Below the pieces are notes generated by a model, which saw only the letters and a list, made by a program, of their open reading frames with translations, was not told where the DNA came from and searched no databases. Made by a program: the position numbers and the translations under genes. A stretch of DNA of 42,939 bases from a virus: IMG/VR virus record IMGVR_UViG_3300011888_000002, positions 1-42,939 of that record; one strand, 5' to 3'. Positions 1 to 42,939 of the stretch are shown here, piece by piece. Position 1 is the stretch's first letter. Each line of letters starts with the position of its first letter.

Positions 1-77
1 ACAGACAAAGTACAAGCTAAACAAGACTTAGAATTTTGCAGTGCTGAGCTGTCTAAATATCAGAATCTCAGTCGATC
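1..77. repeat. Terminal direct repeat, identical to 42863..42939 (assembly overlap of a circular molecule)
   Basis: acagacaaagtacaagctaaacaagac...cagtcgatc read at both ends base by base. Confidence 0.97.
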
Positions 78-174
78 AGGATTGACACGAAATGAGCTAC
101 TGGCAATTGATGGAATCATGATTAAGTTGAAGGAGCGTATTAAGAATTTGCGGTTCGCTTTATATGGATCCTAA
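1..174 (+). CDS. Hypothetical 57-aa protein, 3' part of the junction-spanning ORF (ATG at 42860)
   Basis: Frame 1 is open from base 1 to TAA 172-174. Joined to 42860..42862 it gives MTDKVQAKQDLEFCSAELSKYQNLSRSGLTRNELLAIDGIMIKLKERIKNLRFALYGS. The stop overlaps the next start (ATG 164). Confidence 0.5.
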   Translation, partial: TDKVQAKQDLEFCSAELSKYQNLSRSGLTRNELLAIDGIMIKLKERIKNLRFALYGS

Positions 175-604
175 GCACTATAAAAAATTAACTGATAAAG
201 ACCCAATCAAAAATAAACCTCGTAACAGGCCACTACCCAAAGCTGGTGAAAAATACCTAGAAGCATTCGATCGACTGAAAGAAATTCTTGATCGGATGGA
301 AATCAAATATGAAGAATATTTTCATTTCAAAACCACTAAGCACTGGCGTTTCGATTTGCACCTGGTCGGCTATCTCACATTGATTGAAATAGCGGGTGGT
401 CCGTGGTCTGGTGGCCGTAAGGGTAAGCTGGCGACTAAAGCATGGAGCATTGATCGTTATGACCATGCTGAAGAAATGGGATATCGGTATATACGCTTTG
501 AAGTATCTGATATCTCATCATCCAACAGGGCTATACAGTGGCTTAGAAATTTAAAGGCATCTTATGGAACAGTTCAGACCATTCCCACCGACAGATCTGA
601 TTGA
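164..604 (+). CDS. Vsr/DUF559-like PD-(D/E)XK-fold endonuclease-type protein, paralog of 41422..41838
   Basis: The core KHWRFDLHL..LIEIAGGPWSGGRKG..GYRYIRF aligns with RKWRADFHL..LVEVEGGIWSGGRHT..GFQVIRF in the second copy. The second acidic residue of the E-x-E box is Ala here. Confidence 0.6.
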   Translation: MDPKHYKKLTDKDPIKNKPRNRPLPKAGEKYLEAFDRLKEILDRMEIKYEEYFHFKTTKHWRFDLHLVGYLTLIEIAGGPWSGGRKGKLATKAWSIDRYDHAEEMGYRYIRFEVSDISSSNRAIQWLRNLKASYGTVQTIPTDRSD

Positions 605-1205
605 TCAGGCCGAAGAAGAGGAAGCCATTCGCTTGGCACCTGCACCAGAACTTAAAGAATGGGTCATGAATAACTGGCTTACTTTAGGTGGTGAATTACA
701 TAACCCGGATCATGATCATATTGCCGAGCTGCTACACGACAATGAAGAGTTTCTTGCATTCGCCTGGGCTTCATCTGCCGCTCTAGCGAAAAAACGTATG
801 GTATTGGGTCAATGTGAAAAGGTTATGTTTAACGTGGGTGGCTGGAAGAAAGCACGCCAGGAACAACAGATGCGGGATTGGTTTGGTTTTGTGCCGCAAT
901 ATCTGATTACCATTGATGCTACTTATTGCGAACAGGCAACAGATCGAGACTTCTGCCGGTTGATTGAGCATGAGCTTTATCACATCGGTGTAGAACGTGA
1001 TGAAGATGGCGAAATCATTTATAGCGATATGACTGGGCTGCCTAAGCATTACTTGGCTGGCCATGACGTGGAAGTGTTCTTTGGTGAGACTAAACGATGG
1101 GGAGCTGATGATTCAGTGAAACGTCTCGTTGAAATTGCCAAGAATGCGCCGTTTGTATCTGAAATAAGTATTGCTGCGTGTTGTGGGAACTGTGTCATCG
1201 GTTAA
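564..1205 (+). CDS. Putative phage metallopeptidase (HExxH)
   Basis: CRLIEHELYHIG zinc-binding HExxH motif. The size and the position just upstream of the terminase genes are typical of the phage metallopeptidase family. The start is uncertain (41-nt overlap with the previous ORF; alternative ATG at 666). Confidence 0.6.
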   Translation: MEQFRPFPPTDLIDQAEEEEAIRLAPAPELKEWVMNNWLTLGGELHNPDHDHIAELLHDNEEFLAFAWASSAALAKKRMVLGQCEKVMFNVGGWKKARQEQQMRDWFGFVPQYLITIDATYCEQATDRDFCRLIEHELYHIGVERDEDGEIIYSDMTGLPKHYLAGHDVEVFFGETKRWGADDSVKRLVEIAKNAPFVSEISIAACCGNCVIG

Positions 1206-1252
1206 ATTTTTTTGCCTATCTTGCTATACGTAGCTATACAAAAGGGGTGTTT

Positions 1253-1717
1253 ATGGCAGCACTTAAAGAGCCTGTAAAAATGTTTATAGTTCAGTCTCTT
1301 GCTTGCTTTGAAACACCTCAACAAGTAGTGGAAGCAGTAAAGCAAGAATATAAGATTGAGATTACTAGGCAGCAGGTCGCACTTTATGATCCAACCAAAG
1401 TGGCTGGACGAAACCTAAGTAAAAAATTGATAGAGCTATTTCACCAGACACGTAAGGACTTTCGCGAAAATATTGAAGATATTGCAATTGCTAATAAAGC
1501 CTTTCGTTTGCGTGAACTCCAGAAGATGTATGAAGATTCTGGAAAAAATAAGCGAGCAAAACAAAACCTGCTGAAGCAAGCCTTTCAAGAAACGGATGGC
1601 CGTGTGACTAAGCAGGAAATTACCGGTAAAGATGGTAAGCCAATAGAAACCATCAATCAGAATGTACCTACGGATAGCTACCTGAAAGCACGGGAGCGAG
1701 TTCTAAATGAATACTGA
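1253..1717 (+). CDS. terS: Terminase small subunit-like DNA-binding protein (DUF2280-type)
   Basis: The track ORF 1178 is trimmed to ATG 1253, which follows the RBS AAAGGGG (1241-1247). The N-terminus MAALKEPVKMFIVQSLACFETPQQV matches the family found directly upstream of terL. The stop overlaps the terL start. Confidence 0.6.
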   Translation: MAALKEPVKMFIVQSLACFETPQQVVEAVKQEYKIEITRQQVALYDPTKVAGRNLSKKLIELFHQTRKDFRENIEDIAIANKAFRLRELQKMYEDSGKNKRAKQNLLKQAFQETDGRVTKQEITGKDGKPIETINQNVPTDSYLKARERVLNEY

Positions 1718-3113
1718 CCTAGCACGGGAATTAGCGATTCAGCTTGAAGCTCAAGAAGATCTATATTTCTTTTCGCGTTTTATGTTTAAGGAACGGCGTA
1801 AGTACAAATGGCTGCATAACTGGCACCACCGTGTGGTATGTGATGCGCTAATGAAGGTGTATCGGGGTGAAACCAAAAGACTGATCATCAATATTCCACC
1901 CCGATATTCTAAAACAGAGCTGGCAGTAATTAATTTCATGGCCTGGTGTTTTGGCAAAGCGCCTGACAGTGAGTTTATTCATGTCAGCTACTCAGCAACA
2001 CTCGCAGCAAATAACGCATTCCAGACTCGTAACTTGGTGCAGGAAGCAGCCTATAAGCGTGTTTTTCCTGATTTTGAATTGCGTGATGATAGTAAGGCTA
2101 AGGATGATTGGCGTACCGCTGAAGGTGGTGTCTGCTATTCACAAGGAACCGGCGGTACTATTACAGGTTTTGGTGCTGGTAAATTTCGAGATTCATTTGG
2201 CGGGGCAATCATTATTGATGACCCGCATAAAGCCAGTGAAGCCCGCTCTGATACGATCCGTAAGGGTGTAATCGAGTGGTTCCAAAATACACTTGAATCT
2301 CGTACCAACTCACCAGATACACCCATCATTGTCATCATGCAGCGTTTGCATGAGGAAGATTTGGCAGGCTGGCTGCTTGACGGGGGGAATGGTGAAGAAT
2401 GGGAACACTTATGCCTTTCTGCAATCCAGGATGATGGCTCAGCACTCTGGCCAGCTAAACATAGCATTGAGACGCTTGAAAGAATGGAGCTGGCAGCGCC
2501 GTATGTTTTTGCCGGCCAATATCGTCAACGACCCTCACCACCAGCCGGTGGTTTTTTTAAACCTGACAATATTGAAATTGTGGATGCGCTACCTGCCGAT
2601 ATTACCCACCAAGTACGTGCTTGGGACTTAGCTTCTTCTGAAAATGAAGGTGATTACACTGCAGGCGTAAAGGAAGCTAAAAGCCAAGATGGTTATATCT
2701 ATATCGTTGATGTGCAGCATGCACAGCTAGGTCCTGACGGCGTTGAAAAGCGCATTAAGCAAACTGCCGAGATGGATGGTAAATCAGTTACCATTCGACT
2801 ACCTCAGGATCCAGGTCAGGCGGGTAAAGCTCAAGCGAAGAACTTTATTACCAAGTTATCTGGTTTCAATGTAAAGGCAGAGACAGTATCGGGTGACAAG
2901 ATTACCCGGGCTCAGCCTTTTGCAGCCCAAGTCAACGTGGGGAATGTGAAAATGCTTCGTGGTGACTGGAATAAAGCATTCATTGAGGAATTACGAAACT
3001 TTCCGAATGGCAAACATGATGATCAGGTGGATGCTGGTAGCGATGCCTTTAACGAGCTGAATGAAGCTAGAACTCCAAAAAAACCTGCAGGTGCAGGATC
3101 TCGAACTTATTAA
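1707..3113 (+). CDS. terL: Terminase large subunit
   Basis: 468 aa with a Walker-A-like IINIPPRYSKTE, Walker B IIIDDPH, and a C-terminal RNaseH-like nuclease region with DDQVDA. Sits between terS and the portal gene. Confidence 0.9.
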   Translation: MNTDLARELAIQLEAQEDLYFFSRFMFKERRKYKWLHNWHHRVVCDALMKVYRGETKRLIINIPPRYSKTELAVINFMAWCFGKAPDSEFIHVSYSATLAANNAFQTRNLVQEAAYKRVFPDFELRDDSKAKDDWRTAEGGVCYSQGTGGTITGFGAGKFRDSFGGAIIIDDPHKASEARSDTIRKGVIEWFQNTLESRTNSPDTPIIVIMQRLHEEDLAGWLLDGGNGEEWEHLCLSAIQDDGSALWPAKHSIETLERMELAAPYVFAGQYRQRPSPPAGGFFKPDNIEIVDALPADITHQVRAWDLASSENEGDYTAGVKEAKSQDGYIYIVDVQHAQLGPDGVEKRIKQTAEMDGKSVTIRLPQDPGQAGKAQAKNFITKLSGFNVKAETVSGDKITRAQPFAAQVNVGNVKMLRGDWNKAFIEELRNFPNGKHDDQVDAGSDAFNELNEARTPKKPAGAGSRTY

Positions 3114-3122
3114 GGTGTTTAC

Positions 3123-4580
3123 ATGGCAAAGTCTAAAAAGGACAAAGCGTCAAAGAAGGCTTTGTCTTATGGCAATTTATACACTCAAGAAGCGGTCACT
3201 CAGTTTCTGGTGAACTTTGGCAAACAGCCTGATACGGATGAAGTACTACGCAAAGCAGGCATTACACGTCATAGATTACGTGTACTGCTTGATGATGATG
3301 AGATTGCTCAAGTAGTGGAAACGCGAATTGATGCATTGCTAGCTACGCCGTTGCGTGTTGAACCCAATGATACTGATGAAGCACAAAAGCTTAATCTGAT
3401 ATTGAAAGAATGGTTTCATGAAATTGCTACTGGTGCCATGAGTGCACTGTTCTTTGGTTATTCAGTACAAGAAGCTGTCTATGAGTTAAAACCAGAAGGC
3501 TATTTGGGTATTCAGTGGATTGGTGAAAAACCGATGCAGTGGTTTGAGCCTAAGAATGATGGTCGGCTAATCTATCGTCAGGATGGAAGCAATGCAGAGC
3601 ATGAAGTAGACCAGGTCTTTAAATTCTTTTTAACACGCCGTAAGGCTACATATGAACAGCCCTATGGCAAAGCGCTATTGGCTACCCTGTACTGGTTGTT
3701 CTTCTTTAAGCAAAATGGATTCAAGTTCTGGGCTAAATTTCTGGAGCGTTTTGGAACGCCAATCTTACTGGGTAAGTGTGAAGACACTGAAACCGAGGAC
3801 ATGAGCAGAGCATTACTAAATGCGCATGCTCAAAGTGTTTTGGCTATTGATGCTGAAGATGATGTTCAGATTTTGTCTACATCAGGGACAAGTGGTACTG
3901 CTGGTGCTGCGTTTGAATCATTCAATAACCAACTGATTCGCCAGATCCAAAAGGTTGTATTAGGGCAGACGCTTACCAGTGGTACTGATGGAAAGGGAAG
4001 CTATAGTCTTGGCCAAGTGCATGAAAATGTACGGATGGACAAGCTTAAGTCAGATATTCGCCTAGTAACACCAACCCTGCAAGCTGTAGTCGACTCATTA
4101 TGTGTCTTGAATGGGTGGTCTAAATATACAGTTATGTTGGGTGAAAAGCCAAAACCACTGAATAAGGACCAGGCAGAGCGAGACGTACGCTTAAAAAATG
4201 CAGGTGCCAATCTTTCTAAAGATTACTTCATTCGTGAGTATGGGCTGCAAGAAGAAGATCTGGTTGATCAAGTCCAAACTGGTTTCAATCAATTCACTGC
4301 ATTACCTCGCCAGGCATTCAACTTTAAGGCAACAGCCAACAAGCTCTCACCAGAACAGCAGGAAGTTGAAGAACTGACTGATGGTCAGGATGAATTGCAG
4401 CTACTGAAACCAGATCAGGTCAAGGAATTGGTATTCAAGTCTGATAGCCCTGAAAGTCTGGCTTATAACCTGATGCAATTAATACCTGGTGCAACTCAGA
4501 CACAGTTCACAGCTAATCTGGACCAAGCTTTATATGCTGCAGATGTGTTGGGGTATGTGACGGCTCAAAACGGGAAGTAA
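3123..4580 (+). CDS. Portal protein (Mu gp29/DUF935-like)
   Basis: 485 aa immediately after terL and followed by a MuF-type gene. RBS AAGGTG precedes the ATG. Confidence 0.85.
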   Translation: MAKSKKDKASKKALSYGNLYTQEAVTQFLVNFGKQPDTDEVLRKAGITRHRLRVLLDDDEIAQVVETRIDALLATPLRVEPNDTDEAQKLNLILKEWFHEIATGAMSALFFGYSVQEAVYELKPEGYLGIQWIGEKPMQWFEPKNDGRLIYRQDGSNAEHEVDQVFKFFLTRRKATYEQPYGKALLATLYWLFFFKQNGFKFWAKFLERFGTPILLGKCEDTETEDMSRALLNAHAQSVLAIDAEDDVQILSTSGTSGTAGAAFESFNNQLIRQIQKVVLGQTLTSGTDGKGSYSLGQVHENVRMDKLKSDIRLVTPTLQAVVDSLCVLNGWSKYTVMLGEKPKPLNKDQAERDVRLKNAGANLSKDYFIREYGLQEEDLVDQVQTGFNQFTALPRQAFNFKATANKLSPEQQEVEELTDGQDELQLLKPDQVKELVFKSDSPESLAYNLMQLIPGATQTQFTANLDQALYAADVLGYVTAQNGK

Positions 4581-4583
4581 GCT

Positions 4584-5789
4584 ATGCAACCAGTCACGTT
4601 TCTTGAGGCGCTTCGGTACGCTCACAGTAAAAAGATCGTGCTACCTGATGAGTTTTATTCAATGGACCTTAAGACCCGACAGATGGCGACTACGGTTAGC
4701 TTTCTATCGAGTCTTGAGCAGATTGAAACAGTCATTAAGGCGGTGAATAAATCCATTGCTGACGGCGGTACTTTCAAGGATTTTCAGAAGCTAATTGAAG
4801 AATCTGAAATCATTCTGCCAAAGTATTACCTGGACAATGTATTTCGTACCAATATCCAAAGTGCTTATGGGCATGGTCGGTGGCAACAACAGCAACGGAA
4901 TAAGGCTAAACGACCTTACCTGATGTACTCGGCGATCAATGATAGTCGAGTGCGTCCAAGTCATTTGGCCTTGAATCGGATTGTATTGCCTATTGATCAT
5001 CCATTCTGGCTGACACATTATCCTCCCACAGGTTTCCGCTGTCGGTGCACATGCATAGCATTAACTGAGAAACAGGCGTTGAAATACGGCATTACACCTG
5101 ACGATAAGCTACCAGAGATTGCTGAAGCTTTGGATTGGTCATCACATCCATTGCAGTTTGGTGAACTTGAGTCGCTGGTAGATAAAAAGATCAGCACTTC
5201 AAGTCTGGATAAAGAATATCTCCTCAAGCAGAAAGAGGTCATTAAGGCTGAATGGGCGGCGAGTAAAAAGCTCACCAGTCTGTTTGCTCCAATGGATGAT
5301 AAGACTCGGGACTTATTCGATACTGTGGCCAATACAGTAATACCACTTGATCCAAGCATTCGACCAAGTGCGATTCGGACTTTCCTTGATTATGTACAGG
5401 GGAATGATTCAGCGCTGACCAGCTATTTAAACTCAGCTACAAGCTCTCTGGCCGATGATGTACTTAAGCGCTGGCTGAGTACCGACATGGCAGCTATTCA
5501 GGCTGTGGCGAGTAATACGACTTCAACTGTGATGGGTGCTGCGACTCTTAATCAAGTAGCAGCTTATCAGGTGGGGCAGACAGTTCAATTGAATGCGCCG
5601 TTGCTGATGATTGATACAGCTTCAGATATCGCAATTAAGATTGAGAATGCCAAAGGGCTAGGTGTTGATCTGGATATGCTGAATGCTGGGAATGGTGTTC
5701 TCATGCCGATGGGATTGTCATTTGAAGTGGTTTCGATTGAAACAGTTGAAGGGCGGGTGGTTTATACACTCAAGCCTTTGTTGAATTAG
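4584..5789 (+). CDS. Head morphogenesis protein (Mu F / SPP1 gp7 family)
   Basis: YLMYSAINDSRVRPSHLALNRIVLPIDHPFW..PPTGFRCRCTCIAL is the signature region of the Phage_Mu_F family. Confidence 0.85.
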   Translation: MQPVTFLEALRYAHSKKIVLPDEFYSMDLKTRQMATTVSFLSSLEQIETVIKAVNKSIADGGTFKDFQKLIEESEIILPKYYLDNVFRTNIQSAYGHGRWQQQQRNKAKRPYLMYSAINDSRVRPSHLALNRIVLPIDHPFWLTHYPPTGFRCRCTCIALTEKQALKYGITPDDKLPEIAEALDWSSHPLQFGELESLVDKKISTSSLDKEYLLKQKEVIKAEWAASKKLTSLFAPMDDKTRDLFDTVANTVIPLDPSIRPSAIRTFLDYVQGNDSALTSYLNSATSSLADDVLKRWLSTDMAAIQAVASNTTSTVMGAATLNQVAAYQVGQTVQLNAPLLMIDTASDIAIKIENAKGLGVDLDMLNAGNGVLMPMGLSFEVVSIETVEGRVVYTLKPLLN

Positions 5790-5807
5790 TTTTTAAAATG
5801 AATATGA

Positions 5808-5829
5808 CCGCCTTCAGGGCGGTTTTTTA
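5808..5829 (+). terminator. Hairpin plus T-run after the MuF gene
   Basis: accgcc (5808-5813) / ggcggt (5819-5824) with a 5-nt loop, then TTTTT. Confidence 0.7.
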
Positions 5830-5842
5830 TGGAGCATGAAAA

Positions 5843-6814
5843 ATGCCTGAACTTAATCAGGAGCATTTGCGCTGTCAGTTTACGGCTGTAAATGTTCCGA
5901 TCACTACAGTAGAAGATGGTGAAAAAAAGCGCCGTACGTTTGAAGCGGAAGTATATAGCGGTGGTCGCATCGACAATCACTATTACTGGGGCCGTGCAGG
6001 TGTAGTTATTGACCTCCAAGGACTGCAACTAAAACCCAAAACCGGGCTTGTTGAAGAGCATTTTGGTGGTAAGCGTGTCGGTGTGGCTACTTCATACGAA
6101 ATCAGTCAAACCTTTAAGGCAAAAGGTCATTTTCTTAGCAATGCAAAAGCTAAAGAAATTGTGCAAGACATCGATGAGGAATATCCATTTCAAATGTCTT
6201 GGTGGGCTGATCCCGAATCCATTGAAGAAATTGCACCAGGTAAAACAGTTGAAGTAAACGGTCAGCAATTTACTGGTCCATTACATGTATTCCGAAATGT
6301 GCGAGTGCATGAAATCACAATTTGCGGTGTAGGTGCAGATACTCAAACCACTATCGAAGCCTTCTCAGGCAAAGCCAATCCAAACCCAACCAAAGAGGAC
6401 ACCGACGTGACCGAATTAGAAAAAGCACAACAGGCCAAAGAGCAGGCAGAGCGTGAACGTGATGATGCATTAGCTGAACTTAAGCAATTCAAAGCGCAAA
6501 AGCGTGCTGATGAAATTGCAGCTTTAGAAACTGAGCTGAAAACACAGTTTAGTGCTGAAGATAAAACGGCTTATACCAATATGGATGATTCGGTTTTTGC
6601 TTTTACTGCAAAGCAACTTCGTCAATTTTCTGCAGGTAGCCAGCAACCACCAGCTACACCACAGACACAACAAATACCAAGTGTAAATCCAGCATTTGCT
6701 CACTTATTCACTCATCAAGCCAATCCAGGGCAGGGTAACCAGTCTACTAACACTGATACTCACAAATTCACTTCTGGTGCACAAGCATTCGCAGAACAAA
6801 ACAAGGGGAAATAA
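5843..6814 (+). CDS. Putative prohead protease with C-terminal scaffold-like coiled-coil/Q-P-rich region
   Basis: The N-terminal ~175 aa ends in VHEITICGVGADTQT, which resembles the conserved C-terminal strand of HK97-type prohead proteases. It is followed by EKAQQAKEQAERERDDALAELKQFKAQKR. Located between MuF and the decoration/capsid genes. Confidence 0.55.
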   Translation: MPELNQEHLRCQFTAVNVPITTVEDGEKKRRTFEAEVYSGGRIDNHYYWGRAGVVIDLQGLQLKPKTGLVEEHFGGKRVGVATSYEISQTFKAKGHFLSNAKAKEIVQDIDEEYPFQMSWWADPESIEEIAPGKTVEVNGQQFTGPLHVFRNVRVHEITICGVGADTQTTIEAFSGKANPNPTKEDTDVTELEKAQQAKEQAERERDDALAELKQFKAQKRADEIAALETELKTQFSAEDKTAYTNMDDSVFAFTAKQLRQFSAGSQQPPATPQTQQIPSVNPAFAHLFTHQANPGQGNQSTNTDTHKFTSGAQAFAEQNKGK

Positions 6815-6817
6815 TTC

Positions 6818-7189
6818 ATGAGCCAGGTTATTCCAAAAATTACGGTCCAGTCTAAAAAGCTGGTCCTAGACAATGAAAAGTTACGACGTGCCAATGCCAA
6901 AGTAACTACCGCTACAGCCTATAAAAAAGGTGACTTACTTACACTTTCAGATGCGAATGTACTCACACACGCTACTGATGAAAAAACATGGGATGTGATT
7001 TGTGGCCAAGACGTTACGGCTGCAGAAGCCACAATCAAGGCCGCTGATGGAATCGAAATTCCGGTCTACTACGGCGGGGTTTTCAGTATTGAAGCTGTAT
7101 CGCTTAATGGGACTTTGCTTGCTACTGAAGAATATGATGCAGCGCGTGCACAGGCAACTAAAAACAAAATCGAACTTTCTAAGGTGTAA
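6818..7189 (+). CDS. Head decoration protein (lambda gpD-like)
   Basis: 123 aa directly upstream of an E-type capsid gene, with size and sequence style of the gpD family. Confidence 0.6.
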   Translation: MSQVIPKITVQSKKLVLDNEKLRRANAKVTTATAYKKGDLLTLSDANVLTHATDEKTWDVICGQDVTAAEATIKAADGIEIPVYYGGVFSIEAVSLNGTLLATEEYDAARAQATKNKIELSKV

Positions 7190-7194
7190 ACAAC

Positions 7195-8274
7195 ATGCCA
7201 CAGTCTTTTAATATTGAAGGTGCTCCACTCGAACTTCTTGATGTGGGTGAGCTGGCACTGATCCACTCGAATTACCGTCCAATGGACACATGGCTTTTAG
7301 ATAAGCTTTTCCCTAATCGCCCGTTATTCACGCGTGATGATGTGCCACTGGCTGAATTATCAGCTGAACATGATCTGGCACCACTGGTATCACCGCAACA
7401 GCCTGGTAAGCCATTTGATACTACTCAATCTGGTGAAGTACGCCACGTTAAACCGGCTTACTACAAGCCAAAGAATCAGGTCACTCCGGCAGAAACTTTT
7501 GAAATTGCCTTGCTTGAGCGTTTACGTACTGCAGGTATCATCTCAACTGGTAACCAGCGACTATCTGAGCAAGAGCAAATGATCATTGCTCAAATCTCAG
7601 TGATGAAGCGCAACCATGATGCGATTGATAACTCAGTCATGATGATGGCTATCGATTTACTGAAAAATGGTAAATACACGCTTCACTCAGATGATTATGA
7701 GCTCAACCTGGTGGATTACCGTCGTGATGCGTCTTTGACATATACGCCGTTGGTCAAATGGAATGAAGCGGGTGCCAAGCCAGTAACGGATATTCGCACC
7801 ATGCTTGAACGTCAATTGGCTGCTGATGGTGGTGAAGCTAAGCTGTCTGTTATGTCTGGCTTGGTTTGGGCGGCTCTCTGGAACAATGAAGAATTCAAAA
7901 AAGAATTCATCACGCCATATGCGGGTATTTCTGTTCCAGTGAATCCAAGCTTTGGTGTAAAAGAATCAGCAACCTTCAAAGGAAACTTTGATGGAATCGA
8001 ATTCTGGGTATATGACGCAACTTACCGTAACAAAGGTCAAGTGAAGCGCTTTATTCCTAAGGATTACTTCTCACTGATCTCTGATACCAATGGTTCGGTA
8101 GCTCACTGTAAGATTAAAAACATGTTGGCCAACGGCGTTGCTCAGCAATACTTTGACCGTCAGTGGTACTGTGAAGATCCAAGCGGCATTATGCTGATGA
8201 CTGAATCTGCTCCACTGGTTGCGCCGTCTAATAAGAACGGTGTAGTTGGTGGTACTGGCTTTATCACTCTATAA
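7195..8274 (+). CDS. Major capsid protein (lambda gpE-like)
   Basis: 359 aa. The N-terminus ..LIHSNYRPMDTWLLDKLFPNR..FTRDDVPLAELSAEHDLAPLVSPQQPGKP is typical of the Phage_cap_E family. Confidence 0.85.
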   Translation: MPQSFNIEGAPLELLDVGELALIHSNYRPMDTWLLDKLFPNRPLFTRDDVPLAELSAEHDLAPLVSPQQPGKPFDTTQSGEVRHVKPAYYKPKNQVTPAETFEIALLERLRTAGIISTGNQRLSEQEQMIIAQISVMKRNHDAIDNSVMMMAIDLLKNGKYTLHSDDYELNLVDYRRDASLTYTPLVKWNEAGAKPVTDIRTMLERQLAADGGEAKLSVMSGLVWAALWNNEEFKKEFITPYAGISVPVNPSFGVKESATFKGNFDGIEFWVYDATYRNKGQVKRFIPKDYFSLISDTNGSVAHCKIKNMLANGVAQQYFDRQWYCEDPSGIMLMTESAPLVAPSNKNGVVGGTGFITL

Positions 8275-8284
8275 GGAGCAAGAC

Positions 8285-8644
8285 ATGCCGAAGTACACAG
8301 CAAAACAATCCATCGGGCATTTTATGCCAGGTCAGGAAATTGAGGGGCTTGAAGCTAAACAACTTCAGGCCCTTTTAGCATCTGGGGCTATTGAAGAGGC
8401 GAAAGCCAAAGAAGAGCCCAAAGCGGATGGCACAGGTGCACGCTTGGCTGAACTGGAAAAGGCTAATGCTGAACTAACAGCAGCCAATGAAGCCTTAACT
8501 AAAGCCAATCAGACAGTGACTGCCGACAAGGCTAAAGCCGAGCAAGAAATTGCTGAGCTTAAAGCCAAGGTGGCTGAACTTGAAAAGGCGAAGCCTGCTG
8601 CAAAACCTAAAGCAGACTCAAAACCTGCTGACGAAACCAAGTAG
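8285..8644 (+). CDS. Hypothetical protein with Ala/Lys/Glu-rich coiled coil; N-terminal domain paralogous to 10007..10180
   Basis: The track ORF 8246 is trimmed to ATG 8285 after the RBS AAGGAG (8273-8278). The product starts MPKYTAKQSIGHFMPGQEIEGLEAKQLQALLASGAIEE. Confidence 0.6.
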   Translation: MPKYTAKQSIGHFMPGQEIEGLEAKQLQALLASGAIEEAKAKEEPKADGTGARLAELEKANAELTAANEALTKANQTVTADKAKAEQEIAELKAKVAELEKAKPAAKPKADSKPADETK

Positions 8645-8651
8645 GTGATCT

Positions 8652-9095
8652 ATGTATGCGACTAAAGCTGATTTAGTCGCTCGATTTGGTGAAAACGTAC
8701 TTAACCTTGCACTCATGTTTCCTGCTGATGCTCCAGATCCATTAGAGACAGCATTGCAAGATGCTTGTGAGGAAGTGGACGGATATCTAGCAGTACGCTA
8801 CCCATTACCCTTGCCAAATGTGCCTAACAATTTAAAGCGAATAGTGTGTGAAATTGCTCGCTATAAACTTTATTTCGAGGAAGCACCTGAAGCTACCGAA
8901 GTCCGTTACAGGATGGCGATAGATTTCTTAAAGGGTTTACGGGATGGCAAAAACTCACTGGCAATTTTAGATACCAGTAACCAAATTAGCGACGACCAAC
9001 CCAAAGGCAGACCTTCAACAGCACCGGTCGGTACTTCATATACCGGTGGTGTATTTGGAGATTCTATCTTGGACCAGATGCCCAGCTTGAAGTGA
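8652..9095 (+). CDS. Head-tail connector protein (Mu gp36/DUF1320-like)
   Basis: MYATKADLVARFG...VDGYLAVRYPLPLPNVPNNLKRIVCEIARYKLY matches the DUF1320 pattern. Confidence 0.7.
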   Translation: MYATKADLVARFGENVLNLALMFPADAPDPLETALQDACEEVDGYLAVRYPLPLPNVPNNLKRIVCEIARYKLYFEEAPEATEVRYRMAIDFLKGLRDGKNSLAILDTSNQISDDQPKGRPSTAPVGTSYTGGVFGDSILDQMPSLK

Positions 9096-9102
9096 GGTGC
9101 TT

Positions 9103-9600
9103 ATGGCTTTTGCAATAACCATTCAGGCAGATAGTTCACCGATTGAAGCAATCCTTGCTCGCTTAAACCAGTTCGATGTCGATAAGTCAAAGATGTTTAA
9201 CGACATTGGCGATGCCATGCTTTATGCGACAAGAAAGCGATTTCAATATCAACATGATGTTGACGGTAATCCATGGAAGGTCTCATGGCGTGCTCGCTTG
9301 CAAGGCGGGGAGACAGGACGTAATGATGGGCATTTACTCAATGGTATGAGCTACAACGTTCTGAGCAATGGCGTAGAGTGGGGTGCTAATCAAACCTATG
9401 CGCATGTTTTTCATTATGGTGCTCATATCACCCCTAAGAACGGTCAATACATTACGTTTGCGGTGGCAGGGCAATATCGAAAAGTAAAAGAGGTGAACAT
9501 TCCATCCCGTACTTTTCTTGGTATTAATTCGGAAGATGAGGCGAAAGTCTTAGACATTGTCGGGAGTTTTATAGATGAGCACCTTCTTCGCGGTGCGTGA
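9103..9600 (+). CDS. Virion morphogenesis/tail completion protein (Mu G-like)
   Basis: DGNPW..., YAHVFHYGA and IPSRTFLGINSEDE are typical of the Phage_tail_S family. ATG 9103 is preferred over GTG 9097 because the GTGAGG RBS lies at 9092-9097. Confidence 0.7.
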   Translation: MAFAITIQADSSPIEAILARLNQFDVDKSKMFNDIGDAMLYATRKRFQYQHDVDGNPWKVSWRARLQGGETGRNDGHLLNGMSYNVLSNGVEWGANQTYAHVFHYGAHITPKNGQYITFAVAGQYRKVKEVNIPSRTFLGINSEDEAKVLDIVGSFIDEHLLRGA

Positions 9601-9997
9601 TGAGATTGCAGAAAAACTGAAAGAGATTCCAGAATTTCTAAAGATCTATACGCCGTTGAATTCAGTCAGTGTAACTGAGATGTCGCAGGTCACGCCATCT
9701 GCGCATGTCAATTTTGTCCGTATAGACAAGAAAGCCAGTGCAGGTCGTGGAAGCATCAACCAGATCGGTCAGCAATGGGCGGTTACGGTTGCATGTCGAA
9801 ATGCTCAATCTCAAATGACCGATGGACGTGCTGTAAGTGATGAAGCGGGGCTTTTGACTGAGAAGGTCATTCAATTACTTTCCGGCTGGCAGCCTCAGGC
9901 ATCACGAACGGCACTAGAAATGATTTCGGTTCGGGATGGGTATAGTCCAGGCTTTGCATACATCACGATTATTTTTGAATCACAAAAATTCATTTAG
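9575..9997 (+). CDS. Putative neck/tail-terminator protein (Mu gp37/DUF1834-like)
   Basis: 140 aa located after the G-like gene and before the tail tube gene. The family call rests mainly on synteny. Confidence 0.45.
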   Translation: MSTFFAVRDEIAEKLKEIPEFLKIYTPLNSVSVTEMSQVTPSAHVNFVRIDKKASAGRGSINQIGQQWAVTVACRNAQSQMTDGRAVSDEAGLLTEKVIQLLSGWQPQASRTALEMISVRDGYSPGFAYITIIFESQKFI

Positions 9998-10006
9998 GAG
10001 CCAGTC

Positions 10007-10180
10007 ATGGCAAAACAATACAAGGCAACTCAGCCTGTCGGTCGCTTTCAAAAAGGCGATGTCGTCGGTGGGCTGGATGATGCACAAATTAAAAAATTAC
10101 TGGCAGATGGTGTCATTCAGGAAGTACCTGAACCTAAAGCCGCTGCTCCAGCCAAGAAAACCACAGGGGATGAAAAGTAA
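10007..10180 (+). CDS. Small 57-aa protein, paralog of the N-terminus of 8285..8644 (not in the ORF track)
   Basis: RBS AGGAG (9996-10000) precedes ATG 10007. The product is MAKQYKATQPVGRFQKGDVVGGLDDAQIKKLLADGVIQEVPEPKAAAPAKKTTGDEK. Its TAA shares one base with ATG 10180 of the tail tube gene. Confidence 0.6.
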   Translation: MAKQYKATQPVGRFQKGDVVGGLDDAQIKKLLADGVIQEVPEPKAAAPAKKTTGDEK

Positions 10181-10923
10181 TGGCTAAATCAGATTTAATC
10201 TCGCTTCAAGGTGAGCTTCATTTGGCGAAGATGGTTAATAGTGTACCTTCCGCATTATTGCCTGTAGGTAATACACCGGAATTGCAAATTGCTATTTCTA
10301 GTGAATCAACGGATCACTATGAAAGCAAAACCGGCCTTCGTACCAAGGATGCAGTATTGCGCAAGCAAACAGCGGTGGCTATTTCTGGTACCTTGGAAGA
10401 AGTAACCAAGCAAAACTTAGCAATGGTTTTAAGTGGCAAATCAATCGAAATCCCTGAAACACAGCTGACTGATGTTAGTCTTGGCGCCGTAGAAGCTGGC
10501 GCGATGATTGATTTAGGTCATCGCAATTTAAGTGAAGTGGCTTTTAAGGATAGCTCAGATGTGGCTATTGAAGCGGATAAGTATGTGCTTGATGCAGTTT
10601 ATGGCACAGTCGTTTTTAATGAAGCTATTGTTGGTTCAGTTAAGTTTTCTGCCAAAGCCGGTGCTAAGACACGTACTACAATTGCAACTAACCTGGGTAA
10701 TGAATATCGCTTGCTGTTTAAAGGCATTGATACCGTTACAGGTGATAAAGTGATTTTAACTTTATGGCGTGTTGAGTTCTCACCAGATACGGAATTTGAT
10801 CTGATCCATGAAGACTTTGGATCTTACTCAATTGAAGGTGAGGCACTCGCAGATATTGCTAAAGCAAATGACGAAGAGCTTAGTGTATTTGGCCATATTG
10901 AGCGCTTCAGTGTAGCTGCATAA
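10180..10923 (+). CDS. Major tail (tube) protein
   Basis: 247 aa placed after the neck genes and before the chaperone and tape measure. No sheath gene is present, so the tail genes are of siphovirus type. Confidence 0.65.
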   Translation: MAKSDLISLQGELHLAKMVNSVPSALLPVGNTPELQIAISSESTDHYESKTGLRTKDAVLRKQTAVAISGTLEEVTKQNLAMVLSGKSIEIPETQLTDVSLGAVEAGAMIDLGHRNLSEVAFKDSSDVAIEADKYVLDAVYGTVVFNEAIVGSVKFSAKAGAKTRTTIATNLGNEYRLLFKGIDTVTGDKVILTLWRVEFSPDTEFDLIHEDFGSYSIEGEALADIAKANDEELSVFGHIERFSVAA

Positions 10924-10929
10924 ACCCAT

Positions 10930-10981
10930 ACAGGCACAAAGAACTCCATAGGAGGCGAAGGCATCTTTTTTTTGTGCCTGT
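10930..10981 (+). terminator. Large hairpin after the tail tube gene (possible terminator or RNA stability element)
   Basis: acaggcacaaa (10930-10940) pairs with tttgtgcctgt (10971-10981). An inner ctcc/ggag mini-hairpin is present. There is no clean downstream T-run. Confidence 0.35.
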
Positions 10982-11167
10982 TTAAAGTCATTATATTTAG
11001 GTCGAACAATCGGTTTATTGATAAGGCCTACAAGAAGATGAGTAAGAAATTGATGTGAGTTAGTTTCTTACTGAATGTGACATTATAACTATGTTTGACG
11101 AAGGTATTAGTCATAAAACGATGCTTTAAAGCTTAACGAATCTTGACAAGACGACGTAAACAGTTTG

Positions 11168-11227
11168 TTGACGACGATATGTACATATAATACTATATTG
11201 ACATAGCCGCAACGCGGTATGAATAAT
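11168..11227 (+). promoter_or_regulatory. Tandem sigma70-like promoters with a palindromic operator candidate for the GNAT moron
   Basis: TTGACG(11168-73)-17-TACTAT(11191-96) and TTGACA(11198-203)-18-AATAAT(11222-27). A perfect palindrome ATATGTACATAT lies at 11177-11188. Confidence 0.45.
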
Positions 11228-11301
11228 TCACATCTAAATCTAGGTGTTGATTTGGTTTAAATACTTAATTCCATATGTATTATTTTTTTGAGTGGTATCT
11301 T

Positions 11302-11451
11302 ATGAAAACACCTGCTATGTTGTTAACTCCAAAATTTGGTGAAGAAGCGACTCGAAAAATCGTAAATGAAGCTCAAAGAAAAATTACTCCTTCACGTAAA
11401 AGCCGTCTTGAAAAACTTGCTGCAATGGCCTCAAAAGCTTATAACAATTAA
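11302..11451 (+). CDS. 49-aa ORF, candidate short antitoxin/partner of the GNAT protein (not in the ORF track)
   Basis: MKTPAMLLTPKFGEEATRKIVNEAQRKITPSRKSRLEKLAAMASKAYNN. It ends 11 nt before the GNAT start. The RBS is weak (GAGTGG). The position is the one used by DUF1778 antitoxins. Confidence 0.45.
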   Translation: MKTPAMLLTPKFGEEATRKIVNEAQRKITPSRKSRLEKLAAMASKAYNN

Positions 11452-11462
11452 GAGTTACTAAT

Positions 11463-12014
11463 TTGTCTGAAGAAAATGTAAATTCTGAGGGCGAGTTACA
11501 ATTTTTTTATATCGATTCAATTGAGAAAGAAGCTTATCAATCGTTTGAATGTGAACGTGGAGAGTTAAACTCTTTTTTGATAGATGACGCTATCGACTAT
11601 CATAACTACGGATTGACCAAAACTACTTTGGTTTTTGAGAGTGATAACCTTATTGGTTTCTTCAGTCTATCCGCGGATAAAATTGTACTTACCCGAACAG
11701 AAATAGATGAACTAGCTTTAAATGGTGAATACCCAATTACTTATTTTCCCGCAGTTAAAATTACAAAGCTTGCAGTTGATAAGGCCTATGCAGGAAAAGG
11801 TTACGGAAGAAGAATACTAGAGTTGATAGAAGGGATCGTATATGGCCATCATATGGCTGTAAGATTTTTAACTTTAGATGCTGTAAATGAACCAAAAGTT
11901 TTAGAGTTCTATCAAAAAAATGGATTTGAAGAAAGCCTTCATGAGTATCGACAGCAGAAACAAAATAGGGCTAGACCAACTATTTTGATGCATAAAGATA
12001 TATTTAAAGAATAA
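11463..12014 (+). CDS. GNAT acetyltransferase with TacT/AtaT/KacT-type toxin motif order
   Basis: TTG start; the first in-frame ATG lies far inside the ORF (at the HHMAVRF segment). Motifs are FECERGELNSFL, GFFSLSADKI, KLAVDKAYAGKGYGRRIL (acetyl-CoA loop) and LEFYQKNGF. Confidence 0.7.
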   Translation: MSEENVNSEGELQFFYIDSIEKEAYQSFECERGELNSFLIDDAIDYHNYGLTKTTLVFESDNLIGFFSLSADKIVLTRTEIDELALNGEYPITYFPAVKITKLAVDKAYAGKGYGRRILELIEGIVYGHHMAVRFLTLDAVNEPKVLEFYQKNGFEESLHEYRQQKQNRARPTILMHKDIFKE

Positions 12015-12036
12015 CCACTCCAAGGAGTGGTTTTTT
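12015..12036 (+). terminator. Intrinsic terminator of the GNAT moron
   Basis: ccactcc (12015-21) / ggagtgg (12024-30) followed by TTTTTT, starting right after the stop codon. Confidence 0.7.
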
Positions 12037-12066
12037 AATGCGTAAAATTTATCTCGAGATTCCATC

Positions 12067-12627
12067 ATGAATGATTTTTTCTTAGCCACAAATCGAAGTA
12101 TTAAGCTTAAAGATATCGAAGTTCGCCAGATCCAGATGAAAGACTTTGACACCTGGGCAATGCATGCTGAAGTATTGAAGAACTTCATCAAAGACCAAAA
12201 TCATTCAGATGAGATTTTGACAGGATTATTTAAGACCCATGGTGTACAGGTCATTTCGACTATTGCCTGTGTTACTGATCTGGACAATGAATCGCTGGTA
12301 GAACTTGCTGCTGATGAGCAGGGCTTTAAAGATTTACTTAAGGCGGTACTTCTGGTCAACCAGGCTTACTTCAAATACGAAAAACCAAAACGTGGTATTA
12401 AAAAGAAAGATGACTCCACCTGGTTTGATTCATTCCAGTTTCTGGTATCAATGGGCCATCAGCATAGTGAAATCATGGAAATGACCTACGGTGCATTCCA
12501 GGGCTATGTTAAGGCAGCAAACAAGATGTATAAGCAGGGCATCTTTAACTCTGCGATTGCTGCACGTGTAGCCCAATCCGACAAAAAGGGCTTTGAATCA
12601 TTCAAGAAAGAAATGGTTTCTGATTGA
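12067..12627 (+). CDS. Tail assembly chaperone (single ORF, no frameshift extension seen)
   Basis: Located between the tail tube and tape measure genes. The C-terminal WFDSFQFLVSMGHQHSEIMEMTYGAFQGYV resembles the T-domain of tail chaperones. Composition matches the structural genes rather than the flanking AT-rich islands. Confidence 0.55.
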   Translation: MNDFFLATNRSIKLKDIEVRQIQMKDFDTWAMHAEVLKNFIKDQNHSDEILTGLFKTHGVQVISTIACVTDLDNESLVELAADEQGFKDLLKAVLLVNQAYFKYEKPKRGIKKKDDSTWFDSFQFLVSMGHQHSEIMEMTYGAFQGYVKAANKMYKQGIFNSAIAARVAQSDKKGFESFKKEMVSD

Positions 12628-12652
12628 TCACGCATCACCCTAAAGTTATGAT
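12624..12652 (+). promoter_or_regulatory. Sigma70-like promoter for the zinc-ribbon membrane protein moron
   Basis: TTGATC(12624-29)-17-TATGAT(12647-52), overlapping the stop of the chaperone gene. Confidence 0.45.
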
Positions 12653-12679
12653 AGGAAAATAATAATTTAGGGGGTTAGT

Positions 12680-13372
12680 GTGGCTATAAAATTTTGTAAA
12701 TCGTGTAAAAAGCCAATGAGGCCTACTGATACTCATTGCAAAACGTGTGGTACACAATATAAAAACAATCCATTAATTTTAGTAGTGATGGTATTGATTA
12801 TAGGTGGTTTTGGATATTTTTTATGGAATACATTTGCAGACAAAAATAGTAATAATGACAAGGTGGAAGCAAAGACTATAGCCAATCCTGTTAAAGATGA
12901 AAAACCCAAAGAAACCAAATGGCAGTTAGAGCGTGAGATTGATAAAATGACAGATAAAGAAGGTCTTTATTTGTCTAACAAAGCAATTAATGCTGAAACT
13001 GGTTTGCAAACCAATGCCGGCTTAACAATAGGTTGTTCATATTATGGTGGATTGAATGCTGTTTTTGTGGCAGATACCCCTATCAAAATTCGAGACTTCA
13101 CAAAAGATGGCGCTACAGGTAATTATGAGATTAGATTTGATAACCAACCAATGTCAGAAGGCACCTCAAGCCTATCTTCATTAAATAAGGTTATTGTTTT
13201 AAGCGAAAGCCATCGAATGCAAATAGAAAATAGCTCAAGAATCTTAATCCGCATAACTACGGCACTTGATGGTTATAAGACATATGAAATGGATTCAAAG
13301 AATGGCGGTGAGCAATTTGCGAAAATTAAAGAATTTTGCTTAGAACGAGCCAAAGAGAATAAATCAATTTAA
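12680..13372 (+). CDS. Zinc-ribbon / single-TM / exported-domain protein (moron; possible superinfection exclusion)
   Basis: GTG start after the RBS TAGGGGG. CKSCKKPMRPTDTHCKTCG is followed by the TM segment LILVVMVLIIGGFGYFLW and then about 180 aa of soluble domain. The region is AT-rich. Confidence 0.7.
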   Translation: MAIKFCKSCKKPMRPTDTHCKTCGTQYKNNPLILVVMVLIIGGFGYFLWNTFADKNSNNDKVEAKTIANPVKDEKPKETKWQLEREIDKMTDKEGLYLSNKAINAETGLQTNAGLTIGCSYYGGLNAVFVADTPIKIRDFTKDGATGNYEIRFDNQPMSEGTSSLSSLNKVIVLSESHRMQIENSSRILIRITTALDGYKTYEMDSKNGGEQFAKIKEFCLERAKENKSI

Positions 13373-13390
13373 TTACTTGTATCACTAAAA

Positions 13391-13411
13391 CCCGCCTTGA
13401 GCGGGTTTTTT
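13391..13411 (+). terminator. Intrinsic terminator of the membrane-protein moron
   Basis: cccgc (13391-95) / gcggg (13401-05) with a 5-nt loop, then TTTTTT; an A-run lies upstream. Confidence 0.8.
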
Positions 13412-13434
13412 ATTGCCAAAATTTAGAGGTCATC

Positions 13435-16400
13435 ATGGCTGGAAAAGAACTTACATTTAAACTGGTAATAGATGCTGATACTAAAGACTTTGTATCTAAT
13501 GTTCAGCAGTCTGAGAAAACCGCAAAAGCCCTCTTTGATGCGATAAAAATAGAATCAGATAAACTTAAGACAACATCTGAAGAAACAGCAAAAGAAGTCG
13601 GTAAAATTGTACCAGATGACCTCCAAAAGAAAGCTGATCAGGCTAAAGGCAAGTTAAGTGAAGTGTCTCAAGCAGCTAGTGAACTACAAGGTCAAGCTAT
13701 TGAGGCTGCTGGTAAAATTGATGGTTTAGGCAATGAGCTTCAAGACACAGCAAGCAAGGCTAATAAGGCTGGTTTTGAAATCGGCAGTGCAATTCCGGGT
13801 GATGCTGTTCAACTAGCAGAAATGCTAGGCAATAAGTTCTTCTCTGCCGCAAAAGAAATTGAATCTCTGGGTGATAAATCGACTATCAGTGCTGGTGAAC
13901 TCCGTGCAATGTCGAGTGCTGGGGAGCAGGGGCTTAATGAACTGAATTTGGCACTGAAAGCCGCTCAGGCTGAGTTGGTTCGTCTACAAAGCACTGATGG
14001 CACCCTACAAGACATTGAGATTGCTAAGCAGCGCGTTTTAAGTATTCAAGATGCGATTAACGAAGCCTCCAGTGCCTTCAACTACTACCAAGGTGTAGCG
14101 ATCAATGCCATGAAAGGCGTGGATGGTGCCACTCAATCAGCTATTAACCAGGTCCAACGTTTTAGCGCCGTAGATCTAACTGGGGTAGTAGGGGAAGCAC
14201 AGACTGCCACCCGTGCAATTGAAAGTATGGGTGACGGCGCAAGCCTCAGTACCAAAGAAATTGAACGTATTGGCAGCATTGGCACCAATAGCATTAATGC
14301 CCTAGAGCGTGAATTACTGACAGCAAGAAATGCATTTTCGGCACTAGAGCAAAGCAGTGAAGCTGTAACACTTAATGAGATTAAGGCAGCTGGTGACAAG
14401 GTTAAAGGTCTTGAGCAAGCAGTAGATCTGACTAAATCAGCCTTCTCCGAATTTAATGTAAAAGCCACCACTGCAATGCAGGGCGTTTCCACAAGCACAG
14501 ATAAGGCATCCGGTAGTGCCAAGCAAGCCGGACATGCAATTTATGAAGCATTAGGCATTAAACCGCCGTCCGTGATTAATGATGCTATTGCCGATCTGAC
14601 CAGAAAGCTCGAAAACTTTAAAGCTAACAGTAAATTGCCGGCTGAAGAAGTAGAACGTGTAACCAAGATCACCGAACAGCAAATCGAAAAGCTTAAAAGT
14701 GAATTAAATGGTGTTGAGCCTGCTGCTCAAAAGGCAAATTCTGGTGTTTCTGGGCTATCTAAGGGCATGGAGATTACCAGATTCGCTGCTACAGCTCTTG
14801 CTGGTGCTATGGCCGCCGTAGGTGTGGGTATCGGTGCTAGAGAAATTGCTGAAGCAGCAGATTCTTATACCAACCTTTCAGCCCGGATCAACATTGCAAC
14901 CAGTGAGGGTGGAAACTTTACCCAAGCTATGGCTGGGGTGCATCAAGTTTCGCTGATGACTAATACTAGTCTTGATGCTACTGCAGGTTTATTCACAAAA
15001 GTGAATGATGTGGGCAAGCAGATGGGAATGACCCAGCAGCAAAGCCTGGATCTAGTTAAGACCATCAATATGGCCATCCAAACTGGTGGTGGAGATGCTG
15101 CTGCTAGTGAGGCTGCAATTGTGCAGCTTACTCAGGCATTGCAATCTGGCGTACTACGTGGTGATGAGTTCAATTCCATTATGGAGCAAGCCCCAGGTAT
15201 CTCTAAAGCTTTGGCTCAGTCACTCGGGGTAACCACCGGTGAACTGCGTAAGATGGCTGAGAATGGCGAACTGTCAGCCGAGAAGGTCATCAAGGCATTA
15301 CAAAGCCAATCCGCTGCAATTGAAGCTGATTATGCTAAGTTCCCAACCACCATTGGTAACGCATTGCAGCGTATCACTACACAATGGCAAATCTTGATTG
15401 GCACCATGGACCAAGCAAACGGCGCATCTGCAACTGTGGCGCAATGGCTGGTTACTCTTGCTGACAATATGGACGTAGTGGAGACCATACTTGAGGACAT
15501 TGGCGAGGGATTTATCTGGGTAGGGGATCAGCTTAAGAAGATTGACCCAGCCACATTTGAAGCACTTAAAGAGGCATTAAGTACTGCTTATGAGACTGTA
15601 AAGTCTATGGCCAGTACTATAGGGACTGGAATTGGAAACACTGTAGATCAGTTAAATACACTCCTTGGAGCAATATTTAATTTTGAAAGCGGCATAGATA
15701 CAGCAACAGATAAGACTAATGGCTTCACCAAAGCCCTGCAGGCTCTCAATGTAGTATTTGGATTCATTGGTGATGGTTTTGAAGCAATTAGTATAGTTTC
15801 CAACCTGCTTGCTGGCGTGTTTTATGATGTTGGTGCTGCATGGATAGGGTTTAAAGCCAATTTCAAATGGGGCGATGCCAAGGATCAGGCTATTGCAGAT
15901 ATGGATGCAATGGCCAAGAAAGCACAGGATTATTATGACCGTGCAACTGCTGGTGCAATGGGCTTTAAATCTGCAGGTATTGCTGCTATTGAAGACATTG
16001 GAAAGACCCAAGATCAGAAAAACCAAGAATCCCTGCAGAGCAACAATGCCACCTTTGCAGAACTAGCACAGCAGAATCAAGAATTTACCCAAAAGTCTAA
16101 AGATTTGGCAGCTGAACGTGCTGCCATTGATACACAATTAAATCAGGCTCGCAAGGATGGCAACCAGTCGACCATTGATGCAATTATCCAAAAATCTAAT
16201 GAGCTGGAAGGCCGCGAGAAGGAGCATGCCACCAATAAAGCCTCATTAGATAAGGATATGCTGGCTTCTGCTCAGGACTATGCCGAGGCCGCTATCAAAG
16301 CCAATGGCGGTGTCATGGATGGCGTGATGCAGGCTGATCTATTAACCAAAGGCTACATCGTTACCATTGATGAAGCTGGCAAAGTATCTGTTCAAGCTGG

Positions 16401-17982
16401 GGAAAGCGCAGCGCAGGCAGCAGAAAAAGCCAAAGCGAAGGAAGAAGCGCTTAAGCTTGCTAAAGAGAATGTCAAAAAAGCCGACGAAGAATTGCTTGCC
16501 TACCAAAAACAAGCTGCTGTTGAGCGAGTTTTACTGGATAAGCAGATCGAGGAGGCCAAGAAGTCTGGTGATCTAAATGCTTTAGCTTCTGCTCAGGCGT
16601 CCATTACCGCCATCAATACCAAAGAAGCAGAGTTGGCCAATAACCGTGATTTACGTATAGCTGAATTAAATAAAGCTAATACCGGGTCCGGCCAAGTGGC
16701 TGAAACTGCATATTCAAGAGCCTCTGCTGCTGCCAAGCTATTTGGTGTTGATCTAGATGTGTCGCTAAACAAAGTCTCAAAGTCATTTTCCAGTTCCGGG
16801 AATGAACTGGATGGACTTAAGATCAAGTTGGGTGAGGCGGGGTATACGGGTAAACAAGCTGGTGATGTTCTTTACCAAGCATGGGAGGATTGGCTTAGTA
16901 AGGCAAAAAGCCAGGCGGAGATCGATGCGGCAAATGCCAAGATGCGTGAGTTTGAGGCCCAAGGGGTATTCTCAACCAAGCAAGTTGAACTCGGCATCAT
17001 GGCTATCCGTAAGGCTAACGCTGATTTACCAGATGAATTGGATGAAACAGGGAAAGCCTTTGATCGTCTCGGTATTAAAACCAAAGAGCAATTAAAGCTG
17101 GCTGCTCAACAAGCCTTAATGGACTACATCACAATTCGGGATAGCGGTAAGGCTACTGCTGAAGGAATTGAAAAGGCATATCAAAAAGCTGCTCAGTCTG
17201 CGGCAGCGTCCGGTGATGCTGGAAGAATTGCAGCGGTAAATGCAATGAATGCTGGGCGTAATCTTGAAGTGCAGATTGATGATACTGGCAAAGCAGTTGT
17301 CAAAACCATGGATGATTGGTCTAAATCCAATGACCGTGTTAAAGACTCTGCACGTGGAATTGCTGATGGTTATCGTCATGCAGGGCAAATTGCACGTGAA
17401 GAAGCCAAATCTTCTACCGAAGCCTGGGCGGATGCAGTTTCTAAAGCTAAGAGTGATTTCAATAAGGAAATGAAGCGTCAAGGCGAAGCATTGAGTAAAG
17501 GAATCTACGAATATGATTCTTACACCAAGTCTGATGTGATTTCACAGCTGAAAAGCAAAGGCTATGACGATAAAGAGGCTGAGAAATTGGCTGGAACCAT
17601 TTGGTCGAAAGCTATGGCGGCAGATCGTGATGCTAAAGCTGAAGGTCTTGGAAAGGAAAGCAGCGTGGCAATGAAAGCATTAATTAATGCTGAATTTGAT
17701 CGTGCCTCAGCGAATGGAATAACCACTCAGCACGGAACTAATAAGATCAATGAACTACTTCGCAGTATCAATGTGGCTTCTACCGGTTCCAGCAGTTTTA
17801 ATGACTACGCGCCGTCTATTCCGTCAGCGCCGTCTGTCAGAGACACAGGCCAGCCCGCCAAAGAGGTTACTTATAACTTTGATTTTAATGGCAAACAAAT
17901 GCAATTTAGTGGGCCAGCAGGTCAGGAGTCGTTAATGAATGAGCTTGTGAATCAATTAAAAATACAGGCGAGATCCACATGA
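13435..17982 (+). CDS. Tail tape measure protein
   Basis: 1515 aa, largely coiled coil. Contains the conserved tape-measure block QLTQALQSGVLRGDEFNSIMEQAPGISKALAQSLGVTTGELRKMAENGELSAEKV. Confidence 0.92.
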   Translation: MAGKELTFKLVIDADTKDFVSNVQQSEKTAKALFDAIKIESDKLKTTSEETAKEVGKIVPDDLQKKADQAKGKLSEVSQAASELQGQAIEAAGKIDGLGNELQDTASKANKAGFEIGSAIPGDAVQLAEMLGNKFFSAAKEIESLGDKSTISAGELRAMSSAGEQGLNELNLALKAAQAELVRLQSTDGTLQDIEIAKQRVLSIQDAINEASSAFNYYQGVAINAMKGVDGATQSAINQVQRFSAVDLTGVVGEAQTATRAIESMGDGASLSTKEIERIGSIGTNSINALERELLTARNAFSALEQSSEAVTLNEIKAAGDKVKGLEQAVDLTKSAFSEFNVKATTAMQGVSTSTDKASGSAKQAGHAIYEALGIKPPSVINDAIADLTRKLENFKANSKLPAEEVERVTKITEQQIEKLKSELNGVEPAAQKANSGVSGLSKGMEITRFAATALAGAMAAVGVGIGAREIAEAADSYTNLSARINIATSEGGNFTQAMAGVHQVSLMTNTSLDATAGLFTKVNDVGKQMGMTQQQSLDLVKTINMAIQTGGGDAAASEAAIVQLTQALQSGVLRGDEFNSIMEQAPGISKALAQSLGVTTGELRKMAENGELSAEKVIKALQSQSAAIEADYAKFPTTIGNALQRITTQWQILIGTMDQANGASATVAQWLVTLADNMDVVETILEDIGEGFIWVGDQLKKIDPATFEALKEALSTAYETVKSMASTIGTGIGNTVDQLNTLLGAIFNFESGIDTATDKTNGFTKALQALNVVFGFIGDGFEAISIVSNLLAGVFYDVGAAWIGFKANFKWGDAKDQAIADMDAMAKKAQDYYDRATAGAMGFKSAGIAAIEDIGKTQDQKNQESLQSNNATFAELAQQNQEFTQKSKDLAAERAAIDTQLNQARKDGNQSTIDAIIQKSNELEGREKEHATNKASLDKDMLASAQDYAEAAIKANGGVMDGVMQADLLTKGYIVTIDEAGKVSVQAGESAAQAAEKAKAKEEALKLAKENVKKADEELLAYQKQAAVERVLLDKQIEEAKKSGDLNALASAQASITAINTKEAELANNRDLRIAELNKANTGSGQVAETAYSRASAAAKLFGVDLDVSLNKVSKSFSSSGNELDGLKIKLGEAGYTGKQAGDVLYQAWEDWLSKAKSQAEIDAANAKMREFEAQGVFSTKQVELGIMAIRKANADLPDELDETGKAFDRLGIKTKEQLKLAAQQALMDYITIRDSGKATAEGIEKAYQKAAQSAAASGDAGRIAAVNAMNAGRNLEVQIDDTGKAVVKTMDDWSKSNDRVKDSARGIADGYRHAGQIAREEAKSSTEAWADAVSKAKSDFNKEMKRQGEALSKGIYEYDSYTKSDVISQLKSKGYDDKEAEKLAGTIWSKAMAADRDAKAEGLGKESSVAMKALINAEFDRASANGITTQHGTNKINELLRSINVASTGSSSFNDYAPSIPSAPSVRDTGQPAKEVTYNFDFNGKQMQFSGPAGQESLMNELVNQLKIQARST

Positions 17983-18398
17983 AATTAATTCGCTTAGCAA
18001 CATTAGAAACCGTCCCATTAGAGGACGGTTTTTTATGGCCTGATGAATTTTCATGGAAGGCCATTGAGCAGAATCAAGCCTATGCCATGGATGGCTCCCT
18101 GATCATTCAGGAAGGAAAAAAGAAATCAGGTCGGCCAATCACTTTACAGCCAGCAGATCAGGAAATGGGCTGGATCAGATTGCGTGAATTACGGACTGTT
18201 TTGGAGTGGTCAAAGCTGCAGGGTGAGAATTTCAAACTGCAGTTTGAGCAACCACATGACAGCCGGCAATTCACCGTCAAATTTAACCACCAGGATGGGG
18301 CTTTAGATGCCGCACCAGTAAAAGGAATTCCAGCTGTGTCGCTGGATGATTATTTTAATGTGACCTTGCGCTTTACGGAGTTAGATGATGGCGATTGA
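17979..18398 (+). CDS. Minor (distal) tail protein
   Basis: 139 aa. The start overlaps the tape measure stop (ATGA). The call rests on position. Confidence 0.55.
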   Translation: MKLIRLATLETVPLEDGFLWPDEFSWKAIEQNQAYAMDGSLIIQEGKKKSGRPITLQPADQEMGWIRLRELRTVLEWSKLQGENFKLQFEQPHDSRQFTVKFNHQDGALDAAPVKGIPAVSLDDYFNVTLRFTELDDGD

Positions 18399-20352
18399 AA
18401 CCAAGGATTTAGTGATCTACAAGTCTGAGCGCTTGACCGATAACTCTGATGGTGGTGGTAAATATTCTGGTGTCGTGGTTCAGGACGGTATTAGTAATAA
18501 CTTGTTCAATGACGTATCGGAAATGGATCGAACCATGGGTGATGTGTCCATGCGTAAAATCTTTCCAGCAGTGACCACTGAAGATACTGATCTACTGATG
18601 GGTGCAACAGTTTTTGTCTCTGAACTGCCTAAAGACCCAAACGTATCAGCATTACTTTTCAGTACTAAGAACTGGACCGATGAACGCCAATCTGCCCAGA
18701 ACCGGGTAGAAAATTATCTAGCCAAAGGTGGTCAGATTGCTGGTACACCACTGGATACGCACTGGAAAGGTATGTCATCACTGCAAGTCGCCATGTTTCC
18801 TCAGGAAGTAGAGTCTTCAGTAGGTGACACCATTGTTCTGATCAGTGATGAAGGTAAAGCTTTAGAGCGTGAGCAGTATGTACGTATTACTAAAGTTGAA
18901 ACACGAACTGCTGTAATGGTGGTAGATAGCAAGAGTGTCGAGTACAAAGTTGCTACTTACTCGCTAAATGATCCGCTTGAGATCGACTTTGTGGGTCTTT
19001 CAGCTCGTCAGTGGTATCAGGGTAACGCAGTATCTAAAACCATCATTCGCGATACGATTGTTGCAGATACAGGGCTTTACTATTCATCGACAGCACTGGC
19101 ATCTGATGCAAACGTGGGTGAATTTACGGTAAATGCTAAAAGCATCTTTGCTCAACTGATCCCATCAGCTCAGACTGAAACCCCCATCATTGATGTAAAT
19201 GCCGCAGGTGAAAGTGTGGTCCTGGTGGCGGGTAATGAAGGCACCATTACAGTCAATTACCCGAATATGGTCATTGGGGCCAGTCAAAACCTGTATATCG
19301 GCTCAGCTGTGATTCCTTCCAGTATTTCTTTCACGATGCAAGGTCAGCAGATTACCGATCAGGGTGGTTTACTCAAGAATACGCAAGGCACACAAGTTGG
19401 CACGATTGATTATCAACGTGGATTAATTCAGTGGACTGCGGCAGCACCGGCTGGAACCGCAAGTCTGAATATTACATTTAAACCAGCAGCTGCACCGAAT
19501 CAGTATTACCAAAGCCATGCCATTCCGGTAACTCAGAACAATCAAAGCACCAACTGGACTGGAGTGTTAATTCCTATTCCGGCACCTGGTGCACTGTCCA
19601 TTACCTACATGAGCCAAGGAAAATTCTACGAACTTAAAGATGATGGATCGGGTCAGTTAAAAGCTGCCAGTCCGTCTTTTGGTTCGGGCATGATCAACTA
19701 TGAAACTGGGTCATGGCTCTTGACTACTGGTGCTTTGCCGGATGTAGACACACCAATTTTATTGAACTGGGGTACACCGATTGTCACCTTCGTAAGATCA
19801 AATTTAACCGTGGAAAAAGCTGCATTTGATTTTGATTTAGGTCGACCAGGTGTTTTGCCGGGTATCACGATTAACTGGACGCTAGAAGGTGAAGAAAAAA
19901 CAGCAACCTCCAATGCCCAGGGCAAATTTACCGGTGATGCCACCGGTGAAATTAATTATGCCACCGGGATTGGCAAAATCATTCCGAATAAGTTGCCACA
20001 GAAAGGTACAGTCTTTTCAGTGATCTATAACTACGGCACTTCACTTGAACAGACCAAAATGGATGTCACCCCTATAAACCAAAAGATGACGTTCACAATC
20101 GGGACAGGACCAGCGATTCAGCCAAATAGTGTTGAGTTAAAAATTCCACTTCAAAGCGGTGAGGGGATTACAGGGTCTGTAACCCTGACAGATGTACCTG
20201 TAAATACAACGATTGGAAATCTGATCAATGAGCGTGGGCAAGTGCAAGGCACTATTACCTATGCCACTGGCGCAGTTGAAGTCACACCAAAGAGTACAGC
20301 AAGCAGATTTGTGCAAACCTTTACACCTATGGCTACCTATGCGGCTGCCTAG
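18385..20352 (+). CDS. Tail tip/baseplate structural protein
   Basis: 655-aa ORF in the post-tape-measure block that overlaps the previous gene. No specific motif was recognised. Confidence 0.55.
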   Translation: MMAIETKDLVIYKSERLTDNSDGGGKYSGVVVQDGISNNLFNDVSEMDRTMGDVSMRKIFPAVTTEDTDLLMGATVFVSELPKDPNVSALLFSTKNWTDERQSAQNRVENYLAKGGQIAGTPLDTHWKGMSSLQVAMFPQEVESSVGDTIVLISDEGKALEREQYVRITKVETRTAVMVVDSKSVEYKVATYSLNDPLEIDFVGLSARQWYQGNAVSKTIIRDTIVADTGLYYSSTALASDANVGEFTVNAKSIFAQLIPSAQTETPIIDVNAAGESVVLVAGNEGTITVNYPNMVIGASQNLYIGSAVIPSSISFTMQGQQITDQGGLLKNTQGTQVGTIDYQRGLIQWTAAAPAGTASLNITFKPAAAPNQYYQSHAIPVTQNNQSTNWTGVLIPIPAPGALSITYMSQGKFYELKDDGSGQLKAASPSFGSGMINYETGSWLLTTGALPDVDTPILLNWGTPIVTFVRSNLTVEKAAFDFDLGRPGVLPGITINWTLEGEEKTATSNAQGKFTGDATGEINYATGIGKIIPNKLPQKGTVFSVIYNYGTSLEQTKMDVTPINQKMTFTIGTGPAIQPNSVELKIPLQSGEGITGSVTLTDVPVNTTIGNLINERGQVQGTITYATGAVEVTPKSTASRFVQTFTPMATYAAA

Positions 20353-20361
20353 CGAGGAAAT

Positions 20362-21975
20362 ATGTCTTTTTACTCTCCACAAACATCAGACATTCAGGGT
20401 CAGCATGTTGAATTAAAAGCACTTAATACTGTTGATGTTCAAGTGAAATACCGAGATACATCTGGATCTAACTCGGCAACGCATACAGTGACGGCAAACA
20501 AGCTCAAATTGGATTTATCCTCCGGTTTTGATGAGCAGATCTTAACTGGATCTGCACGTTTTAAGGTCGGTATGGATACCTTTCTTGATCGTACCGGCTT
20601 GCTGTATCGTAATGTGAATCCAGCCAATAACAGCGGAATTCAGTCTGGTGTCATTCAATATGGCACCGGTATTGTTGAAATTGACTCATGGACACCGAAT
20701 GCAGATAACACCATTACTCTGGAATCCTTAACCACCACAACCGACCTGTTACCGGTCAATAAAATCAGCTTTAGAACGCCGATCATGCCGATCCGGCCAC
20801 AATCTTTAACTGTGGTGGTGGGTACTATTGAATTTGGTCAGCTGACACTGACTGCGGATGAAAATGGCGTAATTGAAACCAGTCGTGCGCATGGTCAAGT
20901 GAATTGGGATAATGGTTTTGTCACGATTTATTTTTATACTAAAACCAAAATCACCGAAGCTAACCGGGCAGAGATTGAAGTCAAGGACTGGTATGACCCG
21001 CTGCTGGAATACCAGGAAGGGTTGGATACTTATATCAATGTTCCGGTCTGGGTGGATGCTTCATCAGTGCGTTATAACGCAGTGGCCTATACCTATATTC
21101 CATTGGATTCTGAAATTCTAGGTCTGTCTGCTACACGTTTGCCGATTGATGGCCGTGTGCCGATATTCCGTGTCGGTGGGATCGGCATTGTCAGCTCAAG
21201 CAAAGCGCAGGAATTACCAAGTGCAATTGCAGGAACCACGTACGATCTCAATGATCAGCGGATCTCATGGGCAGAACTGGAAGATGCTAACGGAACAAAA
21301 GTAGCTTTCGATTTATACACAGTTGATTATGACTATGGCCGTGTGACATTGGGTGGTGACTTTGTACTGAGTAATCTGGTAGCTCCACTGACAGTGAGAT
21401 ACCGCTATCAGGACATGGGCTTAATCCGTGATGTACAGATTAATGGTCAGCTAACTTTCACCAAGCCTTTAACCCATAACTATGATGCGGTGGATACTAT
21501 TGTCGGTTCTGCCTTGGTCATTGGTGATATGCAGGCTCGATACACGCGAAAATTTGTGCAAGGGTCCTGGAGCAATGCTTGGGCAGATGAGCCAAGCTCA
21601 AGCATTTTGGCGAACTACAACGATTCACTATATCCGCTTCAAATCACCAACAAAGGCGCGATTCAGGAACGCTGGGCGTTAATCTTTACCGATGCACAAT
21701 CGTTTCGTTGTGTGGGTGAATATTCTGGTCAGATTGGTACAGGAACCACCAATGCGGACTATGCACCAATAAACCCGGTGACGGGTGTGCCGTATTTCAT
21801 TATCAAGAAAGAAGGTTGGGGTGCAGGTTGGGCGAATGGCAACGTGCTGCGATTTAATACTGTAGCTGCAAACTTTCCAGTGTGGGTAATCCGTACAGTG
21901 AAGCAATCTGAGCCAACCGTCATATCGGATCAATTCCAGATCATGCTGCGTGGTGACATTGACCGCGTTGTTTAA
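20362..21975 (+). CDS. Tail tip/baseplate structural protein
   Basis: 537-aa ORF with the RBS GAGGAA, in the post-tape-measure block. Confidence 0.55.
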   Translation: MSFYSPQTSDIQGQHVELKALNTVDVQVKYRDTSGSNSATHTVTANKLKLDLSSGFDEQILTGSARFKVGMDTFLDRTGLLYRNVNPANNSGIQSGVIQYGTGIVEIDSWTPNADNTITLESLTTTTDLLPVNKISFRTPIMPIRPQSLTVVVGTIEFGQLTLTADENGVIETSRAHGQVNWDNGFVTIYFYTKTKITEANRAEIEVKDWYDPLLEYQEGLDTYINVPVWVDASSVRYNAVAYTYIPLDSEILGLSATRLPIDGRVPIFRVGGIGIVSSSKAQELPSAIAGTTYDLNDQRISWAELEDANGTKVAFDLYTVDYDYGRVTLGGDFVLSNLVAPLTVRYRYQDMGLIRDVQINGQLTFTKPLTHNYDAVDTIVGSALVIGDMQARYTRKFVQGSWSNAWADEPSSSILANYNDSLYPLQITNKGAIQERWALIFTDAQSFRCVGEYSGQIGTGTTNADYAPINPVTGVPYFIIKKEGWGAGWANGNVLRFNTVAANFPVWVIRTVKQSEPTVISDQFQIMLRGDIDRVV

Positions 21976-21991
21976 AATTTAAATCAGATAT

Positions 21992-22013
21992 GACCGCTTT
22001 ATGCGGTCTTTTT
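21992..22013 (+). terminator. Hairpin plus T-run between tail tip and fibre genes
   Basis: gaccgc (21992-97) / gcggtc (22003-08), then TTTTT. The flanks resemble those of the 5808 terminator cassette. Confidence 0.7.
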
Positions 22014-22027
22014 ATGGATAAGAGAAA

Positions 22028-23305
22028 ATGGCGACAGACGTAGATGTTCAATACTTTAGCCACTTAAATGGCTTAACTCTAGGAAATAACTGGGGTGATT
22101 TGATTCGCCTACTGGATAAGGCGCTGGTGACAGGGATTGATTTCACTCAAATCACAGCAGCATCAATTGATGAGCAGGGTGATGTGCATATCACCTTGTA
22201 TTCTGCGCATAATGCAATGTTGTTTCAGGTGGTTGAGCTATCAGGTTTTGCACCTGCTTCATTAAATCAGAAATACCGCATTAAGGGTGTACCAAGTACG
22301 ACCAAGCTGATTTTAAAACCACCTGCTGCAATTACTGAAACAAGTGTTGCGTCTGTTGGCTCAGGAAAATTGGCATCACTTGGCTATGAAATTATTTTTC
22401 GTGATGCACACGATGTAAAGCGTGTTTATCGTGCCAAGAATCCAACTGCACAACATCCATTTATCCGTATTGATGAGAGCTTAATAAGCAAAGATGGTAC
22501 AACAGGTGTATATACATCAACTTATGCTAAATATGCTATAGTAGGCTTGCTTGAGCACATGGAGCATATTGATGACTATGAAAACCCTGATGTGTTGCAA
22601 TTGCCATTTGATCCAGCCGACCCTGCAAAAAATTGGAAAATAATAGGCACAGGCACCAGTGTTATTAAGGGGTGGGCGAGATGGTATTATGCAGCAGGTG
22701 CTCTTTTAAATTCATCCAGATCAGACTCTGATGCACCGCAAAATGGCGGGCGACAATTTACACTTGCTGGCGGTAAAAATAGTTTTTTCATAAATCGAGC
22801 AGTGGATGTTGCAAGTGATTCATCTAAGTCATTAATGGGATGTGGATTGCTTCAAGCGCAACTTGACATGAATAGTAAGAACTGGTTTTTAGCTGCATAT
22901 TTAAACACTATAGCAGCAGGTGGGACACACAACTTGCACTCCTTGGGGGTTGGCGGTTCTCCTGTTTTTAAAGGCGGTGCAGCATCAAGAATAATTATGC
23001 CGAAAATAAGTGAACTAACTCCCCTAAATACTCATACAACAGCCTTGTCAGTAATTCCAGACTTATATAGTGGCTATTCTGGGATATACAATGGATTGCC
23101 ATTCTCAGGGCTTCAAATCCCACAGGTTGACAATGATAATTGCTTGCGTGGGGTTTTGGAGAATTTGATATACCTTGGTAATGATTTTACAAATAAGAAA
23201 ATCACAACTCCTTATTTATCAGGAGGCAGCATGTACATTATAGACTCAACCCTTGTTTTGGATCGAAATGGGGCGATGGCATATTATTTAGGGGAGCTTG
23301 AATGA
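22028..23305 (+). CDS. Putative tail fibre/receptor-binding protein
   Basis: 425 aa following its own hairpin. The distal two-thirds look more AT-rich than the neighbouring tail genes. Confidence 0.5.
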   Translation: MATDVDVQYFSHLNGLTLGNNWGDLIRLLDKALVTGIDFTQITAASIDEQGDVHITLYSAHNAMLFQVVELSGFAPASLNQKYRIKGVPSTTKLILKPPAAITETSVASVGSGKLASLGYEIIFRDAHDVKRVYRAKNPTAQHPFIRIDESLISKDGTTGVYTSTYAKYAIVGLLEHMEHIDDYENPDVLQLPFDPADPAKNWKIIGTGTSVIKGWARWYYAAGALLNSSRSDSDAPQNGGRQFTLAGGKNSFFINRAVDVASDSSKSLMGCGLLQAQLDMNSKNWFLAAYLNTIAAGGTHNLHSLGVGGSPVFKGGAASRIIMPKISELTPLNTHTTALSVIPDLYSGYSGIYNGLPFSGLQIPQVDNDNCLRGVLENLIYLGNDFTNKKITTPYLSGGSMYIIDSTLVLDRNGAMAYYLGELE

Positions 23306-23598
23306 GGCATCTACATCGCGGTGTGGCACCATCCTCCTGCTTGTTGCAGGAGATTACAGCTGGACCAGTTGTTGCAAAAATCAAAGGCTCCGTGAAAAAA
23401 ATGGGCGAACACTACAAAGATGCAACTATTGTTTTGTACAACAAAGTGAATTTACAGCCAATTTCTATACGCAGGCCTGATGAAAATGGCAATTACCGGT
23501 TTTTAGGGCTAAATACCAACTTAAAAACTTATATTGTGGCATTTGATAAAAACCAAAAATTCAATGCAGTCATTCAAGATAACGTGGTGCCAAAATGA
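23302..23598 (+). CDS. Hypothetical tail-associated protein
   Basis: ATGA overlap with the previous gene; RBS AGGGGAG; 98 aa. Confidence 0.5.
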   Translation: MRHLHRGVAPSSCLLQEITAGPVVAKIKGSVKKMGEHYKDATIVLYNKVNLQPISIRRPDENGNYRFLGLNTNLKTYIVAFDKNQKFNAVIQDNVVPK

Positions 23599-23981
23599 GT
23601 AAAACATCAGTCAATGCTCGGCTTGCCATGATTCAAGCCTTTGCAAATTTTATGGATAGCGGTAGCCAAAGTGCTACCGTTATTTTTTATGAGGGAGTGC
23701 AGCCTTCCAGCCCTGCAATTGCAGCAGATCCAAACAAGGCATTGGTCACTTTGGTATTCCCTGAACCTTGTATTAAAGAAATCACTGCTACTTATGGGGA
23801 GTTCCACCCAACAGACACAGCAACCGTGATTAAGTCAGGCACTGCAACATGGGCGCGTATTTATAATGGTGCTGGTGATGTCGCTGCTGATCTGACAGTA
23901 GGTACGGATATTTCTCTAGCTAATACAAATCTAGCCCTTGGCGGCACGCTGTCTGTTACTTCAATAAAACTCAGACCTTAA
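23595..23981 (+). CDS. Hypothetical tail-associated protein
   Basis: ATGA overlap with the previous gene; 128 aa. Confidence 0.5.
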   Translation: MSKTSVNARLAMIQAFANFMDSGSQSATVIFYEGVQPSSPAIAADPNKALVTLVFPEPCIKEITATYGEFHPTDTATVIKSGTATWARIYNGAGDVAADLTVGTDISLANTNLALGGTLSVTSIKLRP

Positions 23982-23998
23982 ATTAAAAAGGTGCTCAT

Positions 23999-26086
23999 GT
24001 GGATTTTAAAAATAAGCTCGGCACCGTTGATGCTCACAACCTAAACCTAAATTTTAAGCCTGATAACACCGATAGCCATGACATCATTCTGAATTTTGAG
24101 CATCTGGCCGATGGCACAAGCAATCTTAATTTTGGCGATGATGTATCTGCAGACATTGATACAGTTTTAGAGGCTGATTTTAGTTTTGAAGTCACTGCAA
24201 TTTATGCCGACAGTGGTGTAAATACTGCTGTCATAGACACGGTACTGGATACCGAATTTGGCTTTGAAGTTGTCGCAGTCTTTAAAGACAATATTGATGT
24301 TGTCGGGCAAATTGATACTGTCTTAGACACCAGTTTTAGCTTTGAAGTCGAAGCAGTATTTAGTGAAAACCTGTGCACCATTGATACGGTTTTAGACACT
24401 GAGTTTCAATTTGAAGCTAAGGCGTTGTTTGATATCAATCACTTGGTTGGGGTGTCTTACGGCTTTGACATGCGCTATCAGAAAGCCATCGCAGCCTTAA
24501 GCACGACAGAAATACCATGGGCCAAGCCTATATTAAGAGTCTCAAATGAGGCTCTTTTTTATGACCAGGGTTTGGTCATTTCCAATCAGGCAGATATTCG
24601 GTATGAGCAGGCAGGGTCATTAACTCGGGCGATTAGATCCATCCATGAGCAAGCAACCGGATTAAGTTCGGATGCATACATTATTTGGGAAGAAGGTGAT
24701 AAACGCTTTATTCATCAGCGATATGTGCATGAAGAAACCGTCAAGCTGCGTCATAACCGAGAAACAGTCTGGCAGGAGATGATCCGCCGGCGCAAGACTT
24801 TTACTTATTCGCATGAAGTAGCTCAGGTCTTTGAGCACCGTTTTTCGTTTGAATGGGATAAGGGTCTTGAGATTGTCACCAAGTCAGATTTGCCATGGGA
24901 TAAAGCCAAAGCGATTCATTATCGCAAGCATCCGGTTTTGCCTTGGCCAAAGCCTGAATTACCCAAATATGAAGGCACTGGCGATCTAAATTTTGTCTGC
25001 TTATGTCATGACGTTGATTCACACAATGTTGTTTTAAATTTTGGTGCAGATGACTGCATTCCTGCACTGCCGAACAGAAACTGGTGGTATATCGTGAATA
25101 CATTAACAGCCGAGCGATTAGATACTGGCGAGAAAATCAAGGTGATTGATGGTACCTACAGTACCAGCCGGTCTCAATGGTGCTGGGCCTATTCCATTAC
25201 TGTGGCTCATACGGAAAAAGACAAGCTGCAACCGATTAATGGCCAGCCGGTGATTCTTAAGATCATGATCAATGGATTTGAGCATCATATTTTGCTTGAA
25301 GATCCAGAAGAAACCCGGCGCTTTGCCAGTGTTTTATACACTTACCCGGGGCGAAGTATTACCGCATTGAACTCAGATAAATACGGGCCAACACGCTCAT
25401 TTATTCAGGACAATGAACGTACCTCTGTTCAACTGGTACAGGCTGAACTGGATCGAGCGAATAGAGGTACCAACCTGGACTGGAAACTGATTGATGAACT
25501 GGGCTGGATTGTACCGGTTGAAAGTCTCAGTTATGCAGAACTTGCACCGATTGATGCAATCAAACAGGTAGTGGATGCAGGCGGTGGCTTTATCTATAGC
25601 CAGAAAGCAGGCAATACACTGACCATTTTACCCCGGTACCAGAAAGGCTATTGGGATTCGATGACCGTTGATGATTACGACATTCTGTTATCAGAAAGCC
25701 TGGTGATGCAGCAGAACATTAAGCAGAACGATGAATACATTGCAGACTTTAATGCCATCACTGTGGTGAATAGTCGCAGTGGTGAAAGCCTGAAAATACA
25801 GCAGCGCGGTACTTCGGGTGATATACCGTTAGAGGCGGTCACTGGTCCATTGTTTAATGTGGTATCAGGTGCCAGTTATGGCAAAAATGAACTGGTCAAA
25901 GCCAATATTCAGGAGCTGCACACTTTCTCGGATCTCCCGGTCAGTCAAGAAATTGGCGAGATGCTACCAGGTAAGTCCATTGCCTTTAATGGCCAGTGGT
26001 GGGGTGTCATTGATGGGGTGAGTGGCAGTTTCTCGCATAACAAGGTTAATGAAACCATTACAGTGGAGCGTATCAGCCGTGAATAA
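23999..26086 (+). CDS. Tail fibre/host-specificity protein with N-terminal tandem repeats
   Basis: GTG start after the RBS AAGGTG. 695 aa with four IDTVL(D/E)x(D/E/S)FxFE units near the N-terminus. Confidence 0.6.
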   Translation: MDFKNKLGTVDAHNLNLNFKPDNTDSHDIILNFEHLADGTSNLNFGDDVSADIDTVLEADFSFEVTAIYADSGVNTAVIDTVLDTEFGFEVVAVFKDNIDVVGQIDTVLDTSFSFEVEAVFSENLCTIDTVLDTEFQFEAKALFDINHLVGVSYGFDMRYQKAIAALSTTEIPWAKPILRVSNEALFYDQGLVISNQADIRYEQAGSLTRAIRSIHEQATGLSSDAYIIWEEGDKRFIHQRYVHEETVKLRHNRETVWQEMIRRRKTFTYSHEVAQVFEHRFSFEWDKGLEIVTKSDLPWDKAKAIHYRKHPVLPWPKPELPKYEGTGDLNFVCLCHDVDSHNVVLNFGADDCIPALPNRNWWYIVNTLTAERLDTGEKIKVIDGTYSTSRSQWCWAYSITVAHTEKDKLQPINGQPVILKIMINGFEHHILLEDPEETRRFASVLYTYPGRSITALNSDKYGPTRSFIQDNERTSVQLVQAELDRANRGTNLDWKLIDELGWIVPVESLSYAELAPIDAIKQVVDAGGGFIYSQKAGNTLTILPRYQKGYWDSMTVDDYDILLSESLVMQQNIKQNDEYIADFNAITVVNSRSGESLKIQQRGTSGDIPLEAVTGPLFNVVSGASYGKNELVKANIQELHTFSDLPVSQEIGEMLPGKSIAFNGQWWGVIDGVSGSFSHNKVNETITVERISRE
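24155..24430 (+). repeat. Four in-frame tandem coding repeats (periods 26, 26 and 23 aa)
   Basis: IDTVLEADFSFEVTAIY, IDTVLDTEFGFEVVAVF, IDTVLDTSFSFEVEAVF and IDTVLDTEFQFEAKALF, starting at aa 53, 79, 105 and 128. Confidence 0.85.
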
Positions 26087-26312
26087 TCCCTTATTTGAAT
26101 TGCGGAAGCTGCTTAATCCAACTCATGCTGAATACATCGGCACCATCACTTCAGTAAAGCATCCAGAGTATCGGGTTCAGATTGATGGAGGATCTGGTCC
26201 AGTATTATGCACATCTGGCACAGCTTACAATCTAGGTGCCAGAGTATTTATCTCAAATCAGGTGATTTTAAGGCCGGCACCAACCGGACAGCATTCACAA
26301 GTGGAAGTTTAA
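26079..26312 (+). CDS. Small hypothetical protein downstream of the fibre gene
   Basis: The frame is open from 26022. GTG 26079 is preferred (GGAGCG lies 10 nt upstream and the overlap is small). ATG 26049 and 26022 are alternatives. Confidence 0.4.
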   Translation: MNNPLFELRKLLNPTHAEYIGTITSVKHPEYRVQIDGGSGPVLCTSGTAYNLGARVFISNQVILRPAPTGQHSQVEV

Positions 26313-26329
26313 CGATCAACAAAATAACA

Positions 26330-26349
26330 GCACCTTCGGGTGCTTTTTT
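26330..26349 (+). terminator. Intrinsic terminator at the end of the tail operon
   Basis: gcacc (26330-34), ttcg loop, ggtgc (26339-43), then TTTTTT. Confidence 0.75.
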
Positions 26350-26373
26350 AATGTCAATTTTATAGGGGGCGCA

Positions 26374-26934
26374 ATGTCCAACGATTATTCAACTGATCCG
26401 CCACCAATAACACCAAGTCAACTTTACGCAATTTCAGACAACATCAATCAGTTGCGGCAAAGCATGGAAAAATTGGCTGATGTGCCTCAAAAGATCGACC
26501 GAATGAGCATGCAGTTTGATCAACTTCAGGAAAAGCAAAAACACCTGGATAACAACCTGCAACAGGCAAAAGGGGATTTTGAAGCAGATCTAGACCGAAC
26601 AAAATCAAGTATTCGAGCTGATATAAAGCAGCTGCGAATGGATGCCGAGGTAAGGCACAAAGAAGTCGATATGCAGATCCGGGTGCTGCATGAAAGTAAA
26701 ACCAAAATAGATAGTGTGACCAATCTGGTTCGCTGGGGTGGTATTGCAATCATAGGTGTCTTTGCTGCCGCCTGGAACAATCAAACTGCCAAAACCGACA
26801 CAGTGAATGCACAAGCAATGGCGAATAGTCAAAAAATTCAGGTCCTTGAAAAACAATCTGATCAGACCCTTCGCACCTTAGAAGAAATCCGCAACAAACT
26901 TTACGAACGTAACTATATGAGTGAGACAAAATGA
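26374..26934 (+). CDS. Coiled-coil protein with one TM segment (holin candidate by position only)
   Basis: 186 aa. WGGIAIIGVFAAAW is the only hydrophobic stretch and has long coiled-coil regions on both sides. ATGA overlap with the amidase gene. Confidence 0.45.
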   Translation: MSNDYSTDPPPITPSQLYAISDNINQLRQSMEKLADVPQKIDRMSMQFDQLQEKQKHLDNNLQQAKGDFEADLDRTKSSIRADIKQLRMDAEVRHKEVDMQIRVLHESKTKIDSVTNLVRWGGIAIIGVFAAAWNNQTAKTDTVNAQAMANSQKIQVLEKQSDQTLRTLEEIRNKLYERNYMSETK

Positions 26935-27677
26935 AATTTATACAAGAAAATGCACTGCAGTATTTATCTGTAAAGCTCCCACTACTGGGGGCTTTTTTAA
27001 TGCTTGCAGCTTTAGTGTTGCAATGGGCACTAGACTTTAATTTCATCCCTGAACAATATGCGCCTTTCATCATTGGTACTGTATTGCCAGCTTTGGGCTG
27101 GATAGGTCGTAAAATTGCACAGCCAAACCTGCAGCAACAATCTTTGAGGTTTGCCACTATTACTGCAGGCCATAGTAATTCTGATCCTGGTGCAGTGAAT
27201 GGCAAAATTAAAGAAGCTGACCTGGTGACTAATTTCAGGAATGCGGTTTCTTTTTATTTGCGTGAAGCTGGTGTCCAGGTCAAAAACGATGGTACCGGAT
27301 CGCAGAATGATCCGCTTTCATCGGCAATCAAGCTGATCAAAGGATCTAGTGTTGCGGTTGAATTCCATATGAATGCTGCAACATCAAAACAGGCAAATGG
27401 TGTGGAAACGATTGCCCTGCCTAAAGATAAGAAACTTGCACAGGACTTATCTAAAGCTGTAGCCGATGCACTAGGCAGTCGCTTACGTGGTGATAATGGC
27501 TGGATTGATCAAAGCAAATCTGCACGTGGCCGCCTGGCATACGTGAATGCTGGTGGCTTGATTGTAGAGCTTGGCTTTATCTCAAATGAAGACGAACTTG
27601 CTCGATTTAATGCGCGCTATTGGTTGGCTGCTAAGGCTGTGGCCAAAGTGCTGATTGATTATGAGGCTAGCAAATGA
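26931..27677 (+). CDS. N-acetylmuramoyl-L-alanine amidase (Amidase_3-type endolysin) with two N-terminal hydrophobic segments
   Basis: Amidase motifs ITAGHSNSDPGAV, VAVEFHMNAA and IVELGFISNEDE. The N-terminus carries LPLLGAFLMLAALVLQWAL and APFIIGTVLPALGWIG. Confidence 0.8.
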   Translation: MKFIQENALQYLSVKLPLLGAFLMLAALVLQWALDFNFIPEQYAPFIIGTVLPALGWIGRKIAQPNLQQQSLRFATITAGHSNSDPGAVNGKIKEADLVTNFRNAVSFYLREAGVQVKNDGTGSQNDPLSSAIKLIKGSSVAVEFHMNAATSKQANGVETIALPKDKKLAQDLSKAVADALGSRLRGDNGWIDQSKSARGRLAYVNAGGLIVELGFISNEDELARFNARYWLAAKAVAKVLIDYEASK

Positions 27678-27970
27678 GCGAGTTTAAAAAAGTAAGCGAA
27701 GTATTACTTGAATCACAAGGCATTTACTTCATTGAGTGTCCGGGATGTAAAACCTTACATCCCATCCATGTTGGTGAGCAGCATCGTATCCGGTGGGGTT
27801 TTAATGGAAATGTGGATGCTCCAACATTCACACCGTCATTGATGGTAAATCAGGGCCATCCAAGTCAATGTCACTCTTTCATCACCGATGGAAGAATTCA
27901 ATTCTTATCAGATTGTAACCATAGCTTGGCTGGTCAGACAGTTGACTTATTACCAGTGGAAGAATTCTAA
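27674..27970 (+). CDS. Cys/His-rich small protein (resembles DUF6527-type)
   Basis: CPGCKTLH...WGFNGNVDAPTFTPSL...CHSFITDGRIQFLSDCNHSLAGQTV. ATGA overlap with the amidase gene. Confidence 0.45.
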   Translation: MSEFKKVSEVLLESQGIYFIECPGCKTLHPIHVGEQHRIRWGFNGNVDAPTFTPSLMVNQGHPSQCHSFITDGRIQFLSDCNHSLAGQTVDLLPVEEF

Positions 27971-27977
27971 TGTTGAA

Positions 27978-27997
27978 AAGCCCTCAAGTGAGGGCTT
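27978..27997. terminator. Bidirectional hairpin between convergent genes
   Basis: aagccctc (27978-85) / gagggctt (27990-97) with a 4-nt loop. Confidence 0.7.
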
Positions 27998-28016
27998 ACT
28001 TTAAAGTGTATTCTAT

Positions 28017-28391
28017 CTATTCATGATACTTGTATTTTTTGGGATCATGACTTTCGTGATAGTTCAATTGTGTCATGGCTTCGGAAATACCAAATAATCT
28101 GGATCTCTGTGGCTCTATTAAATTACTACTTATATTGTAATTGGGGTATTTGCCTTTAACCTCAGGATGCAAATATGCTGCAACCTTTACATCACTTTCA
28201 CTTACATATCTGCCAGCCCACTTTTCAATATAATGCTTCAAGGGGTAGGATTGACGGCAAGCTGATTGAATTTTCTTTTGAGCATCTAGCCAGGCGTAAG
28301 CAATTCGAACACAGTCAGGATGTTCGTGAAGATTATTAGGACCTATGGATACTGTATTAATAGCCTGTTGGATTTCTTGATCAGTTAACAT
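28017..28391 (-). CDS. Hypothetical cargo protein between the lysis cassette and int
   Basis: The track TTG start at 28406 is trimmed to ATG 28391, because the GAGGAAG RBS lies inside the extension. The region is AT-rich. The product starts MLTDQEIQQAINTVSIGPNNLHEHPDCVRIAYAWLDAQ. Confidence 0.6.
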   Translation of the reverse strand: MLTDQEIQQAINTVSIGPNNLHEHPDCVRIAYAWLDAQKKIQSACRQSYPLKHYIEKWAGRYVSESDVKVAAYLHPEVKGKYPNYNISSNLIEPQRSRLFGISEAMTQLNYHESHDPKKYKYHE

Positions 28392-28459
28392 ATTTAGCTT
28401 CCTCAATGTTCGATAATTTAAAATTCAATTATTTAAGTTTTAATCTTTAAAAATAATAT

Positions 28460-30055
28460 TTATTTCCCGATGTGCTTATCATCAATCAAATACTGTCCAA
28501 AACTATCTATCCAGCCTTGAATAGATGTTTCCCATACATAAGTACGGGTTTTAAGTTTCTTCACCAGGGTAAGATCCCCAATTCCAAAATGCGTACTTCC
28601 TTCCGGTAATTCATCCCAGTCTACTTTTCCATTCTCAGTAAACCAGTCTTCCCAAGCTAATTGAATATCATGAGCCACAAATCTGTTATTGGAATTATCC
28701 CAGGCGAATGGATTATTACTATTCAACTTATTCACATGCAGGCGTTTAAAATATTTATTGTTCTGATGGATCTCAATAAACAGATCTAAATGTTTTTTGA
28801 TGAAATCAAATTCAACATTAATTATGCCTTCATCCTCAAAAGCATCATTCTTATCAACCAATGCCATGTAGCGTTGTTTCTTGCTCCATTCCTTGTAATA
28901 GCTATTATAGTTTTCCTCAGCAACACGGATTGCTTCCTCAAACTCCAATCGGACACCACGTTTTTTTAAGTTCACGTACCGTTTTAGGGTATTCCATGAT
29001 TCATGCAGGGTAATGGTCTGCAATTGAGGAATGGTAAATCCATCCTCAGCGTATCGTGTGGCAGCTTCATGGCGTAGATCATGGAATCTTAAGTCAGTGA
29101 TACCACATGCATTACATGCCCGGGTAAAGTATGTAGACACGGTACGGGTATTCACTGGAATTAAAATATTCTTATCATATCCGAGGGCAAGCATTCGATC
29201 TCGGACTTCTGGCTTCATAAACTCATCAATCATATTGATGGCCCTTGGTTCCATGTGAGCATACTTATGATTACCCAAGGATCCATTCGGATTTTTAGCA
29301 TCTCTGACTAACCACTGACTATTCAGATCATCGTAATCATCCAGGCGCAATGAACACAGCTCATCTTCACGGCGGGCAGTGTAGAGTGCAAACCACATAA
29401 TCAGATGCATCGGCGTTGAGTTCTTGACCCGTTTCCAGCTTTTATAGAAATAGTTGGTCAGCATTTGAAGTTCTTCCGCCGTAGGCAAGCGGTCACGCTG
29501 TTTGGATCTGGTCACGATGCGAGACTTCTGTAAACCAATCATGGCTTTTTCAAATTCGATTAGCACAGTCTCTAAGGGTTCGCCCCATACAAACTCTGCA
29601 TGAACGATAACAGCCTTGATATGGCTTAAGTCCTTTAAGATGGTGGCAGGTGCAACACCGTCAGTTCCTTTAACTGGATCGCCTTTTCTTCGCATAATTG
29701 CATAATCAGAAAAGTCTTGTCGTGTTAAAGAATAGATATTCTTCTCAGAAATATCTAAACTAGCGATGTGCTGTAGTGCTCCTGTTTTTGTCCTGGCAAA
29801 GCTGTCTGCTTCTTCCAAATACTGAAAAATGAACTCCCTGAGCGTTTTGTGCTTTATTTGCACCGCCGGATTCAACATTTTTTCAGGGTGCAATTCGATT
29901 TCTGCTTCCGTGCGTTTGATCCAGTCCTCAGCTAATGATTTTTTGCTGAAGGTTTTTGATTGTTTGAATTCAGGGTAGCCTTGACGTTGTACACGGACTT
30001 GAGCTCTATACCGGGTTGTGCCGTCTTTTGTTTGTCGCTTAGTGACTGTTCCCAT
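28460..30055 (-). CDS. int: Tyrosine integrase with ~170-aa C-terminal extension
   Basis: Arm-binding-type N-terminus (TKRQTKDGTTRYRAQV), LYTARREDEL (Arg), FHDLRHEAATR (H-x-x-R) and LKRYVNL (Tyr at residue 360 of 531). Confidence 0.9.
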   Translation of the reverse strand: MGTVTKRQTKDGTTRYRAQVRVQRQGYPEFKQSKTFSKKSLAEDWIKRTEAEIELHPEKMLNPAVQIKHKTLREFIFQYLEEADSFARTKTGALQHIASLDISEKNIYSLTRQDFSDYAIMRRKGDPVKGTDGVAPATILKDLSHIKAVIVHAEFVWGEPLETVLIEFEKAMIGLQKSRIVTRSKQRDRLPTAEELQMLTNYFYKSWKRVKNSTPMHLIMWFALYTARREDELCSLRLDDYDDLNSQWLVRDAKNPNGSLGNHKYAHMEPRAINMIDEFMKPEVRDRMLALGYDKNILIPVNTRTVSTYFTRACNACGITDLRFHDLRHEAATRYAEDGFTIPQLQTITLHESWNTLKRYVNLKKRGVRLEFEEAIRVAEENYNSYYKEWSKKQRYMALVDKNDAFEDEGIINVEFDFIKKHLDLFIEIHQNNKYFKRLHVNKLNSNNPFAWDNSNNRFVAHDIQLAWEDWFTENGKVDWDELPEGSTHFGIGDLTLVKKLKTRTYVWETSIQGWIDSFGQYLIDDKHIGK

Positions 30056-30357
30056 GAATTTGCACCATTAAAATATTGGGGTGCAAGTAGGGTGCAATCA
30101 AAGGACACTAAAAGTCAATACGAAGCGACTAAACGAAGTTAAACGAGGTTAAAGATTTTGAGCAAAAACAATGTAATTGAAGAATTGTTTGGAAGATCAA
30201 TAGATAGGAAGCTTTGGGTGGCCCCCATGGCAGGTGGGATAGATTAATCACAAATACATTATAAAAATTATTATTTATTAGTATCTTGTTAAATAACCGC
30301 ATGGTGCAAGGTGCAAAATAGGTGCAACCATGCGGCAATTAATCAATAATTTAGCAA
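30056..30357. promoter_or_regulatory. attP region with GGTGCAA arm-type repeats
   Basis: TTGCACC at 30060-66; GGTGCAA at 30080-86, 30091-97, 30303-09, 30310-16 and 30321-27. Inverted repeat ccgcatggt (30297-305) / accatgcgg (30327-35). A very AT-rich block at 30250-30295 and a GC-rich patch at 30215-30239. Confidence 0.5.
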
Positions 30358-30642
30358 TCAATGGTTCATTGCCACCCAGTCTTTCTTAGACTCTTTTTGT
30401 ATTGATTCGAGCCAGAAAGCCACATCACTTAAATGAACATAAAAAGGTGAATTTCTTCCATCCGATTTAAATGCAGGAAATGGAAGTGTACATTTATTTG
30501 CACGTTTATTTGCTTGTTCAATTGTAAGATGAGGCAAGTAATCCGGCAAGAGCTCTTCAAGTTTGATTACAGGTTTACGGTACTTCATGAGTAACATAAA
30601 ACTGATATCAACTGGATCATCAATTTTCATAGCTGCTCCCAT
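30358..30642 (-). CDS. PrtN/AlpA-like small DNA-binding protein (excisionase candidate)
   Basis: The ..KCTLPFPAFKSDGRNSPFYVHLSDVAFWLE motif is typical of the pyocin-activator PrtN family. Adjacent to attP and int. The ATG shares one base with the upstream stop (TAATG). Confidence 0.6.
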   Translation of the reverse strand: MGAAMKIDDPVDISFMLLMKYRKPVIKLEELLPDYLPHLTIEQANKRANKCTLPFPAFKSDGRNSPFYVHLSDVAFWLESIQKESKKDWVAMNH

Positions 30643-30806
30643 TATGAAATCTCCTTCAAACTTTGTTTTACCGATTCAGGTAACCCAAAAAAATCATTTA
30701 GAGTTTTGTCAAATTCACCGCTTTCAATGAATTGATCCATCAGGTTTACTTGCTTATCGATATTGCTATCTTCACAAGGCTCACATGGTTTTTGAATATC
30801 AGTCAT
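30642..30806 (-). CDS. 54-aa hypothetical protein (not in the ORF track)
   Basis: RBS AAGGAGAAAACA before the ATG. Product MTDIQKPCEPCEDSNIDKQVNLMDQFIESGEFDKTLNDFFGLPESVKQSLKEIS. Overlaps both neighbouring genes. Confidence 0.5.
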   Translation of the reverse strand: MTDIQKPCEPCEDSNIDKQVNLMDQFIESGEFDKTLNDFFGLPESVKQSLKEIS

Positions 30807-30957
30807 TGTTTTCTCCTTGAGCCTTCAAATATTCAAATTTTGCATCAGCCCAATTCTTTGCATCGTACGGGCTTAAACCTTTTTCTTCACACCATTTGGT
30901 GCACCAGAGAAACTGAGCGTCATCAAAAGGAGTGGGCTTAACTATTTGTGTCGGCAT
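30799..30957 (-). CDS. 52-aa hypothetical protein (not in the ORF track)
   Basis: MPTQIVKPTPFDDAQFLWCTKWCEEKGLSPYDAKNWADAKFEYLKAQGENND. The ATG shares one base with the methylase stop (TAATG). Confidence 0.5.
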   Translation of the reverse strand: MPTQIVKPTPFDDAQFLWCTKWCEEKGLSPYDAKNWADAKFEYLKAQGENND

Positions 30958-32402
30958 TAAGCAGCTCCTTTATAAATATTTTCGTGTTTAAAGTTGGCTT
31001 CAACTAAGGCACGGGATAGTTGAGGGCATACAGAATTACCCACCATTCTTGTTTGCTCAGTTTTTGTTAACTTAATTTCTGTTCCACTTTCATTGAGGCC
31101 GCGATCAAATATGTAGCTCTTTGGAAAGCCTTGGGCTCTGAAAAGCTCAACAGGTTGAAGCATACGAAAACCAATATCAGTAATCTGATATTCCTGTTGA
31201 TTGATAGTCACTAAACCAAATCGGTCCTTGGTCGGAATTGTGCGTAGAGGACCATCAATACTATTTCCATCTCTTTCACTGCCATAAAATGCAGTCAAGA
31301 ATGCTCGCACCTCTGCAAATTGATTTACAGTTGTCATTGCATGCAGCGGTGAATCAATAGTCTGGCCAGTGCAATTTTTCTTCATTTTAGAAAGGTGGCT
31401 TACAACTAAAGAGTTATGATCTTTTGCAGTGATGGTATGTACTGGCTCAACCAAAGAGCTTCCAACCACACCAGTATAATTTTTGGCTAGATGTGCCGAG
31501 ATTAATGCATGATGACCTCCTTTAGTTTGGGCGCAAATTGTGCGTAGAGGCTCATTAGATGGCATTGATCTTTTATTTGATGCATTTGCACATTCAGTAA
31601 GCACTGGCGCTTTATTGCCAACAATAAATGGATTCGAGTTTTTAACTACAAACTTATCTAAGCCAGCTGCTATACGATCCATAGTAGCTTTAGCTAAAGG
31701 TCGTTTTCGATTAAAAATACTAGGACATTCAATAGACCAATCAATACATTCTGCAGCGGTACGCCATGGCTTTAATATTCCTTTTTTTACCTGGATAGAA
31801 TCTGGATGCCCATGAGTTGGTTCTGGCCACTGAATATTTAAACCATCTCGACGAGCAATCAAAAAGAAACGCTTACGAATGGTAGGAGATCCGTAATCAC
31901 ATGCACGCAACTCACGCCAATCAACTGTATAACCCTGACGCTTTAGAGCATTAACAAAGCTTTTGAAAGTACGTCCTTTATTTTTAGGACATGGACGACC
32001 ATCCGGACCCAATGTTCCCCATGTTTTGAATTCTTCAACATTCTCAAGCATGATTACTCGAGGACGTGTTTTAGCTGCCCAGCGCAATGCTACCCATGCA
32101 AGACCGCGTATTTTTTTCTCAACAGGTTTGCCGCCTTTTGCTTTACTGAAATGTTTGCAGTCAGGAGACAACCACACCAATCCAACAGGCTGATTTCCTG
32201 TTGCTTCAATAGGATCAACATCCCAAACACTTTCACAAAAATGTTTTGTATCTGGGTGGTTGATGCGATGCATAGCAAGGGCTTTAGGATCGTGATTGAT
32301 AGCCACATCTACCGGACGGCCAAATGCCTGTTCCAGACCCGTACTGGTTCCGCCACCACCAGCAAAATTATCAATTATCAACTCATGAGGTAATAAATCC
32401 AT
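30957..32402 (-). CDS. DNA (cytosine-5) methyltransferase, orphan
   Basis: Motif I IIDNFAGGGGTSTG, Pro-Cys motif SPDCKHFS, ENV (IMLENVEEF), QGFP and GNSVCP. ATG 32402 is preferred over GTG 32405 (TGATG coupling with the upstream gene). Confidence 0.88.
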   Translation of the reverse strand: MDLLPHELIIDNFAGGGGTSTGLEQAFGRPVDVAINHDPKALAMHRINHPDTKHFCESVWDVDPIEATGNQPVGLVWLSPDCKHFSKAKGGKPVEKKIRGLAWVALRWAAKTRPRVIMLENVEEFKTWGTLGPDGRPCPKNKGRTFKSFVNALKRQGYTVDWRELRACDYGSPTIRKRFFLIARRDGLNIQWPEPTHGHPDSIQVKKGILKPWRTAAECIDWSIECPSIFNRKRPLAKATMDRIAAGLDKFVVKNSNPFIVGNKAPVLTECANASNKRSMPSNEPLRTICAQTKGGHHALISAHLAKNYTGVVGSSLVEPVHTITAKDHNSLVVSHLSKMKKNCTGQTIDSPLHAMTTVNQFAEVRAFLTAFYGSERDGNSIDGPLRTIPTKDRFGLVTINQQEYQITDIGFRMLQPVELFRAQGFPKSYIFDRGLNESGTEIKLTKTEQTRMVGNSVCPQLSRALVEANFKHENIYKGAA

Positions 32403-32686
32403 CACGCCACCTTCATAATCTGATTAGCTACAATCTTTGCTAAGTTCTCACTGGTTTCATTCGAAACGTTCGGGCAGCGCAGGTGCATTTCATATTCATC
32501 AAATAGCATCTGGCATGCTGCATTGCCTGTTAAATCGTTCTTTAAAAACACATAGCTCAGTGATTTGCGTGTGCCTTTGCCTGAAAAAGTAGAGCTGCCA
32601 TCTGCGAGTTCTTTCTTGGAATAACCCAGCTTTTCGAGCCACAATTTAAAACCAGCTTCATGTTTCTTTTTAATTTTGAAAATCAT
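32402..32686 (-). CDS. Hypothetical protein
   Basis: 94-aa ORF that overlaps both neighbours by 1-4 nt. Confidence 0.55.
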   Translation of the reverse strand: MIFKIKKKHEAGFKLWLEKLGYSKKELADGSSTFSGKGTRKSLSYVFLKNDLTGNAACQMLFDEYEMHLRCPNVSNETSENLAKIVANQIMKVA

Positions 32687-33363
32687 GCCGCAGCCTCCAG
32701 TGCTTTACGTAAATAAGGGTCAATATCAGTGCTCAGCATCCATTTCACATAGTCCTTTGGAACCTCTTTTAATGGAGTACCTTTATGTTTGCCATAAGGC
32801 ATTACATTTGGAGTGCGTACCTGTTCAGATAGGACATGCAATGAATTCATGTCTTTGATACCCAACTTTAAACAGATGTTTTTCAGGATGATGTATGTGA
32901 ACCAGATGTCATACTTCGCACTGTGAGCATTACGCAGGTAATTACGTGCTTTTTCCTTGTCTGAGCTCACAAAATAGAACAGGGCGCTCAGGGTGTGAGT
33001 TTCCAGTTCTGGCCATGTGAAACGAGCCAGAGCTAAAGTACAGATCGATTTTTCAGGAACATCCGTACCACATTTACGGATCGCCTCAATGTCGTAATTG
33101 ATGTTATGGCCAATCAAGCAATCCACATCTTCAGGTAAGTGGAAAGTATCAAAGCCTGGCTTGCCTTTGATGTCAGATTCCAGAATGTGGTGAGTTGCCA
33201 TTGCACCGTATGCGATTGGCTCAGGACATGAGTAGAACTCATCAAATATCTGGCTTTGATCAAACCCCAAGTTACCTTGCTCAAAAGAGCAAGGTGCGTA
33301 TGCGATTTCAATAGGGAAACCATTAATCGTATGAGTTTCCGTGTCCAAAATTATTGCTTTCAT
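32683..33363 (-). CDS. DnaQ-like DEDDh 3'-5' exonuclease with C-terminal KHKG (DUF3820-like) tail
   Basis: ILDTETH (Exo I), GHNINYDIEAI (Exo II), HSAKYD (Exo III) and MPYGKHKGTPLKEVPKDYVKWM. Confidence 0.8.
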   Translation of the reverse strand: MKAIILDTETHTINGFPIEIAYAPCSFEQGNLGFDQSQIFDEFYSCPEPIAYGAMATHHILESDIKGKPGFDTFHLPEDVDCLIGHNINYDIEAIRKCGTDVPEKSICTLALARFTWPELETHTLSALFYFVSSDKEKARNYLRNAHSAKYDIWFTYIILKNICLKLGIKDMNSLHVLSEQVRTPNVMPYGKHKGTPLKEVPKDYVKWMLSTDIDPYLRKALEAAA

Positions 33364-34481
33364 GCGTTAATAGTTTCCTTTGCCAATTTTTCAATTTCTT
33401 GTTGTACAGCCGCCAGTTTGCTGGCTTCAATTTGATTAAGTGCATCAATACCGAGATGCTCACATACAGTTTTTGCGTCTAAGCCACGTGCATCAATGAA
33501 ATCCTGCAACTCAGCCAGTTGTTGGTCATTGATGCCAAAGAACTCAGCAGGATCTACCCATGCATTACGCTGCATATCAAAGGTGCACTTTATTTCGTCA
33601 GCTCTGGTCTTAAGAGCAACACGCATATTTTTGTAATACGTATGGTTCTTATCGATAGACTCAGTAAGTTGGTTTAGATCGCTGGCATACTGAGCTTCAG
33701 CACAACTCTGGATCCAGTTATCTAAATCTTCCTGTGCCTTCATTGATGCAAGCTGTTCAGGTGTCATAGTGTTGATGTGGTCTTTAGCCTGTTTGATCAG
33801 GTCAGCCAGGAAAGACGGATTCGCTTTTAAGTCTGGAACCCATACCTCACCAGTTTCACCGCCTAAACCACCTGCATTTTTGGCATGGTGAGTAGGGCAA
33901 GGTCTAAAGCTGATCACACGTTCATGTTTGCCTTCACCTGTTTGCACAGTGGTGAGATAACCCATTACATCTGCAATGCGGTACAGCTCATTACGGTTCT
34001 TACCACCCAGATCTGGTCGGTAAATTACCTGGTCACCGTTCTGATCTTCTGATGCATGGGCAATGAAAACGACGTCTTTACCTGAAGCAATTAATGTGTT
34101 CACGTATTGCTTGAAGATGTTATTGGCCAAGCCTTGGGCTTTAAGTTTTAAAGAGCCATCTTTTTGCTTGTTCGTGCTGTTTAGCAATAGATGGGTTTTA
34201 ATGCTTTCAAGCATTGCACCGACGGTATCAATCACAATCGTTTTGAATGGTTCAAGGTCTTGCATAGTCAGGTTAGCCACATCAGCCCATTGATTGACCT
34301 GAACCACAGCACCGCGTCGCAGTTCACCAGTACGGTGAGAACCTTTATCGAAATCGAATGAAATTGCTTTCTCACCGGTGAAGCCAATTGATGTTTTACC
34401 CAAGCCTGGATCTGCATACAGATAAACGATGATGGCTTGTACCAATAGCGGTTGATCCGCTGGAATAATATTAATCGCCAT
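33360..34481 (-). CDS. RecA-fold AAA ATPase (AAA_24/Sak4-like) with extended C-terminus
   Basis: Walker A YADPGLGKTS and Walker B TIVIDTVG. The track start 34541 is trimmed to ATG 34481 (GGGAG RBS; the upstream gene stops at 34483). Confidence 0.75.
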   Translation of the reverse strand: MAINIIPADQPLLVQAIIVYLYADPGLGKTSIGFTGEKAISFDFDKGSHRTGELRRGAVVQVNQWADVANLTMQDLEPFKTIVIDTVGAMLESIKTHLLLNSTNKQKDGSLKLKAQGLANNIFKQYVNTLIASGKDVVFIAHASEDQNGDQVIYRPDLGGKNRNELYRIADVMGYLTTVQTGEGKHERVISFRPCPTHHAKNAGGLGGETGEVWVPDLKANPSFLADLIKQAKDHINTMTPEQLASMKAQEDLDNWIQSCAEAQYASDLNQLTESIDKNHTYYKNMRVALKTRADEIKCTFDMQRNAWVDPAEFFGINDQQLAELQDFIDARGLDAKTVCEHLGIDALNQIEASKLAAVQQEIEKLAKETINA

Positions 34482-34482
34482 C

Positions 34483-35037
34483 TCAACGTACTCCCGGCTG
34501 ACGGTTTTTGCGCTTAAAGTCACTGTATGCTTCAGTAGCAAAATGACCGGTGCTTTCTAATACCTGGTTGTATTGAGCATTGCGTTTCACAGAACGGGCA
34601 CGTTCAATCCCGCTCTTAATCGAGGCGTGTAACGTCAACTTATCAACGCTTTGCAAAACACCGCTGGTATTGCCAATACGGAAAATATCCAGATTGGCAA
34701 AGTAGTCACGTGTAGAAGGGCGGTTACCATTAACCCGGACAGCGTAGTAGCTGAATCGGTTTTCCTTGCCAACGCGGTAAACTTCAAAACCATGCAGGTG
34801 ATGTACGAACTCAACAAAGTATCGAGCCTGTTTTGCATAGACTTCTGATTCAATTGGCAGTTTGAAAATAGGCAGTTCTTCAGTTTTGAACTGCAGGAAG
34901 CCTGAGTACAGATCAGCAAAATTAACTTGTGCCTGGCTGTTTAAGGGTGACCAGTTTTGGCTACCTTCTTCACACCACATCACCGGCTGGCCTTTGCTCA
35001 GTGCAGCAAAGATTTGTTCAGGAGAATTTAAGATCAT
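34483..35037 (-). CDS. Hypothetical protein
   Basis: 184-aa ORF with an ATGA overlap with the upstream small gene. Confidence 0.55.
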   Translation of the reverse strand: MILNSPEQIFAALSKGQPVMWCEEGSQNWSPLNSQAQVNFADLYSGFLQFKTEELPIFKLPIESEVYAKQARYFVEFVHHLHGFEVYRVGKENRFSYYAVRVNGNRPSTRDYFANLDIFRIGNTSGVLQSVDKLTLHASIKSGIERARSVKRNAQYNQVLESTGHFATEAYSDFKRKNRQPGVR

Positions 35038-35207
35038 GACTTGCCTCCCACCGCATACACCACAACGATTTGATTTTCAGTGGTGTGCTTAATAAGTTCT
35101 TGAAAGCCATTAAGAGCATCTTTCAGGGTTTCAGCGGTAGCATTGCCTGGACGAACACACAAAGTTTCAATAGCTATCATCAGGTCGCGTTTCTTTGAAA
35201 TATCCAT
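35034..35207 (-). CDS. 57-aa hypothetical protein (not in the ORF track)
   Basis: MDISKKRDLMIAIETLCVRPGNATAETLKDALNGFQELIKHTTENQIVVVYAVGGKS. TAATG coupling upstream and ATGA coupling downstream. Confidence 0.5.
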   Translation of the reverse strand: MDISKKRDLMIAIETLCVRPGNATAETLKDALNGFQELIKHTTENQIVVVYAVGGKS

Positions 35208-35671
35208 TAGATAGCCTCCACCAGACGATGCTTCATGATGTGACCAGCGATCATTGCGTTGATTTCGCGGTGATCCTGATAATCAGTAAAGTCGTTGTAT
35301 GGATTGCCATTTGCATCGAATACCTTGATTTCACCAAGTTCTATTACTTCTACATTGGTGAACTCGGAACCTGGCACACCGTAGTCGTCTGGATGTGCTG
35401 CAACTTCAAACGAAGTGATTTCCAAACGAAAGCCATCTAGATTAAGGGTTGCTTCACCGCGTACGTCATCAAGCATCTTTAAAGATACGATGCCGTATTC
35501 AGATTGAATATTTTGAGCTGGAGCTGCTTGGCTAGTACCAAAGTCAGCATGCCAACCAAACGCTAATGCGCTTACAATTAAGGCAGTAGCACCAAGAGTC
35601 ACCTTGAAGCTATTGTGTGGAGTCAATTTTGCATTCATAATAATTTCACTCACAGGTTGGTTGTGGGTCAT
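35207..35671 (-). CDS. Exported/periplasmic hypothetical protein, first gene of the leftward early operon
   Basis: Signal-peptide-like KVTLGATALIVSALAFGWHADFGTSQAAP. The start is either ATG 35671 or ATG 35638 (MNAKL...). Confidence 0.6.
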   Translation of the reverse strand: MTHNQPVSEIIMNAKLTPHNSFKVTLGATALIVSALAFGWHADFGTSQAAPAQNIQSEYGIVSLKMLDDVRGEATLNLDGFRLEITSFEVAAHPDDYGVPGSEFTNVEVIELGEIKVFDANGNPYNDFTDYQDHREINAMIAGHIMKHRLVEAI

Positions 35672-35720
35672 GCCTCAGGTTGTTTCCGCAACGCTGGGGC
35701 TTATTGTTGTCTGTGAAATA

Positions 35721-35749
35721 ATAGTAAACATGATGTTTACTATAGTCAA
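35721..35749 (-). promoter_or_regulatory. PL-type promoter with an embedded operator
   Basis: On the minus strand, TTGACT (35749-44)-17-TACTAT (35726-21). The perfect inverted repeat GTAAACA-TGA-TGTTTAC (35724-35740) fills the spacer. Related sites lie at 35758-35773, and a 10-bp palindrome TTGTCGACAA at 35786-35795. Confidence 0.55.
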
Positions 35750-35803
35750 GAATAAAAATAAACAAATGTTTAATATTTTGTTTACTTGTCGACAAACAGA
35801 CAC

Positions 35804-35827
35804 AAAAAAGACCGCCCTAGGGCAGTC
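35804..35827 (-). terminator. Intrinsic terminator after cI (minus strand)
   Basis: The minus-strand RNA gacugccc..gggcgguc forms a stem (one G-U pair) followed by UUUUUU. Confidence 0.65.
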
Positions 35828-35854
35828 CAATTTTCACAGGATGTTTACGACGGA

Positions 35855-36547
35855 TTAAGGAAGGGGGTTTTGAACATTAAAAGCATATGCTACGACACAG
35901 AATTCCTGAGTCATAATGTCTTCTGCTGTTAGGATTTCTTCTGGATACTCATCTTTATTTTCACTAACAATTCGAACACCACCTTTTGGCATGCGATATA
36001 AGTACTTAAATTTAAAAAGACCACCATGGTTGATCGCATAAATCTTGCCATCAATAATTTTTGTACGGCCCAGATCTACATACACGGTAGCACCAGCATT
36101 AATCACTGGTGACATTGAATCACCATAAGCTGTTAATGCATAAGCATTTTCAGGCTCAACACCATAACTTAAAAGGGTTGACTTACTAAGGCGCAACTTC
36201 CGTGTTGCTTCGCCAATTATCTCAGCATGAGTGCCTGAACCGCACGACACTAGAAAATCCTTATAAAACGGCACTTCCACCTCATCATCATCTACTGGCG
36301 TTTCTGAATCCCAAGAATGAACTTTTGCAATTTCAACCTCTTGAGAAGATTTACCACCCGTCAGAACATATTGAGTAGGTACGCCATATTTTGCAGAAAC
36401 TTTGATAGCACCAGCTTTGGAAATACCGCGTTTGCACCAGTTTGTAATTGTCTGCGGCAACTCATCCAATAGTTTAGCCAATTCACTTGGGCTGGGGTTC
36501 CCCGCAATCTCAAACACCCGAACCATGGACTTATGCATTTCGCGCAT
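35855..36547 (-). CDS. cI: CI-type repressor (HTH plus S24 LexA-like autopeptidase domain)
   Basis: The N-terminal HTH is SPSELAKLLDELPQTITNWCKRG. The C-terminal domain has GDSMSP (Ser) and FKFKYL (Lys). Divergent from the cro-like gene. RBS GGTGGAG. Confidence 0.9.
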   Translation of the reverse strand: MREMHKSMVRVFEIAGNPSPSELAKLLDELPQTITNWCKRGISKAGAIKVSAKYGVPTQYVLTGGKSSQEVEIAKVHSWDSETPVDDDEVEVPFYKDFLVSCGSGTHAEIIGEATRKLRLSKSTLLSYGVEPENAYALTAYGDSMSPVINAGATVYVDLGRTKIIDGKIYAINHGGLFKFKYLYRMPKGGVRIVSENKDEYPEEILTAEDIMTQEFCVVAYAFNVQNPLP

Positions 36548-36588
36548 TTAAACGCTCCACCTTTATTTTTAAATATTATCTATGAAAG

Positions 36589-36666
36589 TAAACAAAATGT
36601 GTTAAACGTGATGTTTGACACAAACAAACATTATGTTTACTATTCAATAAACATTGTGTTTATAAT
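36589..36666. promoter_or_regulatory. OR-type operator cluster with PR candidates
   Basis: AAACA-N3-TGTTT sites at 36589-36603 (imperfect), 36603-36617, 36625-36640 and a perfect ATAAACA-TTG-TGTTTAT at 36647-36663. TTGACA(36615-20)-17-TACTAT(36638-43). A consensus TATAAT lies at 36661-66. Confidence 0.6.
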
Positions 36667-36676
36667 AGGTCTGGCT

Positions 36677-36862
36677 ATGACAGATAAAGACATCATTCTT
36701 AGCCTGGGTGGACCAGCGAAAGTCGCGGACTTAATCCAGAGCAAGAATCGCCAACGCGTCCAAAACTGGATGGTTCGCGGAATCCCAGCAAGAGTAAAGC
36801 TTGAATATCCGCATTTATTTTTAAACCCCAACATTAATTCTTCAACCACACATGCTGCTTAA
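36677..36862 (+). CDS. cro: Cro/YdaS-type small HTH regulator
   Basis: The track ORF 36533 is trimmed to ATG 36677, because the extension covers the operators. The product is MTDKDIILSLGGPAKVADLIQSKNRQRVQNWMVRGIPARVKLE.. Confidence 0.7.
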   Translation: MTDKDIILSLGGPAKVADLIQSKNRQRVQNWMVRGIPARVKLEYPHLFLNPNINSSTTHAA

Positions 36863-36919
36863 ACTAATTATCAATCACTTATCAGTTTAAATAAACGTGA
36901 AAGAAAACAAGGTGTTCAC

Positions 36920-37411
36920 ATGGATATATCCAAGGAAAGCAAAACCGCTCTACACAAGATGATTCACCAATCAAATGGGATTACACCTAAAGAGATTGCT
37001 GATGTTGTTGGTGTGTCTCACAACACGATTTTGAACTATGCCAATCCAAACATGGAAAACCATTTGCCGAGCCTAAAGGCATTTGAAGCAATGCTGACTT
37101 ATACGCAAAACCCAGCTTCGTTAAAGGTATGGGCGCACAAATTAGGTTTTGCATTAGTGCCAGTAGAGCTAGCGGAAGGAAAAGATCATCAACTAGGTGT
37201 TCTTGAATCACTGCTTGGCATGAATGTTGGTAATGGCGCAGCGAATAAACAGGTTTTATCTGCTCTGGAAGATGGTGTGGTAACACCTGCTGAAATGGAT
37301 GAGACAGATCGCATCCTGGAAGAAATCGAACACAAGATTCAGTCTTTGCGTAAAGCCATGAAAGGTGAGTGTGCAAAGTATTTATCAGCTCTACAAACAG
37401 AAAAAGCCTGA
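36920..37411 (+). CDS. CII-like (CP76-type) HTH regulatory protein
   Basis: 163 aa with the HTH ITPKEIADVVGVSHNTILNY, second gene of the rightward operon. The family call is tentative. Confidence 0.5.
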   Translation: MDISKESKTALHKMIHQSNGITPKEIADVVGVSHNTILNYANPNMENHLPSLKAFEAMLTYTQNPASLKVWAHKLGFALVPVELAEGKDHQLGVLESLLGMNVGNGAANKQVLSALEDGVVTPAEMDETDRILEEIEHKIQSLRKAMKGECAKYLSALQTEKA

Positions 37412-37430
37412 TGGTCTAGATCAGGCTTTT
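37404..37430 (+). terminator. Weak intrinsic terminator within the early-right operon
   Basis: aagcctgat (37404-12) / atcaggctt (37420-28) with a short T-run. Overlaps the stop codon of the CII-like gene. Confidence 0.5.
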
Positions 37431-37463
37431 CCGGTTGTTCACTAACAGTCGAGGAAAGTAAAC

Positions 37464-38234
37464 ATGAATATGTTAACACAAGACAATTTTAACATAAACG
37501 AAGTAACGATGTCATCACCTGAGATTGTTGATTTTATTAACAATCATCGTAAAGAAATCGCAACTACTGAAAAGCCATATAAAGAGCTTCGTCATGATGA
37601 TTTCATGCGAAAAGTACCCAGTGTTTTAGGTGAATTGCACGCTCCGAAATTTATCGGAACGCAAACATATGGCAATAACAACACACGCCATATCTATCAA
37701 TTCCCAAAACGTGAAGCTTGTCTCATGGCTATGTCTTATAGCTACGAATTACAAGCACAAATTTTTGACCGTATGACTGCAATGGAAGAAGCGCTCAAGG
37801 CTAAAAATAGCTTTGACATCACCAACCCAGCACACCTGCTTCAAGCAATCGAAATTCAAGCCAAGCTCAATATTGAGTTAAGTGAAAAAGTAGCGGTACT
37901 CACACCTAAGGCTGAGGCACTGGAGACCATTGCTGATACTTCTAACACTTATTGCTTACGTGAATGTGCCAAAACAATTGGTATTAAAGAATCTGAATTA
38001 ATCCAGCTACTGATTAATAAGAAATGGATCTACCGTGATTCAGATCGCAAGCTCCAGCCGCATGCCCAATATGTCTTAAACAAGGTTTTCACCAATCGTA
38101 CATCACCAGTAATTGTTAATCGCAATGATGGCAAGGAACGTGTGTTCCTGCATATGCGTGTCACTGCATTTGGCCTGACTCGTATCACTGGCCTGGTCAA
38201 CAAAGTACGTAATACAAAGCAGGTGGCAGCATGA
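37464..38234 (+). CDS. Antirepressor (Rha-like N-terminal domain plus KilAC-like C-terminal domain)
   Basis: The N-terminal part has MSSPEIVDFINNHRKE...RHDDFMRKV...FPKREACLMAMSYS. The C-terminal part has YCLRECAKTIGIKESELIQLLINKKWIYRD. Confidence 0.7.
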   Translation: MNMLTQDNFNINEVTMSSPEIVDFINNHRKEIATTEKPYKELRHDDFMRKVPSVLGELHAPKFIGTQTYGNNNTRHIYQFPKREACLMAMSYSYELQAQIFDRMTAMEEALKAKNSFDITNPAHLLQAIEIQAKLNIELSEKVAVLTPKAEALETIADTSNTYCLRECAKTIGIKESELIQLLINKKWIYRDSDRKLQPHAQYVLNKVFTNRTSPVIVNRNDGKERVFLHMRVTAFGLTRITGLVNKVRNTKQVAA

Positions 38235-38455
38235 GCGTGGAAGTCAGAATTTCTAGTATAGATCGCGATAATAAAACCGTCATCGTTGAGGCATACAACG
38301 GCAACTCCAAAATATTCAGAAGCCCAATGAAATATAAGCAAGAAACCAAAAAGAACTTTGAGTCAATCTTAAAGAAAGAACTTAAAGCTTTTAGTTCTGC
38401 TGTTTGGGGGGGGGCGAGGGTTTCACATAGTTTATTTATTCAGGTTGGAGGGTGA
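38231..38455 (+). CDS. Hypothetical protein (contains a G9 tract)
   Basis: 74-aa ORF with an ATGA overlap upstream. The RBS of the next gene lies in its last codons. Confidence 0.45.
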   Translation: MSVEVRISSIDRDNKTVIVEAYNGNSKIFRSPMKYKQETKKNFESILKKELKAFSSAVWGGARVSHSLFIQVGG

Positions 38456-38458
38456 GTA

Positions 38459-39385
38459 ATGCATAAATATTTACACCATATTGGTGACTTCATGCGTGAC
38501 ACCGTGCATTTAACTGCTCTGGAAGAATGTTTTTACCGTCGAGCACTTGATTTCTATTACCTGAATGAAGGTCCTTTACCCAAAGAAACCCAGTCGGTTT
38601 TTCGTCGGTTACGTGCATTAACCGATGAGGAAAAACAGGCAGTCTTAAATGTATTGAATGATTTCTTTACTGAAGAAGATGATGGATTTCACAACAAGCG
38701 TTGTGACTCTGAAATCGCAGGTTATAAAGAAAATGTTCAGAAAAACCGTGAAAATGGGAAGAAAGGTGGTCGTCCTCCTAAAAAAAAGGAAGATAGCAAC
38801 CCAAATGAAAGCGATTCTGTTGATTCTGAAAACCCAGAAAAAACCCAGTCGGTTATTTTGGGTTGTGAAAATGAAACCCAAAAAAACCTTAACCATAAAC
38901 CATTAACCAATAACCAATTTATAGATAGTAGTAGTAATACGCGTGAGCAAGATTTTCCTTTGCCACCAATTCGGTTTTCTCAATATCAACCTGAGGATCA
39001 CAAACGCTATTCAGTTCTTGAATGCGTGAACGTATACCCAATTCATTACGACTTCATTGAACTCGGAAAACAACGTAATCCTGATCTACTAGAACAGGAT
39101 CTGATTTCTATGTTTACCAACTTTGGTGATTTCTTCTCAGCGAAGGTTGATAGCAAAAACACTCCAAGCCTATGGCTGGTGAAATGGTTTACCTGGATTC
39201 AAAACAACAAAGACGAAGTACGCCGTCAACGTGAGGCTAAGTCTCAACCTCAAAAACCAAAATCTTTTTCAGGTGCAGCAAGCCGTACTCAAAACGAAGT
39301 CAGCGACTGGATGTCTGAAATTGGCAGTAATGATCAGCCAGCAATGCGTGATGTGCATGAAGTGGAGGGTGTGAAATATGCTTAA
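38459..39385 (+). CDS. DUF1376 (YdaU-like) replication-associated protein
   Basis: YLHHIGDFMRDTVHLTALEECFYRRALDFYYLNEGPLP is the DUF1376 signature. A basic GKKGGRPPKKK linker follows. Confidence 0.7.
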   Translation: MHKYLHHIGDFMRDTVHLTALEECFYRRALDFYYLNEGPLPKETQSVFRRLRALTDEEKQAVLNVLNDFFTEEDDGFHNKRCDSEIAGYKENVQKNRENGKKGGRPPKKKEDSNPNESDSVDSENPEKTQSVILGCENETQKNLNHKPLTNNQFIDSSSNTREQDFPLPPIRFSQYQPEDHKRYSVLECVNVYPIHYDFIELGKQRNPDLLEQDLISMFTNFGDFFSAKVDSKNTPSLWLVKWFTWIQNNKDEVRRQREAKSQPQKPKSFSGAASRTQNEVSDWMSEIGSNDQPAMRDVHEVEGVKYA

Positions 39386-40154
39386 CGAATTATCTCAACA
39401 ACAAACTACTCACGCTGTACAGCAATTCAGTGAAACGGATGCACGTAAGCTGGTTGAAGACATGCTTCTGATGTATGGCAAGAAGTTCACGGATCAGTGG
39501 TCAGGTTTGAAAAAAAGCCAGGTGATTGAGAAGTTTGTCGAAAAGCTTTCTGAGCTGACTTATGAGCAGTTCCTACGTGGTTTAAAACGTCTGGATACAG
39601 CTGAATGGCCACCATCGATTCCTGAGTTCAAAAACTGGTGCAAAGGTGTGTATGAATATCAGACTCCGGATGAAGCATGGTTACAGGCATTGAACTATGA
39701 GAAATCAAACCGTGTTTGTCGCATCAATCGTATTGCCCGGGAAGCATTCTATGCCGTGGTTGGTCCATATGGCAGCTTAAAGCCTACCGATACTGTGCAT
39801 AACGTGTATTGCAGTGTGTATAAGCGACTGATCGCAGAAGCCAAAGAGCGTGGTGAGCCTGATGAGAAGCTGAAAGCGGTTAAACAGCTGTCTGAACCAA
39901 AGCAGCCTGATGAGATAGATCATCAACCTGTTCCAAACGAAGTAGCTCAGCAAGCGCTTGAAGAACTTAAAAAGCGCATGAATGTAAAAAACCGTCATGT
40001 GCCAGTACCACAGCGTCTACAGGTGAAGCCAACTCCAATAGCTGATCCATGGCCAGATCCTTTTGAAAATCCTGAGTCGTACTTGGAGAAGTGTGAAGTG
40101 GATGGGGTGAAGGTGCCTAAGGTTATTCGTGAGCAGTTGGGAGGTGGGGTGTGA
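39378..40154 (+). CDS. Replication protein with a lambda P-like N-terminal region (helicase loader candidate)
   Basis: WPPSIPEFKNWC resembles the lambda P segment PFLPSPGQFVAWC. Follows the DUF1376 gene. Confidence 0.5.
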   Translation: MLNELSQQQTTHAVQQFSETDARKLVEDMLLMYGKKFTDQWSGLKKSQVIEKFVEKLSELTYEQFLRGLKRLDTAEWPPSIPEFKNWCKGVYEYQTPDEAWLQALNYEKSNRVCRINRIAREAFYAVVGPYGSLKPTDTVHNVYCSVYKRLIAEAKERGEPDEKLKAVKQLSEPKQPDEIDHQPVPNEVAQQALEELKKRMNVKNRHVPVPQRLQVKPTPIADPWPDPFENPESYLEKCEVDGVKVPKVIREQLGGGV

Positions 40155-40396
40155 ACATACCGAGCATTCAACGTTTCGAAGAAATCAAAGACATCCTGGT
40201 GTATGTGGCCTTCTCTAAACATGAGGTCACATCGGCAGAGCTTGAAGAGCATGTGTGTGACAAAACCAGATCTTCTTTAAATCAGAAATTACGCGGTCTG
40301 GTTCAGGCGGGATATTTGGCTTTTAGATGTAATAACTGCACCAGATTGTACGTGGCTACTGAAAAGACCAAGCAGCTATTTGGAGTGCGAGGATGA
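40151..40396 (+). CDS. Small winged-helix-like protein
   Basis: GTG start. TSAELEEHVCDKTRSSLNQKLRGLVQAGYLA looks like a wHTH. Overlaps its neighbours. Confidence 0.45.
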   Translation: MNIPSIQRFEEIKDILVYVAFSKHEVTSAELEEHVCDKTRSSLNQKLRGLVQAGYLAFRCNNCTRLYVATEKTKQLFGVRG

Positions 40397-40752
40397 ATTT
40401 TGAAGAATTAAAACCTTACACCCAAGAGGAGCTGAACCAGCAATCAGTATGGGCTGAGCAGTTTGAAGAGTGGTGGGAGAATGAGGGTCAATATCAGCGT
40501 GCAGGCGGTGGTGATTATGAAAAAACCTTTGCTTGGTGGGCATGGCTGAATCGAGAGCAATCCAGAGAAGCCGCATTCAAAGAAATGGATGAAGTAATCA
40601 GGATGCAGGACGCTGACCTGCGGAAGTATGAAAAGCAAATCAGTGGCTTGCAAAATCGCATTGATAAGGCCCTGATTGCTTGCCATGAATCTGGGGTATT
40701 AGGCGTTTTCTTGGCGGTTAAAGTTGAAGATGCTTTGCGAGGTGAGTCATGA
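40393..40752 (+). CDS. Hypothetical protein
   Basis: 119-aa Trp/Glu-rich ORF with 4-nt overlaps on both sides. Confidence 0.5.
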   Translation: MNFEELKPYTQEELNQQSVWAEQFEEWWENEGQYQRAGGGDYEKTFAWWAWLNREQSREAAFKEMDEVIRMQDADLRKYEKQISGLQNRIDKALIACHESGVLGVFLAVKVEDALRGES

Positions 40753-41435
40753 ATCACCGTGATCTATGTGAAATTGGAGCTAAGTTTTTAAAACGCCCTG
40801 AATCTGCAAACGGCCACGGCTGTCACTTCACTATTGTTGAGGCGGCTTGCTATGGAGAAAACCCAGATGTGTTTGGTGTGCGTCATGGCATGAATCGAAA
40901 TGGTATGGGGACATTTTTACTTGAGGCTAAAACAAGTCGCTCTGATTTTTTGGTAGATAAAAATAAACCTCATCGTCTCAATCCAGCACAAGGCATGGGC
41001 AAGTATCGCTATTACATATGCCCAACAGGATTGATTAAACCTGAAGAGCTGCCGGACAAATGGGGATTGATCTACGTAAGCCCTAAAGGGATTTGCAAGG
41101 TTGTTGCTGGTGTTTTAGCGGTACCAAGAGTTAAGCGATTTAATGAATGGACAAAGAAAAATGAATCTTGGCTGGATTACAGAAAAATCCAAGAGAATCT
41201 TGAATTAATGGCTTTTGAAGAGAGAAATATTCAAAACGAAATGAATTTGCTCACGATGGCTTTAGCGCGATTAAAAGACCCTGAACAGATTCTTTATATG
41301 CAAAGGAACTACTCGAAGCTTGAAGCTCAGAATCAGGAAATGCAGCGCAAAATCTACCGGCTTGAAAGAGATATAAGCCTGTCTCAAATGCCGCAAATTC
41401 TAGATAAAGCAATTATGCGAGGTGCTAGTGACTAG
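40749..41435 (+). CDS. PD-(D/E)XK nuclease-fold protein (MmcB-like) with a C-terminal coiled coil
   Basis: ENPDVFGV ... TFLLEAKTSRSDF gives the D...E-x-K arrangement. Located in the nin-type region upstream of Q. Confidence 0.55.
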   Translation: MNHRDLCEIGAKFLKRPESANGHGCHFTIVEAACYGENPDVFGVRHGMNRNGMGTFLLEAKTSRSDFLVDKNKPHRLNPAQGMGKYRYYICPTGLIKPEELPDKWGLIYVSPKGICKVVAGVLAVPRVKRFNEWTKKNESWLDYRKIQENLELMAFEERNIQNEMNLLTMALARLKDPEQILYMQRNYSKLEAQNQEMQRKIYRLERDISLSQMPQILDKAIMRGASD

Positions 41436-41838
41436 CTACTCGATCGCTGAATACAAAAAAATGGTTAAAGCCACCAGATCGAAAGGGCGCTCCACACGCC
41501 CTAAGGTCAAAGGTGAAAAAATACCGAATGAGTTTGAAGCGAAGCTGGCCAGAGAATTAAAGACATTAAAAATTAAGTTTGAGCAAGAGTTTTATTTTCA
41601 TCCTAAACGTAAGTGGAGAGCTGATTTTCACTTAATTGATAAAAAGATTTTGGTTGAGGTTGAAGGCGGGATCTGGAGTGGAGGAAGGCACACAAGGGGT
41701 AAAGGTTACCTTGGGGACATGGAAAAGTATAACGCAGCAACAATGATGGGTTTTCAGGTAATACGGTTTAGTACAGATCAAGTGAAGTCAGGTCACGCGA
41801 TCCAGCAGATAGAGAAGATGGTAGGGGAAATACGATGA
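41422..41838 (+). CDS. Vsr/DUF559-like PD-(D/E)XK endonuclease, paralog of 164..604
   Basis: KWRADFHLIDKKILVEVEGGIWSGGRHTRGKGYLGDMEKYNAATMMGFQVIRFS. The start is uncertain (GTG 41422, GTG 41428 or ATG 41461). Confidence 0.6.
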   Translation: MLVTSYSIAEYKKMVKATRSKGRSTRPKVKGEKIPNEFEAKLARELKTLKIKFEQEFYFHPKRKWRADFHLIDKKILVEVEGGIWSGGRHTRGKGYLGDMEKYNAATMMGFQVIRFSTDQVKSGHAIQQIEKMVGEIR

Positions 41839-42323
41839 ATGCAGCAGTAACGATTATGCAGGCAATGGATTGGACTAAGTTTAGTGCTGAGGATTGGTTT
41901 CGTCAGTTTGGGGCTTGGATGAATGGGGATACCGAAACCATGGTGGTCATGGTGAAAACTATGCCTACTCGACGAATTACCCAGGAACAGCGTGAACGTC
42001 TTCTGGCAATGTACATGAGTGACAAAACGCTTAAGGATCGTTTATGCACTCAGCGCCGTGGCATTCGCTGTCAGATTGATGACAATGAAGCGCGTGCAAT
42101 TCAGCGAGTGATTATTGAATTAAAAACAATTGAAGATGAAATTGTTCAGGAATGGGTATCAACATTGTGGTCTCATTATGTAATGGGTAATTCATTGCGT
42201 GATATCGCTGAAAGCAACGACACATCAGTGCTCCAGATTCGCCAAGACTTGAAGTGTGGACTGGCATTTGTGAAGTGTCGCTATCCTCACTTAACTTTTG
42301 ATATGTTTAAAAAAACCATTTGA
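41835..42323 (+). CDS. Late-gene antiterminator Q-like protein
   Basis: WFRQFGAWMNG near the N-terminus, DDNEARAIQRVI, and a C-terminal HTH-like GNSLRDIAESNDTSVLQIRQDLKCGLAF. It is the last early-right gene and is followed by a promoter plus terminator. Confidence 0.6.
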   Translation: MNAAVTIMQAMDWTKFSAEDWFRQFGAWMNGDTETMVVMVKTMPTRRITQEQRERLLAMYMSDKTLKDRLCTQRRGIRCQIDDNEARAIQRVIIELKTIEDEIVQEWVSTLWSHYVMGNSLRDIAESNDTSVLQIRQDLKCGLAFVKCRYPHLTFDMFKKTI

Positions 42324-42359
42324 CTGTGCGCACGGGGTATGCGATATTCGTGATATAGT
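42320..42359 (+). promoter_or_regulatory. Late promoter candidate (PR'-like) with a second -10-like element
   Basis: TTGACT(42320-25)-17-GATATT(42343-48). TG-n-TATAGT at 42351-59 lies 11 nt downstream and could be an extended -10 or a pause-inducing -10-like element. Confidence 0.45.
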
Positions 42360-42393
42360 GACCGTAGTGTACGTTGATGCACTAAGTTGATTT

Positions 42394-42421
42394 AAAAGCT
42401 CGCCAAATGGTGGGCTTTTTT
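42394..42421 (+). terminator. Intrinsic terminator just downstream of the late promoter (tR'-like)
   Basis: An A-run, then stem gctcgcc / ggtgggc (two G-U pairs) with an aaat loop, then TTTTTT. Confidence 0.7.
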
Positions 42422-42666
42422 ATTGCCTAGTGATTTTGGTACACAAGAAGATTTGTCTCTCAAAATAACCAAAATTGGAGAATCAAAATGCCAGCACATG
42501 CTTAAGTAAATCTCGAATAGGTGTGCACGCACATTTCAACTATACGCCCAGCGTGCCCACCAGATTTCAAAAGAAAGCAAACCTGTCATAGATAGCGCAT
42601 TACCGGAAATATTGCGCTGAGGCATCCGGTGGTTTGCTTTGCTTATGAGATCAAAAGGAGATTCAC

Positions 42667-42783
42667 ATGCTCCAACTCTTAAAACGATTATTCTGCTTTC
42701 ATCACTACGATTATGAGTCTGATATTTTTATCCAGATCGAATGCCGTAAGTGTGGAAAGGTTAGAGACAATTACACGAATTAG
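42667..42783 (+). CDS. 38-aa Cys/His-containing small protein (not in the ORF track)
   Basis: Strong RBS AAGGAG (42656-60) precedes the ATG. Product MLQLLKRLFCFHHYDYESDIFIQIECRKCGKVRDNYTN. Confidence 0.45.
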   Translation: MLQLLKRLFCFHHYDYESDIFIQIECRKCGKVRDNYTN

Positions 42784-42807
42784 CCGAACGTATTACGGCA
42801 AACAAAG

Positions 42808-42838
42808 CCCCTCGCATTCTAGATGTTGAGGGGTTTTT
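42808..42838 (+). terminator. Second intrinsic terminator in the late leader
   Basis: cccctcgcat / atgt(t)gagggg stem with a tctag loop, then TTTTT. Confidence 0.6.
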
Positions 42839-42859
42839 CTTTTCTTATTGGTGGTACCT

Positions 42860-42939
42860 ATGACAGACAAAGTACAAGCTAAACAAGACTTAGAATTTTG
42901 CAGTGCTGAGCTGTCTAAATATCAGAATCTCAGTCGATC
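42860..42939 (+). CDS. 5' part of the junction-spanning 57-aa ORF (continues at 1..174)
   Basis: ATG at 42860. The following bases are the 77-bp repeat and are in frame with 1..174. Confidence 0.5.
   Translation, partial: MTDKVQAKQDLEFCSAELSKYQNLSR
42863..42939. repeat. Terminal direct repeat, identical to 1..77
   Basis: Base-by-base identity with the window start. Confidence 0.97.

Follow-up and report, generated by a model that had tools for sequence, protein, structure and literature searches.

In an Acinetobacter prophage of the siphophage type, represented here by the virus record IMGVR_UViG_3300011888_000002 (42,939 nucleotides; this whole stretch is referred to as the window), the tail module is interrupted by a low-G+C cassette in which a GNAT acetyltransferase of the tRNA-acetylating toxin lineage directly follows a conserved gene for a protein of only 49 aa. 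The anatomy, homology and mobility of this pair as well as its conservation are demonstrated below, and on balance we lean towards regarding the locus as a moron that resembles toxin-antitoxin modules and encodes a minimal partner of a new type. To our knowledge, GNAT toxins are known almost only together with DUF1778 partners, the single published exception being DUF4065.

Anatomy of the island and its slot in the tail module

The locus and its flanks comprise the following elements:

10180..10923, + strand: tail tube gene, left backbone flank (NCBIfam tail_tube_6XGR, E 2.4e-66; phrog_807 major tail protein, E 2.4e-70)
10931..10980, + strand: nested hairpin with T8 run directly 3' of the tail tube gene (CAGGCACAAA...TTTGTGCCTG)
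10984..12026, + strand: low-G+C inserted island (moron), about 33% G+C, separating the tail tube gene from the tail gene that follows
11168..11196, + strand: promoter-like site P1, TTGACG /17/ TACTAT (-35 at 11168-73, -10 at 11191-96)
11177..11188, unstranded: perfect 12-bp palindrome ATATGTACATAT in the P1 spacer, operator-like, as read from the sequence
11198..11227, + strand: promoter-like site P2, TTGACA /18/ AATAAT (11198-203 and 11222-27; score 11/12)
11302..11451, + strand: gene for the 49-aa basic helical protein, candidate neutralising partner (ATG 11302, TAA 11449-51; phrog_35294, E 3.4e-23)
11463..12014, + strand: gene with TTG start for the acidic GNAT acetyltransferase, 183 aa, a member of the tRNA-acetylating-toxin lineage (Pfam Acetyltransf_7/1/10, above cut-off; phrog_1758, E 1.2e-41)
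12013..12036, + strand: intrinsic terminator closing the unit (8-bp stem at 12013-12032, 4-nt loop, T run to 12036)
12067..12627, + strand: tail assembly chaperone-like gene, right flank (phrog_14432, E 6.6e-87; phrog_1442 tail assembly chaperone, E 1.6e-5)

An earlier reading of the letters alone (the sequence-only reading) had proposed that an AT-rich island interrupts the tail module at this position, and this is borne out by composition as well as by comparison. The G+C content amounts to 0.33-0.36 across positions 11000-12200 versus 0.42-0.50 in the tail genes to the left, and when 80 relatives of the tail tube gene are compared, the breaks in the backbone fall at 10983 and 12027. On the left side, the nested hairpin is kept in all relatives compared and divergence starts right behind it, making it the last backbone element ahead of the variable slot. 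On the right side, the chaperone-like gene is followed by the tape measure ORF (1515 aa) at 13435. The spacing of the two tail genes is 73-80 nt in 12 relatives; elsewhere they are set apart by as much as 2.6 kb of other cargo, and the occupants of the same slot in relatives include lipoprotein genes and an AntA antirepressor alongside other cargo. A 133-aa cargo protein found in this hotspot in relatives was also considered as HEPN, for which Pfam gives no support. The same cassette, in turn, occupies other tail-module slots in other prophages. The slot is variable among relatives, and the island is well supported as a self-standing insert at a hotspot of the tail module, between the tube and chaperone genes: as is typical of morons, it has its own promoter and terminator, deviates in composition and is absent at the same site in close relatives. 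The hairpin with T6 run that had been suggested to close the unit was likewise recovered at 12013-12036, and phage B1251 carries a hairpin plus T run at the equivalent position. Among GenBank phages, the island itself was unmatched by megablast and relatives were reached at the protein level only. A search of positions 10900-12100 against Rfam gave no match, hence no known leader or sRNA.

The island had further been credited with two promoters of its own, and both sites do exist. The position of P1 is kept in an alignment of six diverged cassettes, with TTGAC(A/G/T), a spacer of 17-18 nt and TAnnAT, whereas P2, the best-scoring site in 3.6 kb, is restricted to the lineage of the window, with no promoter aligned there in the other cassettes. 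In total, 14 promoter-like sites were counted versus 11.7 +/- 3.1 in shuffles, i.e. no excess. The palindrome within the P1 spacer, together with a half-site ATATGTA at 11273-79, had been interpreted as an operator bound by the small protein. Taken alone, ATATGTACATAT is unremarkable, as the window contains 14 palindromes of 12 bp and the chance of at least one in the 317-nt upstream stretch is 15%. Perfect 6+6 inverted repeats are nevertheless found in four of six homologous promoters, which is attained in 5e-5 of spacer shuffles, and these repeats differ in sequence from cassette to cassette. Since two cassettes with identical small proteins (L053 and L055) have different palindromes, the proposed role of the 49-aa protein as their reader is weakened; a different factor probably recognises these operator-like palindromes. 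The palindrome was also considered as an operator of the prophage repressor and rejected as such, its half-site not recurring near the putative immunity region at ~35.8-36.9 kb.

The acetyltransferase and its small partner

The GNAT frame is open from 11445 only and TTG 11463 is its sole canonical start, just as the sequence-only reading had it; this TTG is kept in all Acinetobacter cassettes. When the single protein sequence was compared with the PDB, KacT was matched at 2.3e-7 over residues 26-161. With a profile of the 35-sequence GNAT family, the 15 best PDB matches were all GNAT toxins (1.2e-15 to 8.6e-11), comprising AtaT2, GmvT, KacT, TacT and AtaT, and the first non-toxin, a generic GNAT, followed at 1.5e-4 after a 10^6-fold gap. 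Similarly, a Foldseek search with the AF2 model (pLDDT 87.7) gave exclusively toxin chains on ranks 1-38 (TMq 0.61-0.69), followed by generic GNATs at ~0.5-0.56. Identity to the solved toxins is 15-23%. Y150 aligns with the catalytic tyrosine of KacT (Y145) and AtaT (Y144) and is invariant in the 35 family members, as are G115, the equivalent of the AcCoA glycine G108 of AtaT, F38 (AtaT F30) and K102 (AtaT R95). The AcCoA-binding Q/R-x-x-G-x-G/A loop is present, with AGKGYG aligned to QGQGWG of KacT, and the N-terminal FxC...L..FL motif of the toxins is kept as well. None of the curated toxin models of NCBIfam matches the GNAT protein, and PADLOC-DB 2.0 holds no family at E<=1 for either this or the small protein. 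Judged by sequence and modelled fold, the enzyme shares its descent with the tRNA-acetylating toxins TacT, AtaT, KacT, ItaT and GmvT and keeps their catalytic core, its best matches in both respects being such toxins and not housekeeping acetyltransferases.

In terms of homology, the earlier assignment as TacT/AtaT-like GNAT thus stands, whereas a TacT/AtaT-like mechanism is less secure than the order of motifs suggests, because the protein has a net charge of -11 and carries acidic or neutral residues at the tRNA-contact positions. Its pI is 4.96, compared with 8.7 for a KacT-type toxin. In AtaT, the acceptor stem of the tRNA is bound by a basic surface made up of H34/R37/R40 and K77/K79/K81/K82, residues that toxicity also requires, plus R95; of these, K77/K79 are unconserved outside close relatives (PMC7595197). 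When these positions are transferred through the KacT alignment, a mapping by sequence alone, H34/R37/R40 become D42/D45/N48, the four lysines fall into the acidic stretch E83-E89, and only R95 is retained, as K102. All family members also contain a basic stretch, YRQQKQNRAR at residues 162-171, which could still bind RNA. Aminoacyl-tRNA is the default guess for the target, and not a secure one.

The 49-aa ORF had been taken for a real gene, and its evolution confirms this. The start giving 49 aa is the version conserved among homologues, and dN/dS values of 0-0.32, with zero non-synonymous changes at dS up to 0.38, indicate purifying selection. Wherever a close-clade locus offers 200 nt of flank or more, in Acinetobacter, Pseudomonas and Burkholderiaceae, the ORF is located upstream of the GNAT gene, and partner co-occurrence is 100% among the loci fetched. 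The two genes are separated by 11 nt in the window, while stop and start overlap by 11 nt in the beta-proteobacterial versions. The locus hence has the small, co-inherited gene directly upstream in one operon that is characteristic of toxin-antitoxin modules, and elsewhere the neighbours of the pair are indeed toxin-antitoxin islands (HipBA, PemIK, ParE). In three prophage loci (L059, L060 and L068), the GNAT gene is truncated or frameshifted next to an intact and identical small ORF; the converse was never seen. Genes for the small domain also occur without a GNAT (P0112, P0117), and orphans are present in many contigs. The protein sequence is kept across gamma- and beta-proteobacteria with K2, R32, L36 and A46 invariant, although the family is rare, with 49 clusters among 1.84 billion proteins. 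With a pI of 10.45 and a net charge of +6.5, the small protein is complementary in charge to the enzyme, a pattern that holds family-wide. Its AF2 model (pLDDT 81) consists of an unstructured N-terminus (residues 1-13), in which Lys2 and Pro4 are invariant, and two helices (14-25 and 30-48).

Regarding the nature of this partner, the sequence-only reading had offered, for a protein of about half the usual size, either a minimal or new type of antitoxin or a pair that works differently. The size is in fact about half that of DUF1778, and the new type is the better of these two options because no homology to DUF1778 was detected. A Pfam search at E<=10 with 19 members of the family gave no match, DUF1778 and DUF4065 included, a PDB search with the family profile retrieved no TacA, AtaR or KacA chain, and direct comparison with DUF1778 yielded an hhalign probability of 1.2% and an hmmsearch score within those of shuffles. 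A truncated DUF1778 had come into consideration, as the helix/Pro-loop/helix arrangement resembles, by eye only, the C-terminal part through which AtaR, KacA and TacA3 bind their toxins; the same four results lend it no support. Foldseek returned no match for the 49-aa model, and thus no recognised DNA-binding fold. A second partner family, A6, was encountered at low-G+C GNAT loci; it aligns to the same DUF1778 region at 0.4% probability, and its link to the small-protein family of the window is weak (28%, E 6e-4).

Proposed function and competing readings

The cassette is a self-contained, horizontally mobile unit of two genes, which its own sigma-70 promoter and terminator should render expressible from the repressed prophage. 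What we infer beyond this, namely a physical interaction, toxicity, an acetylation target and a benefit for the phage, would combine as follows. The pair most probably acts as a type II-like toxin-antitoxin module, with the 49-aa protein produced in excess over the enzyme, since its gene starts with ATG and comes first in the operon, compared with the TTG start of the enzyme. The basic 49-aa protein would bind the acidic enzyme and block it, and probably it does keep the enzyme in check. A neutraliser of this length is plausible, given that C-terminal antitoxin fragments of 36-46 aa have been crystallised in complex with their toxins in solved systems (6gtq_C, 7ak9_C). Upon depletion of the partner, the enzyme would acetylate an essential target and cause growth arrest, which could stabilise the prophage or abort infection by other phages. 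As the partner contains no detectable ribbon-helix-helix domain, classical antitoxin autoregulation is not expected. Should the pair prove toxic and neutralising, it would define a minimal antitoxin that lacks a DNA-binding domain and, in a genus of clinical importance, a growth-arrest module carried by prophages; should it not be toxic, a toxin fold would have been reused for another purpose.

The charge distribution also accommodates a different reading, which we hold to be rather unlikely, in which the enzyme is a protein acetyltransferase from the toxin lineage that does not arrest growth and whose acidic surface binds a basic protein. This could be the small partner, as substrate or adaptor, or a nucleic-acid-binding protein of host or phage, and the cassette would serve lysogenic conversion or anti-defence instead of addiction or abortive infection. 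The net charge of -11 and the replacement of the basic acceptor-stem contacts of AtaT by acidic residues point in this direction, as does the very basic partner with the invariant Lys2 and Pro4 in its unstructured N-terminus. A precedent is AcrVA5 of Moraxella prophages, a GNAT that acetylates Cas12a, and in Listeria phage A118 a basic 58-aa protein and an acidic GNAT are found beside anti-CRISPR genes. Moreover, 'different physiological functions' are allowed for such GNATs by Bikmetov 2022 (PMC9177977). The toxin catalytic core and N-terminal motif are, however, kept; decay of the enzyme beside a retained partner occurs but the opposite was never observed, an asymmetry that fits a toxin; outside phages the pair sits in toxin-antitoxin islands; and the basic 162-171 stretch leaves room for RNA binding. 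Somewhat more doubtful still is that the cassette forms a new acetylation module, not a tRNA-targeting toxin-antitoxin system, in which an acidic toxin descendant acts on a basic protein. On this view, the target would be the 49-aa partner itself, in which Lys2 is invariant, or else some protein of host or phage that binds nucleic acid, and the partner would play the part of substrate, adaptor or switch. If true, this would be the first re-targeting of the toxin lineage from RNA to protein inside prophages.

Enzymes acting as antitoxins are known from type VII systems. This precedent, the invariant Lys2 and the complementary charges of enzyme and partner would agree with reversed roles, i.e. 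a harmful small basic protein that the acetyltransferase neutralises by acetylating it, yet we consider such an arrangement highly improbable in view of the broken GNAT genes beside intact, identical small ORFs in three prophage loci, the orphan small-domain genes in many contigs, and the position of the small gene first in the operon with the stronger start codon. Hardly credible, finally, is that the 49-aa ORF merely serves GNAT expression, as a translated leader or a coupling device, its product being devoid of function. Its shortness, its position directly upstream and its overlap with the GNAT start in some lineages would suit a leader, but the conservation pattern, as it appears from the alignments, already contradicts this: amino acids are conserved across gamma- and beta-proteobacteria, including the invariant K2, R32, L36 and A46, and dN/dS stays at 0-0.32, non-synonymous changes being absent up to a dS of 0.38. 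The confident two-helix model and the presence of the small ORF without a GNAT argue against a leader as well.

Relation to known systems

As a putative toxin-antitoxin-like moron, the locus has its closest enzymatic counterparts in TacAT, AtaRT, KacAT, ItaRT/AtaT2-AtaR2 and GmvAT, with which it shares a homologous enzyme in sequence and fold, the catalytic tyrosine, the AcCoA glycine and the FxC...L..FL motif. Further points shared with these GNAT/DUF1778 type II systems are the two-gene operon, headed by the small gene, and the association with mobile elements. In contrast to these systems, the partner comprises 49 instead of ~90 aa and lacks detectable ribbon-helix-helix or DUF1778 similarity, while the enzyme is acidic and without the basic tRNA contacts of AtaT. 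Prophage morons in tail modules are also known in the form of cor/llp-type exclusion lipoprotein genes. Like these, the island is low in G+C, is inserted among tail genes and brings along a promoter and a terminator of its own, but its cargo is an enzyme with a partner and not a surface-exclusion protein.

A comparable gene order is found in Listeria phage A118 (gp26/gp27) and Bacillus phage phi4B1 (gp24/gp25), where an ORF of 55-58 aa lies directly upstream of a toxin-like GNAT (FxC...FL). In A118, the small protein is again basic and the GNAT acidic, and the annotation surrounds the pair with a putative promoter and terminator. Both pairs are situated in an accessory region between lysis genes and integrase. 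Their GNATs are only 24-30% identical to that of the window. A118 gp26 and phi4B1 gp24 were rejected as homologues of the partner, as the similarity seen by eye is not above shuffles. As far as our search showed, no characterisation of the A118 or phi4B1 pair is available.

DUF4065-GNAT pairs, clade C of Bikmetov 2022 (PMC9177977), set a precedent for a GNAT toxin exchanging DUF1778 for another partner, but the partner described here matches neither DUF4065 nor any other Pfam family. By description, the locus fits a class noted in the same study, namely bicistronic, toxin-antitoxin-like loci whose GNATs fall outside the 'true TA clade', which have a short divergent upstream ORF without predictable DNA-binding domain and for which it was left open whether the GNATs are toxins (Bikmetov 2022, NAR; PMC9177977). 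Here, the partner is a conserved family and thus goes beyond 'divergent short ORFs'. For this question on toxin-like GNATs with short unrelated upstream ORFs, the locus affords a clean and compact test case: it joins a conserved 49-aa partner family to an enzyme with the catalytic core kept and the basic tRNA-binding surface lost, in a cassette that moves between tail-module slots of Acinetobacter prophages, some of them related to the published phage YMC/09/02/B1251.

Island anatomy and insertion site

The low-G+C island at 10984-12026 is a mobile prophage moron, in which a descendant of the GNAT toxins is combined with a conserved minimal partner outside the DUF1778 family. All coordinates of the sequence-only reading proved correct when checked on the sequence:

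10180-10923: left neighbour, tail tube protein (NCBIfam tail_tube_6XGR, 2.4e-66)
11168-73 and 11191-96, + strand: promoter-like site P1, TTGACG /17/ TACTAT
11177-88: perfect 12-bp palindrome ATATGTACATAT
11198-203 and 11222-27, + strand: promoter-like site P2, TTGACA /18/ AATAAT
11273-79: additional ATATGTA half-site
ATG 11302 to TAA 11449-51, + strand: 49-aa ORF (small partner)
TTG 11463, + strand: 183-aa ORF (GNAT enzyme), 11 nt after the 49-aa ORF; only canonical start in frame
12013-12032: terminator-like hairpin, 8-bp stem and 4-nt loop, T run to 12036
12067-12627: right neighbour, chaperone-like tail protein (phrog_14432, 6.6e-87; phrog_1442, 1.6e-5)
From 13435: tape measure ORF, 1515 aa, downstream of the chaperone-like gene

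The GNAT reading frame is open from 11445 only, and the G+C content of the island is 0.33-0.36 compared to 0.42-0.50 in the left-hand tail genes. The window most likely represents a prophage of Acinetobacter, since the annotation of Acinetobacter sp. YZS-X1-1 includes a protein identical to the GNAT. Backbone DNA homology ends at 10983, directly 3' of a conserved nested hairpin with a T8 run, and restarts at 12027. In 80 viral contigs fetched for their tail tube relatives, the distance to the chaperone homologue was measured; the spacing is 73-80 nt in 12 loci, and in the remaining ones low-G+C cargo of ~250 nt to 2.6 kb separates the two genes. Several lipoproteins are encoded there, as are an AntA-type antirepressor, one DUF2158 and one HTH protein and, without annotation, a pair of 262 and 133 aa (relatives L074-L153). 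The GNAT pair occupies the slot in one contig only among those fetched, the near-identical L104/L044. Survey and homology breaks together bear out the proposed insertion between tail tube and chaperone genes, and they show this junction (10924-12066) to be a general moron hotspot.

Many of the inserts terminate with a hairpin and T run immediately before a conserved 30-nt right flank. The nested hairpin directly 3' of the tail tube gene (10931-10980; CAGGCACAAA...TTTGTGCCTG around an inner stem, plus the T8 run) is shared by every relative compared and resembles a terminator or attenuator within the late operon. Additionally, a 230-aa ORF at 12680-13372 (G+C 0.32-0.36) breaks the usual adjacency of chaperone and tape measure genes; it combines a zinc-ribbon-like CxxC...CxxC at its N-terminus with a transmembrane stretch, gives weak Pfam/PHROG matches only and is probably another moron.

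Cassette mobility and promoter region

Identity of the pair to two genes annotated in Acinetobacter phages YMC/09/02/B1251 and YC#06 is 74% (enzyme) and 61% (small protein); the pair is also present in many IMG/VR prophage contigs. DNA similarity between the window and those cassettes is confined to 11297-12052, where both genes and the terminator lie. In B1251 and in loci L053 and L055, the cassette is located upstream of the tape measure gene, flanked by a chaperone-like gene and lipoprotein genes; in L058 it comes after the chaperone, and in L003 after the tape measure gene. It is mobile as one unit, occupying differing tail-module slots across prophages.

The island had been assigned promoters of its own, with the palindrome as a candidate operator of the small protein. 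When six diverged Acinetobacter cassettes were aligned upstream of their genes, P1 (11168-11196; TTGAC(A/G/T), 17-18 nt spacer, TAnnAT) emerged as the conserved promoter, whereas the stronger-looking P2 is restricted to the lineage of the window. In a promoter scan, the P2 site (11198) scored 11/12, the top value within 3.6 kb; the total of promoter-like sites showed no excess over shuffles. Taken singly, the 12-bp palindrome is unremarkable. Perfect 6+6 inverted repeats, however, lie within four of the six promoters, which is reached in 5e-5 of spacer shuffles, and these repeats look operator-like. Their sequences vary among cassettes, and because L053 and L055 encode identical small proteins next to different repeats (TTGACAA-AA-TTGTCAA vs TTTACTATAGTAAA), the palindromes are probably not operators of the small protein. 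No further copy of the half-site was found around the putative immunity region. Within the GNAT coding region lies another perfect 12-bp palindrome (TATCCGCGGATA, 11668-11679), probably due to chance, as the window holds 14 of them.

The small partner and the enzyme

The 49-aa protein matches the 49-position profile phrog_35294 (3.4e-23). For the partner survey, the GNAT family served to collect loci in genomes, metagenomes and viral contigs. Each close-clade locus that offered 200 nt of flank or more has a homologous 49-63-aa ORF directly 5' of the GNAT; Paraburkholderia, a Burkholderiaceae MAG and Pseudomonas alliivorans are among them. Residues K2, R32, L36 and A46 are invariant in the consensus MKPxAxxxTPxLxxxASRxLVxxVxxVxLTxxRRxxLxxxAxxAxxAF. 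Comparison of the window with other Acinetobacter versions gives a dN/dS of 0.17-0.32, and among four cassettes the ratio is zero (dS 0.03-0.38); the small ORF is hence a real gene, translated and under selection. With a pI of 10.45 and a net charge of +6.5 (family median pI 11.0), its product is very basic, and AF2 (pLDDT 81) predicts helices 14-25 and 30-48 after unstructured residues 1-13. The family is rare, with only 49 clusters among 1.84 billion representatives in an exhaustive profile search, nearly all of 49-65 aa; an indexed search gave 18 'hypothetical proteins', all without a Pfam domain. Derivation from a cut-down DUF1778 was supported by none of the tests run. Since antitoxin C-terminal fragments of 46 aa (AtaR, 6gtq_C) and 36 aa (TacA3, 7ak9_C) were crystallised bound to toxins, a 49-aa neutraliser would be physically reasonable. 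In low-G+C metagenomic loci (L033-L043), the same GNAT is represented by a more distant clade (31-36% identity); associated with it is another 49-58-aa protein (MASKVNPTPTL.G.DAKRFIEKLN.PST...), located upstream, downstream on the same strand or convergently, with a weak hhalign link (28%) to the partner in the window.

The 183-aa protein is a GNAT by Pfam and belongs to PHROGs family phrog_1758. Its best PDB matches in a single-sequence search are KacT (2.3e-7, residues 26-161), AtaT, TacT3 and AtaT2, and the top 15 matches of a 35-sequence family profile are all tRNA-acetylating toxins (1.2e-15 to 8.6e-11), followed by a generic GNAT at 1.5e-4. With the confident AF2 model (pLDDT 87.7), Foldseek ranks 1-38 are all AtaT, AtaT2, TacT1-3, KacT and GmvT chains (TMq 0.61-0.69), ahead of NAT10, GCN5 and similar proteins (~0.5-0.56). 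Y150 aligns with catalytic KacT Y145/AtaT Y144 and G115 with AtaT G108; both residues and the N-terminal FxC...L..FL motif common to the GNAT and the toxins are invariant or nearly so across the family. Profile, fold and catalytic residues hence all point to toxins rather than to other acetyltransferases.

A TacT/AtaT-like mechanism is less certain than this likeness suggests. The GNAT has a pI of 4.96, also the family median, and a net charge of -11, compared to pI 8.7 for a KacT-type toxin from phage Cyrano. AtaT toxicity requires the basic residues H34/R37/R40 in alpha1 and K77/K79/K81/K82 in alpha3, plus R95, F30 and Y85 (Yashiro et al., PMC7595197). In a KacT alignment, the former correspond to D42/D45/N48 and the lysines to an acidic stretch E83-E89; of the whole set, F30 and R95 alone are retained, as F38 and K102, and the family consensus is acidic at the tRNA-contact positions ('EDA', 'ExxEL'). 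Because of these replacements, the AtaT-type tRNA-binding surface is not conserved. A basic stretch present in all family members (YRQQKQNRAR, 162-171) could substitute for the lost contacts. Aminoacyl-tRNA as target is no better than an even prospect.

Functional readings and similar architectures

A toxin-antitoxin pair is the most likely function, favoured slightly over all else combined. The small gene, starting with ATG, precedes the enzyme, which has a conserved TTG start and follows after the 11-nt gap; in beta-proteobacterial versions, the two overlap by 11 nt. In three prophage loci (L059, L060, L068), the small ORF remains intact beside a GNAT that is truncated, frameshifted or replaced at its C-terminus, and no intact close-clade GNAT without partner occurred among the loci examined. 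Small-domain genes without GNAT do exist. P0112 (L161 2501-2788; listed in 38 blocks of the collection, 17 contigs read) is an orphan partner domain with a 40-aa N-terminal extension, and its start coincides with the stop codon of a PemK toxin gene. A PemIK pair precedes it, and the surrounding island holds PemI-like, PemK, ParE and RhuM genes but no GNAT. P0117 (L154 529-963; 6 metagenomic contigs) joins the N-terminal zinc domain of the MqsA antitoxin (Pfam 2e-29) and the partner domain, which stands in for the MqsA HTH; the 5' neighbour of P0117 is a PF25212 winged-helix-type gene, and no GNAT lies within 209 nt downstream. Other pairs adjoin HipBA or occur on plasmid- or phage-like contigs. 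Decay of the enzyme with retention of the partner would be the pattern expected of toxin and antidote.

A re-targeted protein acetyltransferase is the main alternative and rather less likely. Reversed roles or a leader peptide are minor possibilities; broken GNATs beside intact small ORFs and GNAT-less small-domain genes, the converse of which was not seen in close-clade loci, argue against the former. The original interpretation is supported in part: toxin-lineage GNAT, tail insert and conserved small partner stand, the palindrome is probably not an operator of the small protein, and an AtaT-like mechanism is less certain.

The general class of a toxin-like GNAT with a short upstream ORF has already been noted in print (PMC9177977). 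DUF1778-associated GNATs form the 'true TA clade' defined by Bikmetov et al. (2022), who also delimited a DUF4065-associated subclade and described other toxin-like GNATs in TA-like bicistronic loci with short, divergent upstream ORFs lacking DNA-binding domains, for which the authors speculated on unidentified antitoxins or other functions. A literature search found no experimental follow-up on such loci and no paper on the Acinetobacter phage genes. Like the window, Listeria phage A118 (gp26/gp27, L072 2290-3052) and Bacillus phage phi4B1 (gp24/gp25, L073 2276-3013) combine a small ORF with a toxin-like GNAT, although their small proteins show no significant similarity to the one described here. 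Both pairs are located between lysis genes and integrase. In A118, the annotation shows a putative promoter and terminator flanking the pair, and the AcrIIA1-3 anti-CRISPR genes are the pair's immediate neighbours, on the opposite strand.
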